From positions 80,154 to 144,153 of the forward strand of contig JABIUV010000007.1 of the NCBI GenBank assembly GCA_018700895.1: a stretch of 64,000 nt of DNA, in the 5' to 3' direction. Both the position numbers and the translations under genes were made by a program. Shown in pieces: positions 1 through 64,000 of the stretch (position 1 is the stretch's first letter; each line of letters begins with the position of its first letter). The notes under the pieces are model-generated. The model was not told the DNA's origin and ran no database searches. It was given only the letters and a program-made list of their open reading frames with translations. The DNA comes from Bacteroidota bacterium. Its GTDB lineage: Bacteria > Bacteroidota > Bacteroidia > NS11-12g > UBA9320.

Positions 1-53
1 CAAGAAGTCAGCAGTACAAAAGCACTTATCGTTAGGTATGCAATTTTTTTCAC
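1..53 (-). CDS. N-terminus of a probable lipoprotein (runs off the left edge)
   Basis: Manual translation from GTG at 53 gives MKKIAYLTISAFVLLTS(C), a typical signal peptide II/lipobox; not in the ORF track; the final codon is truncated (TG-). Confidence 0.55.
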   Translation of the reverse strand, partial: MKKIAYLTISAFVLLTS

Positions 54-132
54 TGACACAAACATAATAAACTAGTGCTGACGAAAGCACAAGTCATATC
101 GAAATGACAGAAAGAAGAAAATTAGGTTTTGT

Positions 133-1671
133 CTAAAGCGGTATGTTACCGTGTTTTTTTTTTGGTATTGTATCCACTTTATTCTCCAACATAGCAAATG
201 CTTTGATAAGCTTGGTACGTGTATGCTCTGGCAGTATCACTTCATCTACAAAGCCACGCTCTGCAGCTCTATACGGATTTGCAAATATCGCGGCATACTC
301 TGCTTCCTTGTCTGCCAATGCAACTTGGAAATCATCTGCTGCTTGTATCTCCCTTCTGAAAATAATCTCTGCGGCTCCTTTGGCTCCCATTACTGCTATC
401 TCGGCACTTGGCCATGCAAAATTCATATCTGCTCCTATATGCTTGCTATTCATCACGTCATAAGCTCCACCATAGGCCTTTCGGGTGATTACCGTAATAC
501 GTGGCACTGTAGCTTCGCTAAATGCATAGAGTAGCTTCGCTCCATTGGTAATAATTGCATTCCATTCTTGATCTGTACCTGGTAGGAAACCAGGCACATC
601 CTCCAATACTAGAAGTGGTATATTGAAGCAATCACAAAAACGAACAAATCGTGCTCCCTTTTGCGAAGATGCAACATCGAGCACACCCGCCAAATACGCT
701 GGCTGATTGGCAATAACTCCTATGCTACGTCCTGCTAACCTGGCAAAACCTACTACAATGTTGGGTGCAAAGTTTTTATGGATTTCGAAAAATGAGTCAG
801 TGTCTATGACACCATCTATAACATCGCGAATATCATAAGGTTGATTGGCACTATCAGGTACGATATCGGTTAATTGCTCTCGCGTTTCGTCTCCAAGTGT
901 ATATTCTACTTTAGGTGCCTGCTCCTCACAGTTCTGAGGCATATAGCTCAATAGCTTTTTGATGTCTTCTATTGCTTCTAGATCATTGGCTGCGGTGAGG
1001 TGAGCTACACCACTTTTTTCGGAGTGCACACTTGCACCGCCGAGGTCTTCTGAGCTTACCTCCTCATTAGTTACTGTTTTTACTACATTAGGACCAGTGA
1101 CAAACATGTAACTGGTATCTTCTACCATTAGAATAAAGTCTGTAATGGCTGGCGAGTATACTGCCCCTCCTGCACAAGGTCCCATGATGGCACTAAGTTG
1201 AGGCACCACACCACTAGCTTGTGTATTACGATAAAAAATATCAGCATAACCACCTAATGACACCACACCTTCCTGTATACGAGCACCTCCACTATCATTT
1301 AGTCCTATTAAGGGTGCTCCATTTTTCATGGCCATCTCCATGATTTTACATATTTTTTCGGCGTGAGTCTCAGACAATGAACCACCAAAAACAGTAAAAT
1401 CTTGAGAGAATACATAAACCAATCTACCCGCTATGGTTCCATATCCGGTAACCACGCCATCGCCTGGGTAGTGCAACGTATCCATCCCAAAATCAGTACT
1501 TCTATGTTTTACCAAGGCTCCAATTTCTTCAAAGGAATTCTTGTCGAGCAGCAAGTCCAAGCGTTCTCGAGCGGTGAGCTTATTCTTCGCGTGTTGAGCG
1601 TCTATTCGCTTTTGTCCGCCACCCAATTTAGCCTCGGCCAGCTTATTCTTTAATATATCTCGGTTATTCAT
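133..1671 (-). CDS. pccB: Acyl-CoA (propionyl-CoA) carboxylase, carboxyltransferase beta subunit
   Basis: [38 protein letters not shown] motifs; ends KKHGNIPL. Confidence 0.93.
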
Positions 1672-1679
1672 TGTGATAG

Positions 1680-2435
1680 TTATCCTTCTAGCTGTGAAAT
1701 AAGTTCTTCCGTAAGTTCCAAGTTGTGATACACTGCCTGTACGTCATCGTCATCTTCAAATTTATCAATCATTTTGAGCACCTCCTGTGCCTGCTCCAAA
1801 TTTAAGGTAGTGGTACTCTTAGGGATCTGCTGTATCTCCGTACTTTTACTCTCTATGCATAGCTCTGCGAGTTTGCTCTGCATATTTCCATAATCGTCAA
1901 ATGTGGTGTAAACTATGGTTACCTCATCGGTTTTTTCTACATCTTGGGCTCCGCCATCTATCAGCTCTAGCTCCAGCTCATCTACATCCTTATCTGCTAG
2001 GCTTTCATTGTCGATAGTAAAAACTCCTTTGGTATCAAAAATAAAACTTAATGACCCATTGGTACCCAAGTTTCCGCCTTTCTTGGTGAATATAGATCGG
2101 ACGGCCGCCACTGTTCTATTAATATTGTCTGTAGTAGCTTCCACAAAAATGGCTATTCCGTGTGGAGCATAACCCTCGTAGGTTACGGTTTGCAGGTTTG
2201 CAGCTTCAGCCCCACTACCTTTTTTGATGGCTCGCTCAATGGTATCCTTGGGCAAATTGGCTCCTTTGCCATTTTGTACTGCTAATCTAAGAGCTGGATT
2301 TGAGTCTAAATCAGGCCCACCATCCCTTGCAGCAATTGTTATTTCTTTAATAATTCTAGTCCAAACCTTAGCACGCTTTTTATCCTGTGCAGCTTTACGG
2401 TGTTTTATATTAGCCCATTTACTATGTCCTGCCAT
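1680..2435 (-). CDS. yebC: YebC/PmpR (TACO1) family protein, canonical MAGHSKW type
   Basis: [40 protein letters not shown]. Confidence 0.95.
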
Positions 2436-2486
2436 TTGTCTTTAGTTACTCCACGTTATACTCTGGCAAACTTAGTCATATTGCAC

Positions 2487-2522
2487 AAAAAAGCCTTCTC
2501 GATACGAATATCGAGAAGGCTT
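2487..2522 (-). terminator. Intrinsic terminator of the T9SS gene
   Basis: Perfect 14-bp stem aagccttctcgata/tatcgagaaggctt, 4-nt loop, U-tract on the minus strand. Confidence 0.8.
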
Positions 2523-2543
2523 CTAATTTTCTTTCTACTTATC

Positions 2544-3275
2544 TTAGTGAGTTATGGTAACTTTTGATGTAGTGACTTTATCCCCATTTGTAACTTTAAG
2601 AATGTATATACCTTTTTCTACGGCATTTACATCAAGTTGGTAACTGTTTGGCGTAATAGCAGAAACTTCGTTACTATTTATTACTGTTTTCCCGTTGAGG
2701 TCTATGAGCTCTATGGTTACTGCATTGCTCTCTGCGAATAGCAAGTCTACATTCAATAGGTTAGTTGCCGGATTAGGATATGCTGCTACATTGTTATTGT
2801 ACTCTAAGTTTGCTACAGAAGCACCATATTGTTTCTCCCAAAGCATTTCTTTTAGAGCAAAGTTATCCGTAGAATCCTCGTCTACAGGAAGTGCCCCTCT
2901 ATCAAAAAGGTAAGCCTGCACTGCGAAGTAAATCTCGGTAGTAGTTCCTATTGTACCATTAATGCCGGCTCCAATTACAGGGCTTTGCACGCTCCCACCA
3001 CTTGGAAGATCTTCTCCCAATATTATGACTGCAGGATTAGATGATACCATCAAATTATTATCCGTTTTGCGAATTAATGCCCAATTGTAATAGATACTAT
3101 CTCCTGCTGAGAGAGCATCACCACTATTGCTTATGGTAAATTGCACGTCTAAAGTAGTCGTAGACTGACCATCTTTAATAAAATCCGGCTTATCAATAGA
3201 AACAAGTGTTAAATCAACTTGAGCGTAAGTTAAACTGGTTAAAACAACGAGTAAGAGAGTAAGTGTTTTTTTCAT
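2544..3275 (-). CDS. Secreted protein with T9SS type A sorting domain
   Basis: Signal peptide; C-terminus YPNPATN...KGIYILKV...KVTITH. Confidence 0.88.
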   Translation of the reverse strand: MKKTLTLLLVVLTSLTYAQVDLTLVSIDKPDFIKDGQSTTTLDVQFTISNSGDALSAGDSIYYNWALIRKTDNNLMVSSNPAVIILGEDLPSGGSVQSPVIGAGINGTIGTTTEIYFAVQAYLFDRGALPVDEDSTDNFALKEMLWEKQYGASVANLEYNNNVAAYPNPATNLLNVDLLFAESNAVTIELIDLNGKTVINSNEVSAITPNSYQLDVNAVEKGIYILKVTNGDKVTTSKVTITH

Positions 3276-3318
3276 GTATTGCTGTAAATTATTTATTCAA
3301 AGGTACGTATTTAAAAAC

Positions 3319-6165
3319 TCAAGCTATCAACGTTTGTAGTTCAGAAATGTCAAGATTGGATAATATATTGTTCTCTGTCACAATTAAGTCTTTTGAAAAT
3401 CCTTGCTTCTTTTTCTGCAATTGCATTATTTTTTCTTCTATCGTATTGCGTGAAATAAACTTGTAGCTGAACACCTTATTCTGTTGACCTATCCTATGAC
3501 TTCTATCACGGGCTTGTGCTTCAGCCGCTGGATTCCACCAAGGGTCTACTATGAATACATAGTCCGCAGCTGTTAAGTTGAGGCCCACGCCACCCGCCTT
3601 GAGCGATATCAGAAAAACACACGGGTTTTCTGCAACTTGAAATTCTTGCACATAGCGAGCTCTATTTTCTTTAGACGTGCTTCCAGTAAGTCTGAAATAG
3701 GGTACTTCCGTTTTCAAATCTCGCTCTAATAAGTCGAGGTATGACACAAACTGTGAGAAAACAAGGACCTTATGCCCATCGGAAATGGCGGTGGTAATTT
3801 TTTCAATGAGCACATTGTGTTTGCCGCTACTGTGAGCATATGCATCATCTGTTAGGTAAGGATGATTAGCTATCTGCCTGAGTTTAGACAACCCTTGCAG
3901 TATAGAAAATCGAGATTTTTCTATTCCTTTTTGCTCTACCATATTCACTAAGTTGTTACGGTATTCAGACTTTACCTCTTCATAGTATTTTTCTTGTTCC
4001 TCCGTCATAGGGCAGCTTATTACTTTTTCGGTGATAGCTGGCAAGTCCTTTGCTACTTCTTCTTTTGTACGCCTCAGCAAGAAGGGTTTTATTATTTTTT
4101 GAAGCTCTTTGGCTTTTTCATGGTCATCATTTTTTTCAATAGGTTTAGCATACTTTTCCTCAAACTGCTTGAGAGAACCTAGCAGACCTTGATTCAAAAA
4201 ATTCATTTGACTCCAGAGGTCACGAATCGTATTTTCTATAGGTGTTCCGGTAAGTGCTAGCCTGCTTGCTGCACGCAACTTATTAATATACTTTGTAGTT
4301 TTGGCAGTTGTGTTTTTTATGTTTTGACTCTCGTCTAATACAATAATCTCAAAATCCATCTGCTCAAATAGGGAGATATCGTTGCGTAGCAAGCCGTATG
4401 ATGTGATTATCAAGTCAGCAGGAAAGAGTGACTCTAGCCCTTTGACTCGCTTATTCCCAGAATGCAAGTATACCGTTATATTAGGTGTGAAAAGTGCTAT
4501 TTCCTGTATCCAATTGAGCAATAGTGAAGTAGGAGCGACGAGCAGAAAAGGACGCTTATTCTCTTTCTCTTTAGTATATTTTACTCGCTGTAAAAATGCT
4601 AAGGTCTGTATCGTCTTACCCAAGCCCATGTCATCTGCCAGTATTCCACCAAATCTGTTGTTGTACAAAAACATTAACCAACTCAATCCCTGAATTTGAT
4701 ACGGTCTTAACTCCCCATTGAATAGTGCGTGTGGTTTTTCTTCCTGTATTTACACAAGACTTACAAGGTGATCCTTTATTTTCTTGGACTTAATAAGACT
4801 CAATACATCAAGCTGATACTTCTTTACGTTAAAGATGTTGTCCTTACCAGTATGTTGTCTAAGGGCCTCCCCCATAGCAAACCACTCTTGAGGAAACACA
4901 AACAACTCTCCATTAGCCAAAACCATCTGGGTGTTGCCTTTTTTCATCTCTTTTACGATAGTAGCAAATGGGATTACTTCTTGTCCAATCGTTATTTTTA
5001 TCTCCAGGTCAAACCAATCTATCTTGTCATTAATGGTATAGTTGAGTTTAGGTTGGTCTGTACTATAGGCATGCTCTAGTTTCGTCTCCAGTTTGAAATG
5101 ACTAGCCGAAAGCACCTCCTTATGCTCACGTAGCCAGCTAATAGCTGCTACTAATGATGAATCTGGCAAAAGAAAAAAGTCAGTATCATCAGGATTTAAA
5201 TTTAACTGTGTAAGGGCTGCTACTCTATTGCTCTCCCATATTTTAGACCTTTTGTACTTCGTAAACTGAGGTTCATTTTCATTCCATACGAGCTGGGTAT
5301 GAAAGAGCTTATTAGTCCCATAAGCAAATCTATGCTCACCGTAGCAAATGAAAAGTCGGAAACCAAATTCACCCTTATGTTCTACTAATTTTAACAGGGG
5401 TTGTGCTTCGTCTTTCTTAGTCTCTATCTCAAAGCCTTGGGCAAAAACAGGTGCTGTCTCTAGCAGAGACAACACAAACTTTTCGTAATACACCTTCTCA
5501 TTTTCGGGTTTTACATGAACGAATTTCTTATGAATAAAAACCGCCAACTTACTACCCTCCACAAAATCATAAAATTTATACAAGCCACCATGGACGATCA
5601 TACGTGCTGGATTTTGCGTGAGCATGAGTGCCCCTTGTTTCATAAAGGGTATACGCTCGTCCTCATATTTTAATGTTATGAAATACGATGTTCCATTTTC
5701 ATTTCGTCTGAAGTGAAATAACGCCTTAGTGTACTCTGGTTTCATCCGCACTCTAAATGCCGCGGGATTAATATCATCTGCTACGTATATATCGCTGCTC
5801 TCTGCAGGCATAAGAGCAAGCCACTTGAGTATTACTTTTTCTATGTATGGGCGTATCTCCGATTTAAACTGCTCCTTGTTAAAGTATTTATGAAAATACT
5901 CCTTGGGGCGTATCTTTTTCTTGGGCGAAAATTTTCGGATAATGTTCTCAACCAATAAATAATCAAGCTCCGCTAGTTGTTCTAACTGCTGTTCCGAAAG
6001 TTGGGTATAAAATGAAGCATTGCCCGAAAACACTTTTTGGTAAGTGAGCGATAAGGTATCTACACTGGTATACGCCACTACATATGGGTGCACCAATACT
6101 CCTAGCTGCGGATGCTCGTGTACACTATATATGAGTTGATACTTTGCGTCTTGCGATACTTTCAC
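3319..6165 (-). pseudogene. SNF2-family (DEAD/H) helicase interrupted by one in-frame TAA at 4750-4752
   Basis: ORFs 4750..6165 and 3319..4686 are in the same frame; read-through gives SLV*IQEEKPHALFNGELRPYQIQGLSWL...LADDMGLGKT; DESQ and SLKAGGVGLNL motifs intact. Confidence 0.85.
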
Positions 6166-6288
6166 TGCGTATTATCTTCAAAAAAATAAGGCAATATACA
6201 CGGGTTCTTTATTTTGTAAAAACATATTTAACTAAAGTATGAAGACAGCTCATTTTTTGTCTACTATCTTAAGACACCCGTTATCAAC

Positions 6289-6846
6289 CTATATATCCAG
6301 ATACTTGGTCTCCAGTAACTCAAGTATTTGATCGGGTTTAGATTTTCGCCAATTGATTTCATTGAGCCCTCCGCCAAAACTTAGCGTATAATGTAGTCTG
6401 TAATTTCCCATCTCCTCTAGCACGTGAGGTAACGCATTGATAATGTAAATGCCTCCTTCTATATCATCCTTCCACTCCTGGTAATAGTCGTCCCCATCTG
6501 CATGAAAATTGAGCACGTTCTCTACGATTAGTGCAAAGTTGTGTATACCGCAGTCTACGAGGTGGTCTATGAGTTCCGTTTTGAGCATCATAATATCATT
6601 GTGTATCGCATCATTCCATTCGCCTATGAACTCTATGATACAAAACTGTTGCTCGTAATCAGCATATAGCAACTTATAAAAAAGTGTTTCGCTCCCAAAA
6701 CTATCCCACTGCGGGTGAATCAGATAATTATAAACCCTATTGGTATAATGAAACTCAGAATAGACGGCACCATAATTCAAAGCATTTTCATCGTGCTCCG
6801 AGTTGTAAATATCTCGCCAAAGATAAAACGGCTCTATGCTATGCAT
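6289..6846 (-). CDS. Conserved hypothetical protein of Bacteroidota type
   Basis: 185-aa ORF coupled to the GT2 gene; MHxIEP...IHPQWDSFGSETL...GEWND pattern recognised from memory. Confidence 0.75.
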   Translation of the reverse strand: MHSIEPFYLWRDIYNSEHDENALNYGAVYSEFHYTNRVYNYLIHPQWDSFGSETLFYKLLYADYEQQFCIIEFIGEWNDAIHNDIMMLKTELIDHLVDCGIHNFALIVENVLNFHADGDDYYQEWKDDIEGGIYIINALPHVLEEMGNYRLHYTLSFGGGLNEINWRKSKPDQILELLETKYLDI

Positions 6847-7762
6847 CTATATTCGTCTCGTCCACAAGGTAAAGGGGTCTATTCTTCACATTATCACTAA
6901 TCCTACTAATATACTCACCTATCATGCCTATGCCTAGTAGCTGTATACCGCCCAGAAACACTATTGTTATCATAAGAGATGCCCAGCCTGGCTGGTATAC
7001 ACCGAGTACAAATCGTGAATAGAGGGTGTACATAATAAGCACAAGACCTAGAGCGGCACATGCAAACCCAGATAGCGTAGCAACACGCAGCGGCCAATTA
7101 GAAAAAGAGGTTATGGCATCCAGTGCCAAGGTTATCATCTTACCATAGGTGTAGCCTGTTTCTCCTGTGTTTCGACCTTTGCGTTCGTAGGTAATATAGG
7201 TTTGATTAAAACCTAACCACGCGATTTGCCCTCTAAGGTACCGTTGTTTCTCAGGCATTTGCTTTAGAGCATTGGTCACTTTGCGATTCATCACTCTAAA
7301 ATCTCCCGTATCTATAGGAATATCTATACGGGTAATTCTATTCAAAAGTTTATAAAAGACCTTTGCGGTAAACTTTTTTAGGAAGGACTCTTTGGCTCTG
7401 CTTTCTCGTTTAGCGTACACTACATCATAACCTTGCTCCATTTGTTTTAATAAAGTAGGAACTACTTCTGGTGGATCTTGCCCGTCACTATCCATTAAGA
7501 GTACCTCGTCACCTTTGGCGTAATCTATACCCGCCGACACCGCGACTTGATGACCAAAGTTTCTGCTCAGATTGATGTATTTAGCATGAGGAGATGCTGC
7601 ACATATCCCCTTAATGGCTGAAAGTGAGTTATCCGTACTCCCATCATTGACAAAAATCAGTTCATAAGCTACACTGTGTTGCTGCAGCACACCCACCAAT
7701 TCTTGGGTAAATGCATTCAAACCATCTTGTTCGTTGTATATGGGAAGTATAACCGAGAGCAT
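6839..7762 (-). CDS. Glycosyltransferase family 2, GtrB/DPM1-like undecaprenyl-phosphate sugar transferase
   Basis: VNDGSTD, SRNFGHQ, MDSDGQDPPE, DTGDFR, two C-terminal TM helices, RPLYLV. Confidence 0.92.
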   Translation of the reverse strand: MLSVILPIYNEQDGLNAFTQELVGVLQQHSVAYELIFVNDGSTDNSLSAIKGICAASPHAKYINLSRNFGHQVAVSAGIDYAKGDEVLLMDSDGQDPPEVVPTLLKQMEQGYDVVYAKRESRAKESFLKKFTAKVFYKLLNRITRIDIPIDTGDFRVMNRKVTNALKQMPEKQRYLRGQIAWLGFNQTYITYERKGRNTGETGYTYGKMITLALDAITSFSNWPLRVATLSGFACAALGLVLIMYTLYSRFVLGVYQPGWASLMITIVFLGGIQLLGIGMIGEYISRISDNVKNRPLYLVDETNIDA

Positions 7763-7917
7763 TGGTGCAAAGTAATGGATTTTAAAATGTATGTTAACGT
7801 ACTAGCCGAACCAAAAATATTCTCGTGTCTTAGAGCCTAATCAGCTCTCCGTTTTCTTCGTTTGCGTATATACCTGACTACGAGCAGGACTAAAACAGGT
7901 ATGGGCACAGCGTAGTT

Positions 7918-10731
7918 TTAGAGCCTGAAGCTGATGCCAAAAAGTATTTGACGTGGGGCTTGGTAGCGTGCTGGGTTATTGGGCGGAGTACCGCTTTCTT
8001 CGGGACCTAAGTACCTGTCATCTCGTTGGTTGTTTGGCAAATCATCGCCCGGTTCCCAAGCTCTACCTGTTACCGGATTTATAATCTGAGCGTTTTTGTT
8101 GTTGAACATATTACGTGCCTCAACGCTTAGTGTTATTCCTTTTCTGTTTTTGTTGGCAAAGGTTTTGGTGATTTTAATATCGCCATTTACCCAAGGTGTT
8201 GCTCTCTCTTCTAGGTAATTTGTTAGGTCGGGAGCATACTCAGGTCTGCCTAGCTCGTTTTGACCTTCTAGTATCATAGGCGTATACCTAAATCCACTTT
8301 GGTATGACGAGCTGAAGTACACTTGAAACCCTTTCATCCATTTGCCGAAATACCTGAATGACGTATCGGGAGCGAATACCACACCGAGATTTATATTCCA
8401 GGGTCTATCCCACGCCAAATATTGCTCTGTACTGAGTGGCACTTCACCATTTTGCTCTATCTGTAAACTGCTTTCCCTCGCACTATTACTCTTCCCCTTG
8501 GCTAACTGATATGCTACATTACTAAACGTACGCAAATACTCTGTCACTCGCCATATCAGATTTACCTCTGCACCTTGCACTTTTGCATAATCCTGATTGA
8601 TGTACATGGTTTTACTCACAGGGCGTCCTGTTTGGTCATTTACAATAACTCTACGACTCACGATATAGTCAAACCTATTGTTATTATACGCCGCCATAGT
8701 GAGCCCCATCGTCTTGCCTATCTGTGCTTTATAACCTACTTCGTAAGATACATTCACCTCAGGATTCAAGTCTGGATTGCCAAGGAATGAGAGGAAACTT
8801 CGGTCTTGAAACTCAGGGTCTAGTCCTGCGTACACAAATCGCGGATGCGGGAGTCGCATACTGTGACTGTAGTTAAAATATAATACATTATTAGCCGTCA
8901 CAGGGAATGAGACATTAATCTTAGGCAGTAATCTCGCTTTGTATCGCAACCCAAAGACCTTAGCCGTTCCGTTCAGATAATCTTCTCGTACTTGGTCTAT
9001 AACGGGTGCATTGGGATTATTCACCGCATCATCAGCAAATTTACCGGGTGCCCAATAGTTGAATCGCATTCCCAAACTAGCAATGATTCCTTTGTACGTT
9101 ATTTTATCACTAAAGAATATACCACCATTATTAGGCTTCACACTCCATATATCGTTGCTACTTCCTATACTTATACTTGGCGTACTTGTGCTATCATTTA
9201 TCTGAATAGGAGCTCCCACCCACGGGCGAGTAACATCTATCCATTGATACTCATTGAGTTTTTGTTCCCACCCAAAGTTCATTTGGTGCGTTTTATTCTC
9301 TGGATAATATCTGAAGCTTGCTTTTATAGTATGTTCCTTAGCATAATGGTCGTGCCACAATGAGCTAATACCTCCATTATTTATCAAACCCGGTCCGGGT
9401 AGTACAAACTGGATATTACGTCCCGGATTGAACACTTGTACAGGATCTGTGACAATACTTTGTTCGTCAAAAACTTGGTCTACACTTTCTGTCCTAAATG
9501 GCCTTCCATTGGCATCGGCTCTTAGGTTGGTAAATAGTCGACCTAGAGCTAAGGTTCCTACCAGCTGCTTATTTATAGTACGGCGAATATTGATGGCCGT
9601 CAGGTTAGAATGGTGTGTGTACGTTGTTGCGTTGTCAAGGTTTAAGCTTCTCTCAAACTGGAAACCTGGTGCAAGTATCGCATCGAATCCAACGATTTGT
9701 AATGTTCTCGTATTTTGATTGATACTCAGACTATGCTGATTGGTAACCGATATCTTCGTTTTTTGGTTTAACTCGTGACTTAGCTTGAGTGTATGCGTAA
9801 ACTGATTGGCTTGTCGCGGAGCCCAAAAGCTATCGTTCTGTGTAAATAGTGAACTATGCAATTGATTTGCCGTCGGACCAAAGTAATAGTCTGTAAGGTT
9901 GAGCGTAAGGTTATTAAAGTAGTAAAACTTTCGCTCTTTTATCTTGATTTTACCGCCAAATGAGAGTTCGGCAATGTCCGTATTCCAACCAAAACTTGGG
10001 TTACCGCCAAAGTTATCTCTCTGCCAACTTCCTGCTACTTCAAATTTGTCTGAACCTTCTTTTATGGTAGTACTAATAACACCTGCTGTTCCACCATCGT
10101 GCTCAGCACCTGCACCGCCTGTGATGAGCTCCAGCTCGCCTATAGAGCCACTGGCCACCTGCACACCAAATCCTGTACCCGCTAATGGGTCTTGTGCACT
10201 TATATTATCTACATTGAAAGAGGTTTCGTATACACGAGCACCACGTATCTGTATACCGTCTGCCGACTTAGATACACCCGCTTGTATAGCTACTACTTCC
10301 TGCACATCACGTACATTCATTTCGGCGATGTCTTTTTTGTTTAGCGTAATGGTACTCTTAGCATCATCCAGCTCCACCACCTTCTTTTTACCGATTACCT
10401 TTACCGTCTCAAAGGTGTTGGTACGTGAGGTCATTTTGATATTGAGCACGGTAGGCTTACCTCCTTTAATGTCAATATCATTATACACCTTATCTTGATA
10501 GCCCATAAATGCTACCTTTATGGAGTACGTCCCAGGTTTTATATTTTCTATCTTGTATGAACCATCTATCTCTGATATAGCCGCTCCGTAAGTGCCCACT
10601 ATTCGCACATAAGCTCCTACGAGTTTTTCTCCGTTTTCTTCAGCAGTAAGCACACCTTGCAGTGTTCCCAACTGTGCAAGACTAGAGAGCGATATGCAAA
10701 TAGCTACGATGCTACCAATTAAATGCTTCAT
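7918..10731 (-). CDS. TonB-dependent receptor with N-terminal carboxypeptidase-regulatory-like domain
   Basis: Signal peptide, GTYSIKVAFMGY, plug IRGAR, GNPDLNPE, barrel end PRQILFGISFRL. Confidence 0.9.
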   Translation of the reverse strand: MKHLIGSIVAICISLSSLAQLGTLQGVLTAEENGEKLVGAYVRIVGTYGAAISEIDGSYKIENIKPGTYSIKVAFMGYQDKVYNDIDIKGGKPTVLNIKMTSRTNTFETVKVIGKKKVVELDDAKSTITLNKKDIAEMNVRDVQEVVAIQAGVSKSADGIQIRGARVYETSFNVDNISAQDPLAGTGFGVQVASGSIGELELITGGAGAEHDGGTAGVISTTIKEGSDKFEVAGSWQRDNFGGNPSFGWNTDIAELSFGGKIKIKERKFYYFNNLTLNLTDYYFGPTANQLHSSLFTQNDSFWAPRQANQFTHTLKLSHELNQKTKISVTNQHSLSINQNTRTLQIVGFDAILAPGFQFERSLNLDNATTYTHHSNLTAINIRRTINKQLVGTLALGRLFTNLRADANGRPFRTESVDQVFDEQSIVTDPVQVFNPGRNIQFVLPGPGLINNGGISSLWHDHYAKEHTIKASFRYYPENKTHQMNFGWEQKLNEYQWIDVTRPWVGAPIQINDSTSTPSISIGSSNDIWSVKPNNGGIFFSDKITYKGIIASLGMRFNYWAPGKFADDAVNNPNAPVIDQVREDYLNGTAKVFGLRYKARLLPKINVSFPVTANNVLYFNYSHSMRLPHPRFVYAGLDPEFQDRSFLSFLGNPDLNPEVNVSYEVGYKAQIGKTMGLTMAAYNNNRFDYIVSRRVIVNDQTGRPVSKTMYINQDYAKVQGAEVNLIWRVTEYLRTFSNVAYQLAKGKSNSARESSLQIEQNGEVPLSTEQYLAWDRPWNINLGVVFAPDTSFRYFGKWMKGFQVYFSSSYQSGFRYTPMILEGQNELGRPEYAPDLTNYLEERATPWVNGDIKITKTFANKNRKGITLSVEARNMFNNKNAQIINPVTGRAWEPGDDLPNNQRDDRYLGPEESGTPPNNPARYQAPRQILFGISFRL

Positions 10732-12169
10732 TCAGTATTTTAGAAATTACTTGGTTTTGATTGGGTTGGAGTTTATTCAGTTTGTGTAATTCCACAGTGA
10801 ATAAAACAAGATTTACATCGTTATTCGAATTACGTCTTCTTATAGCAATAGCCCTTGGTCCGGTCCATCCACCGCTAGGCGTGAGCTGTGCGTTGTAAAA
10901 TATCTCTGCATCTATAGCTGGATAAAATGGATCAGCTGCTAGTAAGAAATTTTGTGGTTGTAAGTCAGGGTATGCGGCATCAGTACTTATGGCTATACTA
11001 TCGTTAGTGAAAAATGCCTGCCCTCTGCTTGGACTAAAACTATCTATAGACAAAACACCTCCTATTATAGAGAGGTCTGCTCCCGTAGCAAATGCTGTGG
11101 AAACTAATATTTTTTTGTCATTGTCTATTAAATTTTGAATAACAGGTGCTGCAAAATCAAGCATTTTGCCATCGGCTCCTGTAAGTGGATTACTAAAGTT
11201 AGCCTCGTCTGAGTGAAAGAATACCTTGTCATAGCTATTAGTCATTAAGCTAAATGTAGGTTCCCAAAACTTGGGTTGGTTAAGACCACTATTGCCCGCA
11301 AAGTTTACAAAATCTGCTCCTACGTAATTATCTTTTACCAGTTGCTTATATTGAGCAGTGATGCTGGCGTTATGTCCACCTACCACCAATAAGTCCGCCG
11401 ATTGAGGTTTTACGTATATGCTATCTGCACTATCTATTGCACTCTCAGCATTCGCGATGTCTGTTACCTTGAGTTGTATTATGTTATCTCCATCGTTTAC
11501 AAATCCATCAATAGTGAGGTCTGGGGTAGATGATAATCCATAAAATACATCAGCATTACCTAATCCTATTGCCCTAGTATCACTTGGTCGTATGGATATT
11601 AATTTTTGGTTTAGATCAATCTCGCTCCATGCCCCATCATTTGCTCGTATAAAGCCTTGCTTGAGTGTACTATTACCATCTGGGTCCGAAGCAGAATAGC
11701 GGAACGTGATAACCAGATTGGTCGTATCCGTTGGCAAACTTGCTTCTTCAAAAGCCACTATGGGTGGTGTGTTTTTTAAGGGCACTTTTAAGTATGCCGG
11801 AGTTTGATCCATGGCTCCCTCATTGTCTACAGCTCTCACATAAAAATCCACGTCTGTAGAATCCAAATCGGGGTCTATATTAAATAGGAATATCGTATCT
11901 TGAGTTTGTGTTTTGATCCAATCTCCTTCGTTTATTTTGTACTCAAAGTATTGAACGTAGCCATCTACATCCGTACCAAACCAGGTAAGGTTTACCGTGC
12001 TGTTGAGCCGAGCATCGCCTTGTAAGTTGATAGCCTCTATGCTCATAGCTGTTTCAGGAGCTACATTGGGTAGTTGTTCTCCCTTTTTACACGAAAAAAC
12101 AAATACAAAGAGGCTCAGTGCAAATGCACCAAGCCCTTTGTTTACATATGTTGAATGTTGTCTCTGCAT
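10712..12169 (-). CDS. Surface lipoprotein with Ig/FN3-like repeats
   Basis: Lipobox FVFSC; WFGTDVDG, VRAVDNEG, ASDPDG and KVTDIANA beta-sandwich motifs; overlaps both neighbours. Confidence 0.75.
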   Translation of the reverse strand: MQRQHSTYVNKGLGAFALSLFVFVFSCKKGEQLPNVAPETAMSIEAINLQGDARLNSTVNLTWFGTDVDGYVQYFEYKINEGDWIKTQTQDTIFLFNIDPDLDSTDVDFYVRAVDNEGAMDQTPAYLKVPLKNTPPIVAFEEASLPTDTTNLVITFRYSASDPDGNSTLKQGFIRANDGAWSEIDLNQKLISIRPSDTRAIGLGNADVFYGLSSTPDLTIDGFVNDGDNIIQLKVTDIANAESAIDSADSIYVKPQSADLLVVGGHNASITAQYKQLVKDNYVGADFVNFAGNSGLNQPKFWEPTFSLMTNSYDKVFFHSDEANFSNPLTGADGKMLDFAAPVIQNLIDNDKKILVSTAFATGADLSIIGGVLSIDSFSPSRGQAFFTNDSIAISTDAAYPDLQPQNFLLAADPFYPAIDAEIFYNAQLTPSGGWTGPRAIAIRRRNSNNDVNLVLFTVELHKLNKLQPNQNQVISKILNEAFNW

Positions 12170-14388
12170 TAAAGTTTTACAAACTTAGCAGAAGCACGTT
12201 GTCCGCTATCGTTGGTAAATTCTAATAAGTAAATTCCACTGTTAAGAGTTGCCACATTTACAGTAGCAGTACCGCTTACTTGCTCAGTGAATAGTATTCT
12301 TCCGTCTAATCCTTTTACCGCTACCTGACCAATGGCATTACTAGCAGTTTTGATAGTGATTACATTACTTGTAGGGTTAGGGTAAAAAGACACACCCAAT
12401 GCTTTGAAACTAGGTACAGAAATAGTAGATGTATCAGCAGCATATTTTGCTGAATCTAAAGCTGGAGTGAAACCTTGCAGGTCATCATTGTTTCTTGGCT
12501 TAACAGCGTAGTTGCCAAAACCATAATACATAAGGCCTACTAAAGCATCCATCTCCATATCTTTGGTAGCCTCTACTAGCGGCACTTCTAATATACCATC
12601 TAGTGTTTCGTAAGCAGAGTCAGAAAGCACAGACACCCATAGTGAAGAGTTGTTATTGTTATTCTTTACCCCAGTTTGTACTTTAGTGCTATTGTCATAA
12701 TCGGCAGCAGTATCGTTAGACACAGTCCACTCACCAAATGGGTTAAACTGTGGGTCAGAAATCTTAACCTTTCCTGCGGCATTCACCATCTTCACTAGCA
12801 TACTCTCATATTTCTCGTATCCATTATCTGCTCTTCCTGCTGCATCACTTACGGGTAATTCTATTGGAGTAATCTCCGCAGTATTTCCAGTCTTGGTTAC
12901 AGAGCTAACGATGATTTCTGTAAAACCAAATGACTCCGAAACCTCACCTGTTACTTCTACCTCTTCCGTTCTCCATAGGTCAAGTAAATCTGCACTACCT
13001 CTAAGGTGTATACCACCCCACTCCGTAGCATCTTTATCTTGTATGTATATATCTTCTAAGTCATAAGGCTTAGCACTTGCGGTTACATATCCTTTTACTG
13101 TAACTACTTGGCCTCTGTATGGACTAGCATCTGAACTTGGATCTAGTACGTACTGAAGGTCAACGATACTAAGTCCGTTATCTCTTGCGGTGTAAAAAGC
13201 AGTTGCTCCAGTAGCTGCACTTGCGGTAAACGGCTCAAAGCTCTCGTTTGCGTCATTGTCGGTAGCTTTGATGTAGTACTTTACAATAGTGCCATCAGCT
13301 GCACTAGGAATAGTTGCTTCAAACTCGTCCGTAGAACCTGCTTTAAGTGTCATTGGTACAGCCGTGAAACTTGCATTTGCAGCATTTACGTCTGTTGTAT
13401 AGTATAACGTTTGGCTCGCTACCGTACCGTTAAAGTCAATAATCTTAGCGGCAATAGTAGCAGCATCAGAACTTGTAGGTACTAGAGGCATTCTTGTTAC
13501 CTCAGTAATACTTGGAGGAGTATCACCCAGTTTGTAATGACTTGTGTCAAATGGATTAATCTCATATCCTCTTCCTGTACCACCTGTACATCCATTTTCA
13601 GAATGAACGATAATACCCGTAATAGATTCAAACTGAGATCCTACTATAGGCGTTACAAATTCGCCAGTTGTCTGTGGGCTAGAAGCATTTCTTGGTTCCC
13701 AACTTGGCAATTTTTGAGCTAAAAATCTATCTGACACATTGATTACGTTTCCATTTACATCACTCACATCAAAACTAACACGGGTACCACCACTAAATGA
13801 ACTTACGGCTACTACGGTTAGATTTTCTATCGTAACTAGTGAGCCTTCCCAAGCTTCTCCAGTACCTAAATTATTTACTCTACTTGCATCATTAAGCAAT
13901 CCAAGGTTGATAGTAACGGGAGCTGGTGCTGCGGTAGTACCTATTACAGTTACAGAAGATGCATCTGAAGGGTAAATCTGTGTTTCACCACTAAAACTTC
14001 CTACTTCTCCAATTACTTCTACGATCATTCCAGCTACAAGGTTATCTAATGCAGTTACGGGTTGACTCTGTCCGCCATCTTCGTAAACACCGTGAATCTG
14101 AACAGCTGAGAAGTCTCCCATCATTGCACCACTTGCTGTATCCATAAGATGTACACCTGGTCTGTATCCTCCATTCACAGATCCTGAAGAAACTTCAGTT
14201 AGATTACCATCGTGCATTACGATTCCTACAGTTTTCACTGTTTGACCAGCATAAGCACTTGCATCATCACACGCAGCAAGATCTGTTGGACTTACATACT
14301 GAATGTCTCTAACAGACACACTTGTTTGAGCATTTACACCTAAGATTGTTACTAATCCTAAGGCTAAAACGAGTAATTGTTTTTTCAT
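12169..14388 (-). CDS. T9SS type A-secreted protein with two ExeM/YhcR-like OB-fold modules
   Basis: Internal duplication (DIQY..SAYAGQTVKTVGIV..EAWEGSLV / DLQY..SPYRGQVVTVKGYVTA..EKYESMLV); C-terminus YPNPTS...SGIYLL...KFVKL. Confidence 0.8.
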   Translation of the reverse strand: MKKQLLVLALGLVTILGVNAQTSVSVRDIQYVSPTDLAACDDASAYAGQTVKTVGIVMHDGNLTEVSSGSVNGGYRPGVHLMDTASGAMMGDFSAVQIHGVYEDGGQSQPVTALDNLVAGMIVEVIGEVGSFSGETQIYPSDASSVTVIGTTAAPAPVTINLGLLNDASRVNNLGTGEAWEGSLVTIENLTVVAVSSFSGGTRVSFDVSDVNGNVINVSDRFLAQKLPSWEPRNASSPQTTGEFVTPIVGSQFESITGIIVHSENGCTGGTGRGYEINPFDTSHYKLGDTPPSITEVTRMPLVPTSSDAATIAAKIIDFNGTVASQTLYYTTDVNAANASFTAVPMTLKAGSTDEFEATIPSAADGTIVKYYIKATDNDANESFEPFTASAATGATAFYTARDNGLSIVDLQYVLDPSSDASPYRGQVVTVKGYVTASAKPYDLEDIYIQDKDATEWGGIHLRGSADLLDLWRTEEVEVTGEVSESFGFTEIIVSSVTKTGNTAEITPIELPVSDAAGRADNGYEKYESMLVKMVNAAGKVKISDPQFNPFGEWTVSNDTAADYDNSTKVQTGVKNNNNNSSLWVSVLSDSAYETLDGILEVPLVEATKDMEMDALVGLMYYGFGNYAVKPRNNDDLQGFTPALDSAKYAADTSTISVPSFKALGVSFYPNPTSNVITIKTASNAIGQVAVKGLDGRILFTEQVSGTATVNVATLNSGIYLLEFTNDSGQRASAKFVKL

Positions 14389-14409
14389 TTTTTATTTGTT
14401 TTAAAATTT

Positions 14410-16533
14410 TTATTTAATCACGGCAAACTTGCTTTTATACAACTTGCCTGTATCTAAGTCTTTTACGGTAAATATATATATGCCCCTAGCAATGATTTGT
14501 GTATTCTCGGTCAATAAATCCCAAGCATGCTCTCCTCCACTGTATACATTCTGTGATACGTCCTCCGCCCCAAATGTTTGATTCCAGCGAATGTCGCTTC
14601 CGTCATACTGAGCATTATGAGTTATTTGGTCCAAGAAATCTCCTGCTGCCGAAAAAACCGTGATTTCACAATTGGCTGGCAAATTAGCAAAGTACAATTT
14701 CCTGCTCTGCTCCTGAAAAGAACTTACTCCTTCCCAACTTGCTCCTGCATAATATGGATTAGGATAGGCAAATGGCAAATTGGTAGTGAGATTTTCATTT
14801 ACTGGCTTACCTGCAAATGCTCTATAATTATTGGCCAACGGGCTACTCTCCAAACTCTCTAAGTTGCTCTCTTCATTGCCTCTATCAAATGCGGTAACCG
14901 AAATAGCATACTGCCATCCGTTAAGCACATTCTCTATGGTGTATTTATATTCATAATCTGTATCGTCCCCCTCAAATATAGCTGGATCTGCCAAACGCAC
15001 CGCATCAAAACCAATCTCATAATTAAAGCCATTGTCGGCGATATCATACTCGCCTATCTTTACCAAATCACGTTGCAAGTTAGGCACGTTGGTTACGTCA
15101 AATCCAAGTTTGGTCATATACAAACGGTACCCTTCAAAGTCTTTTATCTGACTAATAGGATCAATGCTTTCCTCTGCATTGTCGTCCCAATATATTTCTA
15201 TCTTATTGTCCGATGTTACCACCTTAGTATTTGGAATCTCCGGTGGAGCAGGAAGGATAAATCGGGTCAACTCACCATCACCATCCAAATCCTCATCCGC
15301 ATCTAGCACTCCATTAAAATTGACATCTTCACCTTTGTAGGCTGTCTGTGCCCAACTAGCATTGGCCAAGAATGTACTTTGTTGCGTGCTGTTATTTTCA
15401 CTATTAGGACTGCCGTCTTCTTTTTTCTTGCCAAAAATGAATGCGTAACTTACCTTGATTTTATCTCCTGGAGTAAAATCTAAGAATGGACCTACCGAAA
15501 CTAAGTCGGAACGATTACCCGCCTGATTGAGCTGCTCCACATAACTACGTGACCCACAACTTGAGTTGGTAGTATTATCCGCATCCCAACACGGATGGTC
15601 GTTAAGACCTCGGGTCATTTTTTGATACCGTGTATTATCATTGGTCGGTTGGAAGTAGATAGGGTCTGAAGTACTATTAAACTGCCACGCATTGTAGTGT
15701 GCATTAAAACGCGTATTTGCATCTGGGTGCTGAAAACCATTTTTGTCCTCTGCTCCTAGAAATTTTTGCCCAACGTAGCTATCCGTAAACCCGACATCGC
15801 CTGAGTTATCATAGCAATACGCCATTTGCAGACTATCAAAGTAGCCGTTACCCCCTTTGTTATAAAAAGCAGCACCTCCGCTACCTGCAGGAGTGATATT
15901 AATATTACGTACTACCGTATTGGCCCAAAGTCCGAAGTATGCGGAATCGATGGCATTAGCTCCAGTGTTTTCTATTTCAAAATCGAGAATAACAAAGAAG
16001 TCGCTAAAAGAATAATTCCAATTGTACGAACGAGCGGTGACCTCTACATTCAGCGGGTCCAAATGCCCCGCAATCTGTGTTTGTGTTCCGGGTACTTGTA
16101 CGTTTCTGTCCGAATATGTCGCTATAAAATCTTGATGCGAAACTGCGGTAGGAGTATAGTAAGGACTATTTCGGAGAGAAGAAGCCTCTCTCAGTGCGGC
16201 TCCTTGTTCTGGATAAAACTCGAAACCCGAAGATCCCGTACTGTATCCCTGCGGTGCGTCTACAGCTGCAGTACTTACTGCCACGGTACTACCATTTATC
16301 AATCCTCCAAACCAAATTCCACTCTCAAAAACGTGCTCCACACCACTACCTGCGGGGTACTCACCACTCGGGTTTCCACTACCGTCGCGGTAGCCACGCA
16401 TGGCATTACCAAAGGTTCCTGAGTTAGAAACATTGAGACGTACGTTAGAAGAGTTGGTGACTTTTTCGTCGAATGACTGTGCCGAAACACCTGCACTCAA
16501 CAGTAATATTGCTATAAAAGCGTGAAATTTCAT
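14410..16533 (-). CDS. Secreted protein with FN3-like domain and variant T9SS-like (PNPY) C-terminal domain
   Basis: Signal peptide; GEYPAGSGVEH N-domain; DxNxNG/DxDGDG Ca-binding-like loops; DFEGYRLY; YPNPYY...WDLLT...RGIYIF...KFAVIK. Confidence 0.75.
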   Translation of the reverse strand: MKFHAFIAILLLSAGVSAQSFDEKVTNSSNVRLNVSNSGTFGNAMRGYRDGSGNPSGEYPAGSGVEHVFESGIWFGGLINGSTVAVSTAAVDAPQGYSTGSSGFEFYPEQGAALREASSLRNSPYYTPTAVSHQDFIATYSDRNVQVPGTQTQIAGHLDPLNVEVTARSYNWNYSFSDFFVILDFEIENTGANAIDSAYFGLWANTVVRNINITPAGSGGAAFYNKGGNGYFDSLQMAYCYDNSGDVGFTDSYVGQKFLGAEDKNGFQHPDANTRFNAHYNAWQFNSTSDPIYFQPTNDNTRYQKMTRGLNDHPCWDADNTTNSSCGSRSYVEQLNQAGNRSDLVSVGPFLDFTPGDKIKVSYAFIFGKKKEDGSPNSENNSTQQSTFLANASWAQTAYKGEDVNFNGVLDADEDLDGDGELTRFILPAPPEIPNTKVVTSDNKIEIYWDDNAEESIDPISQIKDFEGYRLYMTKLGFDVTNVPNLQRDLVKIGEYDIADNGFNYEIGFDAVRLADPAIFEGDDTDYEYKYTIENVLNGWQYAISVTAFDRGNEESNLESLESSPLANNYRAFAGKPVNENLTTNLPFAYPNPYYAGASWEGVSSFQEQSRKLYFANLPANCEITVFSAAGDFLDQITHNAQYDGSDIRWNQTFGAEDVSQNVYSGGEHAWDLLTENTQIIARGIYIFTVKDLDTGKLYKSKFAVIK

Positions 16534-16549
16534 CTACAAATTAGGACTG

Positions 16550-16557
16550 CAAATATA
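16550..16557 (-). promoter_or_regulatory. Bacteroidota -7 promoter element (TATATTTG) for the surface operon
   Basis: Exact match to the TAnnTTTG consensus, 16 nt upstream of the ATG at 16533. Confidence 0.65.
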
Positions 16558-16588
16558 AAGTTATGATGCGGCCCTATGTTACCAAAAC

Positions 16589-17269
16589 TTAAAATTTAGG
16601 CTTTGGCTTTGTCACAAATACTGACTTGATGTAATTTGGCTCATAATACGCCATATCCTCAAACATTTTTTGCTCCCATTTTTGCAATGCCTCTGGCAAT
16701 AAATGCTTCGCATAAAGTGCTGAATTACAAATAGATAAGACACTATCCAATTCAAATTCCTCAACCCATTTGGCTGCTCCACTTCCCACGGCTATGGTTT
16801 TACCCTTGGCGTAATCCACAGCTAGTTGTTTATCTAATGTGACAAAATGCTCTTTTACGCGTGTTTGCTGTTGGGCATTAAATACACCTAAATAGGCATC
16901 CATACGGCGAGCGTCTATGACAGAAAGTATCGTGTCTAACGCTTTATTTTCCTCTAAGGCAGATACGGCTAACGCTCGTAATGTAGAACATGCGATAAGC
17001 GGAATGCCTGCTCCAAAACACAATCCTTTGGCCAAACTTACACCTATGCGTAACCCTGTATACGAACCCGGACCACCTCCTACTACTACCGCATCCAAAT
17101 CTTTGGGAGTTATTTGGGCAGCTTGTAGTACCTCATCTACAAACGAGGCCAAGTACGTAGAATGCGAATTGGGCTCTTGCACGTGCTTTTCGGCAACGAC
17201 ACTATCTCCTTGAGAGATGGCTACCGAACATACATCACCACTAGACTCTATGAGCAATAACTTTGGCAT
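16589..17269 (-). CDS. tsaB: tRNA threonylcarbamoyladenosine biosynthesis protein TsaB
   Basis: GPGSYTGLRIG, IDARRM, YYEPNY; start moved to MPKLLLIESS behind TACATTTG. Confidence 0.93.
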   Translation of the reverse strand: MPKLLLIESSGDVCSVAISQGDSVVAEKHVQEPNSHSTYLASFVDEVLQAAQITPKDLDAVVVGGGPGSYTGLRIGVSLAKGLCFGAGIPLIACSTLRALAVSALEENKALDTILSVIDARRMDAYLGVFNAQQQTRVKEHFVTLDKQLAVDYAKGKTIAVGSGAAKWVEEFELDSVLSICNSALYAKHLLPEALQKWEQKMFEDMAYYEPNYIKSVFVTKPKPKF

Positions 17270-17501
17270 TTTAGAGCTGCAAATGTAAACCAAAGGATTC
17301 GGAGCAAGACAACTTGAATCCGAAGCCAAAACTTTGGCAGTCCGAAGTAACCCCAAAGTATTTTGGCAAAATAAGTTGCAAATGTTTTGACGACGAATAA
17401 CTAGATACGAACAATCATTAATTGTCTAAAATAAAATATCACCAAATAAAAGTCAACATAGCAGAAATGCCCAAGTGTGTCAAAACTGTATTTTTGCAGT
17501 A

Positions 17502-18581
17502 CTGCAAAAAATTTTTGTAACACTACTACTGCTCGGTCACATCTACACCTTTGGCCAATCTAAAAAAGAGCAAATTACCATCTTACAGTCGAAGTTAGAA
17601 CAATGCCACCTGCAGGATTCGTTATTTAGAAAAGCCTGCGAGGAAAAACTAAATAAATACTCCGATTATATTGATCAACTTAAAGCTCAACAGTCTTTGC
17701 TAGAAAAGCACATATCGAGTCTAAATGATTCATTGAAACAAGACAATGAGCAAAGAAATTCACTGTACAATAAACTGACACTATGTAATCAGGCATTGAG
17801 AAATACCCGGGATAGTCTCGAATTCGCACAACAGGAATTAGCCGATATAAACTTGGCAAGCAACAACAATCAAACGGGTGATTTTTTAAATAATTATTAT
17901 ATCAATAGACAGCCAATTAATACGACTTTAGGCTTTCAACTCGCCAAAATAGTAACTTTTAACGGTGATCCATATTACAATAGTAATTCAATCCCTAACA
18001 TTCATAACGCGAACGAATTTTACTTACGCCATGTTCCTGATGGCAAGAACCTGAGTAAATGTGATGAAAAAACGCTAATGGAGAAAAAGAACATTTCGTT
18101 TGTGAATAAATTGATGCCGAGCATCGAGATTCTAAAAAACAAGTTGGTGACCATGAATTACCGTGATGGAAAAGACGAAAACCTACTATTTAACCTAACC
18201 AACAAACCATTAGAAGTAGATGAATCTCTAGAAATTAGGTTAACAAGCGAAGAAGTAAACAACTCATACGAAGGTGGAGACATTGCGTGGTCGATACGTC
18301 AAATAAATAATGATACCTATTTGGCCCTTAGTTGGGGTCAATTAAAAAGATTGGGTGTAAAATTATCATCTGAGCCAAATAAGATAACATATCTCACGTC
18401 AAAAGGGTATGAGTACAACCTCAATATCAGTGCTTTGCCGGATAAAAATTACAGCAATAAACCATTAACAGCTATAGAGAGATGCTGGCTTTTTAGAAAA
18501 AGAAACCATGTCTTGACCGAGGATACACTCGTAGAATCCGAACATTGTATTTTCTTATTTAAGCTTACCGAAGAAGGCTAA
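17502..18581 (+). CDS. Hypothetical exported protein with N-terminal coiled coil
   Basis: Long ORF; signal-peptide-like QKIFVTLLLLGHIYTFG begins at a CTG codon (the track starts at GTG 17475); heptad-rich N-terminus. Confidence 0.6.
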   Translation: MQKIFVTLLLLGHIYTFGQSKKEQITILQSKLEQCHLQDSLFRKACEEKLNKYSDYIDQLKAQQSLLEKHISSLNDSLKQDNEQRNSLYNKLTLCNQALRNTRDSLEFAQQELADINLASNNNQTGDFLNNYYINRQPINTTLGFQLAKIVTFNGDPYYNSNSIPNIHNANEFYLRHVPDGKNLSKCDEKTLMEKKNISFVNKLMPSIEILKNKLVTMNYRDGKDENLLFNLTNKPLEVDESLEIRLTSEEVNNSYEGGDIAWSIRQINNDTYLALSWGQLKRLGVKLSSEPNKITYLTSKGYEYNLNISALPDKNYSNKPLTAIERCWLFRKRNHVLTEDTLVESEHCIFLFKLTEEG

Positions 18582-18931
18582 AAGAAAGGCGACATCAAGA
18601 GCCTCTAGATTCTAATGAGCATAGCTCAAAAAACCTCATGTACTCCCTTGCCTTATTTCCTTTGTCCCGTGTATCTAATTCGTCGACCCTCAAAAAGCAC
18701 TTTCAAATCGTTGGATAAAGAGTTAAACCTATTCTAAAATTAAGTTGAAGGTTATTCGTTGACTTTACCAATTGCAGGATAAGCAAAAAAACCTGCCTTG
18801 TAGCAAATAGCAAGTCTTTTGGTGATGGATTATTTTAAAGCATTAGCCACTTAAAGGTCACCTAAGAATTTTTAAAAATGTATAACTCAAACAAATCCTA
18901 TCACTCGCTCAATATCACAAAAAACTGTACT

Positions 18932-18966
18932 TTTAGCGAGCAATAGACTTGTTAATGCTCGCTAAA
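18932..18966. terminator. Hairpin between convergent genes
   Basis: tttagcgagca...tgctcgctaaa inverted repeat. Confidence 0.5.
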
Positions 18967-19024
18967 TCTATGCTAAACTTTAATTTTTAGTGAGCATTAG
19001 GCGATGCTTAGCGTCTTAGGATTA

Positions 19025-20341
19025 CTACTTATCTGCCCATCCAGGCCCTTCGGTAATCCACTCTTCATGTTGGAACAGGTGCCATTCTGCCTTGGCCATA
19101 TCGTACATAGGATCTATGAGTGGTTTCGGGTTTCGGAAGTTTAGGCTCACATTTACCAAAGCATATATCTCACAACTGTCCGTATATTGTTCTTTCAGAA
19201 ACTGGCAGTACTGCCATACCATATCTGGATGTATAGCCATCGTACGATATTGCTTATAACTCATATCTGCTCGCGGGTCACGTACGACCTTAGTTCCGTC
19301 CGTTTTTGTCACATGAAAAGTAGCTGAACCACTCTTGCTCCGCAGCATCATTCGCCAACTTAGTTTGTGCCCCTCTTCCGTCCAAAATACATTGCCAGGA
19401 ATAGCATGGTGACGAAGTGGTAAGAGTATTTTCACCGCAAAGAATAGAAAGAATGTAGTGGTGGCTATTTTACTAAATCGTGCAGTTGGAGGTGAGAGAT
19501 CTGCACTATGATGATTCTTAATTCTAAACCATTTGCGTAGTTTATCTGATGGGTAAAAAAGCACACAGGCCCCAATCATCATATACGGGAAAGTGCCTAT
19601 CTGAAAAGTGATGCTATTCATCACATGAAAATATACTCCCAACCAAAAAGCGTACTTACGTGTAGGTTTCCAAAGCAAAGCAGGTATCACCAATAAGTCA
19701 AATGCAATACCACCCCACGACATTAATAATGCCTGAAAATCAGACTGATATAAGAAACCAATAGCCGAATTTCGCTTGTTTGCTAGCCATTGTGTAAGCG
19801 GAATACCATTTAGCCAATCCGGATAAATCTTGGCCACAGCAGCATAGAAAAATACGATGAGAAGTAACCATACGAACATTTGTAAGTACAGGTTATAACA
19901 TTGAGATAGCGGCGTGACTCTTCCCGCTTTCGCATCCAAACTCAGTGTCCTATGAGCAGGCACCATACACATCATCATACAAAGCAGTGCCATTAGGTAA
20001 TGGTGGTTGTTGTACGAGGTTTTATGCATGAGGTACACCCCTAGCCAACCTACGGTGAGTAAAACTATGAATAGCCTATAACGATAACCCAATATTACTC
20101 CAATAGCAAAAACACCAAGCAGGCTAAACCATACATACATGCCATATCCTGGTAGTGGCTGCAGGAACTCGAATCCTATAAAATTGAATGTAAACAGCGG
20201 TGGATCAAGATACACTTGCTTTACCCAACCTACGGCGATGGCTCCCCATGTCTCGAAAAACATAACCAACCCAAATACCACACGCCATAGCACAATAGGG
20301 GTGTTGTCGATAGGTTTAAAAAGGTAGTGCTGAAATCGCAT
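19025..20341 (-). CDS. HTTM domain / vitamin K-dependent gamma-carboxylase-like membrane protein
   Basis: YNNHHYL, AKIYPDWLNG, IGTFPY, WTEEGHKLSWRMMLRSK; start placed at MRFQHYLF. Confidence 0.9.
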   Translation of the reverse strand: MRFQHYLFKPIDNTPIVLWRVVFGLVMFFETWGAIAVGWVKQVYLDPPLFTFNFIGFEFLQPLPGYGMYVWFSLLGVFAIGVILGYRYRLFIVLLTVGWLGVYLMHKTSYNNHHYLMALLCMMMCMVPAHRTLSLDAKAGRVTPLSQCYNLYLQMFVWLLLIVFFYAAVAKIYPDWLNGIPLTQWLANKRNSAIGFLYQSDFQALLMSWGGIAFDLLVIPALLWKPTRKYAFWLGVYFHVMNSITFQIGTFPYMMIGACVLFYPSDKLRKWFRIKNHHSADLSPPTARFSKIATTTFFLFFAVKILLPLRHHAIPGNVFWTEEGHKLSWRMMLRSKSGSATFHVTKTDGTKVVRDPRADMSYKQYRTMAIHPDMVWQYCQFLKEQYTDSCEIYALVNVSLNFRNPKPLIDPMYDMAKAEWHLFQHEEWITEGPGWADK

Positions 20342-20354
20342 GAACTGACAGCTC

Positions 20355-21332
20355 CTAAAATGCCGAAGGTGCAAACCCAACCACGCTTTGTGTCTGAACA
20401 CCAAGCGGATGTTGATCTGCCGCTTCGGCCGCTAGTCGTCTTGCCTCGGTAGTATTGCCTAGTCGTTCTTGATTGATGGCTAGGTTATGCAGCAGCATGG
20501 CTTTCTTACGACGTTTATCTTCTACCTGGAGTCCGTCTTGCCAAATTTGTGCAGCTTCCTCCCATTTTTCCTGACGTACAGCTATTATACCTCGCTGTAG
20601 TGCATCGTTTCCGTTATCATATAATTTTGCTTGTCGTCTATACTCAATCGGGGACACAGCATTTGCATATCGTTCTCCATAATACACGCCTAAGTTAATC
20701 ATCTCACGACGGTAGTTCTGGTTTAGCAGGTTAGTAGTACGTTGACGTGAGGTAGACTCAGCTTCGTAGAAATAATTGTCTTTTTCTTCCCACTCGTTTA
20801 TTATTTCACCTGTTTTGACATTGTACAACCTCCAGCCCAGTTGCACATCTATTTTTCGCTTACCAATTATGAAATCTACTTCGCGGTAGGTATTATTTCC
20901 TAAATTTTGTCTACGTATTTCGATGGTATAGCTATCCTCTATATGCTGTTCAAATTTCTCCAAGGAAATAACAAGATCACTTCCCAAGCCTACTTGATTC
21001 AGATTTGCCGTAGACATTGCAAGCGGAAAATTACCATTGGCCGTATGCTTAAATTGGTCAGCCTCACTAAGAATACGGAGATAATTTTGACTTCTTATAC
21101 GGCTACGCATAGTATTAAATGCTCCGTTTAGTAGATCTGGGTTATTTGGATTGAGCAGTGTGGTGCTTTCGTTGTACGGATACGCCAGTCTCACTCTATT
21201 GAGTAGAGTTACTGTGCGTGCACCTTGAGGTAAGTCTATCTGAGCATCAGCTACACCGGTTACGTAACTTACTTGCTGCGTACTTGCACAAGCCGATAGA
21301 AAAATGAGGGCGATGAATAAATTCTTTTTCAT
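20355..21332 (-). CDS. Lipoprotein with C-terminal TPR (DUF6340-like)
   Basis: Lipobox LSAC; WRLYN; WEEAAQIW...HNLAI TPR pattern. Confidence 0.7.
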   Translation of the reverse strand: MKKNLFIALIFLSACASTQQVSYVTGVADAQIDLPQGARTVTLLNRVRLAYPYNESTTLLNPNNPDLLNGAFNTMRSRIRSQNYLRILSEADQFKHTANGNFPLAMSTANLNQVGLGSDLVISLEKFEQHIEDSYTIEIRRQNLGNNTYREVDFIIGKRKIDVQLGWRLYNVKTGEIINEWEEKDNYFYEAESTSRQRTTNLLNQNYRREMINLGVYYGERYANAVSPIEYRRQAKLYDNGNDALQRGIIAVRQEKWEEAAQIWQDGLQVEDKRRKKAMLLHNLAINQERLGNTTEARRLAAEAADQHPLGVQTQSVVGFAPSAF

Positions 21333-21365
21333 AAGATGACTACAAAGAAAAAGAAAACTAGGCTG

Positions 21366-23390
21366 TTACTTCATCGCCTTTAGTTTTTCTTCCAATTGAT
21401 TCATCTCGTCTCGCAGTCTTGCCGCCTCCATAAAGTCCATATCCTTGGCGGCTCTGAGCATTTGTGCTTTGGTAGCTTCTATGGCCTTTTTCACACCATC
21501 TTTGCTCATATACTGCATTACTGGGTCTGCAGCTACGCTCAAGGTATTTTCTCGTCGTTCGTATGGATTCGTTACCTTTTCTAATGCCGATTTTTCTTTT
21601 TTCTCAAATACCGACTCTTTACTTCTGATGATGGTTTCTGGGTTGATACCGTGCTCCTGGTTATACTTCATCTGAACCATACGTCTGCGTTCTGTCTCGT
21701 CTATGGTCAATTGCATACTGTCAGTAATTTTATCAGCATACATTATAACCTTACCATTCACATTACGAGCAGCTCTACCTACGGTCTGCACAAGACTTCT
21801 TTCGCTACGCAAAAATCCTTCCTTGTCTGCATCTAATATAGCCACCAAACTTACCTCTGGTAAATCGAGTCCTTCTCTCAGCAGATTTACACCTATGAGT
21901 ACATCAATATCTCCTGCTCGCAACCTATCAAGTATTTCTACCCTATCCATGGTTTTTACCTCGGAGTGAATGTACGTAGCCGAGATGCCAAGATTACGGA
22001 TATACTTATCCAGCTCTTCGGCCATACGCTTGGTAAGTGTAGTTACCAATACGCGGTCTCCCATTTTTATACGTTCATCAATTTGCTCTAGCAAATCGTC
22101 TACCTGATTCGTACTCGGTTTTACTTCTATTACTGGATCTAATAATCCTGTAGGACGTATTACTTGTTCTACGATAACTCCTTCACTTTCTGCGATTTCG
22201 TGATCGGCAGGTGTAGCACTTACATACACCACCTGATTGGTCACCTCACCAAATTCTTCAAATTTTAACGGCCTATTATCGAGTGCTGCGGGCAACCTAA
22301 AACCGTAATCTACCAAGTTAATTTTTCGAGCCCTATCTCCACCGTACATTGCACGTACTTGAGGCAGCGTTACGTGGCTTTCATCTATAATCATCAGATA
22401 GTCATCGGGGAAGTAGTCTATCAAACAGAACGGGCGTTGCCCGGGTTGTCTGCCATCCATGTACCTACTATAATTTTCTATTCCGCTGCAGTAACCAAGC
22501 TCACGCATCATCTCCATGTCAAACTCAGTACGCTCATGTAACCGTTTGGCTTCCAACGGCTTCCCTATACTTCTGAAATAATCTACCTGCTTCACCATAT
22601 CGTCTTGTATATGCGTAATAGCATTATTCAATCTGTCCTTTGGCGTAACGAATAACTGTGCAGGGAAAATAGCCGCATCAGATAATACTTCTATGCGTTG
22701 GCCGGTCATAGGGTCTATGGTTTCTATGTCTTCTATCTCGTTACCAAAAAACCCAATACGTAAGGCAATATCATCATACGCCAAGTAAATATCCACTGTA
22801 TCTCCTTTAACTCTAAAAGTTCCCCGCTTAAAATCGGCAGTGGTACGCGAATACAAACTGCCTACTAAGGCATGTAACAAGGTGTTTCTCGCTATTTTTT
22901 GCCCTCGGCTAATACGTATAATACTGTCCTCGTAATCGTTTGGGTTACCTGCACCATATATACAACTTACCGATGCTACTACGATAATATCGCGTCTACC
23001 ACTTTGGAGTGCAGAGGTCGTTTGCAGTCGCATTTTCTCTATCTCCTCATTGATGTTGAGGTCCTTTTCGATGTAGGTATTGCTACTTGGTATGAATGCC
23101 TCTGGCTGGTAGTAATCGTAGTAGGACACAAAATACTGTACCGAGTTATTAGGGAAGAAATGTTTGAACTCGCCGTATAACTGGGCTACTAGCGTTTTGT
23201 TATGACTTACAATGAGCGTAGGGCGTTGCGTTTGTTGTATCACATTTGCCATGGTAAATGTTTTACCGCTGCCGGTAACACCAAGTAGTGTTTGTGCTGG
23301 CAAACCTTCATTCACACCTTGCACCAATTGTTTTATTGCTTCGGGTTGGTCCCCTGTAGGTTCAAAAGGTGCTTGTAGTTCAAAAGACAT
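21366..23390 (-). CDS. uvrB: Excinuclease ABC subunit B
   Basis: GVTGSGKT, YYDYYQPEA, DESH, NLLREGLD, C-terminal UVR domain FMEAARLRD. Confidence 0.98.
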   Translation of the reverse strand: MSFELQAPFEPTGDQPEAIKQLVQGVNEGLPAQTLLGVTGSGKTFTMANVIQQTQRPTLIVSHNKTLVAQLYGEFKHFFPNNSVQYFVSYYDYYQPEAFIPSSNTYIEKDLNINEEIEKMRLQTTSALQSGRRDIIVVASVSCIYGAGNPNDYEDSIIRISRGQKIARNTLLHALVGSLYSRTTADFKRGTFRVKGDTVDIYLAYDDIALRIGFFGNEIEDIETIDPMTGQRIEVLSDAAIFPAQLFVTPKDRLNNAITHIQDDMVKQVDYFRSIGKPLEAKRLHERTEFDMEMMRELGYCSGIENYSRYMDGRQPGQRPFCLIDYFPDDYLMIIDESHVTLPQVRAMYGGDRARKINLVDYGFRLPAALDNRPLKFEEFGEVTNQVVYVSATPADHEIAESEGVIVEQVIRPTGLLDPVIEVKPSTNQVDDLLEQIDERIKMGDRVLVTTLTKRMAEELDKYIRNLGISATYIHSEVKTMDRVEILDRLRAGDIDVLIGVNLLREGLDLPEVSLVAILDADKEGFLRSERSLVQTVGRAARNVNGKVIMYADKITDSMQLTIDETERRRMVQMKYNQEHGINPETIIRSKESVFEKKEKSALEKVTNPYERRENTLSVAADPVMQYMSKDGVKKAIEATKAQMLRAAKDMDFMEAARLRDEMNQLEEKLKAMK

Positions 23391-23610
23391 AACTGCAAAG
23401 TTAGTGCATCTATACAAGTGAGCAGTGACATAAAAGTTTTATCTGGCTCCAAAAGTTTAACCAAAAATGGCGTCTGTTATTTTGAAAATTCTGAAGACGA
23501 GAACTATCAACTAGCTGCTTAGTAAAGTTAGAATACCTATTACATTGAGTCTTAGTCTAAACTATTCCCCCCTAGGCAATTTTGATCTCTCAATGTTGTG
23601 AACGATATAA

Positions 23611-24456
23611 CTAACTAAAAAAGTCTTTCAAAGTACCCGAATCTCCTAGCTTGAAACCTCTATCTGTAAGAATTGCCTTGCCACATTCCAAATTTAAATC
23701 GTGCTCAAAGAATAACGTGTAATCCTTAGACACTGCCTCTTGTAGAAACGCTTCACGTTCACGCATCGTGTCTAAGGGGCGAATGTCATATCCCATTACA
23801 TAGTTGGGGCGAATGTGTCCTGCACTAGGTATCATATCTGCCATAAATACCAATGTATCTCCGTTCACATTTATCTTAGGACAAAACATCGACTCGGTAT
23901 GACCCTGAGCCAAAATACCAGATATATTTTCCGTTATTTTTAAATCATTACCTATAAAATGTAGATCACCATACTCTTGTATCGGCATCATATTCTCGGT
24001 TAGAAATGATGCTTTTTCTCTTGGATTAGGATTAATCGCATGTTCCCAATGACTGCGGTGCACCCAATGTTTTGCATTGGGGAAAGTTAGCTCATAGCCA
24101 TCTTTCATTGTATTCCATTTCACAGCTCCACCGCAATGGTCAAAGTGCAAATGCGTAAGAATAACATCTGTAATATCCTTAAAATCAACACCTACATCGT
24201 TTAGTGACTTCTGTAAGGTATGGATGCCATTGAGGTAATAGTACCCGAAGAATTTTTCGCTTTGCTTCTCCCCCATTCCTGTATCTATTAGCACAAGTCT
24301 CTCTCCGTCTTCTACAAGCAGACATCGCATTGCCCAGTTGCAGAGGTTATTTTCATCCGCTGGGTTTATTCGTTGCCAAATGCTTTTGGGCACCGTACCG
24401 AACATTGCTCCTCCATCGAGCATAAAATTTCCTGTATGTATTGTTTGTATTCTCAT
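23611..24456 (-). CDS. MBL-fold metallo-hydrolase (YtnP-like)
   Basis: LDGGAMFG, THLHFDHCGG, GHT, FFEHD. Confidence 0.92.
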   Translation of the reverse strand: MRIQTIHTGNFMLDGGAMFGTVPKSIWQRINPADENNLCNWAMRCLLVEDGERLVLIDTGMGEKQSEKFFGYYYLNGIHTLQKSLNDVGVDFKDITDVILTHLHFDHCGGAVKWNTMKDGYELTFPNAKHWVHRSHWEHAINPNPREKASFLTENMMPIQEYGDLHFIGNDLKITENISGILAQGHTESMFCPKINVNGDTLVFMADMIPSAGHIRPNYVMGYDIRPLDTMREREAFLQEAVSKDYTLFFEHDLNLECGKAILTDRGFKLGDSGTLKDFFS

Positions 24457-24462
24457 GGGTAA

Positions 24463-24969
24463 TTAATAGGTATGTTTTATAAATTTCGACATCTTAGATA
24501 CATCTCTAGACTGTATCCCCATTATATAAACTCCTGATTCTAAATTGTTTAAATAGATGGTTTGAGGGAAGGTAGGAAAGTCCTGTATATTATTGAGAAG
24601 CATAGAGTACACCACATTGCCATACACATCATATATCAGCATGGTAGCTGGAGATATTTCTTGCGAGGCAAACTGCATACTAAAGTTAATACGGTCAAAA
24701 ACCGGATTGGGATAGTAATAGAAGAAAAAGAAATCACTGCGACATACTCCGTTCTGATCAGGAGAACTGTAATTTACACCTCCTACATTTGTCATTTCGC
24801 AGCCGTTGCGGTAGGTTACATTATTGCATCCACACACAGGATCAAAACTCGGGTCATTGCACTGGTAATATGGGTTAATTCTATTGCTATCTATACAATC
24901 GTTAAATTGGGCTTTTGCCAAAAAAGGCAAGATTATAATACATAAAAGGGAAAATCTGCTCATTTTCAT
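24463..24969 (-). CDS. Small T9SS-secreted protein with a Kazal-like domain
   Basis: Signal peptide; C..DPVCGCNNVTYRNGCE Kazal motif; YPNP...SGVYI...KFIK tail. Confidence 0.8.
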   Translation of the reverse strand: MKMSRFSLLCIIILPFLAKAQFNDCIDSNRINPYYQCNDPSFDPVCGCNNVTYRNGCEMTNVGGVNYSSPDQNGVCRSDFFFFYYYPNPVFDRINFSMQFASQEISPATMLIYDVYGNVVYSMLLNNIQDFPTFPQTIYLNNLESGVYIMGIQSRDVSKMSKFIKHTY

Positions 24970-24973
24970 TTGG

Positions 24974-25217
24974 TCAAAAGTAAACTCTCCATTTACTCCA
25001 AGATGCGTAATTCGGTTCTCCCTTCGCATGTTTTTCTAGCATACCGTCCATCATAATGTTTATACTCATCAGACAGTTCAGAGTCATTTGCCTGTTGCTT
25101 TAACACGTGTTCCATGTAGTTTTTTAGCTTACGGCCTTGTTTTTCAGCTTGTTGTGTTAGGATTGCAATAGTCTCGGCGTCTAGACTTACTTCTTTTCTT
25201 TGTTTATTTTTTAGCAT
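24974..25217 (-). pseudogene. Ribbon-helix-helix antitoxin-like gene, probably frameshifted near 25058
   Basis: N-half RKEVSLDAETIAIL..AEKQGRKLKNYMEHVL; the shifted frame continues IMMDGMLEKHAKGEPNYASWSK...TGA at 24974-24976. Confidence 0.55.
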
Positions 25218-25288
25218 ACCCGTATATCTTACGGCTAAGATACGTATAACTTGCGAAAAGTTTGAGGTTCTTTCTTCGAAACTTCTGA

Positions 25289-27259
25289 CTAATACCTCCT
25301 CGGCAGCTCCACCTTATTGTGTCTGATATTCCACTTAAGACCGCCAATAATCCATCTGCCGGGCATACGAGCTCCTAGTATTTCTTGATACTGCGTGTCA
25401 AGCACATTACGTACATCTATGTACACAGATAGTGGCATTAGGTCCGTAGTGTAACTCACACGTGTGTTGAGCACAGCATAGTCTGTAGGTATGCTCGCAT
25501 CTGCGGAAGGAAAATCTTCTGCATTTCTGGTGATTAAACTTCCTCCTACATTTACATCAAAACCATAGAACGCGTAGTTGATAGCTCCATTTAGGTTGTG
25601 CGTAGGGTGATTAGAAATGTACTTGGATGTGATACTATCCGGAGAGTTGGTCTGTAAGAACGTGTAGTTTACTCGAACCGACAGTTTATTAGCACCAAAC
25701 TTCTTGGCATATTGCAGTGAAAATTCATTTCCCCAAGTAAATGCTTCAGAAATATTCTGAGCGTATAAGTAGTTGAATGTATCTGCTAGATTTGTCAAAT
25801 TAGTGATATCTGATCCGCTAGTGAGAGCAAAGTCTATCAAGTCCTTGGAGTTTCTACCAAAAATGGTATTAGATAGTATCAAATCTCCTAAGAAAGCGTC
25901 TACACCTAGATCATAGTTCCAAGAAGATTCTGGCAAGAGGTCGGGATTTCCTACGCTTCTTCCTGCACTTACTAGCGGAGTATTGTTATTGTTAAACTGT
26001 TCAGTAAAGTCTCCTTGACGGATAGCTCTACCTATGCTAGATCTAAATACTAAAGCTCCATTGCGATAAGCCGCGTTGATTTGCGGGATAAACTGTAGAC
26101 CGATTTGCTCTGATTGTTCCAGTCTTAGACCACCGTTTAGACTTAGCTTTTTTATCTTTTTACTAGCCAGTATAAATGCTGCATTGGACAGTCGCTTATG
26201 GTCTCCTCTATCATTGCTTGTAATATCTTGCCAGTCGGTTTGTGTTCCTGTGTTGAGGTTTATTCCTATAAACCTAAATTGGTGCGAAAGCGTAGCATTC
26301 ACACGTTGCATCTCATGGTTATTAATCGAAGCCACTAAGGGATTTGGGTTAAAGATAAACTCATCCGTACTCTTTTTGTAACTTGCCGTTAGTTCTGTTT
26401 TACCAGCATCCGAGTCGTAGCTTACAGCACTTTGCAGCCACTGAGCACCTGTACTTTCTGTACTCTCATCAAAAGAACTCAGAGTGTAAAAATACTTGGC
26501 ACTAAAGTCACGTGCATCCACTCCTACACGAGCATAAGCCTTTAGTTTTTTAGACCTGTAATTGGCTGCTGCTGAGTATGTTTTTAGGTCAAACTGAGTG
26601 TTGTTTAAGCTGTCTCCTCGCTGATAATTAGTGAAATTTGGGTTCACAAACTCTTCTCCATCTGAAGCCGCAGATCGCATACTGGCTGTAAATCCAAATT
26701 TCTTAAATTGCTGTTGTATCTGAAGGTCAGTAGAGGTGAGATTGTTTGCACCAAAACCCACATTTCCAGTAGTAGACGTATACCTATCTGTATTATTTAA
26801 AGCTTCATACGCTTTTGTTTTTATGTGAATGATGCCACCCACAGCATCTGCACCGAAGCTGGCTGCAGCAGAACCGCGTATTACCTCTACACGCTCTATC
26901 TCACTCATAGGAACAGGCACGTTGTTGTTATAATGGCCCGTTAGCGGATCATTGATACGCTGGTTATCAACTAATACAAGTACTTGAGAATACGTACTTC
27001 CACGCATTCCTATGTCTGCTTGTACTCCAAAACCGCCACGGCTATTGATATTGATACCGCCTACGTATTGGAATAATTCATCTATGGTGGTTACGGGTAA
27101 TTGTTGTATCTGATTCTGAGAAATAATAGTAATGCTCTTGCCGCTTTCATAAACCTTAACAGGCAATCTGGTTGCTGAGACTTCTATGGAGTCTAGTGAT
27201 TGTTGAGCAAAGAGAGAAAAGGAGAACAAAGCTGAGCAAAGGATAAAAATCTTACGCAT
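25289..27259 (-). CDS. TonB-dependent receptor (BtuB-like architecture)
   Basis: Plug motifs MRGS, ERVEVIRGS, GADAVGGII; GNPDLLPE; start moved to MRKIFIL. Confidence 0.9.
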   Translation of the reverse strand: MRKIFILCSALFSFSLFAQQSLDSIEVSATRLPVKVYESGKSITIISQNQIQQLPVTTIDELFQYVGGININSRGGFGVQADIGMRGSTYSQVLVLVDNQRINDPLTGHYNNNVPVPMSEIERVEVIRGSAAASFGADAVGGIIHIKTKAYEALNNTDRYTSTTGNVGFGANNLTSTDLQIQQQFKKFGFTASMRSAASDGEEFVNPNFTNYQRGDSLNNTQFDLKTYSAAANYRSKKLKAYARVGVDARDFSAKYFYTLSSFDESTESTGAQWLQSAVSYDSDAGKTELTASYKKSTDEFIFNPNPLVASINNHEMQRVNATLSHQFRFIGINLNTGTQTDWQDITSNDRGDHKRLSNAAFILASKKIKKLSLNGGLRLEQSEQIGLQFIPQINAAYRNGALVFRSSIGRAIRQGDFTEQFNNNNTPLVSAGRSVGNPDLLPESSWNYDLGVDAFLGDLILSNTIFGRNSKDLIDFALTSGSDITNLTNLADTFNYLYAQNISEAFTWGNEFSLQYAKKFGANKLSVRVNYTFLQTNSPDSITSKYISNHPTHNLNGAINYAFYGFDVNVGGSLITRNAEDFPSADASIPTDYAVLNTRVSYTTDLMPLSVYIDVRNVLDTQYQEILGARMPGRWIIGGLKWNIRHNKVELPRRY

Positions 27260-27503
27260 AGTGTTGTTTTGTAAACTTTGCTGCAACGGTAAGACGATTT
27301 TAGCGAAAAGGCAAAGTGAAAAAGGACGAAGTCGGTTGTAGCCCATTGCGTCTTAACTTAACAATAATATACACTAAGGCCTTAGCCGTAACTGCACAAG
27401 CAGAAAATATTAAGCTAAAAATGATATGTTCATAGTGTAAAATTCGAAAGTAAACTTAAGAACTCAGAACGACAATACTTAATCTTCACCTTGGAACAGT
27501 TTA

Positions 27504-28772
27504 CTAATCTATCACATCAAACCCACAGTACGGTCTCAACACCTCAGGAACGATAATGCCTTCGGGCGTTTGGTAGTTTTCCAAGATGCTTGCCATAATA
27601 CGTGGAAGAGCTAAAGCACTGCCATTGAGCGTATGAGCATACTCATTTTTACCATCACTATTCTTGAAACGCAGTTTTAGTCTATTGGCTTGAAACGTCT
27701 CAAAGTTAGAAACAGAACTTACCTCTAACCACCGCTCTTGTGCTGCACTCCATACTTCCATATCATAAGTCATAGCACTCGCAAATCCCGTATCTCCTCC
27801 GCAGAGTAGCAATACACGATACTGTAGCCCAAGTTCCTTTAGCAGGCTCTGTACGTAGCTGCTCATATCTTCTAACAGCTCGTAAGAGTTACTTGGGTGT
27901 ACTAGCTGTACGATTTCTACTTTATCAAATTGATGGAGTCTGTTCAATCCACGTACATCCTTACCATAGCTGCCTGCCTCTCTACGGAAACACGGAGAAT
28001 GACCACAATTTTTTATTGGGAAATCATCCTCTTTCAAAATTACATCACGGTAGATATTGGTAATCGGCACTTCTCCTGTGGGTATAGCATATAGATTATC
28101 TACTTGCATATGATACATCTGCCCTTCTTTGTCAGGCAATTGACCCGTCCCTATTCCACTTGCTTCGTTTACGAATAGTGGTGGTTGTATTTCTTCAAAA
28201 CCGGCATCTCTTCCTTTGTCCAAGAACCAATTGATAAGTGCACGTTGTAGTCTCGCCCCTTTTCCTCTATATACCGGAAATCCGGCTCCGGTGATTTTTA
28301 CCCCGAGTTCAAAGTCGATGAGATTATATTTCTCACAAAGCTCCCAGTGCGGCAAATTTTGGGTCAAATTTGGTTTTTCACCGTGCTCTAAAACTACTTT
28401 GTTATCCGCCTCACTTTTGCCAGCAGGCACCGCTTCTCCGGGTGCATTTGGAATTTGGTAAAGTACGTCTAGCAACTCATTTTCTATGGCCTTTAGTTCG
28501 TCTCCTAGCTCAGAGCTCTTGGCTTTTAGCTCTGGACTTTTAGCCTTTAGCTCATTTGCTTCGTCTATTTTTTTCTGTGCGAATAGCTGACCTATTTCTT
28601 TTGATATCTTGTTGCTTTCGGCTAATACATCGTCCATTTCCAACTGCGTACTTTTACGCTTATCATCCAAGGTAAGTGCCTGATCTATGAGGTCTGTGAA
28701 ATCCTTACCTCTTTTAGCCAATCGGGCAATGACACCCTCTTTGTCTGCTCGTATATCTTGTATTAATAGCAT
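27504..28772 (-). CDS. serS: Serine--tRNA ligase
   Basis: FRREAGSYGKD, RLHQFDKVE, EVSSVSN, HTLNGSALA. Confidence 0.98.
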   Translation of the reverse strand: MLLIQDIRADKEGVIARLAKRGKDFTDLIDQALTLDDKRKSTQLEMDDVLAESNKISKEIGQLFAQKKIDEANELKAKSPELKAKSSELGDELKAIENELLDVLYQIPNAPGEAVPAGKSEADNKVVLEHGEKPNLTQNLPHWELCEKYNLIDFELGVKITGAGFPVYRGKGARLQRALINWFLDKGRDAGFEEIQPPLFVNEASGIGTGQLPDKEGQMYHMQVDNLYAIPTGEVPITNIYRDVILKEDDFPIKNCGHSPCFRREAGSYGKDVRGLNRLHQFDKVEIVQLVHPSNSYELLEDMSSYVQSLLKELGLQYRVLLLCGGDTGFASAMTYDMEVWSAAQERWLEVSSVSNFETFQANRLKLRFKNSDGKNEYAHTLNGSALALPRIMASILENYQTPEGIIVPEVLRPYCGFDVID

Positions 28773-28960
28773 AGCGAGTACAAAGGTGAAATAAAAAAAA
28801 GGAAAACACTAAAGTTTTAACATTAAGAAGGTGAGTCTAGTTGCTCTAAGATTTAAGTAAAAGGACGACGCTTACGGTTACCCTTCACTTTTCAGCAAGG
28901 ACATTAAGTTTTTGTCTTTGACAAAAGTCTTAATGAAACTTAATTCCGTAATGGTCAATT

Positions 28961-30052
28961 TTAGGCCTTTATCAAATATTCCTCTAACTCGGTAATCCGC
29001 TCCTCTATCAAGAAGCGATCAATCACACTTTGCTTAGTAGCTTGACCCATCTGCCGGCGGAGTTTCGTATCTGAAATAAGACGTGCAGTTTTGCTGGCGA
29101 AATCCGTATTGTCTAAGTGCGTAGCTAGCAATCCTGTTTTGCCGTCTGTGATAATCTCAGGATTACTTGTAATGTCAAAAGCCACCACGGGTTTTCCTTT
29201 GGCCATGGCTTCTACTATCACAAATCCAAAACCTTCCCAACTACTGCTGAGTACAAAAATGTCTATGCTTCGCATAAACGCTTCCATGTCGGCTACAAAT
29301 CCAAGGAGAATTACTTCGTTTTCTAGTTTTTTGGCACTAATGCCGGCTTGTAATTCATCGTACAGCTCACCCGTGCCTGCTATATAAAGCTTGAATTTCA
29401 CACCTTGCACTTTTAGTTGCTCGGCAACTTCTATAAGATGCTGCTGTCCTTTTTGGAGTGTAAGTCTGCCCGCGTTACCTAGTATAATAGTACCTTCTTC
29501 TGCATTCACTTGGGGCAACTTAGCACCTCCATCAGCAAGCAATTTTTCGTCTATACCGTGATAAATTAACCCAATCTTATCTGCTGCTATGTACTTACTC
29601 AGATTTTCTAGCATTGTACGTTTCGTCTCTTGTGAGTTGGCTATGAGGTGTGTGCAAGCCTTGTTCATACAGTACCGATTTACGATGCTGTTTTTGATAG
29701 GCGTTGCAAGTCCTCTTAGGTACACTACCTTGTTGCACTTAGCCCAATGTGCAGCGATACTCGCTGTTTTTAAGTCTTGAGATGTGGTGAAAATTACCGT
29801 GTCTATTCCTTCATTTTGGAAGTAGGCTTTTATCCGAAGTAGTTTGAATATATTAAGAAATGAAGTACTTCCTACCTTCACCGCAATGGTCTCAAAGCCT
29901 TCACCTTGTGCTCTGTTCCACAGCTCACTGCCACGGTGAGCCGCAATGGTTACTTTGTAACCTTTCTTGCGAAAGGCCTTCGCATTTTCTAAGTGGAGCT
30001 TTTCGCCACCTCCCCAAAAATTGGAGCTATTGAAGAAGCAGATTTTTTTCAT
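28961..30052 (-). CDS. Glycosyltransferase family 4 (GT-B)
   Basis: WGGGE, GRL..QKG, EGFGFVIVEAMA. Confidence 0.92.
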   Translation of the reverse strand: MKKICFFNSSNFWGGGEKLHLENAKAFRKKGYKVTIAAHRGSELWNRAQGEGFETIAVKVGSTSFLNIFKLLRIKAYFQNEGIDTVIFTTSQDLKTASIAAHWAKCNKVVYLRGLATPIKNSIVNRYCMNKACTHLIANSQETKRTMLENLSKYIAADKIGLIYHGIDEKLLADGGAKLPQVNAEEGTIILGNAGRLTLQKGQQHLIEVAEQLKVQGVKFKLYIAGTGELYDELQAGISAKKLENEVILLGFVADMEAFMRSIDIFVLSSSWEGFGFVIVEAMAKGKPVVAFDITSNPEIITDGKTGLLATHLDNTDFASKTARLISDTKLRRQMGQATKQSVIDRFLIEERITELEEYLIKA

Positions 30053-30083
30053 CTAATTGTATGTTACCCTTTTGGGTTGTTCA

Positions 30084-30302
30084 GTTCTCGGTACAGCTTT
30101 CTCTGTGAGAAAACCACTCGAACTGACAACGGTTACGACAAACTTAGGAGGTAAGACGAAAAGCCTTGTCAGTTCGAGTGTTCTTTGACGGTAGGAAAAG
30201 AATTTATCGAGAAGTGGACGAGGAGTTGAATGAATCATTGTACCAAGTAGGTTGTCACATTGAGTGATTTTTCGAAGGTAGGAGAAAAATTGTATCGAAG
30301 TG
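30084..30302. repeat. Cluster of three ~45-50 bp palindromic REP-like units (one inverted, two direct)
   Basis: cactcgaactgaca (30115-30128) is the exact reverse complement of tgtcagttcgagtg (30167-30180); third copy tgtcacattgagtg...tgtatcgaag; each unit has an internal hairpin. Confidence 0.75.
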
Positions 30303-31013
30303 CTACAACACCGCATTATGAAACACGTTCTGTACGTCTTCGTCTTCTTCTAATTTTTCTATGAGGCCATTTATCTCTTCTTTTTGTCCATCCGTAAGAT
30401 CTATAGTTTGATGCGGTATACGCTCTATATCTACTGAGGCTATCTCCACTCCTACTGTTTCTAGGCCTTTTTGCATATTGCCATAATCGGTAAATCCAGT
30501 GTATACCAACGTCTCATCTTCTACCTGCTCTATCTCTTCTAGTCCGTAGTCTATGAGTTCTAGCTCCAGCTCTTCAAGGTCTTTATCACCCTGCTCTATT
30601 TTGAAAATTGCCTTTCGCTCAAAGTTGAATTCTTGTGAGCCACTAGTACCTAGTTCGCCGCCGTTTTTTCGGAAAATGGCCCTAACATTGGCCACTGTTC
30701 TGTTTATATTGTCCGTAGCGGTTTCTATCATAAGGCTCAGACCATAAGGGCCTTTCCCCTCATAAAGTACCTCCTCATAGTTGCTTGCATCCTTGTCACT
30801 TGCTTTTTTGATGGCCGCCTCTACACGGTCTTTGGGCATATTCTCAGACTTGGCATTTTTCATAGCCATACGCAGTCTGGAATTGTTGTCAGGGTCGGGT
30901 CCGCCTTCTCTTACGGCCATAGATATCTCCTTACCTATGCGTGTAAAGGTTACCGCCATTTTGCCCCAGCGTTTCATTTTTCGGGCTTTCCTAAATTCGA
31001 ATGCTCTTCCCAT
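30303..31013 (-). CDS. YebC/PmpR family protein, Bacteroidota MGRAFE type
   Basis: MGRAFEFRKARKMKRW, YEGKGPYG, TDNINRT, EDEDVQNVFHN. Confidence 0.93.
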   Translation of the reverse strand: MGRAFEFRKARKMKRWGKMAVTFTRIGKEISMAVREGGPDPDNNSRLRMAMKNAKSENMPKDRVEAAIKKASDKDASNYEEVLYEGKGPYGLSLMIETATDNINRTVANVRAIFRKNGGELGTSGSQEFNFERKAIFKIEQGDKDLEELELELIDYGLEEIEQVEDETLVYTGFTDYGNMQKGLETVGVEIASVDIERIPHQTIDLTDGQKEEINGLIEKLEEDEDVQNVFHNAVL

Positions 31014-31279
31014 AAGGCAAATTTAAGTTTAAGTTGAAGTAAAAGTTTAAGATTAAGCTCAAAAATACCTAAACTCTGAATAATGTGATGGTAAGCAGGA
31101 GTCGTTCCCTATACTAGCGGCTATTCCATACACTGAAATCATAACGACAAATCTTGCATCCCTACCAAAAACATCCTTGTTATTTAAAAATAAGACAGTC
31201 CACATTTGTAGCCCAAAGATCGTTCATTGGCACAAAAAAATCCCTTACTTTTGCAACCTCAAAAAACAAGAATTAGAAT

Positions 31280-32665
31280 ATGAATTTTGACGTAATCGTA
31301 ATAGGTAGTGGGCCAGGTGGATATGTAGCAGCTATTAGAGCAGCACAGCTTGGGCACAAGGTAGCAATAGTAGAAAAATCTGAACTGGGTGGTGTGTGCC
31401 TCAACTGGGGATGTATTCCTACTAAAGCTCTATTGAAATCTGCACAGGTTTTTGAATACATCAACCACGCGAGCGATTACGGCATATCGGTAAGCGATGC
31501 TAAGCACGATTTTGGTGCGGTGATAAAACGTAGTAGAGGCGTAGCTGAGGGAATGAGTAAGGGTATTCAGTTCTTGATGAAGAAAAACAAGATAGAGATA
31601 CTCAAAGGTTTTGGTAAGCTGATATCCAAAGGTCAAGTAAGTGTAGATAATGAAGGTAAGAAAGAGACTCACAGTGCCAAGCACATCATACTAGCAACGG
31701 GTGCTCGCGAGCGTCAGTTGCCTAACTTGCCAATAGATGGTAAAAAAATAGTAGGCTATCACGAGGCGATGGTATTACCTAAGCAACCTAAGAAAATGGT
31801 GGTAGTAGGTAGTGGTGCTATCGGGATGGAGTTTGCGTATTTCTACAATGCTATGGGTACGGAAGTGACCGTAGTAGAATTTATGCCTAATATAGTGCCA
31901 AATGAAGATGCCGACGTAAGTAAGGAACTTCAAAAAATCTACAAGAAAAAGGGAATGACCATCATGACCAATAGTTCTGTAGAGGCTGTAGATACCAAAG
32001 GTGCTGGCTGTAAAGTAAGCGTGAAGACTGCCAAAGGAATGGAAACCATCGAGTGTGATGTGGTACTAAGTGCAGTAGGTATCCAAACCAACTTAGAAAA
32101 TATCGGGCTAGAGTCTCTGGGCATAAATACTGAGAAAGGCAAAGTATTAGTAGATGATTACTACCAAACCAACGTACCTGGCGTATACGCCATAGGTGAT
32201 ATCGTACACGGTCCAGCTCTAGCTCACGTAGCAAGTGCAGAGGGAATTATCTGTGTAGAGAAAATAAGCGGACAACACGTAGAACCACTAGACTACGGCA
32301 ACATCCCTGGATGTACGTACACATGGCCAGAGATAGCATCTGTAGGCTATACTGAAGCTAAGGCTAAGGAAGCTGGATATGACATCAAAGTAGGTAAATT
32401 CCCATTCTCAGCATCGGGAAAAGCAAGTGCAGCAGGTAGCAAGGAAGGTTTTGTAAAAGTGATTTTCGACGCAAAGTATGGGGAGTTCCTAGGAGCCCAT
32501 ATGATAGGTGCCAATGTGACTGAGATGATAGCAGGCGTGGTAAGTGCACGTAAGCTAGAAACTACCGGCCACGAAATGATAAAGACCGTACATCCACACC
32601 CTACTATGAGTGAGGCTATCATGGAAGCATGTGCCGCTGCTTATGACGAGGTGATACATTTATAA
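31280..32665 (+). CDS. lpdA: Dihydrolipoyl dehydrogenase
   Basis: GSGPGGYVAAIRAAQ, GGVCLNWGCIPTK, HPHPTMSE. Confidence 0.97.
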   Translation: MNFDVIVIGSGPGGYVAAIRAAQLGHKVAIVEKSELGGVCLNWGCIPTKALLKSAQVFEYINHASDYGISVSDAKHDFGAVIKRSRGVAEGMSKGIQFLMKKNKIEILKGFGKLISKGQVSVDNEGKKETHSAKHIILATGARERQLPNLPIDGKKIVGYHEAMVLPKQPKKMVVVGSGAIGMEFAYFYNAMGTEVTVVEFMPNIVPNEDADVSKELQKIYKKKGMTIMTNSSVEAVDTKGAGCKVSVKTAKGMETIECDVVLSAVGIQTNLENIGLESLGINTEKGKVLVDDYYQTNVPGVYAIGDIVHGPALAHVASAEGIICVEKISGQHVEPLDYGNIPGCTYTWPEIASVGYTEAKAKEAGYDIKVGKFPFSASGKASAAGSKEGFVKVIFDAKYGEFLGAHMIGANVTEMIAGVVSARKLETTGHEMIKTVHPHPTMSEAIMEACAAAYDEVIHL

Positions 32666-32737
32666 ACAATTTCTCGGGGTTAAAACCGCCGAGAAATTGT
32701 AAACAGTCCACTTACCTTTGGTGAGTGGGCTTTTTTG
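32666..32737 (+). terminator. Double hairpin ending in an intrinsic terminator after lpdA
   Basis: acaatttctcgg/ccgagaaattgt stem, then agtccacttacc/ggtgagtgggct followed by a T-run. Confidence 0.8.
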
Positions 32738-32842
32738 TGAATGATTATTTCGATGCTAATCCTAAAGAATTACTGGGAATCTCATTTAACATTTACACCT
32801 CAACAGTCTCGTGATTCTATTAAATAGATAGCTTACGTATCT

Positions 32843-33331
32843 TTAAGACGTAGATACATTCACCCGTTTGTACGCCCATGATTCCTTGAATGGAACTTGC
32901 CACTTCATTCGTAAGTCTGAAAGCACGCTGAGTGTATTATTCAAGAAGATGCTATCATCACTTATCAATCCTGAGATATATGCTTGGTTAAGATCAGACA
33001 TTTTCACGATGCGAATATTGCAATCCTGTAAAAAAGTGAGGTTCATTCTATTAAACAAATCAAGATTCATCTCACTATCTATCTGCCTAAAAATAGCCGA
33101 CGTCTGATCGATGCTGCATCCAGTGGCCGCTGCTACCTCCTCGTCTACTCCTAATACAAGCAACTGATTATAAAATATCCCAAATTCAGCCTTGAGCTGA
33201 TTGCCGTGAGCTGCCCAATTGGTACAAAAAGCAGCCAATCGTTCATTAATCTTATGAGCTTCTTCTTCGCTAAGCGGTCTTTGGGCCACGTATATCCATA
33301 TTCGTCCGTTGCCATTGAGTGTAGGGAACAT
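32843..33331 (-). CDS. Conserved Bacteroidota hypothetical protein
   Basis: RIWIY...F..NWAAHG..L, ATGCSID, LFNRM pattern; start placed at MFPTLNG. Confidence 0.75.
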   Translation of the reverse strand: MFPTLNGNGRIWIYVAQRPLSEEEAHKINERLAAFCTNWAAHGNQLKAEFGIFYNQLLVLGVDEEVAAATGCSIDQTSAIFRQIDSEMNLDLFNRMNLTFLQDCNIRIVKMSDLNQAYISGLISDDSIFLNNTLSVLSDLRMKWQVPFKESWAYKRVNVSTS

Positions 33332-33379
33332 GGTGCGAAAGTAATGGAATGCAGCACCAAACTTCAAATTCTAAAATGC

Positions 33380-33590
33380 AAAAGAAGGAGTGGGAAGGCT
33401 CAAACCACACCTTCCCACTCCAATTGTTATTTCTCGGGCTATGAAGTACAAGGCTATTCAGTTACAAATGCTGCTGTGTCCTTTATTGCTTTCGTTTTGT
33501 GTAATGATTGGATGGTCCAAGTCGCTAACGCTGTGAGGGGTGTTGCAACGCACCAAACTGATCTTCTAAAAGACTACTCTAACATCTTAA
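33380..33590 (-). ncRNA. Candidate small non-coding RNA with its own terminator
   Basis: Perfect 12-bp GC stem (33387-33398/33410-33421) plus TTCTTTT on the minus strand, downstream of the separate katG terminator; no credible ORF. Confidence 0.4.
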
Positions 33591-33746
33591 AATGTACAAA
33601 TTCGTGGTATAATGAAGTCAATTTTTGTACAAATTCGGAGTAAGATGAAATTGAAACCTCTTTTCATAACTCTCATAATTTACCTAAAACTCCTTACACC
33701 AATTACAATTATCCCCAAAATGAAACCCTTACATACAGTAGAACGT

Positions 33747-33777
33747 AAAAAAAGCCAGCTCTCTCGAGCTGACTTTT
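33747..33777 (-). terminator. katG intrinsic terminator
   Basis: aaaagccagctc/gagctgactttt stem with flanking A/T tracts. Confidence 0.75.
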
Positions 33778-33801
33778 CTGATCCGTTAGATTTAGCGTGT
33801 A

Positions 33802-36099
<2,298 letters not shown>

Positions 36100-36203
36100 C
36101 TACTTCGAGTACATTATATTTTGTGATAGTGGTATTGGTGATTTTGATTTTGGAGGTAGAAAACTACGACTTACTGATACATTTTAATTGGCTAAATCTG
36201 TTG

Positions 36204-36809
36204 GGCTTCCAATTTCCCATTAATGCTATTGCCGACCCCATAGTATTTACAGAACTATGGCGAGAGGTGGCTACCATCATAATGCTAGCCGCAGTAGGCA
36301 TACTAGCCGGCACCAACAAGGTAGAGCGATTTGCCTACTTCCTCATCAGCTTTGCGGTGTGGGACATTTTTTACTATGTTTTTCTAAAAGTTTTTATCGA
36401 TTGGCCCGAGAGTCTCCTCACTTGGGATATCCTCTTTTTGCTACCTGTAGCTTGGATTGGCCCAGTAATAGCTCCTGTTATATTGGCATTGCTGATGATA
36501 GCCATAGCCCTAATGCTCATTGCAAAACAAACTCCGCTCAACTGGAAAGAGTGGTCACTCTACATTGCCGGTGCATTTATTAGTATCTTATCTTTTACCA
36601 TAGATTTTGTCACCTACCTGCATGAGAATGAAGGAAATACCGAACTGTATAAAGATGTAGGTGCTCTATCACTTACGTATGTTCCTAAGGACTTTGATTG
36701 GTGGATATTTGCTATAGCGGTAGTTTGTATATTAATGGGAATGATTAATTACTACGTACGCACCAGCCGAACGAAACGAAAACTAGAGGGTATGCAGTTG
36801 TTTGTGTAA
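36204..36809 (+). pseudogene. Membrane protein of a conserved unknown family, apparently 5'-truncated
   Basis: TELWREVATIIML, WDIFYYVFLK..WPESLLTWDILFLLPVAWIGPV; family-like sequence seems to begin abruptly at GFQFP; the upstream part reads like AT-rich katG promoter DNA. Confidence 0.5.
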
Positions 36810-36896
36810 CTGCTTTTGCAAAAAAAAAGCACATCTCCTCCAAATTGGAATACGTTGCTTTACAATTATATTTGGAGTCAACTTATTTTTTTACAA

Positions 36897-37484
36897 ATGA
36901 CTAAATACACATTCCTTCTCATCACCCTACTCCTTTCAGCGATATATGCTGAAGCACAAACCTCATTTACCCTATCTGCAGATGCCCCATCTCTCATATA
37001 TGGGGGATACTCATTAGAAGGTGGTGTAAATCGTAAAAAAATGAGATACACTTTTTCATTGGACAACATTAAGTTGCCAAACTATATCAATGCGGACTTT
37101 GACAGTATACAAGCACTACGCCAAAACATACGTTTAAAGGCAAGTCGCTTTTTGAGTAAGAAGCAAAAAGGTTTTCACATTGGTGTTGGTTTAGGATTTG
37201 TAATCGGAGAAGAATGGAGTCTACTTGATTCAGCAGGGAAGGTTAACACTAGCATTCCAAGTGTGGAGCAGAGTTACGCCACGGTAGGTTTTAATGTGGG
37301 TTATATCTATCATCCTTTTAAAAACAAAGCATTCATCAAAGGTTTTTATGTGGAGCCCAGTATTGGTGCCACTTATGCAATAGGTAAGGAAGACCTCAAG
37401 CTTGGTCTTAAAATTATAGAAAAAGAACCTATGTCGGTAACTCCAATCCGCTTTAGCTTAGGCTGGCGAATAAAATTGCCTTAA
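36897..37484 (+). CDS. Hypothetical outer-membrane beta-barrel protein
   Basis: Signal peptide MTKYTFLL...AEA; alternating beta-strand pattern; ends FSLGWRI. Confidence 0.7.
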   Translation: MTKYTFLLITLLLSAIYAEAQTSFTLSADAPSLIYGGYSLEGGVNRKKMRYTFSLDNIKLPNYINADFDSIQALRQNIRLKASRFLSKKQKGFHIGVGLGFVIGEEWSLLDSAGKVNTSIPSVEQSYATVGFNVGYIYHPFKNKAFIKGFYVEPSIGATYAIGKEDLKLGLKIIEKEPMSVTPIRFSLGWRIKLP

Positions 37485-37523
37485 TTCTTATAACGAAGCA
37501 CCAACCAAAAGCTAACCAGCATT

Positions 37524-39353
37524 ATGACCAAAACCAATTATCCAGCTCTGTATACGCTAATTACCGTCTTCTTTTTTTGGGGATTCATAGCAGCAGGCAA
37601 CAGTATCTTTATACCTTTTTGTAAGTCGTACTTCTCGCTCGACCAATTTCAATCCCAACTGGTTGACTTTGCATTTTATACGGCATATTACATTGGAGCT
37701 TTGTTCCTATTTGCCTTCGGAGCAAGTACAGGCAAGGATATAGTGGGCCAGTGGGGGTACAAAAAAAGTATCGTCTACGGCCTTTTGTTCTCCGCCCTCG
37801 GAGCAGGAGCTATGATACTGGCAGTTCAGGCCAACTTATACGCAGGAATGTTGGTTGGGTTATTCATTGTGGCTCTAGGATTTTCGTTGCAGCAAGTAGC
37901 GGCAAACCCATTTGCCATACTCTTAGGAGACCCAAAAACAGGAGCTAGTCGTGTAAACTTAGGTGGAGGTATCAATTCATTTGGCACCACCATAGGGCCT
38001 ATCATAGTGGCCATGGCTCTATTTGGCACTACGGCTAGTATTACCGACGAGCAGATTAAACTCTTAGAACTCAACAAGGTGATATACCTATACATCGGAG
38101 TAGGTTTACTCTTTGTACTCGCAGCAGCGTTGTTTCATTTTTCTAAAAAAGTACCCGCAGGCACCACTTCCGAACCGGTAGAGAAAGCGAATAAAGCCCT
38201 CAAAACCCTGATAATAATGACGGGAATGCTCATTGTGATGTTCAGCCCTGTATTTGCCAGTTATGCTAGTGAAGAAGCTAAGAACATTGTAGCCTTGGAA
38301 GAAACCAAAGCCACAGTAGTGGAACAATTGAATGCCACGGAAAAAAAACTCAAGGCCACGGAGCAAAATACCACATGGAACGCAGCTGAGAAAGAAAATA
38401 GTATTGTCATTTTAAACTCGGAAATCGCCGCTTTATCCTCTAAAAAGGCGTCAACAACAGATGAAATAGAGACCATAAGAGGTCCATTGGAAAAGTACCG
38501 TATGTACTGGCTCATAGGTGCTTTGTTAGTGGTAGTAGGAGGCTTACTATTTTCGTATGCTTCATCTACTAACAATCCCGAAGGCTGGGGTGCCATGCAA
38601 TATCCTCAATTGGTATTGGGAATGCTAGCTATTTTCACCTACGTAGGAGTAGAAGTGGCTATAGGTTCTAACTTGGGCGAGCTTCTTAGTTTAGATGCCT
38701 TCGGTGGTCTACAATCTTCAGAAATTGCTCCTTATATCTCTATGTATTGGGGTAGTTTGATGATTGGTCGTTGGGCGGGAGCTATCAGTGCTTTCAATAT
38801 AGGCGGCACGAGCAAGAAAGTAGCCCTTATGCTCGTTCCCCTCGTAGCATTTTTCATCATCATAGGGGTTAATATGCTATCGGGTAAGGATATGGAGCCA
38901 TTATATTACTATGTATTGTGCGTGCTACTACAAGTGGCGGCATTTTACGTTAGTAAGGATAAACCTGCTCGTACCTTAATGATATTTGGATCATTAGGAG
39001 TAATGGCTATGCTCATCGGATTGTTTACATCTGGTACGGTTGCTATCTACGCATTTCTGAGCGGTGGCTTGGCGTGTAGTATAATGTGGCCCGCTATATT
39101 TAGCTTGTCTATCATTGGCTTGGGTAAATACACTTCTCAGGGTTCTGCATTCTTGGTGATGATGATATTGGGTGGTGGTATTATCCCTCCTATTCAAGGC
39201 AAATTATCTGACATCATTGGCATTCACCAATCATTTATCATCGCAGTAGTTTGCTTTGCCTACCTTGCTTTGTTCGCCTTCCTTGTGAAAGGTATGCTGA
39301 AGAAACAAGATATTGATATCGACAACATCGAGCTAGAATCCGCAGGGCACTAA
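37524..39353 (+). CDS. MFS sugar permease (FucP/GluP family) with coiled-coil insertion
   Basis: [43 protein letters not shown]. Confidence 0.9.
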
Positions 39354-39450
39354 ATACCGATTAAGTTTCCACCGTCATAAACGTGCTCCTCCTCTTGATA
39401 CGGAGAAACACTCTGTCTTAATTTATCACTCAGATGGCTACCTTCGTCCT

Positions 39451-40341
39451 ATGTATTTGAAAAAAGGTGATACCATAGCCATTGTGTCTCCAGCTAGAGC
39501 TATTCAACCCGAAAAAGTAGAACCCGCTATTCGTTTTTTTGAAAGTCACGGATTTAACGTTGTGCTTGGTAAACACATCTACGATGTATCAAACCAAATG
39601 GCCGGAACAGATGCCGATAAAGTAGCTGATATACAGCAATTTCTAAATGACCCGGAGGTACGTGCTATTGTAAGTACCCGCGGGGGATACGGATGCGTAC
39701 GTATCATTGATCAACTTGATTTATTTCCTCTTGCAGAGCAAAAAAAATGGTTCGTTGGCTACAGCGATGTTACGGTGTTTCACAGTCATATACATCAGCA
39801 TTTTAACATACCAACCCTACATAGTACAATGCCCGTGAGTATAAGTGATGACCCATCTCCGGAGGAAATCATAAGTAATACCACCATGATAGACGCTCTC
39901 ACAGGCAAGGTTTTAAGGTACGACTTACCAGCAAATGCCCTCAATAAACAAGGCAATGCCAAGGGACAACTCGTAGGTGGTAATCTCAGTATGCTTTATA
40001 GTATGTGCGGCTCTGCCTCTGACATCGACCCCCGAGGCAAAATCCTGTTCATTGAAGATTTGGACGAGTACCTGTACCACATAGACCGTATGATGATGAA
40101 CCTCAAGCGTACCGGTAAGCTCAGTGATCTAGCAGCATTGGTAGTAGGTAGTATGAGTCATATGAATGATAACGCTATACCTTTTGGCAAATCAGCAGAA
40201 GAAATAATATTGGAACATGCATCTAGCTATAATTATCCCATCTATTTTGGATTTGAAGCAGGACATCAGCAACCAAATCAAGCTTTGCGTTTAGGAATGG
40301 AAGCAGAAATAAAAGATAATCAGCTACTTTTGCCAGCTTAA
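39451..40341 (+). CDS. ldcA: LD-carboxypeptidase (peptidase S66)
   Basis: RGGYG, GYSDVT, GGNLS, FIEDLDE, AGH catalytic-triad motifs. Confidence 0.92.
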   Translation: MYLKKGDTIAIVSPARAIQPEKVEPAIRFFESHGFNVVLGKHIYDVSNQMAGTDADKVADIQQFLNDPEVRAIVSTRGGYGCVRIIDQLDLFPLAEQKKWFVGYSDVTVFHSHIHQHFNIPTLHSTMPVSISDDPSPEEIISNTTMIDALTGKVLRYDLPANALNKQGNAKGQLVGGNLSMLYSMCGSASDIDPRGKILFIEDLDEYLYHIDRMMMNLKRTGKLSDLAALVVGSMSHMNDNAIPFGKSAEEIILEHASSYNYPIYFGFEAGHQQPNQALRLGMEAEIKDNQLLLPA

Positions 40342-40356
40342 TACCCTTCTTCATAT

Positions 40357-40809
40357 ATGGCCATTTATCAAGCAAGTAAACAACTTACCAAATTTATCAT
40401 TTCGGGCATTCTTGCCGTGGGTGTAGATTTCACCGTTTACTATGTGCTGTCTCAGTTTTTAGACCCTAGCCTTAGTAAGGCCATTAGTTTCTGCTCTGGG
40501 ATGGTGGTGACGTATAACATGAATAAGTTTTGGACTTGGAAACAGCCCGAAAAAAACAACAAACGACTATTACTCTTCAGTACTCTGTACGCGTTAGCTC
40601 TTATGGTAAATGTGGGCACCAATAACATAATACTCGATGCATTACCTAACTATACATTCTCATTTTCCCTCAATGATGAAAAACTAGACATCATCAAAAG
40701 GTTAGTTGTAGGCGTAGACAAACTAGGTGCATTTATCATAGCCACAGTAGCTAGTGTAGCTATCACTTATGTGGGTCAAAAATACTGGCTATTTAAAGCT
40801 AAGAATTAG
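40357..40809 (+). CDS. GtrA family protein
   Basis: KFIISG..AVGVDF, YNMNKFWTW, QKYWLF. Confidence 0.85.
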   Translation: MAIYQASKQLTKFIISGILAVGVDFTVYYVLSQFLDPSLSKAISFCSGMVVTYNMNKFWTWKQPEKNNKRLLLFSTLYALALMVNVGTNNIILDALPNYTFSFSLNDEKLDIIKRLVVGVDKLGAFIIATVASVAITYVGQKYWLFKAKN

Positions 40810-41267
40810 TACGAAGGCCTATTGAGTATCGTCTGAGCTATGATGGCCTGTCTTAGGTCAAAATCAACAGACAACGCATCGGTTTCCTCTTCCTCAAGCT
40901 TAAGTCCTTGTGATTCTCTGATTTCATCTCGCACCTCACCCAAGTCTAAGTCTACGTCGGCGTGATGCTCGTGCTCCGGTCTGAAATCGTGCTGATGGTC
41001 TTCTATTTCTATTTTTTTACGCTTTCGTTGTTGCGATACCGTTTCATATTGTTTTTCGGGAACAGGCTGCTTGGCTTTCGCAGGTTCACCGCTAAGTTCT
41101 CGCAAGATGTCCTCTAGCGATGTTGTACTCGTACTCGCCTTTTTTCTTTTCACGGATTTCGGGCGGCTTTTCGGTTTTTCTTCCTTTTTTTTGCCCGCGG
41201 CCAAAAAACGAAATACTAGAATCGCTCCTATGATGATGTACTTGATGTATGAGCCTATATCGTCCAT
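40806..41267 (-). CDS. Hypothetical membrane-anchored protein
   Basis: N-terminal TM helix; C-terminal FDLRQAII..TILNRP motif seen in Bacteroidota hypotheticals. Confidence 0.7.
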   Translation of the reverse strand: MDDIGSYIKYIIIGAILVFRFLAAGKKKEEKPKSRPKSVKRKKASTSTTSLEDILRELSGEPAKAKQPVPEKQYETVSQQRKRKKIEIEDHQHDFRPEHEHHADVDLDLGEVRDEIRESQGLKLEEEETDALSVDFDLRQAIIAQTILNRPSY

Positions 41268-41284
41268 TGTGTCAAACGAAAATA

Positions 41285-41767
41285 ATGAAAAAAAAGCTAG
41301 TCTTAAGCCTCGGGTCTAATTTAGGGAATCGATACGCCTACATCTATCAGGCGATACAAGCTATCAACGAAGCTTTTGACACCATATCTGCCGTAAGCCA
41401 ATACTACGAAACCCCGCCTTGGGGAGACCTCAACCAGTCGCGTTTTATTAATATAGCTCTCATACTCGAAACGGATATACCTGTTTTACAATGCTTTACA
41501 AAACTACAAGCCATAGAAGCAGAACTAGGTCGCACCAAAACCCGAAAATGGGGACCACGGTGTATCGATATTGATATACTATTTTACGACCTTGAAATAA
41601 TCAGCACCCCAGAGCTAACCATTCCTCATCCTCACATACACGAGCGTGCTTTTGTACTCGCACCGCTATGTGACCTAATGCCACGCTTCCTACATCCTAC
41701 TCACGACCACACTGTAGCTCAACTCCTGCATATTATTACTAACGATACGCAACATTTTACACCGTGA
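41285..41767 (+). CDS. folK: 2-amino-4-hydroxy-6-hydroxymethyldihydropteridine pyrophosphokinase
   Basis: LSLGSNLG, YETPPWG, WGPRCIDIDIL, PHPHIHERAFVL. Confidence 0.95.
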   Translation: MKKKLVLSLGSNLGNRYAYIYQAIQAINEAFDTISAVSQYYETPPWGDLNQSRFINIALILETDIPVLQCFTKLQAIEAELGRTKTRKWGPRCIDIDILFYDLEIISTPELTIPHPHIHERAFVLAPLCDLMPRFLHPTHDHTVAQLLHIITNDTQHFTP

Positions 41768-42321
41768 ACATTCATTGTATAGGCAACATAGCATATTGGC
41801 ACGGAGTAGTGAGTGATACAGACCATAAACACTACGTCCACCATACTTTTCAAAAACAAAGTGAACTCTCACAATATGAGATACTTACGGCCAACGGACG
41901 CCTCAAGCTCAGTGTCCCCACCCAAAAAAGTACGCGTAAAGGACCATATAGCGATGTGCTAATAGATTATAATACCAACTGGCAAACAGAGCATTGGCGT
42001 AGCATAGAAAATGCCTACCTCAAATCTCCTTTTTTCCTCTACTACGGATATAAAATTGAAACCATCTATAAGACTCATTACGACACCTTACTACAGTTTA
42101 ACAAGGCACTTTTTGCAACCGTGGCAGATTGCCTAAAACTCAAAACTACCTTTCTCACAGACCATACTACACCGTCCATGTACGTGCCTACACCACCGCG
42201 AGTATGCACCGCATACCCGCAGGTATTTGACGACCGAGTCGCCTTCCAACAAAATTTGAGTGTATTAGACCTGATTTTTAATCTAGGTCCCGAGGCGTCA
42301 GATTACTTGGTTTCGCTGTAA
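41764..42321 (+). CDS. WbqC family protein
   Basis: [42 protein letters not shown]. Confidence 0.85.
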
Positions 42322-43262
42322 GAACCCATATTGCTAAATTTCTTGATACGAGCCTTTACCAGTTTTTTGGTGCTCAGTTCGTTTAGCTCTTTTATATTCT
42401 TTTTCAGTTCCGTCTTCAGTGTTTTGAACATCGCCTCCGGATCATTATGTGCACCACCTAGTGGCTCAGGTATGATACCGTCTATCAGCTTGTTAGCGAG
42501 CATCTTGTCCGAGGTAAGACTTAGTACATCAGCAGCCTGTTCCTTATAATCCCAGCTACGCCATAGGATAGATGAGCAACTCTCCGGCGATATTACCGAG
42601 TACCACGTATTTTCTAGCATAAGCACTCTATCACCTACACCTATACCTAGAGCACCACCACTAGCACCCTCACCTATTACTACGCATATAATGGGTACCT
42701 TCAGTGTAGCCATCACCATCAGATTTTTGGCAATCGCCTCACCTTGTCCGCGTTCCTCGGCCTCTAGCCCTGGAAAAGCACCCGGAGTATCTATCAGGCA
42801 TACTACTGGCATATCAAATTTTTCTGCCATCTGCATAAGACGAAGAGCCTTACGATAGCCCTCAGGGTTAGGCATCCCAAAGTTGCGGTATTGTCGCTCC
42901 TTCGTAGTGCGGCCCTTCTGCTGACCTATGATCATCACATTGATGTTATCTATCTGTGCCAATCCGCCCACCATAGCCTTATCATCACCTACATTTCTAT
43001 CGCCGTGTAGCTCTACAAAGTTTTTAGTGATGGCCTGTATATAATCTAGCGTGTAAGGTCTGTCGGGGTGACGCGATATCTGCACTTTCTGCCAACCGCT
43101 GAGGTCTTTGTACAGTGCTTTTTTCTCGCTGTTTATTTTTTTAGTAAGTTGAGCAACAGTGTCACTCATATCTACTTTGCCCTTATGGTGAGTAGCTTGA
43201 GCTTTTTGCAGTTGCTCTATCAACTCTTCTAACGGTTTTTCAAAATCTAATAATGTAGCCAT
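42303..43262 (-). CDS. accA: Acetyl-CoA carboxylase carboxyltransferase alpha subunit
   Basis: [46 protein letters not shown]. Confidence 0.97.
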
Positions 43263-43461
43263 ACGGTTCCTTTTATTATACAAGGCAAAAGTATAAATCT
43301 TAATGGAATAGGGTAAAAATGTTTTTACTCACGCCAAAAATATGTGTGCTGAAAGATCAATGTACACGGATATGGATAGTAATGTACGTTCAGAATGAGG
43401 CTTCCTACCTTTCAGATAGAAGTTGCTACGATGGCTGGCATTTTTTCTTTCTTGGGTAATA

Positions 43462-43597
43462 CTCGGGCTGTACACTTGTAGTCCTCGCCCAGCTAGGCAG
43501 TAGGCTATAGGCCGTGCGGTGGCTCTGTGCCGCCCCTCCACCAGCCTAGCTCTACTAGGGGGCTATCTGTACTGTGGGGTACCGCTTCCATCCCGCT
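43462..43597. repeat. GC-rich structured intergenic element (Bacteroidota repeat / Flavo-1-like, tentative)
   Basis: Nested complementary segments agctaggc/gcctagct, gcggt/gccgc, cggg/cccg; cgggct...ccgcttccatccc ends. Confidence 0.4.
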
Positions 43598-43770
43598 GCT
43601 AAGGTCGTGTTTTTTAGTTATGACTTAGTGGTGTAGCCAATGCGACATAAGAGTCTGAAAACAAAACTAATCTATTTGTTTCGACAATGTTTCGGTAGCG
43701 AATATAGATGCTACTATTTTCTTCACCTATTTCAATCCATAAGAGGCTAAAAACCAAACTATTACAAACG

Positions 43771-43799
43771 AAAAAGTCCCGCCGTTAAGCGAGACTTTT
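43771..43799 (-). terminator. Terminator after tRNA-Asp
   Basis: aaaagtcccgc/gcgagactttt stem with A-tract. Confidence 0.75.
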
Positions 43800-43800
43800 G

Positions 43801-43874
43801 CGGTCTGGACGGGACTCGAACCCGCGACCCCCTGCGTGACAGGCAGGTATTCTAACCAACTGAACTACCAGACC
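43801..43874 (-). tRNA. tRNA-Asp(GTC)
   Basis: GGTCTGG TA GTTC AGTTGGTTA GAAT A CCTGC CTGTCAC GCAGG GGGTC GCGGG TTCGAGT CCCGT CCAGACC G folds into a full cloverleaf. Confidence 0.98.
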
Positions 43875-43883
43875 GTAATTCCT

Positions 43884-43957
43884 TTATCTCATCGACTCGT
43901 TACCCAGCGGCTCTTCCGCAGTAAGCAGAATATTCTAACCAATTGAACTACCAGACT
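43884..43957 (-). pseudogene. Degenerate tRNA-Asp-derived copy upstream of tRNA-Asp
   Basis: First 27 nt match tRNA-Asp at 25 positions; anticodon arm TTCTG-CTTACTG-CGGAA still pairs; T-arm and acceptor 3' strand are broken. Confidence 0.7.
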
Positions 43958-44043
43958 AGGGAAATAAACGAGTCAAAACATAAACTAACCCATTTTTAAG
44001 GTGTGCAAATATAAACGCAGTTCGGATACCGCAAATTGTTTTT

Positions 44044-44625
44044 TTATTTTTTTTCGCTTAGGCAAATAACCCTGCCATTTTTAAGCTCATATTGCTCTCC
44101 TCCTTCTGGACATAGGGCTCTTCCATCTCCTTCAAACTCAAGCTTATGGCCGTACTTACTCATCCAGCCTACGTGCTTTCCAGGGTTGCCTACCATTAGT
44201 GCATAAGGCAATACCTCCTTGGTAATTACCGTACCCGCACCTATAAAACAATACTCACCCAAATCATTACCACACACAATCGTCGCATTAGCACCAATAC
44301 TTGCTCCTTTCCTCACTACAGTTTGCAGGTATTCACTTTTTCTGTTTACCGCACTTCGTGGATTTATCACATTGGTAAACACCATACTCGGTCCTAAAAA
44401 CACATCATCTTCGCACGTCACTCCAGTATAAATGCTCACATTATTTTGCACTTTTACATTATTACCCAATACTACACGTGGACTTACCACTACATTTTGA
44501 CCTAAGTTACAGTTTTCACCCAGTGTGCTGTGAGACATTATGTGGCTGAAGTGCCATATCTTAGTGCCTTCTCCAATGGTACAATCCTCGTCTATAACCG
44601 CTGTCTCGTGAACAAAATAACTCAT
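44044..44625 (-). CDS. Hexapeptide-repeat sugar N-acetyltransferase (WbpD/WlbB-like)
   Basis: GTKIWHFSHIM, VKVQNNVSIY, GPSMVFTNVINPRS. Confidence 0.9.
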   Translation of the reverse strand: MSYFVHETAVIDEDCTIGEGTKIWHFSHIMSHSTLGENCNLGQNVVVSPRVVLGNNVKVQNNVSIYTGVTCEDDVFLGPSMVFTNVINPRSAVNRKSEYLQTVVRKGASIGANATIVCGNDLGEYCFIGAGTVITKEVLPYALMVGNPGKHVGWMSKYGHKLEFEGDGRALCPEGGEQYELKNGRVICLSEKK

Positions 44626-44630
44626 AACGA

Positions 44631-45604
44631 CTAGTTGAATTCTTTGGGATGTGCGTATTTATACAGGTGCTCCGCAGGCAGATTCTTGAAATACTCATAG
44701 GTGATTTTTAAGCCTTCTGCTCTATCTACGGTAGGTTCCCAACCCAATATTTCTTTGGCTCTAGCGATGTCCGGTTTACGTTGCTTCGGATCATCCTTGG
44801 GTAAGTCGTGAAATACAATTTTTTGACTCGTACCAGTAAGTGCTATTATCTCTTTAGCAAAATCAAGTATGCTGATCTCATCAGGATTACCAATATTCAC
44901 AGGTTGTGCGTAGTCGCTGTGTAGCAGTCTATATATTCCTTCCACCAAATCAGCTACATAACAAAAACTTCTTGTCTGACTACCATCACCAAAGATGGTA
45001 ATATCCTCACCTCGCAATGCCTGCCCTATGAATGCCGGTAGTGCTCTACCATCATTTAGTCGCATACGCGGGCCATAGGTGTTAAATATGCGTATGATTC
45101 TTGTTTCCACTCCGTGAAACGTGTGGTACGCCATGGTCATGGCTTCCTGAAAACGCTTAGCTTCGTCATACACGCCTCGCGGACCAACAGGATTTACATT
45201 TCCCCAATAATCTTCATTTTGTGGATGTACTGCGGGATCGCCATAGACTTCTGAAGTAGAAGCTATGAGCATACGAGCTCCTTTGGCAAGAGCAAGACCC
45301 AAACAGTTATGCGTACCCAAACTACCTACCTTGAGTGTTGTATAGGAATCTTGAGATAGTCGATAGGACTAGCTGGCGAAGCAAAATGCAAGATATAATC
45401 AAGCTCACCGGGCACGTGTATATACTTAGACACATCATCATGGTAAAAATGAAACTGCTCCAATGGCATCAGGTGTTCGATATTTTTCATATCACCTGTA
45501 ATAAGATTATCCATAGCGATAACCTCGTAGCCCTCTTTTATAAATCTATCGCAAAGGTGTGAACCTAAAAAACCCGCTCCACCTGTTATTAATATTCTTT
45601 TCAT
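44631..45604 (-). pseudogene. UDP-glucuronate decarboxylase (UDP-xylose synthase-like SDR), frameshifted near 45338
   Basis: [10 protein letters not shown] and HFASPASP in one frame; [26 protein letters not shown] in another; one extra A restores [15 protein letters not shown]. Confidence 0.85.
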
Positions 45605-45614
45605 TGTTCTGTTT

Positions 45615-46931
45615 TTATTTGGAACCGATACAGAAGTAACTGTAGCCCAGGTCGTTAAGCTCTTCGCGGTCGTATATATTTCTACCATCAAAGACTAATT
45701 TATTTCCTATTCTACTACTTACCGTATCCCAGTCAGGTAGTTTAAATTCTGACCACTCCGTCACTAGTAAGAGTGCTGCTGCTCCATCTAGAGCATCATA
45801 GGGATCATCTACGTATGTAATCTTGTCGCCTATCATATGCTTGGTCTCTGGCATACTCACAGGGTCATACGCTACTACTTCTCCTCCAGCTGCTTTTATC
45901 TTATCTATCAATACGAGTGATGGTGCCTCTCGCATATCATCCGTATTGGGTTTAAAAGATAGCCCCCACATCGCAAAAGTTTTACCGCTAAGATCAGCAC
46001 CTAGGTGATTGGTTATCTTGTCAAAGAGTACTGATTTTTGGTCTTCGTTTACGTCCTCTACAGCCTCCAATATACGCATTGTGTAATCGTTTTCTTTGGC
46101 TGTTTTTATGAGTGCTTTCACATCTTTGGGGAAGCAGCTACCACCGTAACCTATTCCTGCATAGATAAATCGCGAACCTATACGCGGGTCGCTACCGATA
46201 CCTCGGCGTACACTATTTACATCTGCACCCATTATTTCACATAGGTTAGCAATATCATTCATAAAACTAATACGTGTAGCCAACATGGCATTCGCGGCAT
46301 ACTTAGTCATCTCCGCACTTGGTATGTCCATAAAAATGAGTGGATGACCATTCATAATAAATGGCTTATAGAGTTTGCTCATCGTTTCTTGAGCTTTTTC
46401 AGAGTCTACGCCTACTACGATTCTATCGGGTTTCATAAAATCATCAATCGCAGCTCCTTCTTTTAGGAATTCAGGGTTACTCGCTATATCAAATGGGATA
46501 TCTACTCCTCTTTTGTCGAGTTCTGCTTGTACGGCTCCTCTTACTTTTTCGGCCGTACCTACGGGAACGGTACTCTTGGTTACTACCACACCGTAGCTAT
46601 TCATATTCGCTCCTATTTGCGAAGCAACTTTGAGGACATATTGCAAATCTGCACTACCATCTTCTCCTGGAGGTGTACCTACGGCAATAAAAGCGACATC
46701 TGCTCCTTTTATACTTGATGCTAGGTCGGTACTGAAATGTATTTTCTCTTTTTTGAAATTACGCTCTACCATAGCATCTAAGCCTGGTTCGTAAATGGGC
46801 ATAATGCCATTGCGGAGTCCTTCTATTTTGTTAGCATCTATATCTATACACGTTACATATGTACCTACCTCGGCTAGACAAGTACCTGTAACTAGCCCTA
46901 CATACCCTGTACCTACAACTGTTATTTTCAT
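45615..46931 (-). CDS. ugd: UDP-glucose 6-dehydrogenase
   Basis: [37 protein letters not shown]. Confidence 0.95.
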
Positions 46932-47064
46932 TGCGTTTTGCGTTTTATAAGTCCGCAAAGGTATTCATTGAAAATTTAATCATATACCCAATTTTAATCA
47001 ACGCGAAACCCTATTTCACAAAGTAATGACATCTATCCTTTCAATTTGATGTTATTTTGCACCT

Positions 47065-47817
47065 ATGAAAAAATGGATTGTACTCACATTTTTGATAATT
47101 ACTGGTTTGATAGCTCAAGCTCAGTCAGAAATGAAGACCGAACAAGGTTTTCTTTTTTCTCCTCACGCAGCGTGGAATGTTGCAGGAGGTGATTTGGAGC
47201 AGCGGTTTGATAACTTTGCGTCTTTAGGACTAGGAGTAGACTATAAACTCAAAAACAACTTTATCTTTGGTATAGACTATGATTGGTACTTTGGGGACAA
47301 TGTGAAAGATAATGGCTTATTTAGTAATATAGGTGGCACATCGGGAGCTATCATTGACCAAAATGGGGATTTTGCAGTTATTCAGCTTAATATGAAAGGC
47401 AACTATGCTACTGCCAATGTTGGCTACTTATTCAATATTGTAAAAAACCAACCAAACTCGGGCCTGCTATTCTCAGTAGGTGCAGGAATGATGCAACATC
47501 GTATAGATATTATTTCTTCTCAAGTCACGATTCCACAGGTAAATGATGAATACGAAAAAGGTTATGATCAGCTTACGTACGGATTTGCCACCAAACAATA
47601 CTTGGGCTATCAATATCTCGTTGCCAAAAACAGGTATCATCTCAGATTAGGCATGGAATTTAATCAAGGATTTACACAAGGTAGAAGAACATGGGATTTC
47701 AACGCAAACACCTCAGGGCTAACCAAGCGATTTGATCGCACGATTGCTTTGAAATTTGGCTTAATCGTTCCGGTGTACACCAAAGATAAAGACGACGAAG
47801 AATTCTTTATAGACTAA
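47065..47817 (+). CDS. Hypothetical outer-membrane beta-barrel protein
   Basis: Signal peptide, GDLEQRF, QHRI, GYDQLT; amphipathic strands. Confidence 0.7.
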   Translation: MKKWIVLTFLIITGLIAQAQSEMKTEQGFLFSPHAAWNVAGGDLEQRFDNFASLGLGVDYKLKNNFIFGIDYDWYFGDNVKDNGLFSNIGGTSGAIIDQNGDFAVIQLNMKGNYATANVGYLFNIVKNQPNSGLLFSVGAGMMQHRIDIISSQVTIPQVNDEYEKGYDQLTYGFATKQYLGYQYLVAKNRYHLRLGMEFNQGFTQGRRTWDFNANTSGLTKRFDRTIALKFGLIVPVYTKDKDDEEFFID

Positions 47818-47821
47818 TTTC

Positions 47822-49024
47822 TTGTTTCGGTATGTCTACATATTTGCTGCGTGTCTTGCGGCAATTCTACTGCCAATAGTTGGTATATTCTCTACTAAGT
47901 TAAAATCGTTTTCTCAAACAAGAAATAACAGCAAGCGAGTACGCCCAACACCTATAAAATACTGGATACACGCAGCATCTCTTGGTGAGTACGAAATGGC
48001 CTTGCCCATTATTCAAGAACTCCTAATTCACCACAAAAAAGAGGAGATACTCATCACGATTTTTAGCCCAAGCGGGTATAGCCAAGCCATTAAAGGCGAA
48101 TATGCCGATAGGGTGATGTATTTGCCGCTGGACAGATTAGGTCACGTGCGTCAATTTTATAAAGACTATGCTCCTCAACGAGCTATATTTATCCGATACG
48201 ACTTTTGGTATAATTTTATAGCCGAAGGGCACAAATGCGGTACTTCATTTTATTTAGTAAACGGCCGATTCACAGATAATCATTTCATATTCAAGTGGTT
48301 TGGCAAGCCATATTTTAATCTTGTACAGCAGTTCAAGGGCATATTTACGTCCGATCAGAACAGTACGAAAGTGCTAGAGTCTCACGGTATTCGAGCACAG
48401 TTTACAGGAGACACCCGATTTGACAGAGTAAATAGTATCGCCCAAAACGCACAACACTATGAGGAGATAGAAGCATTCATAAATGGCCGAAAAGTGATCA
48501 TATTAGGCTCATCGTGGCAAGAAGAGGAGCAGCTTATAGCACATCTGCTAAAGAACAAACCAGAGAATCTTGCTATCATCATAGCACCTCATGACCTCAA
48601 ACGCTGCGATGCCATAGCTCAACAGCTGGCAGAGTACTACCCTCGAAAGTATACCGATGGTAATTTTTCTGTTCGCGACAACTTACTGATACTAGACACT
48701 ATGGGTATGCTCTCATCTATGTATCAGTATGCTGATTTTTCGCTCATTGGTGGTGGATATAGTGGTGCATTGCACAATATTTTGGAGCCAGCCGTGTGGG
48801 GTAGTTGTATTTCATTTGGGCCATCAGTAGAAAAGTTCCCAGAAGCAGCTCAATTTATAGAGGCGGGTTTTGCTCGAGCAATAGATAACCAAGAAGAGTG
48901 GTCAGACGAGATTTTGAGATTAATTGCTAATGAAGATGAACTTGCGTCTCTAAAAAATATGGCCAAGCAGTTTGCCAAGGCAAACATTGGTGCTGCTTCG
49001 CGAGTTATATCTCATATATTATGA
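47822..49024 (+). CDS. waaA: 3-deoxy-D-manno-octulosonic acid (Kdo) transferase
   Basis: WIHAASLGE, FSPSGY, YLPLD, GDTRFDRV, LGSSW, HNILEPA. Confidence 0.92.
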   Translation: MFRYVYIFAACLAAILLPIVGIFSTKLKSFSQTRNNSKRVRPTPIKYWIHAASLGEYEMALPIIQELLIHHKKEEILITIFSPSGYSQAIKGEYADRVMYLPLDRLGHVRQFYKDYAPQRAIFIRYDFWYNFIAEGHKCGTSFYLVNGRFTDNHFIFKWFGKPYFNLVQQFKGIFTSDQNSTKVLESHGIRAQFTGDTRFDRVNSIAQNAQHYEEIEAFINGRKVIILGSSWQEEEQLIAHLLKNKPENLAIIIAPHDLKRCDAIAQQLAEYYPRKYTDGNFSVRDNLLILDTMGMLSSMYQYADFSLIGGGYSGALHNILEPAVWGSCISFGPSVEKFPEAAQFIEAGFARAIDNQEEWSDEILRLIANEDELASLKNMAKQFAKANIGAASRVISHIL

Positions 49025-51438
49025 GACCGTTTTTAGTTATAATCACTCTTATACTTTCTCCTGTCCTATTTGCACAAAGCCTAACCGGCACCATACGAGG
49101 TAAGGTAGTGGATAAAAACACCGAAGAGCCGCTTATAGGTGTGCTAGTAGCAGCAACATTAGACCAAAAAACACAGAACAGAATAACAGACGAAACGGGG
49201 AGTTTCAGAATAGAGAATGTACCCGTAGGACGATATACCATTCGCTTTTCGCACCTTGGGTACGAAGAGGCTGTTGTAACTCAGCTGGAAGCAACTAGCT
49301 CTAAGCAAGTAGTGCTGGACATAGCGATGGAAGAAAAAATAACAACATCATCTACCATCGTAGTACGAGCCCGTAAAGACAAGGCTAAAACTATCAATCA
49401 GATGGTATCGGTAAGTGGTCGCACCTTTAGCATAGAGGAGAGTCAAAGATATGCGGGGAGTAGAGGTGACGTGGCTCGTATGGCACAAAATTTTGCTGGG
49501 GTACAAGGTTCTGACGACAGTAGAAACGACATCGTAGTGAGGGGCAACTCGCCTATGGGCGTATTGTACCGACTAGAAGGTGTAGATATCCCAAACCCCA
49601 ATCATTTTAGCACAGCAGGAACTACTGGAGGTCCAATTAGTATGCTCAATAACAATGTGTTACAAAACTCCGATTTCCTGAGCGGAGCATTCCCCGCTGA
49701 GTACGGAAATGCTACTGCTGCGGTGTTTGATCTCGGTATGCGTAAAGGAAATGATGAGGAGTATGAGTTTTTGGGGCAGGTAGGATTTGCCGGGCTTGAA
49801 CTTATGGCAGAGGGCCCACTAAAAGAAGGAAGTAATGCCTCATTTTTGGTCAATTATCGTTTTTCGGCTTTAGAGTTATTCTCGGTACTCGGTTTAGAAT
49901 TTGGGACAGGAACGGCTATTCCAAAGTACCAGGATCTCAGCTTTAACCTGCACTTCCCAGATAAGAAAGGGAGTACCAAAATTTTTGGCGTAGCCGGAAA
50001 AAGCAGCGTAGAACTTTTTCAGAGTGACGAAGCTGGCGAGAACTTATTCAGAGATGGATTAGAAGACTTGACCTATAAAACCAATACAGCTGTAATGGGT
50101 CTCAGCCGTTTTCAGAAACTCGGGAAAAGCACGTTTGCTAAAGTTATACTTGCCACCGACGTGTTGCAAACGCGTACTATCTTGGATACGTTTGCTTTTG
50201 ACAATCAACAGCAAGTAATAGAGTACGGCGGAAAGTACCGCGACCAAAGCACACAAGGCAAGCTAAGCACGAATGCGATGGTTCAGCATAAGTTTAGCTC
50301 ACGCAACACTCTAAAAGGGGGTTTCCGTTACTACCACTACTTCTTCAATCTACGTGATAGCTTTTATAACGTAGGACGCAATTTTGGAACTAATCAAATA
50401 AGAGGTTGGATAGAACCCACGAATTTCAACGGAAACACAGGTTTAGTGCAAGCCTATATAAGTGATGTAATTCGACTCAATAGCCGCCTGAGTACCACAC
50501 TTGGGATGAATGCAGCATACTATACCTACAACGGAGCCACATCCATAGAGCCACGGGCAGGAATGAGTTATAAACTTACCCCGAAGTATACGCTTAGTGC
50601 AGGATATGGATTGCACAGTCAGTTGCCGCCATTTCGTATTTATTTTGAAGAGGTGACCGACCTCAATGGAAATAAACGCAAAATAAATCAAGATCTTGGA
50701 TTCACGAAGAGTCATCATTTTGTGATAGGAAACGACGTGCGACTAGGCAAAAATCTGCGTCTCAAAGTAGAAGCGTATTACCAAAGCCTCTTCGATGTTC
50801 CGATAGATGCGGGTGCGGATACCTTTTATTCATTGCTCAATCAAGGTGCTGACTTTGGCGTGCTATTTACGGATAGTATGGTAAACCAAGGCACAGGCAG
50901 AAACTATGGCTTGGAGGTTACCTTGGAACACTTTCTAACCAAAGGTTTTTATTTTCTCAATACCTTATCGCTGTATCGCTCCTTTTATACCGACCAGCTT
51001 GGCGTGGAGCATCCCACGGCTTTTGATTCTCGGTATGCGGTCAATTTACTGGGAGGAAAGGAATTTTATTTTACCGAAAGAACCACCAAAAAGGGAAAGC
51101 GAAATAAAGGAAGCCTTACTATAGACATAAAATGTATGGTAAACGGAGGCAGACGATACACACCCATTAATGTGGTAGCTAGCCAACTCACGCAAACCGA
51201 AATACGAGACAACACCCAAGTTTTTGCGAATCAGTACGACGATTATGTACGATTAGATTTTAGGGTGGCCTACAAGGTGCAAACCAATAAAATTACCCAA
51301 GAGTGGGGTGTGGATATACAAAATCTGACCAATAGAGATAACATATTTCAACAGACGTATAATGCAAGTACCAACGAGGTACGTACTACTTATCAAACAG
51401 GCCTATTGCCAATAGGTATCTATCGCATAACTTTTTAG
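49021..51438 (+). CDS. TonB-dependent receptor
   Basis: Carboxypeptidase-regulatory-like domain; RNDIVVRGNSP, IPNPNHF, GAFPAEYGNA; terminal YRITF. Confidence 0.92.
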   Translation: MRPFLVIITLILSPVLFAQSLTGTIRGKVVDKNTEEPLIGVLVAATLDQKTQNRITDETGSFRIENVPVGRYTIRFSHLGYEEAVVTQLEATSSKQVVLDIAMEEKITTSSTIVVRARKDKAKTINQMVSVSGRTFSIEESQRYAGSRGDVARMAQNFAGVQGSDDSRNDIVVRGNSPMGVLYRLEGVDIPNPNHFSTAGTTGGPISMLNNNVLQNSDFLSGAFPAEYGNATAAVFDLGMRKGNDEEYEFLGQVGFAGLELMAEGPLKEGSNASFLVNYRFSALELFSVLGLEFGTGTAIPKYQDLSFNLHFPDKKGSTKIFGVAGKSSVELFQSDEAGENLFRDGLEDLTYKTNTAVMGLSRFQKLGKSTFAKVILATDVLQTRTILDTFAFDNQQQVIEYGGKYRDQSTQGKLSTNAMVQHKFSSRNTLKGGFRYYHYFFNLRDSFYNVGRNFGTNQIRGWIEPTNFNGNTGLVQAYISDVIRLNSRLSTTLGMNAAYYTYNGATSIEPRAGMSYKLTPKYTLSAGYGLHSQLPPFRIYFEEVTDLNGNKRKINQDLGFTKSHHFVIGNDVRLGKNLRLKVEAYYQSLFDVPIDAGADTFYSLLNQGADFGVLFTDSMVNQGTGRNYGLEVTLEHFLTKGFYFLNTLSLYRSFYTDQLGVEHPTAFDSRYAVNLLGGKEFYFTERTTKKGKRNKGSLTIDIKCMVNGGRRYTPINVVASQLTQTEIRDNTQVFANQYDDYVRLDFRVAYKVQTNKITQEWGVDIQNLTNRDNIFQQTYNASTNEVRTTYQTGLLPIGIYRITF

Positions 51439-51488
51439 TAACCCAGTTTTGACGGCAACTTTACATGGATAATATTTATCTTTGAGCT

Positions 51489-52046
51489 ATGAAACGTGCT
51501 ACCCTAATCATCGGATTATTCCTATCGGGGTTCTTATTTACTCAGTGCAATGATGACTGTGGCGACTTTAACTACACTAAGAGTCCTCCCATCGGGATAT
51601 CTCAAATACGTACAACCACCCAAGCCTTATGGGATACCGAACCTACTAGTAACATAGACTCATTTGGGATTTATATGTACGTAGATTTTCTATTTGCAAA
51701 AAATATAACACCATGCGGTTTTATAAGCACAGCTTATGCATGCTCTCCGCCGCCAACACCCATCTATGACGCTACGGAGTTTATAGATTCTATTTTGGTT
51801 TACTCCGAGCCAGCCTATCGGTTTACTAATGATATTACCGCATTACTCAATTTTGAAAACAACACAGACCTCACTAGTTTTAATGATTTCACAGACAGAC
51901 GAATACTCAACGATGAAGGAAATGGCTATTTCTTTTTAAAAGAAAAACCCCTCCAATCCGACTCCTTTACTTTTAGTTTCTATTACTATAACGACGGAGC
52001 TATAATAGACTCGTCATTTACACAGAAATATTTTATAACTAATTAA
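51489..52046 (+). CDS. Hypothetical lipoprotein (DUF5034-like)
   Basis: Signal peptide ending FTQC; FISTAYACSPPP motif. Confidence 0.65.
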   Translation: MKRATLIIGLFLSGFLFTQCNDDCGDFNYTKSPPIGISQIRTTTQALWDTEPTSNIDSFGIYMYVDFLFAKNITPCGFISTAYACSPPPTPIYDATEFIDSILVYSEPAYRFTNDITALLNFENNTDLTSFNDFTDRRILNDEGNGYFFLKEKPLQSDSFTFSFYYYNDGAIIDSSFTQKYFITN

Positions 52047-52048
52047 TA

Positions 52049-52849
52049 ATGAGTCACTTATTAATCTTATCCATGCTGATAAGTTTCAGCTATGTACAAG
52101 TAAACGCACAGTCTATTTTTGACAAGGCAGAAAATTGGCTCATAGACTATCATACAACACTTAGCTACGGACCACAATACTCGTGGTATAAGTATAGTAT
52201 GATACGTATAGTACAACCCCAGTTTGATAGGGATGCAGAGCTTATGTATGTTTATGGCCAGCAGACCGATAATAGTGCCACCATTCGTAGAGGAAAAATA
52301 TCGACTGCACAATCTAAAATAGCCGTAAATATGGAACTGTCAGAAAAGTATGCTTTACAGTTCTTTAACTGCCACCTCAACTATGAGATTATAACCGACA
52401 ATGATTATCACTTACGCGGAGTGTGGAATGGTGAGTCGATAGCTAAAACTATATCCACTCAAGAATATATCAGAATGCTCCAGCATACCAATGGCCTCAA
52501 TTTTTGGGGAGTAGGAGTGAAACGGGACTTTGCTATTGTAAAACGCGAAAAATTAGACTTAGACCTTGGTATAATGCCAAATATGGCAGCTGTGTTCACT
52601 GCAACTCAAGCTCAAATATATACGCCTACCGGCGAGCTTGCTTACTATGATCCTGGTAACACTTTAGCAGGCATGATGATAGCAGGTGAAACCTCTTTGA
52701 CCGCTACACTTGGATATCACTGGCAGTTGATAGGTAATTTTAACTTCTTTCAGAGCTATATTAAAAAAGCTCATTTAGACCATCAAGGATACGTATCCCA
52801 AAGACTGAGAGGCTCTCATTATGGGCTTAGTCTAGGTTATAGGCTTTGA
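52049..52849 (+). CDS. Hypothetical outer-membrane protein
   Basis: Signal peptide; QHTNGLNF; terminal GLSLGYRL. Confidence 0.7.
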   Translation: MSHLLILSMLISFSYVQVNAQSIFDKAENWLIDYHTTLSYGPQYSWYKYSMIRIVQPQFDRDAELMYVYGQQTDNSATIRRGKISTAQSKIAVNMELSEKYALQFFNCHLNYEIITDNDYHLRGVWNGESIAKTISTQEYIRMLQHTNGLNFWGVGVKRDFAIVKREKLDLDLGIMPNMAAVFTATQAQIYTPTGELAYYDPGNTLAGMMIAGETSLTATLGYHWQLIGNFNFFQSYIKKAHLDHQGYVSQRLRGSHYGLSLGYRL

Positions 52850-52881
52850 GTTAGTGGCACTCTCATTGCTCCACACTGAGC

Positions 52882-53214
52882 ATGAAACTATTCCTACCAT
52901 CAGCTCTCCTACTATTGATTTTTGCCTCATGCCAAAAAGAAGACCTCAGAGCTCCCGACTTTGACATTACTTATCAAGCACTAGAGACGAGCGAAACACC
53001 CAATCAAATGACAGGTATGATAACCAACGTATCGTCTACTCCTGCGAACACTGTTTCCATTAGAATAGACAGGTATACCGATTTTAATCTGGTGCAAGAC
53101 CCCTTGTTTATAGTTATTGATAAAAAACTCTTTCACAACGATACCGCTCAATTCACATTCGAATCTTCTGCCCAAATAAAACGAGTAGAAATAAGTGTTG
53201 TAAATGTAGATTAG
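52882..53214 (+). CDS. Small hypothetical lipoprotein
   Basis: Lipobox FASC. Confidence 0.65.
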   Translation: MKLFLPSALLLLIFASCQKEDLRAPDFDITYQALETSETPNQMTGMITNVSSTPANTVSIRIDRYTDFNLVQDPLFIVIDKKLFHNDTAQFTFESSAQIKRVEISVVNVD

Positions 53215-53753
53215 CTACTCACCTTTTTTTTAAGACTCGTTAAATGGTGATTCGTATGAAAATGTGTGAAATACAATAGCTCACGTACCATCATTTTGCC
53301 CAATAAAGGATGGGTAAGTAATACCTTGTCCAAGTTTTTGTCACTCCATTTGTTCATCCGCTTTTCGAACTTGACTCCCGTGCTTGCCCAGTGATTTAGC
53401 ATATCTTGCTTGTCAAACACCTTGCCTTCTTCCGCTCTGAAAGGAGATGGTGCTAGTGCCTTGCCATTTACCGTGGCAATTTTTTCGGTATATCGGGACA
53501 TCACCTCATCGTAACTCCGCATAGGTCGATTAGGTTTCCCAAATTCCCATTTGAGTATAAATGGAGAAACTTTCAACCCACTGTATAGTGCACTTGCCGA
53601 TTTTATGACGTGATCAAATTCCTCAACAATACTCCATATTTCAGGGTTTGGTTTGGCTATGAATTGGTCGTGGCTCAGGGCCGATATCACGTTGTCTATT
53701 TAAGCCTACTTAGACTGAAAAGCCATTTTAATCTCCCGTTTAGAATGCATCAT
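53211..53753 (-). pseudogene. DinB-family protein with two in-frame stops near the N-terminus
   Basis: MMHSKREIKMAFQSK*A*IDNVISALS...WSIVEEFDH...HPLLGKM..RELLYFTHFHTNHH. Confidence 0.7.
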
Positions 53754-53787
53754 TTGAGATTGCAAAGTATGAATATCTTTGTATAGT

Positions 53788-54270
53788 ATGAAAAATATAA
53801 TGAGCTTCACTCTTCTTAGCTTATGTATGTTCGGTTGTGCCAAGGTGTGTACCCTTGAATCTTTGCTAGGTGAAATGTTGCGAATCCCACTAGATTTATC
53901 TGCTTATAGCACACAGGAGATATCGGCCATAGATGTGTGGAATGTGAACAACGGAGATACGACAAGCACCCCGTTGAGAAGTAATTACTTAGCTGAGAAT
54001 AGTGATGGGCAATATTGGCTAACGGATAATAATACAGACGGCTACTACTCCAGTGATTTAGATGGGAGTAATTTATATTTCTATTTTCGATTGTCAGACA
54101 CGAGTGTTCAACTATTGGATAGCATAACGCATATTACAGTCAAAAAATCAAAAGGCGAAGTGGACGATGTATGCTATGAGGACGACCCAAACGTACAGAT
54201 AGACGAGATTTCATACCTTCACGACGGGAACACGATGGGTAAGGATAATGTACTCATATTAAACAAATAG
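53788..54270 (+). CDS. Hypothetical lipoprotein
   Basis: Lipobox MFGC; TATCTTTG promoter just upstream. Confidence 0.65.
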   Translation: MKNIMSFTLLSLCMFGCAKVCTLESLLGEMLRIPLDLSAYSTQEISAIDVWNVNNGDTTSTPLRSNYLAENSDGQYWLTDNNTDGYYSSDLDGSNLYFYFRLSDTSVQLLDSITHITVKKSKGEVDDVCYEDDPNVQIDEISYLHDGNTMGKDNVLILNK

Positions 54271-54286
54271 CGTAACTTAGCTGCTA

Positions 54287-55210
54287 GTGAAAGTCTTAGT
54301 CGCCTATCTTATCATTCTGCTTCCCCTGTGTGCCCTAGCTCAGGACAGAAAGTGGACGATCAGCTACGAGAACAACGTAAACAAATTAGAATTAGACCAT
54401 TTATATGCTGCTGATGATATCAAAGGCTATGATAATCTACCCTCGTACTTCAATAGTTTTGAGGCTGATATCGCCACAAGACATAGACGATACGACGGAG
54501 ATACACTGAGCAGCCTCACCAAGCAAGCTAGTTACCGACCTTTTCACACTGTTTATTTTCGCAACACACATATAGGCATTGGGACAGAACTCTATACATC
54601 TCAACACCTAGATATTTCTCACACCGCTGGACTCAACCTCTCGCTTGCAGATTACGATATAGGAACTATAAGGAGCTATACCGAAAATGAATATGTACGT
54701 TTTGACAGTACAGAATATGTTGAGATAAGATACCGAGAGATGCAGGCTATCACAGCTCACAAGAAGATAAGACGATTAGCTCTAAGCTATGAAAATGCAC
54801 TTACACTTAAGCCTATGAAATGGTTCAATGTATCCTTGGGTGCAAGGCATCAGGTACATTTTAAGTTTACGGACCACTTATACAGCAGCTATTTCGCAAG
54901 CAATGACACCATAGCCGAGTATAATTATTATTTATGCGGGTTAGATTATGGACCGCTGTATTGGGGGATACGCCAAATTAACTTATACGACAAGCAACAC
55001 CCTTCTAATCTAGCGGATAAATCCAAAAGAGACCTCAGTCTGCAGTATGACCTTGCCTTATTTGTAAGGCCTGAGTTCGTAATGGGCAAAGAAAAACGCT
55101 CGTCTTTGTACTTTAATATTGGGTTCACTCCGGTCCAATTTTATGGTCAAGACTTCGTACCTCGAGAAAATCCAGTGTGGTATGGATTTGGGTTGAGTAG
55201 GAGTTTATGA
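54287..55210 (+). CDS. Hypothetical outer-membrane protein
   Basis: Signal peptide; aromatic-rich strands; terminal WYGFGLSRSL. Confidence 0.65.
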   Translation: MKVLVAYLIILLPLCALAQDRKWTISYENNVNKLELDHLYAADDIKGYDNLPSYFNSFEADIATRHRRYDGDTLSSLTKQASYRPFHTVYFRNTHIGIGTELYTSQHLDISHTAGLNLSLADYDIGTIRSYTENEYVRFDSTEYVEIRYREMQAITAHKKIRRLALSYENALTLKPMKWFNVSLGARHQVHFKFTDHLYSSYFASNDTIAEYNYYLCGLDYGPLYWGIRQINLYDKQHPSNLADKSKRDLSLQYDLALFVRPEFVMGKEKRSSLYFNIGFTPVQFYGQDFVPRENPVWYGFGLSRSL

Positions 55211-55235
55211 GTCTACAACAGTATAAGATTTTAAA

Positions 55236-55304
55236 ATACCGTCCCTACGGGACTCGACATCTTACTGCACTCTTGTGTTACTGATATTTAGTCCCGCTGG
55301 GACA
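55236..55304. repeat. Two direct REP-like palindromes GTCCCnnnGGGAC, 50 bp apart
   Basis: gtccctacgggac at 55241-55253 and gtcccgctgggac at 55291-55303, between convergent genes. Confidence 0.65.
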
Positions 55305-55352
55305 TTCTATCTAATTTCTTAGCTCATATTAAAGACTAACTTCTAAAAGAAC

Positions 55353-57056
55353 CTACTTCAAACTCACCGTTACCACATCTCCTTCTTTGGTTACTTGAGA
55401 GATTCCGTGTTTGGCTAGTCCTTTGAGTGCTTTGTCCCATTGCTTGTTACTCAAGTCCAATTTGGTTTTGAGCTCACCTATTTCCACAGGTCCTACTTCT
55501 AGAATTTTTTTTACTGCAGCCTCGTTTTCAGTGAGTTCTACCGTTTTTTCTACTTTTTTCTCAGGACGCATCTGCGGAAAGAATAGCACTTCTTGTATGC
55601 TGGAGTTGTTGGTTAATAGCATCACCAAGCGGTCTATCCCAATGCCAATACCCGCTGTAGGCGGCATACCATATTCTAGTGCAGTTAGGAAATCTTCGTC
55701 TATAAACATCGCCTCGTCATCACCACGCTCCATCAGCTTTACCTGCTCCTCAAAACGCTCACGCTGGTCGATAGGATCATTCAACTCACTATAACAGTTA
55801 GCTATTTCCTTACCATTTACGATAAGCTCAAATCGCTCGGTCAACTCTGGATTGTCTCTGTGCTTTTTGGTAAGTGGTGACATACTGATAGGGTAGTCCA
55901 TAATGAAGGTAGGCTGTATAAGCAGATGCTCTACTTTCTCACCAAATATCTCATCTATGAGTTTACCGCTCCCCATATTTTCATCTACATCGGCACCCAG
56001 TTCCTTAGCCGTTTTACGAAGTTCATCTTCGCTCATTTTGCTGCAGTCTATACCCGTATATTTCTCTATCGCACCAAAGATGGTTAGTCGTTCGAATGGT
56101 TTACCAAAGTCGATGGTATGCTCACCAAATACGACCTCGGTAGTTCCATTTACGTCATTGGCTATCTGCTTAAAGAGCTGCTCCGTCATATCCATCATCC
56201 ACTTGTAGTCTTTGTAAGCTACGTATAGCTCCATCTGACTAAACTCTGGATTGTGCGTACGATCCATTCCTTCGTTTCTGAAATCCTTAGCAAACTCATA
56301 CACACCTTCAAATCCTCCAACGATGAGGCGTTTTAGGTATAGCTCGTTTGCAATTCTAAGGTATAATGGAATGTCCAATGCATTGTGATGTGTGATAAAT
56401 GGACGAGCAGCTGCTCCACCGGGTATAGCCTGTAGAATAGGTGTTTCTACCTCCATGTATCCTTTGGTATTCAGGAAGTTACGCATACTCGCTACGGCCT
56501 TGGTTCGTTTTACAAATGTTTCACGTACTTGTGGATTTACGATTAAGTCTACATAGCGTTTTCTGTAACGTTGTTCGGGATCTGTAAATGCATCATACAC
56601 CTTACCATCTACCTCTTTGGGCATGGGTAGTGGGTTGAGCGATTTACTGAGTACGGTTAGTTCTTTTACATTGATAGAGAGTTCACCTGTTTGAGTACGA
56701 AATACATTTCCTTTTACTCCTATGATATCGCCTATGTCAAGTATCTTTTTAAACACATCATTATACATAGCTTTATCCTCTCCTGGGCAAAGCTCATCTC
56801 TGTTGAAATACGCCTGAATAGTTCCGTGCTCATCTTGTAACTCCGCAAAACTGGCTTTTCCCATAATACGACGACGCATCATACGTCCTGCAAACGAGAT
56901 ATCTTCAAACTTCTCTGGACTATCGTCAAACTGTTTACTAATCTCAACACTACTAAAATCCTTTGCATATACATCTGCAGGATAAGGGTTTATGCCCATA
57001 GCTCTTAGTTTATCAAGTGCTTGTCTACGTTGAATCTGTTGTTCGTTTAACTCCAT
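55353..57056 (-). CDS. lysS: Lysine--tRNA ligase (class II) with C-terminal extension
   Basis: [41 protein letters not shown]. Confidence 0.98.
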
Positions 57057-57185
57057 GATTTTCGAAAATGAGTGCAAATATAATTTTTAGCACCGTCAGA
57101 TTACTGCTAATTATGCCCAATACGAGCAACTTAATGTGCTTTCTAGTGGTCTATTCTGTTGTAAGAAATGTATTTTTGTTTATCC

Positions 57186-60100
57186 ATGATGAGGCTTTAC
57201 AGCTTACTAATTATTTTAGGCTCAGGCCTTTCAGGTTTTGCTCAATCCGCTGAGCAAACTCCTGCCCCTCATCTTAGGACATACGAATTCATTCCCAACC
57301 ACGGGCAATGGCATCCTCTGGTCAAGCATAAGGCAGACATACCATACGGATATTTGGCCCTAGAAAGTGACGCATTACATTACAACCTTGCTAGCGTAGC
57401 CGACTATGACCGAATACGAGCATGGCAGCACGCTCATCCTGCTCAGGTCACCACCCAATCTCCTCGTATGCACAGTGTGAGAATGCGATTTTTGGGAGTG
57501 GAATATGCACCTATTTTGGAGCGAGAGAAGGTACAGCAGCATTATTACAATTATTTCATTGGTAACGATGAGTCACGATGGGCATCTGAGCTACACCCTG
57601 CTCAAAAATTAATCTATAAAAATGTGTATGCAGATATTAACTTAGAACTCCTGGGAGATCGCGGGTTAAAATATCAGTGGGTGATAATAAGACCTAATAC
57701 AGAAAAAATAACGCAAATACGCCTGTCAGTAGAAGGTGCTGACAAGGTAGCTCTCATAGACGGTCAGCTGGAAATACACACAAGTACAGGAATTATCAAA
57801 GAAGACAAACTAGTCGTATATCAGAACATAGGCGATGCGAGAGTAGAAATAAATGCCCGATATAAGCTAGAAGGAAGTGTGGTGAGTTATGAGGTATTAG
57901 GGACATACAATAACGAATACCCCTTGATCATAGACCCTGAGCTTATTTTCTCCACCTATTCTGGTTCTACTGCTGATAATTTTGGCTACACAGCTACTTA
58001 CGATAGTAAAGCAAACCTTTATGCAGGAGGAATGGTGAGCGTAATTCCCGCTAATAATGAACACTACCCTGTTACTTCGGGAGCATATGATCTTAGCTAC
58101 AATGAAGGTGACGGAGGGTTTCCGTGTGATGTATCCATATCCAAGTATGATAGTGCAGGGTCTATGTTACTTTGGGCTACCTACCTTGGGGGCGAGCAGA
58201 ATGAATATCCGCATAGTCTCGTGGTAGACCGAAATGACGAACTTGTTATTTTAGGAACTACGAGCTCTTATAACTTTCCGGTGGATACACTCGGCTATGA
58301 TACCACGATAGATGGCGGCGTAGATATATATGTGGCTAAGCTAAGCGAAGATGGCAGTTCATTAGTAGGTTCCACCTTCATAGGAGGTAGATTGGACGAT
58401 GGACTAAATCAAAACGCAGCTTTACGTGCAATGTATGCTGATGATTTTAGAGGAGATGTGATTACAGATGATGACAATAATATCTACGTAGCAACTACTA
58501 CGTTTTCTGATGATATGCCTACTGTTAATGCATTTCAAACCACCAAAGGGGTAGGGTATGATGGTTATATCTTTGAACTCTCACCAGACATCCACACACT
58601 CAAGTGGGCAACCTACCTCGGCGGTGATGGTATAGATGCATTTTACAGTATAAAACTAGACCAACAAAACAGCATATACATAGGCGGCGGTACTACTAGC
58701 AGTGACTTGCCAGCCACTGATACAGCGATAGGACCTAGTGCCCTAGGTGGAGCAGATGGAGTGCTGGCCATTATTCACAAACATACCAAGCAACTAAAAC
58801 GTCTAACCTACTGGGGAACAGCTGAGTATGACCAAATATACTTTATTGACCGCGATGTAGAAGGCAGATTATACGCAACTGGCCAAACTTCGGGGTCTAT
58901 CACCAAGAGTTCTGGTGTATATGGCGAAAGTGACAAAGGACAATTCGTTTTTAGGATAGACACTCTGTTCCAAGAGATTGATTTCATTACTACATTTGGT
59001 AATACTATTCAGACACCCAACTTGGCTCCCAGTGCATTTTTGGTAGATGTATGTGGGCATATCTACTTCTCCGGATGGGGAAGCGATATCGACGCCTCTG
59101 ATCTGACTACTTTTCCGGGTTCTACAGACAATATGGTTGTGAGTGATGATGCTGTGCAGAAAACGACGGATGGAAATGATTTTTATATCATCGTTTTCGG
59201 CAGAGATGCTCAAAATTTACTCTATGCTACCTACTTTGGTGGAGATGTAACTGGCGACCACGTAGATGGCGGAACCAGTAGATTTGACAAACGAGGTGTA
59301 ATGTATCAGAGTGTATGTGCAAGTTGCCCTCCGAGTACCGATGGACAAAGACGTGAGGTAAGTGACTTTCCCACTACGACCGGTGCAGCTTTTGAGCTCA
59401 ATCCAAGTGTAAGATGTAGTAATGCCTCTTTCAAAATAGACTTACAGATACGTGAGGCAGTAATTGCCGATTTTGTGGCGGCACCTACCGTAGGTTGTGC
59501 ACCCCACGATGTGCAGTTTACAAGTACGAGTGTACTTGGCGATTCATTTCTTTGGGATTTTGATGATGGTGTAACCACCACAGAACTTAATCCGCTTCAT
59601 ACCTTTGAGCAACCCGGAACTTATACTGTGACACTCACAGTCATAGATAGTGCAACATGTAATATTCTATCAACCTACAAGAGAACCGTAGAAGTCATAG
59701 ACCAAGGTACAGCCAATTTTGAAGCCTCGTTTAATGGATGTGATAACAAACTATCTATCGAGAATTTATCAGAACGAGCATTCAGCTATCGATGGGATTT
59801 TGGTGATGGGAATACATCTACCTCAGCCTCTCCCGTGCATCAGTATGAGGATGCAGGCAACTATACCATGCGGCTTTATATAAACGAAAATTCGCTATGT
59901 GCAGATGATCACGCTCAGTTCATAAATGTGGAGTTCAAAAGCACACCTACAATAACTTTGTACAACGTTTTTACACCCAATGGTGATGGAGTAAATGATT
60001 GCTTCATTATGGATGGAGAATTTTTGGAGTGTATAGAATATGATCTAAAGATATACAACAGGTGGGGAGAACTCGTATTCAGAACAGATAACCCAAATGA

Positions 60101-60227
60101 ATGCTGGGCGGGCAATCATTACCGCAAAAAACAAACCTTGCCGAGCTCTACGTATTATTACATACTCCATTTAGGGAAAAGTAAGGACGATCCTATCTCG
60201 GGAGTGGTGGAGTTGATAAGGGAATAG
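57186..60227 (+). CDS. Large secreted protein: SBBP-like propeller repeats, two PKD domains, T9SS type B (gliding-motility-associated) CTD
   Basis: IIDPELIFSTYSG, repeated WATYLGG, WDFDDG/WDFGDG, NVFTPNGDGVND...IYNRWGE. Confidence 0.9.
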   Translation: MMRLYSLLIILGSGLSGFAQSAEQTPAPHLRTYEFIPNHGQWHPLVKHKADIPYGYLALESDALHYNLASVADYDRIRAWQHAHPAQVTTQSPRMHSVRMRFLGVEYAPILEREKVQQHYYNYFIGNDESRWASELHPAQKLIYKNVYADINLELLGDRGLKYQWVIIRPNTEKITQIRLSVEGADKVALIDGQLEIHTSTGIIKEDKLVVYQNIGDARVEINARYKLEGSVVSYEVLGTYNNEYPLIIDPELIFSTYSGSTADNFGYTATYDSKANLYAGGMVSVIPANNEHYPVTSGAYDLSYNEGDGGFPCDVSISKYDSAGSMLLWATYLGGEQNEYPHSLVVDRNDELVILGTTSSYNFPVDTLGYDTTIDGGVDIYVAKLSEDGSSLVGSTFIGGRLDDGLNQNAALRAMYADDFRGDVITDDDNNIYVATTTFSDDMPTVNAFQTTKGVGYDGYIFELSPDIHTLKWATYLGGDGIDAFYSIKLDQQNSIYIGGGTTSSDLPATDTAIGPSALGGADGVLAIIHKHTKQLKRLTYWGTAEYDQIYFIDRDVEGRLYATGQTSGSITKSSGVYGESDKGQFVFRIDTLFQEIDFITTFGNTIQTPNLAPSAFLVDVCGHIYFSGWGSDIDASDLTTFPGSTDNMVVSDDAVQKTTDGNDFYIIVFGRDAQNLLYATYFGGDVTGDHVDGGTSRFDKRGVMYQSVCASCPPSTDGQRREVSDFPTTTGAAFELNPSVRCSNASFKIDLQIREAVIADFVAAPTVGCAPHDVQFTSTSVLGDSFLWDFDDGVTTTELNPLHTFEQPGTYTVTLTVIDSATCNILSTYKRTVEVIDQGTANFEASFNGCDNKLSIENLSERAFSYRWDFGDGNTSTSASPVHQYEDAGNYTMRLYINENSLCADDHAQFINVEFKSTPTITLYNVFTPNGDGVNDCFIMDGEFLECIEYDLKIYNRWGELVFRTDNPNECWAGNHYRKKQTLPSSTYYYILHLGKSKDDPISGVVELIRE

Positions 60228-60287
60228 TAGGTGAATTTTAATGTATGATGCGTTAAAAGCACGCTAGTCTTATCCTATTTTCGCACT

Positions 60288-61844
60288 ATGCGTTTTAATT
60301 CATTGTTACTGATGTCATTTATGTGCTTGAGCACATTTGGGCAACTCACCGAAATCACTCTAGACAATGAAAAAAATCCCAACGAACCAAGTGTATGCTT
60401 TGGTTCATCATCAGACAGTGTAATCTATGCTGCGTCTAATACGTCTAACTTTTATGTGATTGACAAACAGGATTTTACAGTCCAAAAGCTAAGGCCAACC
60501 TCCCCCCTCGGCATCTACGGAGATCCGGTACTACACTATACGGATAGTGTCTTGTACTTTACTCATTTATCTAAAACCCCAGGAAAGAAATATGGTGATT
60601 GGTTTGACAGAATAGTTGTACAACGAATAGATAGTTTACAACCTTGGAAGGAGCAATCGTATAGCGTTGGTTATAATAACAACAAGATGCAGGACAAACC
60701 TTGGCTTAGTTCAGATGATTGGTCAACTAATAAAGGAAATATCTACGTTACCTGGACCGAGTTTGATAAGTATGACAGTGATAAGTCTACAGATTTTTCC
60801 CGCATTCGGTTTTCTAGACTTACACCCGACTCAGATTCATTTAGTACAGCTATCACACTATCAGACACCGTGGGAGATTGTATAGACAGCGACAACACAC
60901 TAGAAGGAGTCACCACCGCTGTAGGTCCAGAAGGCAACATATACGCCGCTTGGGCTGGTCACGATTATATATACTTTGACAAGAGTGAAGATGGCGGAAT
61001 AACATGGGGACAGGACAAGATTATTGCAGAACAACTCAATGGTTGGGATATGGAAATGCCTAATATCATGCGAGCTAACGGGATGCCGTTTTTGGTAGCT
61101 GATCAAAAAGACAACATCCTATATGTATGCTGGGCAGACGAACGCAATGGAAATGCGGATATCTGGCTAAAATATAGCCAAGATAAAGGTAACACCTGGA
61201 GCTCCGCCATACAGCTTAATTTAGATAAAACAAATACGCACCAATATTTTCCGAATATAGCTCTAGATAAAAATTCGGGCAAAATATATGTTGCCTACTA
61301 TGACTTTAAAAGCAGTAGTACAAATACTTTTTATAGCATCTCACTGGCCACATACAAGGCAGGTGGCCAGTTACAAAATGCTCAGCTTACACCATACTTA
61401 TCTGCTTTGCCGGGCAAAAAGGTATTCTTCGGTGATTATCTGGATATGGATATAGCCAACAACCAACTTACCATCGCATACACGGGCTATGACTTAAGTC
61501 AGGAGAGTTATGTGCAACTCCTACACGAAGAGACCATAGATGATGGCATTTTCAGTAAAATCGCCATAACCAATACGGTAGCTGTGGTGCGTAACAATGA
61601 TACAGCCCGAGTCGTGATGAACATCCAGCACCCGTACACGGGCAAGGTGAAAATTCAAACGGTGAGCAGTGGTAAGAAGCAAAACTTTGTATTTACCTCT
61701 GAGTATGATGGCACCAAGACCAATTGGGACAACGCCCTAGGCAGTTTTTTGCTTGATGAAAAGACAGCCATTTCTAAAATCAAATATCGAATAAGGGACA
61801 CGGAAGTATCAAACCTTTATAAACGCTTAGTTAAGCTCAATTGA
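60288..61844 (+). CDS. Asp-box (BNR) beta-propeller protein, sialidase-like
   Basis: PNEPS, GDPV, QDKPW; Asp boxes SEDGGITWG and SQDKGNTWS; FFGDY. Confidence 0.8.
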   Translation: MRFNSLLLMSFMCLSTFGQLTEITLDNEKNPNEPSVCFGSSSDSVIYAASNTSNFYVIDKQDFTVQKLRPTSPLGIYGDPVLHYTDSVLYFTHLSKTPGKKYGDWFDRIVVQRIDSLQPWKEQSYSVGYNNNKMQDKPWLSSDDWSTNKGNIYVTWTEFDKYDSDKSTDFSRIRFSRLTPDSDSFSTAITLSDTVGDCIDSDNTLEGVTTAVGPEGNIYAAWAGHDYIYFDKSEDGGITWGQDKIIAEQLNGWDMEMPNIMRANGMPFLVADQKDNILYVCWADERNGNADIWLKYSQDKGNTWSSAIQLNLDKTNTHQYFPNIALDKNSGKIYVAYYDFKSSSTNTFYSISLATYKAGGQLQNAQLTPYLSALPGKKVFFGDYLDMDIANNQLTIAYTGYDLSQESYVQLLHEETIDDGIFSKIAITNTVAVVRNNDTARVVMNIQHPYTGKVKIQTVSSGKKQNFVFTSEYDGTKTNWDNALGSFLLDEKTAISKIKYRIRDTEVSNLYKRLVKLN

Positions 61845-61952
61845 GACCCTCATATAGACCACATTCGTAGTCACGTAGGCACACATTTTTTTACTTTGTC
61901 TTTTTACCTCAAATCAACGTAATTTGCACACTATTTTTTAAAGACGAAACGA

Positions 61953-64000
61953 ATGTCAGATAAATACAACAAAGAAGAACCAAGTCTATTACAGAAAATT
62001 CAAAACAAAACAGGTTGCCTGTTTCTGATCATAGGTTTAGGTTTATTAGCTTTTCTTTTACCAGAAATTTTTGGAGCAAAAGGAGATCTATTCAGCTCTA
62101 ACCAAAACAGTGTAGGTACCATAGGTGGTGAGTCTGTTTCATACGAAGAATTCGATAACACGTATAATGGATTGATACAACAGCTACAGGCAAACAATCC
62201 TGGAATGCCTATAGATGACAACATTACTTCGCAATATAGAAGTCAGGCGTGGAATATGTTGTTAGAGAAAAAAACAATAGAGCCACAGTACGCCGAGCTT
62301 GGCTTAGCTGTAAGTGCTGCTGAGTTAGAAGACCTTACCGTAGGAGCTAACACTCATCCTCAGATACAGCAGTCTTTCAGAAGTCCTGAGACCAATCAGT
62401 TTGACAAGCAACGTCTTGTTCAGTTTTTGAAACAAGATATAAACCAAAATCCAGAAGCAATGGAAAGTTGGTTGACATTCCAAGATCAATTTACCAATGG
62501 TCTTGTTGCTCAAAAATATCAAGACCTTGTAATGAGTTCATTCTATACTACTAGCTTAGAGGCAAGAGTGAAAGGTAAAGAGACAGACCAAACAGTAAAT
62601 GCATCTGTCGTAAGCTTACCTTACAATCAAGTTTCTGATTCGGCAATCACCATAACCGATTCTGAAATTTTAGCTTATGCAAGAGAGCACAAAGCTAAAT
62701 ATAAGAGGAAAGCAAGCAGAAACATTGATTACATAAAACTTAATGTAGTGCCATCTGCTGAGGATGCTACTGCTATGATGGAATGGGCTAATGAAACAGC
62801 AGAAAAATTTGCGACAAGTAAAGATGATTCTGCATTTGTCAGTATAATGGGAAGTGAGACTCCTTTTAATCCTAACTTCCAAGCTCGTGGTTCTTTTGAC
62901 CCAGCGATAGAAAGCAAAATATTTAGTGCAGAGACTAACAAAGTTGTTGGCCCCTTCGAAAAAGATGGCGTTTATAGTGTCTTTAAGGTTTTAGCATTTG
63001 GTACAGACTCCTTACGTTCAGTAAAGGGTAGTCATATTCAGTTTAGCGTACAAGGTGCAGATACGGCTGCTGCAGAGTCAGAAGCTAGAGAAGTACTTGC
63101 TAAAATAAAAAGCGGAGAGACTACTTTTGAGGCTGAAGCTTCTCGTAGAAACTATGACGCAAGTAGAGCTACTGGTGGCGATATGGGTTGGGTACGTGAA
63201 GAAGGACGTGCTTATCCTGAGAGACTTGTGAAGCGTCTGATGAGCTCTGGTCTAAATAACTACGTAATCACACGAAGTAGCAGAGGTGTTCACATAGCTA
63301 AAGCTACATCAGGAGTAAGTATAAAGACCGTTAAGGTTGCCATAGTAGACCAAGCAATTTTCCCAAGTTCTACTACAGATGGACAATACTATAGTAAAGC
63401 AGGAGAATTCTTAGGTAAAGCAAACAGTGACAAACCATTTGTAGAGGTAGCTGAGAGTATGGGTCTTAACAAACTTATAGCTAGCGATCTTACAGAGGAG
63501 AATCACAACGTGCCGGGAATAGAAAAGTCTAACAAAATAGCTAAGTGGCTATTTGACTCAGAAACTGAAGAAGGTGATGTATCTCAAATTATAGATGTAG
63601 ACGGAAGCTATATCGTAGCTAAAGTATCTAAAGTAACAGAAGAAGGAATACCTGCCGCTGAGGACTTGAGAAGTGAGATAGAAGGAATCTTAAAAAACAA
63701 GAAAAAAGCAGAGCAACTTGTTCCTAAATTGGAAACGGCACTGGCATCGGCTAATACGGCAGAAGAGTTAAGCAAAGCGACTAATGCTGTGATTACTCCT
63801 GTTCCTGCAGCATCGTTTAACACAGGTAATCTACCCTACATCGGGCGTGATTTAGATATCATTGGTACTATAGCCGGCACTCCAGCTGGTAAAAAATCTG
63901 GTGTAATAGAAGGTAAAACAGGTGTGTCAGTTGTATATGTAAACAACGCTAATAAGTACACTCCTGCAGATTTAGAGGCAGCCAGAGCACAATTACAAGC
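61953..64000 (+). CDS. ppiD: Peptidyl-prolyl isomerase/chaperone PpiD-like (partial, runs off the right edge)
   Basis: Absent from the ORF track; manual translation gives MSDKYNKEEPSLLQKIQNKTGCLFLIIGLGLLAF (TM), SurA-N-like region, parvulin motifs GSHI and GGDMGW. Confidence 0.85.
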   Translation, partial: MSDKYNKEEPSLLQKIQNKTGCLFLIIGLGLLAFLLPEIFGAKGDLFSSNQNSVGTIGGESVSYEEFDNTYNGLIQQLQANNPGMPIDDNITSQYRSQAWNMLLEKKTIEPQYAELGLAVSAAELEDLTVGANTHPQIQQSFRSPETNQFDKQRLVQFLKQDINQNPEAMESWLTFQDQFTNGLVAQKYQDLVMSSFYTTSLEARVKGKETDQTVNASVVSLPYNQVSDSAITITDSEILAYAREHKAKYKRKASRNIDYIKLNVVPSAEDATAMMEWANETAEKFATSKDDSAFVSIMGSETPFNPNFQARGSFDPAIESKIFSAETNKVVGPFEKDGVYSVFKVLAFGTDSLRSVKGSHIQFSVQGADTAAAESEAREVLAKIKSGETTFEAEASRRNYDASRATGGDMGWVREEGRAYPERLVKRLMSSGLNNYVITRSSRGVHIAKATSGVSIKTVKVAIVDQAIFPSSTTDGQYYSKAGEFLGKANSDKPFVEVAESMGLNKLIASDLTEENHNVPGIEKSNKIAKWLFDSETEEGDVSQIIDVDGSYIVAKVSKVTEEGIPAAEDLRSEIEGILKNKKKAEQLVPKLETALASANTAEELSKATNAVITPVPAASFNTGNLPYIGRDLDIIGTIAGTPAGKKSGVIEGKTGVSVVYVNNANKYTPADLEAARAQLQ

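Follow-up and report, generated by a model that had tools for sequence, protein, structure and literature searches.

Two characterised systems stand closest to the locus described here. [quoted passage not shown] The four genes A, B, C and D belong to a small marine Bacteroidia genome, and a preliminary description, made from the sequence alone, knew of no characterised system of this kind. That statement is not supported, since both systems are related to the locus, and the A-B-C-D architecture is therefore a variant rather than an unprecedented arrangement.

As far as the available text describes the ddb genes, the two loci share a PUL-like make-up at the cell surface, centred on a TonB-dependent barrel whose N-terminus is of CarboxypepD_reg type; each is associated with an OB partner, DUF5689-like by profile comparison in the case of B, and with secreted nucleases or, here in the module of relatives, a nuclease-like enzyme. 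In addition, homologues of the second half of B and of U, a nuclease-like enzyme encoded with A-B-C-D in most relatives, lie inside DUF5689-TBDT loci of other Bacteroidia (the canonical loci L118 and L119, whose U homologues have 36-39% identity, E 4e-66 and 1e-69). The two nonetheless differ in that D belongs to a separate TBDT lineage, that the DUF5689-like unit is here duplicated and carried by T9SS cargo instead of a barrel-adjacent lipoprotein, the barrel-adjacent gene encoding the unrelated lipoprotein C, and that the portion of PMC12478041 available names no counterpart for A, for the PorV/PorQ paralogue E or for the NHL lipoprotein F. The nuclease is also absent from the operon in the window (the whole 64,000-nucleotide stretch of DNA that was analysed), with U on another contig in this genome. 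The Riemerella pair shares a barrel with a carboxypeptidase-regulatory-like domain and an adjoining DUF5689 (+DUF5017) surface protein, but it is a two-gene unit for which the available text mentions neither T9SS tails nor a PorV paralogue nor an additional lipoprotein (PMC8459023), and D is not of that barrel type in a profile test made on DUF5689-adjacent barrels rather than on the Riemerella protein.

The four genes are co-oriented and tightly packed (Table 1), with a 21-nt gap between A and B, a TAATG stop/start overlap between B and C, and a 20-nt overlap between C and D; the ORF list and the sequence agree with the earlier account of this layout and of the promoter motif ahead of A, which we regard as a candidate element. 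The Bacteroidota -7 consensus is TAnnTTTG. L012-L015, the closest four relatives, have the octamer found here at -22/-24, and TAnnTTTG variants are present in L016, L017 and L020. Across the window TANNTTTG as such shows no enrichment (79 matches vs 65 +/- 8 in shuffles). Contigs from four marine metatranscriptomic libraries span the A/B, B/C and C/D junctions, which does not imply a single transcript and does not rank expression. Family searches and inspection of the flanking genes (a TsaD-fold gene and a family 2 glycosyltransferase) confirm that the operon and its neighbours lack a SusD, a glycoside hydrolase and a regulator. Pfam and NCBIfam searches also recover no nuclease gene in the window operon, an observation that counts against a nucleic-acid role.

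Table 1. Positions of the features within the window.
Feature	Position	Strand	Remarks
Gene A	14410..16533	(-)	707 aa, secreted protein
Gene B	12169..14388	(-)	739 aa, T9SS type A cargo protein
Gene C	10712..12169	(-)	485 aa, lipoprotein
Gene D	7918..10731	(-)	937 aa, TonB-dependent transporter
TATATTTG, candidate Bacteroidota -7 promoter element	16550..16557	(-)	17 nt upstream of A ATG
Terminator-like hairpin and U-rich tract	12094..12136	(-)	within codons about 12-25 of C; hairpin 12136-12111 (11 pairs, 6 G-C), U-rich tract 12110-12094

One link to nucleic acids comes through B, which is laid out as an OB plus OB-like unit (residues 20-288), an Ig/FN3 domain (289-404), an OB fold with a further domain (405-645) and a CTD (664-739). 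The CTD exceeds the cut-offs of PF18962 (37.5 bits, cut-off 27) and TIGR04183 (46.3, cut-off 23), which bears out the assignment of B as T9SS type A cargo, and its fold matches solved CTDs at Z 10.8-12.1. The duplicated OB folds proposed earlier are likewise recovered in the structure model (pLDDT 89.8) and in fold matches (Z 9.5-11), and Foldseek places the p204 HINab-dsDNA complex at ranks 8 and 10 (E about 1e-6). When aligned by hhalign with 13 DdbD-like proteins, OB module 1 (50-220) reaches a probability of 96.1 (E 3.5e-9) and OB module 2 (404-537) one of 90.1 (E 1.6e-6), against 0.2 for A and 26.7 for C as controls, the latter on the signal peptide only. These profile comparisons indicate that both OB modules are homologous to DUF5689, the family of DdbD and RA0C_RS04920, and this homology strengthens the earlier guess that the polymer is DNA or RNA, although the substrate is one that we infer and the fold of A is of a carbohydrate-enzyme type. 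The Pfam DUF5689 model weakly matches the B orthologues of two other genomes (G111 and G105) and gives no match to B of this genome at E <= 0.1, which is an observation against the nucleic-acid reading, as is the model-based origin of the DNA binding ascribed to DUF5689 proteins.

B also matches the ExeM/NucH model NF033681 (E 9e-18, in two stretches), but at 64.4 bits against a cut-off of 300 and over model positions 1-241 only, so the EEP catalytic domain is absent from B. Since members of the U family match the same model (7/25, best E 1.2e-7, with matched model positions given for few members), B and U resemble an ExeM/NucH nuclease divided between two T9SS proteins, one for binding and one for catalysis. 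The U family also carries signatures of PF03372 and of the MnuA nuclease family (19/25 for each).

Co-conservation of the four genes, on which the preliminary description had made its proposal depend, is seen across two phyla: the A-B-C-D order is kept in 46 of 58 informative loci (those with at least 8.7 kb following A) in Bacteroidota and Ignavibacteriota, spanning Flavobacteriales, Cytophagales, Sphingobacteriales, Chitinophagales and Ignavibacteriota. At one genome per species, the matches listed include more than 590 confirmed loci. In most relatives the module is longer, with the order U-A-B-C-D-E-F. Of the added genes, U encodes an EEP nuclease-like enzyme secreted by T9SS, E a paralogue of PorV/PorQ and F a lipoprotein of NHL type; the PorV/PorQ-like genes and nucleases suggested as neighbours thus do flank the four genes of the relatives. 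Of the 24 loci with U next to the module, 22 have it immediately upstream of A and 2 have it after F, and a DUF5689-fn3-PLD protein follows F in eight Ignavibacteriota loci. The module of the present genome is split, with E-F about 85 kb away and U at C46:23945-25231, and its dispersed parts travel together across genomes: G017, G007, G015 and G020 all hold A, E and U, with D also present in G017 and G007, where it was searched, and G011 (100% complete) is without A, D, E and U.

Gene A encodes a signal peptide, a galactose-mutarotase-like beta-supersandwich (residues about 19-426), an FN3-like domain and a CTD-like domain (about 582-707) in a model of pLDDT 86.8; it matched no Pfam or NCBIfam family, CTD models included (E <= 0.1). 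The preliminary description of A as secreted with a 'PNPY tail' stands as regards secretion and a C-terminal tail, but the tail is an atypical CTD-like domain with two conserved insertions, and it aligns by hhalign with the CTD of B (probability 94.5, E 8e-8; control 0.5). Its predicted partner is E, which exceeds the PorV/PorQ family cut-off (NF033709, 150.7 bits, cut-off 90) and falls below those of the PorQ and PorV equivalog models; PorU and PorV proper, assigned by gene sizes, gene order and a weak match, are at C15:46287-51293. When E is modelled in complex with the CTD of A, the score is 0.88 (best control 0.00); among solved complexes 58 of 80 attain this mark, and among mismatched pairs 2 of 110. 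Contact agreement between runs is at least 80% and the partner pLDDT at least 66, although the pass may reflect likeness only because PorV-CTD complexes have already been solved. PorQ-PorZ and PorV-PorU are pairs of the T9SS attachment complex, and the predicted holding of A by a PorV/PorQ-family barrel resembles these, except that E is a dedicated paralogue whose gene belongs to an uptake module.

The large domain of A bears on the alternative that the module imports glycans or glycoconjugates, with the supersandwich binding carbohydrate, the OB folds of B serving as carbohydrate-binding modules, and D importing oligosaccharides without SusD. Its fold matches N-domains of GH15, GH94 and GH116 enzymes at Z 16-20 and, for residues 19-426, those of GH15, GH94, GH116 and GH65 enzymes as well as lyases at Z 12-20, and among the fold matches it is found almost only beside carbohydrate-active catalytic domains, an observation that counts against nucleic acids; the Ig domain of B also resembles N-domains of amylases and CBMs (Z 10-13), and the nearest named Atlas clusters for C, at lead level only, are DUF4960. 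We nonetheless consider glycan import unlikely, because a conserved glycoside hydrolase, lyase or sugar regulator is absent from all 80 neighbourhoods, the conserved extra enzymes are of EEP and PLD nuclease type, B appears homologous to DUF5689, and supersandwich folds are also present in proteins that have no sugar function, the YidC periplasmic domain (fold-match ranks 24-25) being one.

The two remaining genes encode the putative import components. C has a signal peptide and a lipobox Cys27 that is invariant in 53 homologues, followed by two FN3/Ig-like domains (the fn3 model weakly matches 18/53 family members) and, C-terminally, a domain of about 235 aa without a family; no SusD family was matched in C and 52 homologues at E <= 0.1. 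In the Atlas it falls in unnamed Bacteroidota clusters only, with DUF4960 at a score of 0.86-0.88, at lead level only, and this want of an informative family is a point against the nucleic-acid reading. D comprises CarboxypepD_reg, Plug and TonB barrel (22-strand-type) domains, with PF07715 (24.6 bits, cut-off 23.9) and PF00593 (72.8, cut-off 27) above their Pfam cut-offs. That the receptor lacks SusC signatures proves correct for the full-length SusC/RagA signature, as the TIGR04056 match is confined to residues 24-147 and scores 37.6 bits (cut-off 368). The module therefore resembles SusC/SusD PULs in its surface binding proteins, its lipoprotein beside a TonB-dependent barrel and its tight operon packing, but it has no SusD, SusC/RagA signature in D, glycoside hydrolases or sensor/regulator.

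The D-family HMM was run against 14 DdbC-like barrels, these being DUF5689-adjacent barrels of the sampled genomes rather than the named DdbC or Riemerella protein. It matched four of them (E 5e-12 to 1.6e-7) and matched the generic TBDT paralogues of its own genome better (E 1e-49 to 1.6e-29). By this test D is not a DdbC-type barrel; it is related to such barrels only by general TBDT homology, and nucleic-acid transport is therefore not transferable from DdbC, which again weighs against the nucleic-acid reading.

Among 151 sampled Bacteroidia genomes, 33 have A, 29 have a strong DdbD-type DUF5689 (E <= 1e-30) and none has both, with relatedness uncorrected; within a single family (f30), the module is present in G111 and DdbD in G068, G147 and G180. 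The module thus appears to replace, not accompany, the Ddb-type transporter. A related alternative keeps the same machine and ligand but assigns it to outer-membrane DNA uptake for natural transformation rather than nutrition. A DUF5689 protein and a barrel are essential for that process in R. anatipestifer, according to the available part of the source (PMC8459023), DprA is present in this genome, and 19/25 further genomes of the genus have ComEC. No ComEC was recovered from the present assembly (100% estimated completeness), in which a gap is possible because it consists of 59 contigs; the secreted EEP nuclease and the Ignavibacteriota PLD nuclease fit degradation better than intact-DNA uptake, and D is not a Riemerella-type barrel, which together make a transformation role quite improbable. 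Protein or peptide scavenging, or a surface structure (an adhesin or S-layer-like assembly) with the TonB-type barrel mainly as anchor, would suit the T9SS-rich module with its two CTD proteins and PorV/PorQ paralogue and the M4 thermolysin-type peptidase with a FlgD_ig tail between or after module genes in L050, L051 and L072, yet is very improbable given that this peptidase is confined to 3/80 loci, that linkage to a nuclease is far commoner (24 loci with U), and that the Plug and full barrel of D are those expected of an active transporter. The peptidase in three loci is also an observation against nucleic acids as the ligand.

The U-A-B-C-D-E-F module is itself undescribed. Its most likely role is to capture DNA or RNA outside the cell and to take up the fragments, and we put at about even the chances that it is a machine for nucleic-acid capture and import, an analogue rather than an orthologue of Ddb. 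The model builds on gene order and its conservation, domain families, the relation of B to DUF5689, RNA structure and presence in RNA libraries, and in it we infer the ligand, all protein contacts and the hairpin effect. B, exported by T9SS, would stay on the surface and bind DNA or RNA through its two DUF5689-like double-OB modules, and U would cut the polymer. A, with its supersandwich-FN3 architecture and atypical retained CTD, may be held at the outer membrane by E and act as a scaffold or second binding site, and lipoprotein C would partner D, which would import oligonucleotides with TonB energy. A more specific reading, which we hold tentatively and think somewhat doubtful, is that aquatic Bacteroidota and Ignavibacteriota that lack Ddb possess a T9SS-built DNA/RNA apparatus of E-tethered double-DUF5689 'fishing' and scaffold proteins, an EEP nuclease, an unrelated TonB barrel and a lipoprotein lid, with a capture:channel ratio set by an intrinsic terminator within the sequence that codes for a signal peptide.

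Dissolved DNA in seawater is a large pool of phosphorus and nitrogen, and we know of no route for its uptake in the abundant small-genome marine Bacteroidia; to our knowledge the Ddb type is the only characterised DNA transporter type of Bacteroidota. If the T9SS-built apparatus exists as proposed, it would be a main dissolved-DNA route to phosphorus and nitrogen for these small-genome bacteria, and TonB-dependent import of nucleic acids would have been invented twice, independently. The module is widespread and found in marine RNA libraries, and it is predicted to tie type IX secretion directly to a nutrient importer via a private PorV/PorQ paralogue.

The module also carries a terminator-like hairpin within the coding sequence of C. 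The hairpin is conserved and covarying: it occurs at the same position in 23/23 distinct relatives, and in an alignment of 17 sequences the paired cells amount to 96.3% vs 29-37% in slid controls, with six pairs changed on both sides, which 1 of 500 shuffles equals. Its position at the start of C could raise the amounts of A and B above those of C and D. Both the hairpin and the coupling of T9SS to the importer are testable because a cultured carrier, Acidiluteibacter ferrifornacis (L025), has the complete locus.

We rate the four-gene locus A-B-C-D, together with three further genes (U, E and F) conserved beside it in relatives, as a variant that belongs with the TonB-dependent nucleic-acid utilisation loci of Bacteroidota. 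Whether it is a nucleic-acid capture and import machine, analogous and not orthologous to the ddbABCDEF DNA-utilisation locus (Ddb) of B. thetaiotaomicron, seems to us about evenly balanced, and we go no further because A has a carbohydrate-enzyme-type fold, the window lacks a nuclease, the barrel is different, and M4 peptidases are present in three loci. In the arrangement we propose, T9SS cargo protein B would be the surface binder, the EEP nuclease-like enzyme U would be the nuclease, TonB-dependent transporter D would provide the channel with lipoprotein C as its partner, and secreted protein A would be a scaffold held by the PorV/PorQ paralogue E. We infer the nucleic-acid ligand, the contact between C and D, and the effect of a hairpin in C. 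A literature search found no paper on this module; the supplementary tables of the ddb and Riemerella papers might list homologues.

The listing of window ORFs confirms four co-oriented minus-strand genes with exactly the limits of the preliminary description, and reading the sequence bears out the junctions it gave, with a 21 nt spacer between A and B, a TAATG stop/start overlap between B and C, and a 20 nt overlap between C and D. The octamer TATATTTG upstream of A is conserved at -22/-24 in the four nearest relatives; the bare pattern TANNTTTG is not enriched across the window, with 79 matches compared to 65 +/- 8 in shuffles. The downstream neighbour of the operon, across a 155-nt spacer, is a family 2 glycosyltransferase gene.

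Features of the A-B-C-D locus and of associated genes (window coordinates unless a contig, locus or residue range is given)
Feature	Location	Strand	Length	Remarks
Gene A	14410-16533	-	707 aa	
Gene B	12169-14388	-	739 aa	
Gene C	10712-12169	-	485 aa	
Gene D	7918-10731	-	937 aa	
Octamer TATATTTG	16550-16557	-		17 nt upstream of A start, within 55-nt spacer behind TsaD-fold gene
Terminator-like hairpin	12136-12111	-		U-rich tail; within C signal-peptide codons
B, OB fold	residues 20-152			structure model
B, OB-like	residues 155-288			structure model
B, Ig/FN3	residues 289-404			structure model
B, OB fold, then further domain	residues 405-505			structure model
B, CTD	residues 664-739			structure model
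A-B-C-D, own genome	C28:88071-96686			
E + F, own genome	C28:1459-3692			together, ~85 kb from A-D
U, own genome	C46:23945-25231			
DUF5689-fn3-PLD loci	L048, L054, L057, L060, L061, L064, L066, L070			Ignavibacteriota

All 23 of the distinct relatives examined have a hairpin where the terminator-like one lies, often with an unrelated stem sequence, and in more distant relatives a hairpin is found instead in the B-C spacer. Among 17 aligned genus sequences 96.3% of hairpin cells are paired, compared to 29-37% in slid controls, and 6 of the 11 hairpin pairs have changes on both sides, which is reached by one of 500 shuffles. A TAnnTTTG-type motif, TAAGTTTG, is situated at 12180-12187 (-), within the last B codons and 11-18 nt ahead of the C start codon. 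This could be an internal promoter for C-D with the hairpin acting downstream of it, and its conservation may be a mere reflection of conserved C-terminal CTD residues. Contigs from four marine metatranscriptomic libraries (X15-X18) cover the operon, and bridge the A/B (X16), B/C (X15, X16 and X17) and C/D (X16 and X18) junctions; X15 has no contig on either flanking gene. The bridging contigs reflect presence in RNA libraries and not a single transcript or relative levels, and the apparently greater depth over A-B than over C-D is not used as expression evidence, because contig depth cannot rank genes.

Relatives of A are numerous, with 1764 at E <= 0.001 among 8000 scored candidates, and those with source names are all hypothetical proteins of Bacteroidia or Flavobacteriales MAGs; at the same threshold 1952 proteins of a 50%-representative library match A. 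Scanning one genome per species with A gave at least 600 matched stretches, at least 590 of them confirmed, and the best 80 loci were retained with 10-kb flanks. B follows A in 75 of these 80, and two of the five exceptions stop at a contig edge. The view that the four genes form a conserved unit is upheld, as A-B-C-D are present in order in 46 of the 58 loci (among the best 80) that have at least 8.7 kb after A. The remaining twelve comprise two with all four genes and either insertions or a split B (L051 and L066), one with A and D-E (L087), two with A-B-C (L041 and L042), five with A-B only (L044, L045, L047, L068 and L071), and two with A alone (L067 and L080). Carriers of the best 80 loci include Salibacteraceae, Schleiferiaceae, Cryomorphaceae and Owenweeksia within the Flavobacteriales, as well as Cytophagales, Sphingobacteriales, Chitinophagales, and many Ignavibacteriota. 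We also note that an M4 thermolysin-type peptidase of 1014-1048 aa with an FlgD_ig tail is inserted after B in L051 (13601-16744), L050 and L072.

Clustering of all flanking ORFs in the 80 loci identified the three further conserved genes, which give the longer module U-A-B-C-D-E-F. Linkage to PorV/PorQ-like or nuclease genes, which the preliminary description had raised, is thus found in relatives, where E (PorV/PorQ) and U (EEP) are conserved beside A-D. Other flanking genes that are also conserved, in cluster c55 (ClpB/ClpC-type) and in c7-c12 (lipoate and 2-oxoacid dehydrogenase genes), are housekeeping neighbours and were rejected as module members. Of the 48 loci with room behind D, 38 have E and F there, four more keep one of the two or an altered form, and six (L012-L016 and L020), which belong to our organism's genus and its nearest relatives, lack both at this position. 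In 22 loci U immediately precedes A, and in two it follows F. The own-genome E scores 150.7 bits against the PorV/PorQ family model (cut-off 90), and F, a lipoprotein, carries an NHL repeat. The conserved alignment columns of U include the N, E, GDxN motif and SDH motif of the EEP catalytic signature, and its profile matches nocturnin and CCR4-type EEP structures; among 25 U proteins, PF03372 and the MnuA membrane nuclease family are each matched by 19, a T9SS CTD by 18, and ExeM/NucH by seven.

The module parts lie dispersed in the own genome. A, E and U are likewise scattered in four further members of the genus (G017, G007, G015 and G020), with D present in both of the two checked, and A, D, E and U were all not found with the same queries in G011, a member of the genus with an estimated completeness of 100%. 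Because A, E and U are kept in four genomes and all missing in G011, the parts of the module still travel together. G011 is a natural case in which the entire dispersed set has been cleanly lost.

When E was modelled in complex with the CTD-like domain of A, the score was 0.88, compared to 0.00 for the best control. Of 80 solved complexes 58 attain that mark, as do 2 of 110 mismatched pairs; at least 80% of contacts are shared between runs, with partner pLDDT of at least 66. Since PorV-CTD complexes have been solved before, likeness alone may account for this pass, and the predicted complex says nothing on E being preferred over the housekeeping PorV. PorV-like (358 aa) and PorU-sized (1298 aa) genes are located at C15:46287-55103 (-) in the own genome, beside a 1254-aa TBDT-like gene that is the closest own-genome D paralogue (E 1e-49 to the D-family HMM).

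The T9SS type A sorting domain of B scores above both of its curated cut-offs. B also matches positions 1-241 of the ExeM/NucH nuclease model in two stretches (E 9e-18), with the catalytic part absent. In its structure model (pLDDT 89.8) the OB folds resemble aminoacyl-tRNA synthetase anticodon-binding domains, MCM N-domains, RPA and Teb1 (Z 9.5-11.2), the CTD has fold matches at Z 10.8-12.1, and the p204 HINab-dsDNA complex occupies ranks 8 and 10 in the Foldseek list; the sequence search of PDB with B gave matches via the CTD only. Two small secreted proteins in the window, of 243 aa (2544-3275, -) and 188 aa (24463-25029, -), have C-termini that by eye resemble T9SS sorting domains (NP...GIY/GVY...K...), and the N-terminal part of the latter is cysteine-rich.

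The structure model of A (mean pLDDT 86.8) predicts a galactose-mutarotase-like beta-supersandwich at residues 19-426, similar to the N-terminal domains of GH15, GH94, GH116 and related enzymes (Z 16-20, rmsd 3.0-4.9 A, 234-290 residues) and to the YidC periplasmic domain (Z 13), and followed by an FN3-like domain. A has no Pfam or NCBIfam family, and an Atlas search with residues 19-430 gave no usable match. Its C-terminal 125 residues align with the B sorting domain (hhalign prob 94.5, E 8e-8; control domain 0.5), and this CTD-like domain has two conserved insertions. Lipoprotein C, in which Cys27 is invariant across 53 sequences, contains a pair of weak FN3-like domains, and its C-terminal half belongs to no family; a profile of C gave weak FN3 matches only in PDB, and an Atlas search returned unnamed clusters only. 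D is composed of CarboxypepD_reg, Plug and barrel domains, and its match to the SusC/RagA model is confined to the N-terminus. No useful match came from PDB sequence searches with A, C or D.

Published accounts state that DNA depletion depends on the ddb locus (PMC12478041) and transformation on the Riemerella pair RA0C_RS04915/RA0C_RS04920 (PMC8459023); in the text consulted, binding of DNA by DUF5689 is derived from a structural model and not from measurement (PMC12478041, PMC8459023). DUF5689 genes were gathered from 151 Bacteroidia genomes, and 20 surrounding regions were fetched. A profile of 13 proteins like DdbD, the DUF5689 partner protein, aligns with both B-family OB modules (prob 96.1 and 90.1) and gives no alignment to A (0.2) or to C (26.7, through the signal peptide only). 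In each of two canonical TBDT+DUF5689 loci (L118 and L119), U has a homologue (36-39% identity), and a T9SS protein there is homologous to the second half of B (26-27%, E 6e-17 and 7e-14). In eight Ignavibacteriota loci a gene combining DUF5689, fn3/purple-acid-phosphatase-N and a PLD-like nuclease lies directly after F. The same architecture, plus a T9SS CTD, follows DUF5689-adjacent barrels in Bacteroidia (e.g. L102:10156-12372). D-family proteins are not near relatives of the DUF5689-adjacent barrels: the D-family HMM matches four of 14 of these (E 5e-12 to 1.6e-7), more weakly than it matches unrelated own-genome TBDT paralogues. Of the 151 genomes, 33 carry A, 29 show a strong match of DdbD type (E <= 1e-30), and none has both, an absence of overlap for which any statistic is inflated by relatedness of the genomes; even so, inside a single family (f30) the module occurs in one genus and DdbD in three genomes.

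DprA is present in the own genome. Its 59-contig assembly yielded no member of the ComEC family (PF03772), through either a gap in the assembly or a recent loss. Because ComEC is not found here but is present in 19 of the 25 other genomes of the genus, it fails to separate nutrition from transformation. A Pfam search of the own genome for DUF5689 gave only a weak match, in a protein other than B. This 1098-aa protein, encoded outside the window at G000:C6:349-3645 (-) (L098), is a T9SS cargo with lamin-tail, weak DUF5689 (E 0.003), CBM48 and CTD domains; it matches the ExeM N-terminus (E 2e-19), with the catalytic domain not recognised, and may be a second surface nucleic-acid binder.
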